Below, piece by piece: positions 1-18,402 of a stretch of 18,402 nt of DNA. The number at the start of each line of letters is the position of its first letter. Positions within the stretch are counted from its first letter, which is position 1. The position numbers and the translations under genes were made by a program. The DNA comes from Candidatus Bathyarchaeum sp. Lineage in GTDB: Archaea > Thermoproteota > Bathyarchaeia > Bathyarchaeales > Bathyarchaeaceae. The notes below the pieces were generated by a model, which had not been told where the DNA came from, made no database searches, and saw nothing but the letters and a program-made list of their open reading frames with translations. The stretch is from contig JAOZIF010000100.1 of assembly GCA_026014495.1 (NCBI GenBank), positions 1 to 18,402 on the forward strand, given 5' to 3'.

Positions 1-1102
1 TACCTGCTGGAAAAACAGCCCTTATTGAGTCATATGCGTCGTATTCGTCTTTTAGGTCGCCGACAACTCGCGAAACGATGTGCTGCACATGGCTGTATTG
101 GTGGACTTTCATGAATTCTGGGAGGTGAACGCTCCCATACTTGGAAACTTTTCCAATGTCATTTCTGCCCAGATCCACTAGCATCACATGCTCGGCACGT
201 TCCTTGGGGTCTGCTAGCAGCTCTTCGGTTAGCCGCTTGTTTTCTGTGGGGTCTTTTACATGGGGTCTTGTTCCTGCTATAGGAAACGTTTCAACTTTCC
301 TATTTTCGACCCTTACAAGCATTTCAGGGCTTGAGCCAACTATTTGGTGTTCGCCAGATTTTAGGAAGTACATATATGGTGATGGGTTTATTTTTCTGAG
401 GTTGCGATAAAAACCAATCAGGTTGCCTGTGATTCGAAAATCGTAGCGTTTGGATAAAACAACCTGAAAAATGTCGCCAGCAGTTACATACTCTTTGGCT
501 TTCTCTACTGCTTTTTCAAACCGCTCTTTAGATGTGTTGACTTTAAGTTGCTTATGGGATAACACGTCGTTATTGTCTGTTTCTTTTAGTCTTTTGTTGA
601 TTTCATCCAGCCTGTTTTCATTCAAATAATAATAAAATGCCTGCCTGTTTTTGTGGTCATAGATGATTCCATCATCAAAAATTCCAACTTTGACATCAGG
701 AAATTGTTGGCCGTCACGCGCCTTTTCTGGCAGTTTTTCCCAATACCTCACTGCGTCGTAACCGACATATCCCACAGCCCCTCCTACAAATCTTTGTTCC
801 TTAAATCCAATTCTGTTTCTGAGTGTTTTTGCGATTACCTCTAATGGGTCGTTAACTTTTTCTGTTTGTTTTTCGTCGGTTCTTTTGTTGTGTGTACTCG
901 CTTCTTGGTTTTTTATTGTGATTGTTAATTCTGGGTTGAAGCCTATGAATGAGTATTGTGAAAGTTTCTTTGGGCCTTCAATTGACTCGAGGATATACGC
1001 GTTTTCGTATTGGTTATAGAGTTTTGAAAAGATTTCCAGAGGCGAATTGTTGAAGGGGATTTTTTTAATTTTTAGTTGACGCGTAAGTTGCGTCTTTGGC
1101 AT
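1..1102 (-). CDS. trpE: Anthranilate synthase component I (chorismate-binding enzyme), 5' part; runs off the window's left edge
   Basis: Absent from the ORF track because it is truncated; hand-translated from ATG at 1102: MPKTQLTRQLKIKK...AYILESIEG...YSFIG...FVGGAVGYVGYD...GDIFQVVLS...INPSPYMYF...GSSPE...PIAGTR...KERAEHVMLVDLGRND...YSHVQHIVS...VFPAG, open to base 2. NPSPYM fits the Trp feedback site of TrpE; PabB cannot be fully excluded. Confidence 0.88.
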   Translation of the reverse strand, partial: MPKTQLTRQLKIKKIPFNNSPLEIFSKLYNQYENAYILESIEGPKKLSQYSFIGFNPELTITIKNQEASTHNKRTDEKQTEKVNDPLEVIAKTLRNRIGFKEQRFVGGAVGYVGYDAVRYWEKLPEKARDGQQFPDVKVGIFDDGIIYDHKNRQAFYYYLNENRLDEINKRLKETDNNDVLSHKQLKVNTSKERFEKAVEKAKEYVTAGDIFQVVLSKRYDFRITGNLIGFYRNLRKINPSPYMYFLKSGEHQIVGSSPEMLVRVENRKVETFPIAGTRPHVKDPTENKRLTEELLADPKERAEHVMLVDLGRNDIGKVSKYGSVHLPEFMKVHQYSHVQHIVSRVVGDLKDEYDAYDSIRAVFPAG

Positions 1103-1136
1103 GTTGGCTTTGTGGTTGCCAAAAATTATCCCTCAT
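1065..1136 (-). other. Candidate 23-codon leader ORF (MRDNFWQPQSQHAKDATYASTKN*) overlapping the trpE start out of frame
   Basis: ATG at 1136 with AGGAG (1150-1146) 9 nt upstream; single Trp codon at position 6; stop TAA at 1067-1065. No comparable SD directly upstream of the trpE ATG. Confidence 0.35.
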
Positions 1137-1346
1137 TTTTCAGCTCTCCTAAGGAGCATTGATAGACCATAATGTGATATTTAAGTCTTCTTAGTATAAA
1201 TATGTACGCTAAAATGTGCTTTAATGCTGTGCTTGCTGTTTAACAAACGCGTACACAATTACAGCCTTCAAAAAAACAATTAACCAACCCAAATTAGATA
1301 CGTAACTTTAATTAACTTCTCATTAATTTGTATGGATTGACACATC

Positions 1347-1523
1347 ATGAGCGTCAAAAGGAAAAAACAGCGAGACGGAGCACGTATGCCCGCTCAAGGC
1401 GCTGGGCTCCTACGATTCTTTGAAGAGGACACTAGAGGCGTCAAAGTTAGACCTGAATTAGCTGTAATATTAGCAGTCGCCCTTATCGCTGGCAGCATCT
1501 TGGCGACCGTCTTTTTCACATAA
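1347..1523 (+). CDS. secG: Preprotein translocase subunit Sec61beta (58 aa)
   Basis: Below the ORF-track cutoff; hand translation MSVKRKKQRDGARMPAQGAGLLRFFEEDTRGVKVRPELAVILAVALIAGSILATVFFT has the archaeal Sec61beta pattern (P-x-x-G-A-G-L-L-R-F-F-E-E-D, K-V-x-P, C-terminal TM helix). Confidence 0.9.
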   Translation: MSVKRKKQRDGARMPAQGAGLLRFFEEDTRGVKVRPELAVILAVALIAGSILATVFFT

Positions 1524-1527
1524 CTTA

Positions 1528-1809
1528 CTACTTTTCGTGCAGAACTTCGATGCGCTGAACTGCGCTTAAGTTAACGAAAACCTCACTTCTGTCTTCTCTG
1601 CTTACAATCTGTGGTACAGGTTGGGCTATCGTCGACCGCAATGTTACAACTTCGGCGTCAGAAAGCCAGATTCCAGGAGGTTCTCTTGTTACAGCGGCTA
1701 ACGTTCCCTCAAACCCATAGGATGGGTCCAAAATTGCAATCATCTTCCGTCCAACATGCCGTTCAAGAATCTGAAACACTGAAGGAGGAGGGGGTCCGGC
1801 TTTTGACAT
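1528..1809 (-). CDS. Small Sm/LSm-like fold protein, divergent (93 aa)
   Basis: Sm1-like segment (helix, VGRKMIAILD, FEGTL, IWLSDAE) and Sm2-like segment (EVFVNLSAVQRIE). The ORF fills the gap between secG and the next intergenic region. Confidence 0.6.
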   Translation of the reverse strand: MSKAGPPPPSVFQILERHVGRKMIAILDPSYGFEGTLAAVTREPPGIWLSDAEVVTLRSTIAQPVPQIVSREDRSEVFVNLSAVQRIEVLHEK

Positions 1810-2087
1810 AGCCCTTCAATTTACTTAGACTTCGCCATAAAAGCTTTTACACCCCAAAATTATGATTTTAAACATACTTTTTGGCGGTTTACCTTTGTTG
1901 ATGGTGTACATTTTGTCAATCTTTTTTCATAAAAGCGTCAACAGATGTTTCATAATATAATCCCATTTATGTAAAAATGGTTTCTATATCTCTTTTTCAC
2001 GGCACATTTAAGTAGCTCTAAACGGGGAGAAATATAACATTAATATTTTTGTGGGTTTTTCTAGAAGGATTAAACAGAGGCGTCATA

Positions 2088-3911
2088 TTGACCGACGATT
2101 CAACAGACAAATACATCGACAAGGTAGTGAAGCGCTATTCTAAGCTGTTTGGGATTCCTTCCCAACGCAAACTCCTAGTCTACTTTGGAGTTCTTGCTTT
2201 ACACGGCGCAATACTGTCAATACTATCCTTGAATTTGTCTATAGACAACTTTGTTGCTGGCTTATGGTTTGGCGCGGTCTTCTTTTTGTTCACTTTGTTT
2301 TCAGACTTTGTTGTCAGCTACACTGTAATGAGACCTGACCTTATCTTTAATTTTAGGCGCTGTTTCGGTCTTTCTTTTTTCTCTTCACTTCTCTGGTTTG
2401 GAGTGCTTCTTCTGGGTGCCTTACTCACTGCTGTTCTTGGGGCTCCACACCTTTGGATACGCTTCTTCTTTTTGGGCTTTAGTGCCGCCTTGATACTTCG
2501 ACTCCTCGTTTTGTCTGTCACATCCTTTGCTGGGTTTGGCGGAGTCCTTTTTTCTTCCCTCCTGCAGCCTATCCTGATTTTGATTCCCATCATTTTCATG
2601 GGACCTACAGTTGGAGTTACTTCACAAGTGCAGCTTCTAGTGTTAGCTTCAGTTTCCGTTCTTGCCGCTCTTGTAACTGTGTCTATTTTCAAATATTTCA
2701 TGGACCGCGTAGGTACAGGAAGCCTTGGTATCGCTTCATCTGTTCTGTTCAAAGCCTTTTTAGCCAACTGGGCAGAGAACCTTGTTGCTCCCTTGGAAAC
2801 TTTCTTTGAACAACTTGGTAACCTGCAGGACATCAACGTTTCCTTGTTAACTTTCAAGGCTAACGAAAAACTGAAGGCTGCAGTTGTTGTTCCAGCCCTT
2901 CATCCGGGACCGTTCAAAAATCTTGGAAGTAGCCTACTTCCTTCTTTGATTCAAACAGCAATTCAAGACAAGTTTGGTTGCGTTGTTTGTGTTCCTCACG
3001 GCTTAGTAGGTCACGAATTAGATGTTGCATCACAATCTCAAAACCAAAGAGTTGTAGAGAGCATCGTTGGTTTTGTTGGTTTGACAGAAGGCAACCTTAA
3101 AGCTACCCAGATGGTGCGAACTGAAAGTGGGGACGCAAAAGCTAGTTGCCAAATATTTGGCGATTGTGTTCTTCTAACGTTAACTACTGCACCAAAAACT
3201 ATGGAAGACCTTCCGCCTGAACTGAATTCCTTTATTGTTTGCGAAGCTGGAAAACTGGGGCTTTCTGCTCTTGCGATTGATGCTCATAACAGTATGGATG
3301 ATCAATTTGATTTGGATGCTGCTGTGAATTCTTTCACTCAGGCTTCTGTGGCTTGCCTTGGAAAAGCTGTGAAAAGCAAGGCTTCATCTTTTAAGGTGGG
3401 TGCAGCGACGGTTGTGCCTCAAGATTTCACTGTTAGGGACGGTATGGGTTCTGGAGGCATAAGCGTTATTGTGTCCGAAGTTGATGGGCATAAGGCGGCT
3501 TACGTGACTATCGACGGAAACAACATGGTGTCTGGTTTAAGAGAAAAAATTCTTTCAGCAATAAAGGAGCTTGGAATAGATGATGGCGAGGTTCTCACAA
3601 CTGACACTCATTCAGTGTGCGGCATGATACGTAGCGCTCGAGGCTACAATCTGGTGGGTGAAGCAATAGACCACCAAAAACTCATCGACTACATCAAACA
3701 GGTAACCGTTCGCGCTTTAGGTGACCTTGAGCCTGCAACCGTGTCGTGGCACACCGATGTAATATCTGATGTTAAAGTAATTGGAGAAAAACAGATAAAC
3801 GAACTAACCGTGCTGGCTGACAAAACAACAGAATGCGTTAAACGTGTTGCTGCAGTCCTTTTTCCCTCAGTTGCTGTCTGTTTGACTTTGCTTTTGCTTT
3901 TTTTACTATAG
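2088..3911 (+). CDS. DUF2070-type membrane protein (multi-TM N-terminal half; soluble C-terminal domain resembling the neutral ceramidase superfamily)
   Basis: About six hydrophobic helices, then HPGPFKNLGSS, PHG, DAHN, IDGNNM and TTDTH motifs typical of archaeal DUF2070 proteins. Start moved to TTG 2088 (GAGG at 2077-2080); the ORF track opens at 2049. Confidence 0.8.
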   Translation: MTDDSTDKYIDKVVKRYSKLFGIPSQRKLLVYFGVLALHGAILSILSLNLSIDNFVAGLWFGAVFFLFTLFSDFVVSYTVMRPDLIFNFRRCFGLSFFSSLLWFGVLLLGALLTAVLGAPHLWIRFFFLGFSAALILRLLVLSVTSFAGFGGVLFSSLLQPILILIPIIFMGPTVGVTSQVQLLVLASVSVLAALVTVSIFKYFMDRVGTGSLGIASSVLFKAFLANWAENLVAPLETFFEQLGNLQDINVSLLTFKANEKLKAAVVVPALHPGPFKNLGSSLLPSLIQTAIQDKFGCVVCVPHGLVGHELDVASQSQNQRVVESIVGFVGLTEGNLKATQMVRTESGDAKASCQIFGDCVLLTLTTAPKTMEDLPPELNSFIVCEAGKLGLSALAIDAHNSMDDQFDLDAAVNSFTQASVACLGKAVKSKASSFKVGAATVVPQDFTVRDGMGSGGISVIVSEVDGHKAAYVTIDGNNMVSGLREKILSAIKELGIDDGEVLTTDTHSVCGMIRSARGYNLVGEAIDHQKLIDYIKQVTVRALGDLEPATVSWHTDVISDVKVIGEKQINELTVLADKTTECVKRVAAVLFPSVAVCLTLLLLFLL

Positions 3912-3971
3912 TTGCCTAATTTCCGAAAACTTATTCTTATCTGGTTTTCCTTCTTACTGTGAGGGGTTATT

Positions 3972-4451
3972 TTGAGTTCAAACGATGAGCTAGTTGCTCT
4001 TTTCAAAAATCAAATAAAAACCGAAAAAATTATTGTTGATTCGGTGGCTGAGAGTTTATCTGAACTGAAGAATCCAGCAGTTAAAGGCGTTTTGAGGGGC
4101 ATTTCTTTAGATTCCACAAAGCACGCGGAAATGTATTCGTCTGCCATTAGCTTGCTTACCAGTGTTCCTCAAGCTTTGACAGAAGAGAATCTTGACAAGC
4201 AAAGAGAACTTGTAGAAAAGCACATACAGCTAGAGAACGAGGTAATCAGTAAACTCCGTGACGTGCTTCCTTTTGTTCAAAACGAGAAAGTTAAGCTTCT
4301 TTTAACTGCAATCTTGTCCGATGAGGTTAGGCACCATTCACTATTGAAGAAGGTATTAGATATTATTGTTAGAGGCGAAACAATAACAGAAGCTGACTGG
4401 TGGGACATAATGTGGGAAAATGTTCCATTCCACGGCACTCCAGGCGGATAA
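3972..4451 (+). CDS. Ferritin-like/rubrerythrin-like four-helix bundle protein (159 aa)
   Basis: Two-fold internal repeat of helix pairs with E18...D47-S-x-x-H51 and E88...D117-E-x-x-H121-H; GAGGGG SD upstream of the TTG. Confidence 0.72.
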   Translation: MSSNDELVALFKNQIKTEKIIVDSVAESLSELKNPAVKGVLRGISLDSTKHAEMYSSAISLLTSVPQALTEENLDKQRELVEKHIQLENEVISKLRDVLPFVQNEKVKLLLTAILSDEVRHHSLLKKVLDIIVRGETITEADWWDIMWENVPFHGTPGG

Positions 4452-4463
4452 AAACCTAGTAAA

Positions 4464-4514
4464 CTATTTTTTTTAAAAAATAGACTGTAAAGGCGAGTAA
4501 AAATCGCCTTTTTT
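4464..4514. terminator. Probable bidirectional terminator between the convergent ferritin-like gene and porB
   Basis: Two stem-loops, CTATTTTTT-tt-AAAAAATAG (4464-4483) and AAAGGCGA-gtaaaaa-TCGCCTTT (4489-4511), with T and A tracts on both strands. Confidence 0.6.
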
Positions 4515-4520
4515 AACCTT

Positions 4521-5492
4521 TTATGCTATTTCGCATGCTTTGAGCAGTTTTTTCCAGCGGCGGTCAACTTCGCTTTGGATTTCTTCTAGAACATGCTTGT
4601 TTTCTGGCTTGAACAAGTGCCTGAATCGTCGTTGCGTCTTCAGATACGCTTCTACTGGCTTCTTTCTCTCTGGCTTTAGTGCTATTGCTTTGCTTGGTGC
4701 TGATAGCTTGTATTCTCCGTATTCTGCTTCCCAAAGTGGGAAGACACATGTTTCGGTTGCTAGTCGGGCTATTTCAACGGTTTTTTCGTTTTCGCTTCTC
4801 CATCCTCTTGGGCAAGGAGCAAAAGCGTGCAGGAATGCTGGCCCGTTTACTTCCATTCCTTTTCTGGCTTTTATTACTAGGTCTTTCCAGTATGCAATGT
4901 TTGCTGTTGCGACGTATGGCATTTCATGGGCGACCATTATATCTGCGATTGGTTTTTTGTGTTCAGCTTTTCCTGGGATTACTTTTCCTGCTGGAGACGT
5001 TGTTGTCCATGCTCCGCGTGGTGTTCCTCCGCTTCTTTGTATTCCTGTGTTCATGTAAGCTTCGTTGTCATAGAGCACGTAGAGAAAATCGTGTCCCCTT
5101 TCAACTGCTCCTGAGAGTGCTTGGAAACCTATGTCGAACGTTCCGCCGTCTCCCGCGAAGGCGACAACGTCGACGTGTTCGTCTTTTATTTTGCCTTTCT
5201 TTCTTAGGATTTTTAGTGCAGACTCTATTCCTGAAGCGTTTGCTGCTGCTGTTTCAAAGGCGGTGTGCATCCATGGTATCTTCCATGATGTGTATGGGTA
5301 AATTGTTGAAACTACTTCCATGCAGCCTGTGGCGTTTGTGGCTATGATTGGTCCTCTTGCTGCTTTCATTACTAACCGAAGAACTATTGCTGGACCGCAT
5401 CCTGCGCAGGCTCTGTGTCCAGATGCAAACTTTTCAGGTATTTGAGCGAATTCTTTACTTGTAAATTTCCATTCTGACAACTTTTTCACCAT
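4521..5492 (-). CDS. porB: Pyruvate/2-ketoisovalerate:ferredoxin oxidoreductase, beta subunit
   Basis: GHRACAGCG, NATGCMEV, TPP-binding GDGGTFDIG...DNEAYMNTGIQRS and PCPRGW motifs. Confidence 0.93.
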   Translation of the reverse strand: MVKKLSEWKFTSKEFAQIPEKFASGHRACAGCGPAIVLRLVMKAARGPIIATNATGCMEVVSTIYPYTSWKIPWMHTAFETAAANASGIESALKILRKKGKIKDEHVDVVAFAGDGGTFDIGFQALSGAVERGHDFLYVLYDNEAYMNTGIQRSGGTPRGAWTTTSPAGKVIPGKAEHKKPIADIMVAHEMPYVATANIAYWKDLVIKARKGMEVNGPAFLHAFAPCPRGWRSENEKTVEIARLATETCVFPLWEAEYGEYKLSAPSKAIALKPERKKPVEAYLKTQRRFRHLFKPENKHVLEEIQSEVDRRWKKLLKACEIA

Positions 5493-5494
5493 TC

Positions 5495-6724
5495 CTATTC
5501 CCGTAAACCAATAAACTGAACAGTTTCTTCAACTTGTCCTGTTTGTGCTATCTTTTGTAGTTCATTGTAGATTGTTTCTATCATGTGTGGCTGCATGTCT
5601 CTGCCTCCCAAACCATAAACGTAGTTCACCAGCTTTGGCCTGTTTGGCACATCGTAGACTGCATGGCGTATTTCATGAAATAGCGGTCCTCCATTTCCAC
5701 CAAAACTGCATGCACGATCCATCACCGCAACTGCCTTTTTGCCTGCAAGGTTGCTGATGATATCTTTGACTGGTAATGGTCGAAATGCTCTTATTCTAAG
5801 TAGTCCCGCTTTGATTCCTTTTTCGCGCAGTTCATCCACCACAGTTTTTACTGTGCCTGCTGTTGAGCCCATACATACTGTGACTATTTCTGCGTCGTCG
5901 AGCCTGTATGCTTCAACTAAGCCGTTTCCGTAGGTGCGTCCGCTCTGTTTTGAATACTCGTCGTGAACTTTCTTGATTACGTCAAGTGCTTTTATCATCG
6001 ATTCTTCTTGCTGTCTTTTGTGTTCAAAGTAGTAGTCGTGAAGGTCTAAGGGTCCAATTGTCAAGGGCTTTGCTGGGTCAAGCTTGAAAGGAACAAGTTC
6101 TCCTTCATGATTCATTACTTGTGGAACTTGACGTTCTCCAACAAACTTTTTCACAGCATCATCTGGAAGAATGCTCACGTTTTCTAGGGTGTGGCTTAAA
6201 ACGAATCCGTCCAACCCAACCATGGTAGGAAGCATTACATCCAAGTTTTCAGCTATCTTGAATGCCTGAATTATCGAGTCATAGGCTTCTTGGCTATTTT
6301 CTGCATAGATTTGTATCCAGCCAATGTCTCTTTCACACATGGCATCTGAGTGGTCGCAGTGAATGTTGATTGGTGCAGATAATGCCCTGTTCACAACTGA
6401 CATAACAACAGGTGTTCTGCAGCCAGAAGCAACACCCAACATTTCATGCATCAAAGCTAAACCTGCTGATGCTGTTGCCGTGAATGTTCGGGCGCCTGTT
6501 GCAGATGCTGTTATGCTGCATGTCATGGCTGTGTGTTCTGATTCTACACAAACAAATGCGGTGTCTACTTCGCCGTCTGCGACATACTCGCTGAATTTTT
6601 CAACAATTATTGTTTGTGGCGTGATTGGATATGCAGCAACAACGTCAACATCACATTGTTTGACTGCATAGGCGACTGCATTGTCTCCGTTTAGAGGCAC
6701 AATTTTTTGTTCAACTTTAGCCAT
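5495..6724 (-). CDS. porA: Pyruvate/2-ketoisovalerate:ferredoxin oxidoreductase, alpha subunit
   Basis: GDNAVAYA...AAYPITPQT, VESEH, TATASAGL, VNRALSAPINIHCDHSD and YGLGGRD motifs. Confidence 0.93.
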   Translation of the reverse strand: MAKVEQKIVPLNGDNAVAYAVKQCDVDVVAAYPITPQTIIVEKFSEYVADGEVDTAFVCVESEHTAMTCSITASATGARTFTATASAGLALMHEMLGVASGCRTPVVMSVVNRALSAPINIHCDHSDAMCERDIGWIQIYAENSQEAYDSIIQAFKIAENLDVMLPTMVGLDGFVLSHTLENVSILPDDAVKKFVGERQVPQVMNHEGELVPFKLDPAKPLTIGPLDLHDYYFEHKRQQEESMIKALDVIKKVHDEYSKQSGRTYGNGLVEAYRLDDAEIVTVCMGSTAGTVKTVVDELREKGIKAGLLRIRAFRPLPVKDIISNLAGKKAVAVMDRACSFGGNGGPLFHEIRHAVYDVPNRPKLVNYVYGLGGRDMQPHMIETIYNELQKIAQTGQVEETVQFIGLRE

Positions 6725-6731
6725 TTTGTCA

Positions 6732-7019
6732 CTACTCCTTTCCTTCCAGAACCATTTCTATTGCCGTTGCAGGGCATTCGTTGGCGCATATTCCACAGCC
6801 CTTGCAAAAGTCATAATCAAAAACCATGTCGTTTGTTTCTGGCTCATATTTTATTGCGCCTTCTGGGCAGTAAATGTGGCAGAACATGCATCGGGTGCAC
6901 TTTTCGCTGTTCCAGATTGGCTTGTATGAGCGCCAATCACCAGTTTTATATTCTGTGCTAGATTTCCAGCATGCACCACCAAGAGGAATTTCTTTCCAGT
7001 TTTTTGGTTGTGGGCTCAT
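6732..7019 (-). CDS. porD: 2-oxoacid:ferredoxin oxidoreductase, delta subunit (2x[4Fe-4S])
   Basis: TGDWRSYKP plus CTRCMFCHIYCP and CKGCGICANECP; 4-nt overlap with porG. Confidence 0.93.
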   Translation of the reverse strand: MSPQPKNWKEIPLGGACWKSSTEYKTGDWRSYKPIWNSEKCTRCMFCHIYCPEGAIKYEPETNDMVFDYDFCKGCGICANECPATAIEMVLEGKE

Positions 7020-7573
7020 TCAGGGTTTGCCTCCTTGTATGCTTCTTTTATTACTCCCATGTTCTTTTCTGCAAGCGGTTCTGGGAAGCGGTCTTTCACA
7101 GCTTTTTTAATGCTTTCCATTTCAACTATCTCTGTTGCACGGGCGACTACTCCAAGCATAGCCGTGTTAGTTATTGCCCTTCCCAAAATTCTCATGGCTA
7201 GCTCCGTAGCGGAAACTGTCCAAACCGTTCCTTTGGTCATTTTTAGTTCTTCTTTGAGTGTTTTTGGTTCTTTTGGGGTATTTACTATGAGAATTCCATT
7301 TTCTCCTAAACCTTTTGTGACAGGAACAGTTGCCAAAAGAGTTGGATCCATAACTATTGCAAGGTTTGGGTTGTAAACTGCACAATGAAGCCTTATTGGT
7401 TCGTCGCTGATTCGTGTATAAGCTTTTACTGGTGCTCCCATCCTTTCAGGACCGAACTCTGGAAAAGATTGGATGTATTTTCCTTCATGTATTGCAGCCC
7501 GCGCCAACAGCTCGCTTGCTGTCCATGCTCCTTGGCCACCGCGTCCATGCCATCTAAATTCTTTGAGGACCAC
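7016..7573 (-). CDS. porG: 2-oxoacid:ferredoxin oxidoreductase, gamma subunit
   Basis: EFRWHGRGGQG, QSFPEFGPERMGAPV, NTAMLG. Start placed at GTG 7573 after a GGAGG SD; the ORF track opens at 7594. Confidence 0.92.
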   Translation of the reverse strand: MVLKEFRWHGRGGQGAWTASELLARAAIHEGKYIQSFPEFGPERMGAPVKAYTRISDEPIRLHCAVYNPNLAIVMDPTLLATVPVTKGLGENGILIVNTPKEPKTLKEELKMTKGTVWTVSATELAMRILGRAITNTAMLGVVARATEIVEMESIKKAVKDRFPEPLAEKNMGVIKEAYKEANPE

Positions 7574-7869
7574 TAAACTTCCTCCAAACAGCATCTCACG
7601 TAACTAATTTAAATTACGACATACAAGCTACCGCCATTTTTAAGTATTTAGGGAAAAATGTTCTAGATTTCTTTTTTCTGCTCATATTTCCGTTACGTTC
7701 TAACTAAAAGTTCGAAAACGTCATTTATGTTTCAAAAAAATTAAGCTTTGCGGACACTCGCTTTTATGCCTAGATTAAGTAACTTTGTGCAAAAATATAA
7801 GAGCATATATCCACAAATCTAAACTTTAATCCATGACGCTGCTGCTTGTTAATTGATGAGGAATGATCT

Positions 7870-8208
7870 TTGGCAAATAACGGAGCGAAAACTGAAGAGG
7901 ATACAACCAAAACAGACAAGGTTGTTCTTATCGGCAAAAAACCTGTAATGAACTATGTGACTGCTTGTATAACCTTTTTCAACAGTGGCGAAAAACAAGT
8001 TGTTGTTAAGGCAAGAGGACGAGCAATCACCAGAGCTGTTGATACTGTCGAATTGCTCCGTCGCGCCTTTATCAAAAACTTGGAGATAAAGTCTATCGAA
8101 ATAAACACTGAAGAACTCTTCAGAGTTGAGGGCCAACAATCAAACGTCTCAACAATCGAAATAACAGTCGCTAAAGCAAACTCAAAACCGCCTCAAGAAG
8201 AGAATTAA
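7870..8208 (+). CDS. albA: Chromatin protein Alba
   Basis: VLIGKKPVMNYV...VVVKARGRAITRAVDTVE...VSTIEI; GAGGA SD before the TTG. Confidence 0.93.
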   Translation: MANNGAKTEEDTTKTDKVVLIGKKPVMNYVTACITFFNSGEKQVVVKARGRAITRAVDTVELLRRAFIKNLEIKSIEINTEELFRVEGQQSNVSTIEITVAKANSKPPQEEN

Positions 8209-8321
8209 AGTTACCTAACTGCCTTCTCTTGTGTGCAAAAGTTTTCTTGCTTGATTCTTAAAAGCGCCTCAGATATCTATAAAAGTACTGCGATTTAATG
8301 GATTGTTGTTGGTGAACTGGA

Positions 8322-9665
8322 TTGTCTGGCTATCCTAAGATGGTTGTTCGTCCTCCGGGTCCAAAAGCTAGAGAGCTAGCTAAACGAGATTCAGATGCAC
8401 TTTCCCCATCATTTACTCGTTATTATCCTCTTGTGATTGATTCTGGGCACGACTGTATAGTAAAAGATGTAGATGGAAACGAGTACATCGACTTTAATTC
8501 TGGTTTAGCCTGCCTAAACGTGGGACACACCCACCCCAAAGTAGTCAAGGCAATAAAAGGTCAATGCGACAAGTTTCTTCATTACTCTAACACCGACTTT
8601 TATTATGAACAAACCGTGAATCTGGCGGAGAAGCTGTTTGAAATAACCCCTGGTGCCTTCCAAAAAAAGGTGCACTTTGGAAACAGCGGAGCAGAAGCAA
8701 TAGAAACAGCCATCAAACTTTCCAAGTGGCACACCCGCAAACACCAGTTTATCGCATTTGTCGGCGCCTTTCACGGCAGAACATGCGGCGCCACATCTCT
8801 TACCGCAAGCAAAACAACCCAAAAACGACACTACTTTCCGTTGCTTCCGGGGATAACACATGTGCCTTATCCATACTGTTACCGTTGCCCCTTCAGTTTA
8901 TCCTACCCTGAATGCAACTACCATTGCATAGACTTCATAGATGACCAAGTTTTACAAAAGTATGTGCCTCCCGAAGAGGTTGCAGGCTTTGTTTTTGAGC
9001 CTATCCAAGGAGAAGGCGGATATGTGGTTCCGCCTCCTGACTATTTCCAGCGGCTCAAGAAGCTGGCTGACAAGTATGGGCTACTTATGATTGCTGATGA
9101 GGTTCAATCGGGGATTGGGCGGACTGGGCGCTGGTTTGCTATTGAACACTGGAAGACTGAGCCTGACATTATTTGTTCTGCTAAGTCTATTGCGTCTGGC
9201 TTGCCTTTGAGTGCAACTGTGGCTCGGGCGCGGCTGATGGATTGGGAAGCTGGTACACACGCTAGTACCTTTGGAGGTAATCCGTTAGCCTGTGTTGCGG
9301 CTTTGAGTTTTATTGACGTGATTAAGGAGCAAAAGCTTCTTGAAAATGCTGAGAAGCAGGGCGGGTATATCATGAACTGGCTGCAGGACGTTAAGGAAGA
9401 ACGAGAAATCGTGGGTGATGTTCGGGGCAAAGGGCTGATGATTGGTGTTGAGTTTGTAGAGGATAAGCAGACCAAGAAGTCGGGAGTGGATCAGGCTAGA
9501 GAAGTGATGATTCGTTGCTGGAGGCGTGGGGTGGCGATTGTAACTTGTGGTGTTTCAACTCTTAGGTTGGTTCCGCCGTTAACTATAACGCGAGAACTGG
9601 TGGATGCCAGCTTAGAAATAATTGGAGACGTTATCAAAGATGTTGACGAAGAGTCTTCTGCCTAA
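8322..9665 (+). CDS. Class III PLP-dependent aminotransferase (acetylornithine/4-aminobutyrate aminotransferase family); substrate unresolved
   Basis: DVDGNEYIDF, NSGAEAIE, AFHGRT, EPIQGEGG, DEVQSGIGRTG, PDI...AKSIASG (PLP lysine), HASTFGGNP and RGKGLMIG. Confidence 0.9.
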   Translation: MSGYPKMVVRPPGPKARELAKRDSDALSPSFTRYYPLVIDSGHDCIVKDVDGNEYIDFNSGLACLNVGHTHPKVVKAIKGQCDKFLHYSNTDFYYEQTVNLAEKLFEITPGAFQKKVHFGNSGAEAIETAIKLSKWHTRKHQFIAFVGAFHGRTCGATSLTASKTTQKRHYFPLLPGITHVPYPYCYRCPFSLSYPECNYHCIDFIDDQVLQKYVPPEEVAGFVFEPIQGEGGYVVPPPDYFQRLKKLADKYGLLMIADEVQSGIGRTGRWFAIEHWKTEPDIICSAKSIASGLPLSATVARARLMDWEAGTHASTFGGNPLACVAALSFIDVIKEQKLLENAEKQGGYIMNWLQDVKEEREIVGDVRGKGLMIGVEFVEDKQTKKSGVDQAREVMIRCWRRGVAIVTCGVSTLRLVPPLTITRELVDASLEIIGDVIKDVDEESSA

Positions 9666-9667
9666 AC

Positions 9668-10483
9668 CTACTTTTCTGGTTCTGCTAGAACCTCTATGAT
9701 TGTAGAGTAACGCGAAGAAAGCTCAATGCTGTCTTGGTATCCTTTTTTTGCGTAAATGTTTTTCATTTTTATTTGCGTTCCCACAGTCAAGTCTTTCATA
9801 GTTTCTGCGAGTTTTCTCCAAGCTGAAACCTTGAGTTTTCCTGTTTCATCGCTTAGCTGAAACGAAGCAACCCACACTTTTTCGTTTCGTGATGTAGTGA
9901 CCTCCCTAACATCTGGAGTGGTTATGATTGTTCCCTCAACTGTTACAGGTCCGCCCGCTTCCTTTATGTCAGCCAGCTTTTTTGTTTCTTTGGTGAGAAT
10001 TTTGATGTTTGCTTTATCTCCTAGGTGCAGTTCTGGCTTTCCATCAAGTCCCTCTCGCACATATCCATGAGAAATCCTGACGGTCTGCTCTCGTTGAATA
10101 TTTCCGCTCTCAATCAAGTCTACTTTCGCATCCCACAAAACAACCCTTAATGTTCCGCTTTTATCTGAAATAATTATGCTGGCTAGTTTTCCTTCTGTCC
10201 AGTCTTTGCGTTTGAATGTTTTAGGGGGATAAACAGATACAACTTGCCCTGTTACTGTTGCATCGTTTACTCCAGAAACAAGGTCTTGGATTTGAATTTT
10301 AAGGTGAAGCGGCTTTTTGACGATTTTTACGCCCAGTTCTGAAGCTGAAATGCGTGCTGCAGTTTCATCGGTTAGAAAATCTCCTGCTTCCCTTTTTTTG
10401 TTTTCAATCATTTCCATGATTTGTTTGCGATTAAGGTCAGAGTGGGACATCAGAATTTGGTTAACTATTTCCTCTAAACCCAT
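9668..10483 (-). CDS. rpa: Replication protein A / OB-fold ssDNA-binding protein
   Basis: N-terminal helical segment, then two OB folds (GQVVSV...SDKSGTLRVVLWD; VEGTI...SDETGKLKVSAW). Confidence 0.82.
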   Translation of the reverse strand: MGLEEIVNQILMSHSDLNRKQIMEMIENKKREAGDFLTDETAARISASELGVKIVKKPLHLKIQIQDLVSGVNDATVTGQVVSVYPPKTFKRKDWTEGKLASIIISDKSGTLRVVLWDAKVDLIESGNIQREQTVRISHGYVREGLDGKPELHLGDKANIKILTKETKKLADIKEAGGPVTVEGTIITTPDVREVTTSRNEKVWVASFQLSDETGKLKVSAWRKLAETMKDLTVGTQIKMKNIYAKKGYQDSIELSSRYSTIIEVLAEPEK

Positions 10484-10510
10484 GTTGTTTCACTGAATCA
10501 ATTATTTAGG

Positions 10511-10577
10511 TTCCTGTTTGTGGCTAGAGCATGTTATGCTGCATATTGCCTTATGCACTGTATTCCTATTTGTGGCT
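10511..10577. promoter_or_regulatory. Paired 15-bp direct repeats directly upstream of a TATA-like box for rpa
   Basis: TTCCTGTTTGTGGCT (10511-10525) and TTCCTATTTGTGGCT (10563-10577), 14/15 identical, 52 nt apart; minus-strand TAAATAAT at 10508-10501. Confidence 0.4.
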
Positions 10578-10658
10578 GATTATATGCTCTGCTGTTTTGA
10601 TTGATGTTTGGTTTAATCTTGTTTATTGTGCCAAAAAAAGGGCACCGTAAAAAATGGG

Positions 10659-10784
10659 CTAGTCTTCTATTTCTTCGGTTTCTTCTTTGCCATAAACCAT
10701 GTATAAGAAGCCTAGAACCAATGCTATGAAAATCAAAACTGATAAACCGACAAGTATCCACGCGAAGTATCCGTCTACAGTCAT
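10659..10784 (-). CDS. 41-aa single-pass membrane microprotein
   Basis: Not in the ORF track: MTVDGYFAWILVGLSVLIFIALVLGFLYMVYGKEETEEIED*. GAAGGAGAG SD 7 nt upstream, one clean TM helix, acidic tail, followed by T tracts. Confidence 0.65.
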   Translation of the reverse strand: MTVDGYFAWILVGLSVLIFIALVLGFLYMVYGKEETEEIED

Positions 10785-10824
10785 TTGCTAACTCTCCTTC
10801 GTGTAATATTTGAATGAGCTATAT

Positions 10825-11235
10825 TTAAGCTGTAACCTTCTTCCACTCTTCCATGAGGCAGTCGTAGAGCCTATCTTCTTCTTCAATGTTATCGTACAGC
10901 TCAAAGGCTTGTGCTATTTTTTGAGCAATAAGATGATAACAAATGTTTGCTTCCCTATCCATTACTCGAAAATAGAAATCGTCACAGGAACAAAAACCTG
11001 CCTCTGGCATAATCTGGTATTCGCGTTCTCTGCCCACAACAATCCAGACAATTCTTTTGCTGGGACTAAAAACGTACTTTTTAACCCTCTTTTCTTGTAT
11101 GGTGTCCCATGCTTTAGTAAACCGTGAACCAAGCGCCTCTGAAAGCTGGGCTAGGTTGTCCTTTGTTATTTTGCCCTTTATTTTTGCTTCTTCACAAACT
11201 TTCTCAAGTACCTTAATTTCTTTGGGCGATTTCAT
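10825..11235 (-). CDS. SWIM zinc-finger domain protein
   Basis: C-S-C-D-D-F...C-Y-H SWIM signature (CxCx(n)CxH). Confidence 0.8.
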   Translation of the reverse strand: MKSPKEIKVLEKVCEEAKIKGKITKDNLAQLSEALGSRFTKAWDTIQEKRVKKYVFSPSKRIVWIVVGREREYQIMPEAGFCSCDDFYFRVMDREANICYHLIAQKIAQAFELYDNIEEEDRLYDCLMEEWKKVTA

Positions 11236-11292
11236 AAGCTGTCCCTTGAACCTGTTATTGACTTAGTGGAACTGTTAGCGCTTCAGCGAATT

Positions 11293-11916
11293 TTATTCGA
11301 TTTTTATTTGTTCTCCACTGGGTTTTTTCTCTTCGATTTTGGGTAATGTAACCTCTAGCACACCATTCTTGTATGCAGATTTAGCTTTCTTTGGGTCAAT
11401 TTTTGCTGGAATATCTATTTCTTTGAAGTATTTGCGTTCAGAAGTGTCAACAGAAATCGTTAACTTGTCTTCTGTTCCAGACAGCTTGATTTCTTCTTTT
11501 TCAACTCCCGGTAATTCCACTATAACCTTTATTTCTCCATCTGCGTCGACAATGTCTACGAGTGGTTCTCGTTCTTGCTTTACATCAATGCAGGGCTGGT
11601 TTATTCCACACGATTCGGGCTCACTTGAAGGTTTGACATTGCCAAATTCTCTTATTTTTGGTTTCCCGTCTGGTCCAACGGTCATGCTGTAGCCATACAC
11701 AAAAGGACCCCACTCTGGTACTGTTGAGCCGTCAGGAAGTTTTCGTTCACGCTTCAAGTCTTCTGGTATGCGTGTTCTAAATCGCTCAAAGTCTCTTTCC
11801 ATCATTTCTTCCATTTCTTTCATCATGTCTTCGATGTCTCCGAAGAACCAGTTTCCAAAAAATGGGTTGCGTTTCTTTCTTTTTTTAAACCATTCTGGCA
11901 TTTCGTCCCCTGACAT
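11293..11916 (-). CDS. hsp20: Archaeal small heat-shock protein (Hsp20/alpha-crystallin family)
   Basis: GPFVYGYSMTVGPDGKPKIREFGN, EREPLVDI, ELPGVEKEEI and AYKNGVLEVTL; GGTGA SD. Confidence 0.92.
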   Translation of the reverse strand: MSGDEMPEWFKKRKKRNPFFGNWFFGDIEDMMKEMEEMMERDFERFRTRIPEDLKRERKLPDGSTVPEWGPFVYGYSMTVGPDGKPKIREFGNVKPSSEPESCGINQPCIDVKQEREPLVDIVDADGEIKVIVELPGVEKEEIKLSGTEDKLTISVDTSERKYFKEIDIPAKIDPKKAKSAYKNGVLEVTLPKIEEKKPSGEQIKIE

Positions 11917-11992
11917 TGGCTTTCACCCTTGTAATTACGTACGTTATGGCGTTCATTAAACTTTTCTGAGCTAATTTTTTATGCTCTACCTT

Positions 11993-12823
11993 TTAGCTTA
12001 GTGCTTTTAGCTGGTCAACTGTTCCCAGAAATGTGCCGTCCAACAGATATACTTCTGCATCGTCTATGTTTGTGCATCCTGAGCGCAATATTGGACCAAT
12101 ATATGTATCAGGCTTCTTTCTTCCTCGTTTTCTTTCATTGATTGCCCGTCCTCCAAGGAACTGATTAAATGACGGCATTATGAACAGTTGCGAAACATTA
12201 GATTTGAATGCTCTAGACGTGTCTGCCTCAGTTTTTGTGCCTAAGCGGCTAAGAATCGCTTTAGCTAAAATTTCTCCGTTGCATGGTGCTTTAACAAAGA
12301 CCTGTTTTGTTATCCGTAAGCCCATGGGGTCGTGGATTGCTACTGTAGGATGGACGTGTCCTGTGACTAAGCTTTTGCATCCTAGTAGTTTTGGTGCTGG
12401 CCATGCGTGTCCATGGAATAGTCCGACGTCTCCGAAGATGGCGCCTGTTGGGGGTACAATTTTCACTGTTTTTGGGAGGAGTGATTCAAGGTTTCCGTCG
12501 TGGTTTCCTAAAATGGCTTCTGTGTTTGGGACTTGTTTGTTTATTTCTTCGAAGAATTCTGGGATTTCTTTCCATTCTTGCATTGACACGTTGGTTATGG
12601 CGTCTTTTATGTCTCCTAGAATAATCATGTGTGTGGGTTTTGTTTGTTTGATTAATTTGAGCAGCGCATTTTTGATTTTTGGAGTTTGGGATGGAACGTG
12701 TACTCCTTTTTTGGTTAGGAGTCTTTCCCAGCCTAGGTGAAGGTCGCAGACAACTAGACCTCGGTCACTGTTTTGCTGTAGTAACAGGGCTGGATGTGGT
12801 TGCACAAGCTGTATTTTTGTCAA
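11993..12823 (-). CDS. Archaeal calcineurin-like metallophosphoesterase (ICC-like/SbcD-related)
   Basis: DLHLG, LGD, GNHD, HGH, GHVHP and PSFN motifs. Confidence 0.85.
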   Translation of the reverse strand: MTKIQLVQPHPALLLQQNSDRGLVVCDLHLGWERLLTKKGVHVPSQTPKIKNALLKLIKQTKPTHMIILGDIKDAITNVSMQEWKEIPEFFEEINKQVPNTEAILGNHDGNLESLLPKTVKIVPPTGAIFGDVGLFHGHAWPAPKLLGCKSLVTGHVHPTVAIHDPMGLRITKQVFVKAPCNGEILAKAILSRLGTKTEADTSRAFKSNVSQLFIMPSFNQFLGGRAINERKRGRKKPDTYIGPILRSGCTNIDDAEVYLLDGTFLGTVDQLKALS

Positions 12824-12880
12824 GGTTTCACAGTTTATTTTGTGTTTTTGTCTGTTAAAAACTGGACTGCTAACCGTTGT

Positions 12881-13699
12881 TTAGTTGTTTAGGGTGTTTT
12901 TGATTGCTTTGTAGAGTTTGTTGTTTGAGGCTGCGATGAATGAGAGTCTTTGTGTTGCTTCTAATGGAACGTTTAGTTCTTTTCCTTCTGGCGTAACAAT
13001 GATTCCGCCTGCTTCGCGGAGTATTAGATATGATGCGACCATGTCTGTTACTCGCAGTTTTCCTCTAAGGTCAATGAATGCATCTGTGGAGCCGTCTGCG
13101 ACGTAGCAGATTTCTTGGGCGTTGGCGCCGAAATGTCGGAAATGTTTTCCAGCCTTGAACAGGTTTCCTAGTTTGTTTACGATGTCTTCTAGTTTGATTG
13201 TGTTTAAGTCAACACCAATCAGGGCATCTTCTATGTTAGCTGTCTTTGATGGTTCAATTCTTTTTCCATTCCGGAATGCTCCGCCGTTCTTTTGGGCTGT
13301 GTATGTTATGTCGTGAACGATGTCGGATACAATTGCTGTTTCCACATCTTTGAGCCAAGGAGTTTTCGATACTGCTATCACGTTTGCGCTAAATGGCAAC
13401 CCACGCACAGCATTGGTTGTGCCATCCACAGGGTCTGTTATAACATAATGTTCAGAGGGACCTAAGCCAATCTTTTTTGTTCCTGCCTCTTCGCTAACTA
13501 ATGTGCATGATATTTCGTGCTTGCCTAGGCAGTCTATCAGCGCTTTTTCTGCAGCCAAATCAATTCGTTTTGATGTGTCCCCGCCTGCGCCAACACCAAA
13601 GCCAACTGCAGCTTTTGGTGACCCATAATACCTGAGTGCTGCTTTTCTCATCTTTTGTGCGCATTCTTGCAGTATATCCATCCAGTTCATTGCGTTCAC
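12881..13699 (-). CDS. suhB: Inositol monophosphatase / fructose-1,6-bisphosphatase family
   Basis: GAGGD...ID..AE, VSEE, DPVDGTTN, R-x-F-G and RVTD motifs. Alternative ATG start at 13690. Confidence 0.85.
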   Translation of the reverse strand: MNAMNWMDILQECAQKMRKAALRYYGSPKAAVGFGVGAGGDTSKRIDLAAEKALIDCLGKHEISCTLVSEEAGTKKIGLGPSEHYVITDPVDGTTNAVRGLPFSANVIAVSKTPWLKDVETAIVSDIVHDITYTAQKNGGAFRNGKRIEPSKTANIEDALIGVDLNTIKLEDIVNKLGNLFKAGKHFRHFGANAQEICYVADGSTDAFIDLRGKLRVTDMVASYLILREAGGIIVTPEGKELNVPLEATQRLSFIAASNNKLYKAIKNTLNN

Positions 13700-13796
13700 G
13701 TCATAGTTTTGTTTAGGAGAGGTGCTTCTTTAACTTTTTAATTTTCAGCTAAGCGAAAAGACACTTAAGGAAGATTTGATTTTTTGAAACAAAGGA

Positions 13797-13884
13797 GCGG
13801 GGGTCGCCGAGCCAGGTCAAAGGCGCAGGCTTCAGGAGCCTGTCCCGTAGGGGTTCGTGGGTTCGAATCCCACCCCCCGCACCA
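13797..13884 (+). tRNA. tRNA-Leu(CAG), intronless, CCA encoded
   Basis: GCGGGGG/CCCCCGC acceptor stem; anticodon arm CAGGC-TTCAGGA-GCCTG (CAG at 13833-13835); long variable arm; GTGGG-TTCGAAT-CCCAC T arm; ACCA end. Confidence 0.97.
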
Positions 13885-13885
13885 T
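13865..13885 (+). repeat. attL-like copy of the 21-bp direct repeat (tRNA 3' end)
   Basis: GAATCCCACCCCCCGCACCAT, identical to 18348-18368. Confidence 0.92.
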
Positions 13886-13899
13886 TTTACTAGTAAATT
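13885..13899. repeat. Left inner-end palindromic motif
   Basis: TTTTACTAGTAAATT, containing the perfect palindrome TTTACTAGTAAA; 14/15 identical to 18326-18340. Confidence 0.6.
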
Positions 13900-13937
13900 A
13901 TGAAATAGGTTCCAGTCTTCTTATTACTTGATTTGGA

Positions 13938-14050
13938 ATGCCAAAACCAAACAAAGGCAAGACAAATACTGTCAAAGAGCAATTTACGTGTAATTTCCCT
14001 CAGAAACGATGGCTGAAGCCTAGAAAAATAAAACGAAAACTGAACTTTTT
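13938..14050 (+). pseudogene. Probable decayed small DNA-binding (ribbon-helix-helix-like) gene
   Basis: ATG 13938 gives MPKPNKGKTNTVKE; a -1 frame continues AIYV*FPSETMAEA*KNK. It resembles, from memory only, archaeal T-x-K-E-R-A-I-Y-V-Y-L-P-S...W-K proteins. Needs one frameshift and two stops. Confidence 0.4.
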
Positions 14051-14304
14051 ATGAAAAGGTGTGTTTATTACACTGTGAAGCCATATATACATTTAATTTG
14101 CGAAAAACTACACTGTATATAAAATTAATTTTTACCCCCCTCCATTTATGCGCCGTACATGTTCGAGTAGACCACTTAGTCCTCAAGGACCCCGAGAAAA
14201 ATGGAACCATCCCAACATGTTCAGCTTGCGTTAAACTTGTTCCAGTGTTACGGGCACTTCCAAAAAAGAACAAAATATTTATAATAAGTTGAAGTTAACT
14301 TTCT

Positions 14305-15096
14305 TTATTGGTTTTTGTATTCTAGTGCTTGTTTCCAGATTTTTTCAAAATAATCTCGAAATACGGTTACGAAACAAGGATTGTTTGTCCATATGCTACA
14401 TGGGAATGTTTTGTTTTTTATGGTTTCACAACAAGCAAGAACCGCCTTGTCATCATGGATTCCTAATTCAACTCTAAGGGGATAGCGAACATATTTTAAT
14501 TTGAGATTTGGCGATCTTAGAGCTTGCAAGATTTTCGGAGCTTTCAGTTCCCTTTCCAGCTCTTCGTTAATTATTCGAATTTTTACGCCACGTTCAAGCG
14601 CTTTCATAAATGTTTCATACATGTCAAATGCGGCAATTGTCGCCCCTATCCGAGACGCAATAATGTCAACTGTTGATGTATTGTTGTCTAAAACTTTTTT
14701 CGCTTTTCTAACAAATGCGCTTTCAGGTACCATTATGAAGTTTGTTTCATCTTTCAAAAGTGACTCGTTATTAGTGAATCTGTTTTTGTTGAGAACTGAT
14801 TTTATTTTTGTTTGCAATTCTAAGTTTTTTTGTTTGCTTTTTTCCAGCAAAAACTGTAATCCTTCTTGAATTGGGGCTGCTTTAAAGCGGTTTGGGGTGC
14901 CTATTATTTTTTCAACTAACCCTTTTTTGCAAAGGGTAGTTAATAATCTATAACTGTCTGATCGTGCAACATGCGCCATCTGTGAGATCTCTTTTGCAGA
15001 AGCCTCGCCTAATTTAACAAGAGCGCAGTAAACCTTTGCTTCACAATAATTAAGCCCCAAAGCTTCTATTAATTGTATTATTTCATCATCAATCAA
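14305..15096 (-). CDS. TrmB-family transcriptional regulator
   Basis: N-terminal wHTH (LGLNYCEAKVYCALVKLGEASAKEISQMAHVARSDSYRLL...KGLVEKI.GTP.RF), coiled linker, and PLD-like effector domain (ALERGVKIRII, IHDDKAVL, WTNNP.FV.VF..YFE.IW). Confidence 0.88.
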   Translation of the reverse strand: MIDDEIIQLIEALGLNYCEAKVYCALVKLGEASAKEISQMAHVARSDSYRLLTTLCKKGLVEKIIGTPNRFKAAPIQEGLQFLLEKSKQKNLELQTKIKSVLNKNRFTNNESLLKDETNFIMVPESAFVRKAKKVLDNNTSTVDIIASRIGATIAAFDMYETFMKALERGVKIRIINEELERELKAPKILQALRSPNLKLKYVRYPLRVELGIHDDKAVLACCETIKNKTFPCSIWTNNPCFVTVFRDYFEKIWKQALEYKNQ

Positions 15097-15130
15097 CTTT
15101 CTACACGCTTTCCAACAGCTCTTTTCAACC

Positions 15131-15163
15131 TCGAACTTTTGTTACATGTGTTTACAGTTCGAT
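15131..15163. promoter_or_regulatory. Inverted repeat in the divergent trmB / beta-propeller intergenic region, candidate operator
   Basis: TCGAACT-N19-AGTTCGA. Confidence 0.3.
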
Positions 15164-15312
15164 TGTTTTGTTGTCAGTTGTATTTCTATACACTCTTTTT
15201 GTAATCTGAATTTAATTCTTTGTTAGTTGTTAATCAACTTACTAAGTGTTATTAGCTGAATCTTGGACAATGATTCCTCATTAAATCTATAAAAATGGAG
15301 AAAAAATAAAAA

Positions 15313-18042
15313 ATGAATAAAGAAAAAAAATCAAAAATATCCGTTATCTCTTTAGTTCTAATGTTACTTTGTGTTAGTTTTATGGCTATTTTACAAACAA
15401 ATGCTGCCAACACAACAGACTATGAGAACTTGTTACAATATGAATGGCCCGTAGCAGGTGCTGATGCTGGCAGAACACATTTTTCAGCCGGACCCGCTCC
15501 AAACTCTCCGGATATACTATGGAAAAAAGCTATGCCGACAATAAACTTCATGTCTCCAGTAGCATTCAACGGCAATCTTTTCGTTGGACAGGGGAGTAAC
15601 CTATTAGCGTTGGATCCTTTTACAAGCGAAATTGTTTATAATGTTACTGTTCCCTCTATTCCCGATAGAATCTGCACTATTATGAATATCTTCAAGATCG
15701 ATGATACACAAATTGGTGTAGTAATCGGTTCGAGTGGATCTTATCCTACTACATCATCATTATGGGCACTTAGAATTCATAACATCGCTGATGGTAGTAA
15801 TCTATGGAGTGATCCTGATCCCAAAGTCGCAAGCTTACGATCTGGGCTCCTCAACTGTGCCAACTATGTCGAAGAAGAAAAAATGTTGTACGTAGCTGTC
15901 GGTAATGAAACCGGTCGGGGTTCTTTTGCGGCAGGATCTTCTGGGAAAATATTGGCGTGGGATATTTCGGATCCACGATCTCCATCACTTAAATGGACAT
16001 ATCTTTCGGATGGTGTTATTGGTGACTGGGGAACGAATTTTGTTTATGGTGAAGGAAAATTATGGCCTGATGGCAGCGCACACCACCAACCTTGTCTTGA
16101 CGCAAAAACTGGCCAGATACTTTGGGACACTGAATTGACTGGAATACGAACATATCAAGGCACATACTATGAAGGCAAACTATTAAGGGGATTATTGGAT
16201 AATACTTTTGTTGCCCTTGATGCAAAAACTGGTCAAATTCTTTGGTCTTTCAATCCAGGTACTTACGGTTTCTGGTGTAGCGGCACATCAGCAGCATATG
16301 GAATGGTATACTGCACCAATGTTGATGGAAACACATATGCTTTGGACGTAGAAACTGGCGAAGTGATTTGGACCCATTGGGCCGGAGGGCTTTATTATCC
16401 TGGACATATACAGATTGCAGATGGAAAAGTCTACGTGTGCACAAGCCAAGCAAACCCCTCCCCCATTACCCCAGAGTCTTCCCATTCAGAATATTCTTGT
16501 CTCGATGCTTACACTGGAAAAGTAATTTGGAAAGTTCAAGGTCTAGAATTCACAGCTGGTCCTATTGATACAACCTGTATTGCATATGGAAACTTCTATG
16601 GATTCAGTCACATCTATTATGGCGGCAATGGTGACTTTATTTGCTATGGGTCTCCTAAAGATTGGACCAATTTCCTTGGTGATTCCACACACAACGCAGT
16701 TGGTTATGGCGGTCCTACTGACCCTGCACTTCTATGGGAGTTCAAAACAAACGGAGCCGTCATTTCTTCGCCCGCCATAGTTGATGGAAAAGTCTACATT
16801 GGATCATACGATAAGAACTGGTACTGTCTAGATGCTCGCACTGGAGCAAAAATCTGGAACTTCACCTCAGAATATAGAATCAGGTCCTCGCCAGCAGTTG
16901 CAAACGGAAAGGTTTACACGGGTGCCGATGATGGTTATGTGTACTGTTTAGATGCTGATACAGGTCAGAAGATATGGGAGGCTCCTACTCCAGGATATTG
17001 GATTCATATTTTAACTGGGACTACAGTTGAATATCGCGGCTCTCCTATTGTAGTGGGTAACAATGTATATGTGGGTGCACTTGACGGCAAAATATACTGT
17101 CTCAACGCAAATACTGGAAACATTATATGGTCTTTACAAACTACAGGTGCTATAATTTCAACTCCTACTCACATCGCTGGTGATGGTCTCTACTTTACAT
17201 CGGTGGATGGTTACGTATACAAGCTAAATCCTGAAACAGGCAACATCATATGGAACGCGTCAACGCCAATTGGAATTGAGATTTCCATGATGGGAAGCCC
17301 CGCTGTTGGAGACGGCAAAGTATTTATCGGTTCAGGTGCTGCAGGTGGATCCCCAGCAGGTATTGGACAGTTCTACTGCCTAAATGCAACAACAGGCGAC
17401 TTTATATGGACAGTGGATCAATTGCCGGGAAGCGGTCAATTGCAACCCATCTGGTCGATGCTTTACTTAGAGGGCAAAGTTTTCCACGGTGACTTCTTTA
17501 GCTTTGACTGTCGCAACGCAACAAACGGAGATCTAATATGGTCAACTTTTCTGACAAGGGAACATTATGGTTCACCAGCCTACGCTGACGGCAAGTTCTA
17601 TGTGCCAAGCGATTCTTATGGCATATACGTTATTGATGCTGAAACTGGCGATAAATTGTCATATTTCCGAACAGGACCCGTTCAGTCTTCTCCAGCCATT
17701 TACGAAGGCAAAGTCTACTTCGGCAGCTGTGACTGGAGCGTCTATTGCCTCGAAGAATCGTCTGTTGGTACTACATACTACAGTTCACAAGACCAATCAC
17801 TAGTATCAGACCAGCAATTAGAGCTAAAGGAAGCTGCAGAACCTGAAACATCTATAGAACAAGAAGAACCTGAAACACCAGAAACTCCCACAGACCCAGA
17901 AGAACCTCAGACTCCAACCGAACCAGAAGAAACTGCGACCGAGTCAGCACTCATCACCACAGAAACTGCAATCACAGCAGTAGTCGCCATCGCGGCAATT
18001 ATCGGCGCAGTCAGCTTATACGTAATAAGGAAGCGAAAATAA
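15313..18042 (+). CDS. Secreted, C-terminally anchored PQQ-like (BamB-type) beta-propeller repeat protein, 909 aa
   Basis: Basic and hydrophobic signal peptide; many repeats of about 40 aa of the (C/A)LDAxTGxxIW type, forming two propeller-sized blocks each starting with a W...D..R/H motif; acidic E/P/T linker; TM helix; RKRK end. Confidence 0.9.
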   Translation: MNKEKKSKISVISLVLMLLCVSFMAILQTNAANTTDYENLLQYEWPVAGADAGRTHFSAGPAPNSPDILWKKAMPTINFMSPVAFNGNLFVGQGSNLLALDPFTSEIVYNVTVPSIPDRICTIMNIFKIDDTQIGVVIGSSGSYPTTSSLWALRIHNIADGSNLWSDPDPKVASLRSGLLNCANYVEEEKMLYVAVGNETGRGSFAAGSSGKILAWDISDPRSPSLKWTYLSDGVIGDWGTNFVYGEGKLWPDGSAHHQPCLDAKTGQILWDTELTGIRTYQGTYYEGKLLRGLLDNTFVALDAKTGQILWSFNPGTYGFWCSGTSAAYGMVYCTNVDGNTYALDVETGEVIWTHWAGGLYYPGHIQIADGKVYVCTSQANPSPITPESSHSEYSCLDAYTGKVIWKVQGLEFTAGPIDTTCIAYGNFYGFSHIYYGGNGDFICYGSPKDWTNFLGDSTHNAVGYGGPTDPALLWEFKTNGAVISSPAIVDGKVYIGSYDKNWYCLDARTGAKIWNFTSEYRIRSSPAVANGKVYTGADDGYVYCLDADTGQKIWEAPTPGYWIHILTGTTVEYRGSPIVVGNNVYVGALDGKIYCLNANTGNIIWSLQTTGAIISTPTHIAGDGLYFTSVDGYVYKLNPETGNIIWNASTPIGIEISMMGSPAVGDGKVFIGSGAAGGSPAGIGQFYCLNATTGDFIWTVDQLPGSGQLQPIWSMLYLEGKVFHGDFFSFDCRNATNGDLIWSTFLTREHYGSPAYADGKFYVPSDSYGIYVIDAETGDKLSYFRTGPVQSSPAIYEGKVYFGSCDWSVYCLEESSVGTTYYSSQDQSLVSDQQLELKEAAEPETSIEQEEPETPETPTDPEEPQTPTEPEETATESALITTETAITAVVAIAAIIGAVSLYVIRKRK
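17839..17934 (+). repeat. Low-complexity Glu/Pro/Thr linker
   Basis: EPETSIEQEEPETPETPTDPEEPQTPTEPEET; GAACCTGAAACA at 17839 and 17866. Confidence 0.8.
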
Positions 18043-18048
18043 ACCAAA

Positions 18049-18072
18049 TTTTTTCCCTCCCTTCTTTTTTTT
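18049..18072 (+). terminator. Pyrimidine/oligo-T archaeal terminator of the beta-propeller gene
   Basis: TTTTTTCCCTCCCTTCTTTTTTTT starting 7 nt after the stop codon. Confidence 0.6.
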
Positions 18073-18091
18073 GGGAGTAAAACCTCATCGG

Positions 18092-18224
18092 AAGAAAATG
18101 GGGACTGAAAAGGCTCAGGCACAAAAATGAAAAATAACTGAAGCAATAGTAGCTGTTTGTTGGTTTTCATTTTTTTCTCCTCTAATGCGTTTGTGCATGA
18201 GCCTCAGCAAACCCCACTATTCTT
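18092..18224. other. 133-nt imperfect inverted repeat (long hairpin)
   Basis: Nested pairings AAGAA/TTCTT, TGGGG/CCCCA, CTG/CAG, AGGCTCAGGCACAAA/TTTGTGCATGAGCCT (14/15) and AATGAAAA/TTTTCATT. Confidence 0.6.
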
Positions 18225-18325
18225 ACAAAAAACGGCTTTCTAAAGAAAAAAGCAAAATAGACAATACATTGTAGTCAATAATTATCTCAAAAAAAGCTTT
18301 GGAAACTAGATGAACAAAAATATTT

Positions 18326-18340
18326 TTTTACTGGTAAATT
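18326..18340. repeat. Right inner-end palindromic motif
   Basis: TTTTACTGGTAAATT, 7 nt before attR; 14/15 identical to 13885-13899. Confidence 0.6.
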
Positions 18341-18347
18341 CAGGTGT

Positions 18348-18368
18348 GAATCCCACCCCCCGCACCAT
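18348..18368 (+). repeat. attR-like copy: duplicated 3' 21 bp of tRNA-Leu
   Basis: GAATCCCACCCCCCGCACCAT, not preceded by the rest of a tRNA. Confidence 0.92.
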
Positions 18369-18402
18369 GAATTAAGCCGTTTTTAAGATTATTTTTTAGT
18401 AA

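Follow-up and report, generated by a model that had tools for sequence, protein, structure and literature searches.

The block of ~4.44-4.5 kb that lies just after tRNA-Leu(CAG) in this genome of Candidatus Bathyarchaeum sp. most probably derives, by deletions that included the integrase gene, from a Bathyarchaeia integrative element, which entered at the 3' end of that tRNA gene by tyrosine-recombinase site-specific recombination. The block is the first in a tandem array and belongs to a widespread family of small, tRNA-Leu-anchored cargo cassettes of Bathyarchaeia (abundant, mostly uncultured sediment archaea) that end in one conserved 42-nt site. A reading made earlier from the sequence only had offered two options, a decayed integrative element or a cargo cassette mobilised in trans, and the first of these is directly supported by a relic gene at the left end of the block and by the family-wide 42-nt right end. 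Features are collected in Table 1; the window is the whole 18,402-nt stretch of DNA that was analysed.

Table 1. Features of the tRNA-Leu(CAG) locus, in window coordinates.
Feature	Position	Strand	Basis
Intact tRNA-Leu(CAG), integration target, attL side	13797..13884	+	ARAGORN; Rfam; relatives
attL core (exact 21 nt), from T-loop to CCA and one further T	13865..13885	+	Repeat analysis
Left-end palindrome TTTACTAGTAAA(TT), directly after core	13886..13899	+	Genome motif search; junctions in relatives
Relic of the element's first gene, now a pseudogene (MPKPNKGKT...)	13938..14054	+	DNA alignment with L124, L068, G005; translations
Cargo: TrmB-family transcriptional regulator, 263 aa	14305..15096	-	Pfam PF01978, 2.3e-16
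Divergent TrmB/propeller intergenic region, presumed promoters and operator	15097..15312	.	Gene layout
Cargo: 909-aa surface protein	15313..18042	+	Pfam PQQ_2, 3.8e-57; translation; internal repeats; paralogues
Conserved structured 3' element after surface-protein genes	18043..18224	+	Copies; alignment; fold
Right-end part of 42-nt unit: T, palindrome TTTACTGGTAAATT, 7-nt spacer CAGGTGT	18326..18347	+	Pattern searches; sharp homology start
attR core, displaced copy of tRNA 3' end, exact 21 nt	18348..18368	+	Repeat analysis
Flank beyond attR, start of next, older PEMT cassette; continues on C175	18369..18402	+	55-nt overlap; homology

The single tRNA gene of the window, tRNA-Leu(CAG), was called by ARAGORN and matched by Rfam (RF00005, 54.8 bits), and its orthologues in 17 relatives differ from it by 0-4 mismatches. 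The 21-mer GAATCCCACCCCCCGCACCAT, which consists of the last 20 nt of this tRNA plus one T, occurs exactly twice in the window, and the repeat reaches 26 nt if two mismatches are tolerated. None of 200 dinucleotide-preserving shuffles produced a matching repeat by chance, even with 3 mismatches allowed. The 21-bp duplication of the tRNA 3' end that had been claimed around 4.5 kb is real, and its interpretation as attL and attR holds: the tRNA is intact at one end and its 3' part is repeated directly at the other, as in tRNA-targeting tyrosine-integrase elements. Further copies of the core, which the sequence-only reading had proposed to look for, are present in the genome. Several of its tRNA-Leu genes have this same 3' end, and the end used as the site is common to the CAG, TAG and GAG genes.

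On the left side, the core is followed by a perfect palindrome. Only 6 TTTACYRGTAAA sites exist in the 2.19-Mb genome, and two of the 6 flank the two cores. The core-T-palindrome junction was also found in L124, L068, L098, L111 and G009, and in degenerate form in G005. By DNA alignment, the left end of the window's block is homologous over ~190 nt to L124, L068 and G005. The first gene of the element is frameshifted in the window and carries in-frame TAA and TAG codons where intact homologues have Tyr and Trp. In L124 (a metagenome contig), an intact 179-aa homologue of this relic heads an 11-kb element, and the next gene encodes a 316-aa tyrosine integrase (PF00589, 6.2e-24; PHROG integrase, 7.3e-35), so the block shares its left end with an integrase-bearing element at the same target. 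Integrase genes or their relics adjoin the same sites in G001, G012, G009, L072, L088, L105 and L119. The 179-aa protein of L124 has no match in Pfam, PHROGs or PDB sequence searches, and a role as excision or regulatory factor is therefore only a guess; by impression, it looks like a ribbon-helix-helix protein.

No integrase gene was detected between the att sites when all block ORFs of at least 60 aa were searched against Pfam, nor any integrase relic when eight integrase sequences (five resident ones, a fragment, and those of L088 and L105) were compared with the window by tblastn. The suggested search for a cognate integrase elsewhere in the genome gave no intact L124-type or L088-type gene in the MAG, which is 93% complete and so leaves absence unproven. 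Across 25 genus genomes, the L124 type was represented by a single C-terminal relic, in G011. We also considered an SSV-type split integrase and rejected it: no int(N) or int(C) fragments adjoin the two att sites, and where the reading frame does run on through the unit (L088 and L105), neither a start codon nor conserved coding sequence precedes it. In front of most units, only 0-30 codons are open, and these lack a start codon.

Between the cores, Pfam recognised two proteins only, the HTH protein of the TrmB family and the 909-aa one with PQQ-type beta-propellers, and the short ORFs matched no Pfam family. Together with the tblastn result, this agrees with the earlier statement that the sole intact large genes are a TrmB regulator and a surface beta-propeller and that no recombinase is visible. 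An orthologue of the TrmB regulator was not found in 24 genus genomes, where the best identity was 40%, as against 64-94% for the flank genes in relatives; its region also has the lowest G+C of the window (0.34-0.37). The divergent TrmB-propeller pairing recurs in about 12 paralogous modules of the genome. The 909-aa protein comprises a signal peptide, two PQQ-type beta-propellers, an E/P/T-rich stalk and a C-terminal TM helix ending RKRK, and its propeller paralogues in the genome are 29-41% identical to it. The 3' element that follows has more than 25 genome copies (72-90% identity) and a predicted fold of -52.3 kcal/mol (z = -4.0), with a consensus stem that includes G-U pairs on the + strand. 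Rfam named the tRNA alone in 13000-18402 and gave no family for the element, which is part of the cargo gene and not of the att machinery. A minus-strand small ORF (17907-18170) was rejected as the reason for this 3' repeat, being broken between copies by one-base indels just past its start codon. Likewise, a 19-nt repeat around the C45 TrmB module, tried as a second att pair, turned out to be part of a longer repeated gene tail.

Comparison with relatives, which the sequence-only reading had called for, uncovered both alternative-cargo and near-empty alleles at the orthologous site. In the relatives' loci examined, the upstream genes and tRNA-Leu are conserved, the interval from IMPase/tRNA-Leu to MIPS is variable, and the TrmB/propeller cargo is found in none. 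Only 1.1 kb separates the tRNA from MIPS in G004, PEMT stands straight after the tRNA in G020, and other cargo occupies the locus in G012, G006, L116 and L117. The empty-site junction at the locus would be the tRNA through CCAT joined to GAATTAAGCC...; the exact attB/attR junction had 0 matches in public metagenome contigs.

The window ends 34 nt beyond attR, as had been noted, and the assembly goes on in contig C175, which shares the window's last 55 nt. The flank beyond attR is homologous to the one that follows the intact tRNA-Leu(TAG) of G011. On C175, a second 42-nt unit (815-856) starts 4 nt past the PEMT stop codon and closes a 0.8-kb PEMT cassette; the tandem array of further cassettes that had been suspected does exist. 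C175 starts exactly on the first base of the core, and the C106/C175 overlap equals k = 55. This start, combined with the 55-nt overlap, means that another path must also lead into C175 in the assembly graph, and a start at the core implies an alternative allele in the sample. Judged from this assembly topology only, the sampled population would be polymorphic at the block.

At the right end, the 42-nt unit consists of the palindrome, 7 nt and the tRNA 3' end. Similarity between the window's right end and other copies is limited to 42-45 nt and sets in sharply. The unit occurs in 8 of 25 genus genomes by one count and in 9 of 23 other sampled genus genomes by another, in 16/201 order genomes (pattern search) and in 78 metagenome contigs; reversed-pattern controls gave 0 matches, as did a search of IMG/VR viral contigs with the unit itself. 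In a species-representative genome collection, 12/13 unit-bearing stretches were labelled Bathyarchaeota, Bathyarchaeia or Thermoproteota. The right-end unit adjoins integrase genes or relics in L088, L105, G001 and G012. Cargo across the family is very mixed, with surface proteins, transporters, restriction systems and metabolic enzymes among those seen, and the earlier idea of a route for swapping surface or substrate-sensing modules is consequently too narrow.

Altogether, the two junctions allow a circular parent to be reconstructed. In its attP, a stretch of 20-21 nt matching the tRNA 3' end would have been preceded by palindrome TTTACTGGTAAATT and 7 nt, and succeeded by palindrome TTTACTAGTAAATT, the small gene and then the integrase gene. 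A crossover within the identical 20-21 nt would have rebuilt an intact tRNA at attL and displaced the native tRNA 3' end, along with the older PEMT cassette, to attR. Afterwards, the small gene would have decayed and the integrase and backbone been deleted, leaving the TrmB regulator divergently paired with the anchored double beta-propeller surface protein. We infer both the position of the crossover and this order of events, and the two genes presumably arrived as cargo of the element rather than by later insertion.

It is also possible, though we do not favour it, that the block is a still-mobile, non-autonomous cassette moved in trans by the integrase of a related element, the tRNA-Leu arrays then being cassette platforms like CIMEs or integron cassettes. 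This reading shares its origin with the decayed-element explanation and differs on present activity. The two cores are identical (21/21) and the left palindrome is perfect; since both att sites and both palindromes are intact, a trans-supplied integrase could excise and re-insert the block. On the other hand, the gene at the left end is dead, the MAG holds no cognate integrase, and many units have decayed cores, as expected of scars. Unit boundaries are sharp beside unrelated cargo, and none of 54 site-bounded intervals contains a full integrase; their median length of ~1.4 kb (1.37 kb) comes from a census that short metagenome contigs tilt to small intervals. The unit is kept 4 nt after the stop codon in 7/8 PEMT homologues; the unit-bearing ones are only ~40% identical to the PEMT of the source genome and stand at differing tRNA-Leu genes and array positions, but fixed scars with fresh insertions and deletions around them could also produce such differing contexts. 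The fork of the assembly at the core points to variation in the presence of the block. Still more tentatively, the 42-nt unit might be a maintained recombination site and not a scar, with tRNA-Leu platforms capturing, stacking and exchanging integrase-less cassettes of one to three genes via trans-acting integrases. If true, this would amount to a tRNA-anchored, integron-like cassette system in Archaea, of which the block would be a live cassette with a regulator-plus-surface-protein module.

Other origins of the repeat are far less probable than a decayed element. A transposase or casposase could have made it as a target-site duplication around a casposon-like or MITE-like element with palindromic ends, and the end palindromes can indeed be read as 12-nt terminal inverted repeats. 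Some archaeal casposons insert at tRNA 3' ends. Yet dozens of unrelated cassettes end in this one 20-nt sequence, which means site specificity and not duplication of a random target; the right palindrome lies 9 nt from the repeat instead of abutting it, no Cas1 or transposase family was found by Pfam in the block ORFs tested, and relatives with the same ends carry tyrosine integrases. We thus judge this origin very unlikely. The idea that the assembler created the second copy by a chimeric join, at a short repeat close to the end of a contig, is close to refuted: the copy does lie 34 nt from the contig end in a MAG of 196 contigs, several of which end at or inside tRNA genes, but the assembler k of 55 exceeds the 21-nt repeat, the copy sits in a palindrome-spacer-core unit whose spacing recurs unchanged in independent genomes and in 78 metagenome contigs, and synteny in relatives supports the C106-to-C175 join. 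Equally improbable and disfavoured is an origin without mobile DNA, in which the second copy would remain from a partly duplicated tRNA gene or from a second tRNA-Leu gene that has degraded: the 3' end shared by several tRNA-Leu genes would fit, but the fragment has its start within the T-loop, beside a conserved palindrome that is not tRNA sequence, and such an origin would explain neither the homology of the left end to integrase-bearing elements nor the relics of integrases at equivalent sites.

The decayed element and its array mark the tRNA-Leu site as a hot spot where accessory genes enter Bathyarchaeia genomes. The locus supplies a concrete signature by which elements that target tRNA-Leu, and what remains of them, can be searched for; it is usable as an anchor for flexible genes in fragmented MAGs, and L124 provides a candidate integrase/att pair that is a possible genetic tool. 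The mobile elements known so far from Bathyarchaeia are mainly viruses from metagenomes (PMC10848311).

The tRNA-Leu cassette family itself looks undescribed so far, and its logic is already known from CIMEs and tycheposon islands. CIMEs (cis-mobilisable elements) evolve with ICEs in streptococci by site-specific accretion: they are att-flanked, have lost recombination and transfer genes, derive by deletion and stand in tandem at one site. The Bathyarchaeia block likewise has functional-looking att sites, no recombination genes, a probable origin by deletion from an autonomous relative, and a tandem neighbour. It differs in showing no conjugation system and no resident helper, no intact L124-type or L088-type integrase having been found in the 93%-complete MAG, and in belonging to another domain of life and integrase lineage. 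Among archaea, tyrosine integrases of the SSV-type and pNOB8-type classification target tRNA genes, leave att duplications and often decay after integration; the domain, target, duplication and decay are all matched here. From the SSV family of archaeal integrative elements (PMC7253208), the block differs in lacking split integrase halves: in L124 the integrase is encoded by an intact gene of its own that lies downstream of attL, and a frame open through the unit is confined to L088 and L105.

Tycheposons, which form islands in Prochlorococcus, are tyrosine-recombinase elements with tRNA genes as targets and with niche cargo; each newcomer shifts those already present deeper into the island, and the islands contain decayed elements, integrases in fragments and partial tRNAs at scattered places (Hackl et al., bioRxiv 10.1101/2020.12.28.424599). 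Target, niche cargo, displacement of earlier elements and degenerate remnants are alike in the two systems. In contrast to tycheposons, the present locus is archaeal, its integrases and left-end gene are unrelated, the libraries used recognised no replication module in the L124 element, the family uses one tRNA-Leu 3' end (CAG, TAG and GAG genes) with a 12-14-nt palindrome beside the core, and most site-bounded intervals are tiny and without integrase. The ssrA-specific genomic islands of Dehalococcoides (PMC3146451) also integrate at a small-RNA gene, but this is the bacterial tmRNA and the cargo is a reductive dehalogenase operon. Finally, although the Bathyarchaeia arrays start at tRNA-Leu genes and not at an intI/attI platform, have mixed gene orientation and use a unit that by eye is a tRNA fragment plus palindrome and not an attC hairpin, they resemble integron cassettes in that short cassettes without a recombinase, mostly of one to three genes, are arrayed and each closes with a conserved short site that starts a few bases after a stop codon.

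The sequence-only reading had claimed an exact 21-nt duplication of a tRNA 3' end around a TrmB regulator and a surface propeller gene, with no recombinase, replication or capsid gene between the copies, and this was confirmed as claimed. The final 20 nt of tRNA-Leu(CAG) and the following T (attL core, 13865-13885) are duplicated exactly at 18348-18368 (attR core), a match not reached in any of 200 shuffles with three mismatches tolerated. The cores are separated by 4,442 bp (the block) encoding a TrmB-family regulator and a 909-aa protein, with a G+C content of 0.34-0.37 over the TrmB gene vs 0.42-0.45 in the flanks. Pfam annotation found no recombinase, replication or capsid gene among the block's genes, and tblastn with integrase queries found no integrase relic inside it.

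Coordinates of the features in the window and on C175, the next contig of the same MAG
Feature	Location	Strand	Remarks
tRNA-Leu(CAG)	13797-13884	+	sole tRNA gene in window; Rfam 54.8 bits
TrmB-family regulator	14305-15096	minus	inside block
909-aa protein	15313-18042	+	signal peptide, PQQ-type beta-propeller repeats, E/P/T-rich stalk, C-terminal TM helix ending RKRK
3' element	18043-18224 (+ C-terminal coding 17940-18042)		~185 nt long; follows stop codon of TM-RKRK-tail surface-protein genes
Second unit	C175:815-856		two mismatches and one-base deletion in core; starts four bases past PEMT stop codon

We compared this locus with 19 loci from relatives. The upstream genes are kept at 64-90% amino-acid identity (a 207-aa gene, a metallophosphoesterase, not detected in the G005, G010 and G016 loci, and an inositol monophosphatase), and tRNA-Leu(CAG) comes next in 17 of the 19, those where the search found the tRNA. 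What follows the tRNA differs per relative: only 1.1 kb to the myo-inositol-1-phosphate synthase (MIPS) gene in G004, PEMT directly in G020, propeller genes in G014, unrelated core genes in G005 and, in G012, an abutting integrase C-terminal relic followed by an ice-binding-like surface protein, a methyltransferase and a glycosyltransferase. The window's TrmB or propeller was at the equivalent site in none of the 19 loci, no TrmB orthologue was found in 24 genus genomes (best identity 40%), and DNA-level matches of the region to relatives were restricted to the tRNA and the 3' repeat. The variant and near-empty alleles expected of a mobile insertion thus exist. The inositol monophosphatase (12881-13699) and MIPS (C175:4585-5685) genes flank this hot spot; because the tRNA and 1.1 kb alone separate them in G004, the island splits what is probably an ancestral inositol-phosphate gene pair.

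The sequence TTTACTGGTAAA sits 9 bases left of the attR core and the perfect palindrome TTTACTAGTAAA immediately right of the attL core; the MAG holds six such palindrome sites vs ~1.3 expected. The pattern palindrome-N9-GAATCCCAC occurred in 8 of 25 genomes of the genus (13 sites) and 16 of 201 of the order (24 sites), where a reversed control pattern gave no match. It was further found in 78 public metagenome contigs, several of them carrying a pair 0.8-2.3 kb apart, in no IMG/VR viral contig, and in 13 stretches of species-representative genomes, 12 of them labelled Bathyarchaeota, Bathyarchaeia or Thermoproteota. The remaining one, on an 880-kb contig binned as Chloroflexia (L173, CAVVAJ010000005.1), carries the exact unit (palindrome, spacer and core); since the G+C content of this stretch is 35% and its genes have archaeal counterparts in the window's MAG, mis-binning or mislabelling of the contig is probable. 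The window's right end resembles all other unit copies over no more than 42-45 nt, with similarity ending at the palindrome. Units follow tRNA-Leu genes of anticodons CAG, TAG and GAG, which share a common 3' end. After tRNA-Leu(TAG) in G009 come four to five sites in series, enclosing genes for a lectin-like protein, a PH-domain protein, a heliorhodopsin fragment, a SOUL protein, a hydrolase, a TrmB fragment, a Na/Ca exchanger and a thermosome subunit. In some twelve metagenome contigs (such as L118 6300-6347 and L124 12440-12490), the unit has a second tRNA-like 3' end (…GGTTCAAATCTCACCTCGACCA) 22 nt upstream, which suggests compound att remnants of elements targeting another tRNA.

The left end pointed to the origin of the block. 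Its first ~190 nt past attL align with two metagenome contigs, L124 and L068, downstream of a tRNA-Leu core, and with G005 downstream of its tRNA. In L124 this region begins a 179-aa gene (MPKPNKGKTETIKKRAIYVYLPS…), and the next gene encodes a 316-aa tyrosine integrase (N-terminal SAM-like domain; PF00589, 6.2e-24; PHROG integrase match, 7.3e-35), both within an 11.2-kb interval whose closing unit is decayed. The window's copy of the small gene starts MPKPNKGKTNTVKE, goes out of frame at a 4-nt gap and then reads AIYV*FPSETMAEA*, TAA and TAG replacing Tyr and Trp of intact homologues; homology stops near 14050. The block thus has the two ends of an L124-type element, with a dead first gene and no integrase, which supports the decayed integrative element, one of the two options raised by the sequence-only reading. 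That reading had also proposed looking for an integrase elsewhere in the genome: no cognate one was found in the MAG (2.19 Mb, 196 contigs, 93% complete), and the genus holds a single L124-type relic. The unit is also shared by integrases in other arrangements. In G001, G012, G009, L072 and L119, genes or relics with similarity to the integrase on contig C1 of the MAG are found close to the tRNA or the core and run on the opposite strand. On C1 (1,321 nt) and in L059 (G003:C5, 10619-11902), the 3' end of the integrase gene runs into the 5' part of a tRNA gene of the same orientation, tRNA-Pro(GGG) in L059 (ARAGORN) and Arg(GCG)-like in C1 as judged by eye, an att arrangement unlike that at tRNA-Leu. 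In L088 (260-1195) and L105 (9045-9980), a 312-codon frame without an upstream start codon runs from the unit's palindrome through the tRNA-like core into an integrase; either coincidence or a very short SSV-type split could account for this.

A further cassette beyond attR had been suspected, and one is present. Thirteen contig pairs in the MAG have exact 55-nt overlaps (the assembler's k), among them the window's contig, C106, with C175, whose first base is that of the core. C175 encodes, in this order, a PEMT-like methyltransferase, a GH-like protein, an acyltransferase, a GDSL hydrolase, a pyrimidine-dimer glycosylase, MIPS and a DUF1638 protein. As a second unit directly follows PEMT, the order is tRNA, 4.44-kb TrmB/propeller block, core, 0.79-kb PEMT cassette, unit, island remainder, MIPS. 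The flank beyond attR is homologous to that after the intact tRNA-Leu(TAG) of G011, where PEMT and a unit directly follow; this is the configuration expected before arrival of the newer block, though at another tRNA-Leu gene. TGA-ATAT-unit is kept in seven of eight PEMT homologues (in one, a TAG precedes the TGA) that are only ~40% identical to the MAG's PEMT. Where the PEMT cassette starts, an inverted degenerate core copy, conserved between the MAG and G011, adjoins a palindrome ~45-75 nt past the core (C175 60-125; L062 10370-10405). Since an unbranched path would have been merged, assembly topology implies that a second path must enter the 55-mer heading C175; the base preceding GAATCCC would differ there, as it would if the same position held no insertion (empty site, …GGTTC|GAATCCC…) or another cassette (…GGTGC|GAATCCC…). 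The MAG yielded only 27 tRNA genes, and several contigs terminate at or inside tRNA genes (C45 begins within tRNA-Leu(TAG)); tRNA-linked variation may be a main cause of its fragmentation.

Across all loci examined, 54 intervals had a core or unit at both sides in the same orientation. The 51 longer than 50 nt ranged from 113 nt to 11.2 kb (median 1,372 nt), a census skewed to small intervals by short contigs, though the long G009 contigs give the same picture. Five showed integrase similarity and none a full-length integrase with queries lacking the L124 type, whose addition yielded only the intact gene of L124 itself. Cargo sampled with Pfam included MFS transporters, a CBS-domain PLP enzyme with a Cys/Met-metabolism enzyme, a B12-radical SAM enzyme and a type I restriction subunit; L117 carries a 680-aa TrmB-domain protein at this same tRNA-Leu(CAG) locus, and L118 a 920-aa propeller next to an acyltransferase. 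Many units have decayed cores, as expected of scars.

The MAG has some dozen modules in which a regulator and a surface protein are divergently paired (25-41% identity), the window's cargo among them, and family membership makes it likely that a ligand-responsive TrmB controls the anchored propeller protein. The ~12 TrmB and ~10 propeller paralogues (C121, C60, C45, C47, C174, C54, C171, C56 and others) mostly form divergent pairs, with the 3' element at the end of each, and C54 holds two modules back to back. This element has more than 25 copies in the MAG at 72-90% identity, many more in relatives, and no Rfam family; it folds as a long hairpin (-52.3 kcal/mol, z = -4.0) with G-U pairing on the + strand and a single AU/GC pair that covaries, and might represent a structured 3' UTR or a tract of gene conversion. 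On C121, an exact 17-nt direct repeat (TATGAATTCTGAGTACA, at 10818 and 15107) surrounds 4,289 bp with another propeller-TrmB module; no extended similarity or tRNA was found at the repeat, which could mark a second att pair from a different type of element. Another surface module adjoins a dead integrase on C174 (60198-63567), where a propeller gene and 3' element precede, on the same strand, a C-terminal integrase fragment of 181 codons that is interrupted by a TGA.

The best-supported account, which we hold with good confidence, is that the element entered the tRNA-Leu 3' end by ordinary site-specific integration and then lost its recombination module, the newest element adjoining the tRNA. 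That the block can still move is doubtful: its exact cores and intact palindromes speak for it, as do the sharply bounded, conserved unit, the link of PEMT to the unit across deep divergence and the assembly fork at the C175 start, against a MAG in which no cognate integrase was found, a genus with one L124-type relic, and a left-end gene and many units that are clearly decayed. Three rivals, an assembly artefact or a non-mobile tRNA fragment as the second core and a transposase-type target duplication as the repeat, fit poorly with a unit found across the family and with relatives that bear integrases.

We found no literature on this tRNA-Leu element family or its signature; Bathyarchaeia viruses with integrases have been reported (PMC10848311). 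The boldest reading, an integron-like one of the cassette arrays, is rather unlikely. In its logic the system resembles CIME-type deletion derivatives. It likewise resembles the tycheposon-shaped islands of Prochlorococcus, with their tRNA targets, older elements pushed inward by later ones, degenerate elements and scattered partial tRNAs (bioRxiv 10.1101/2020.12.28.424599).
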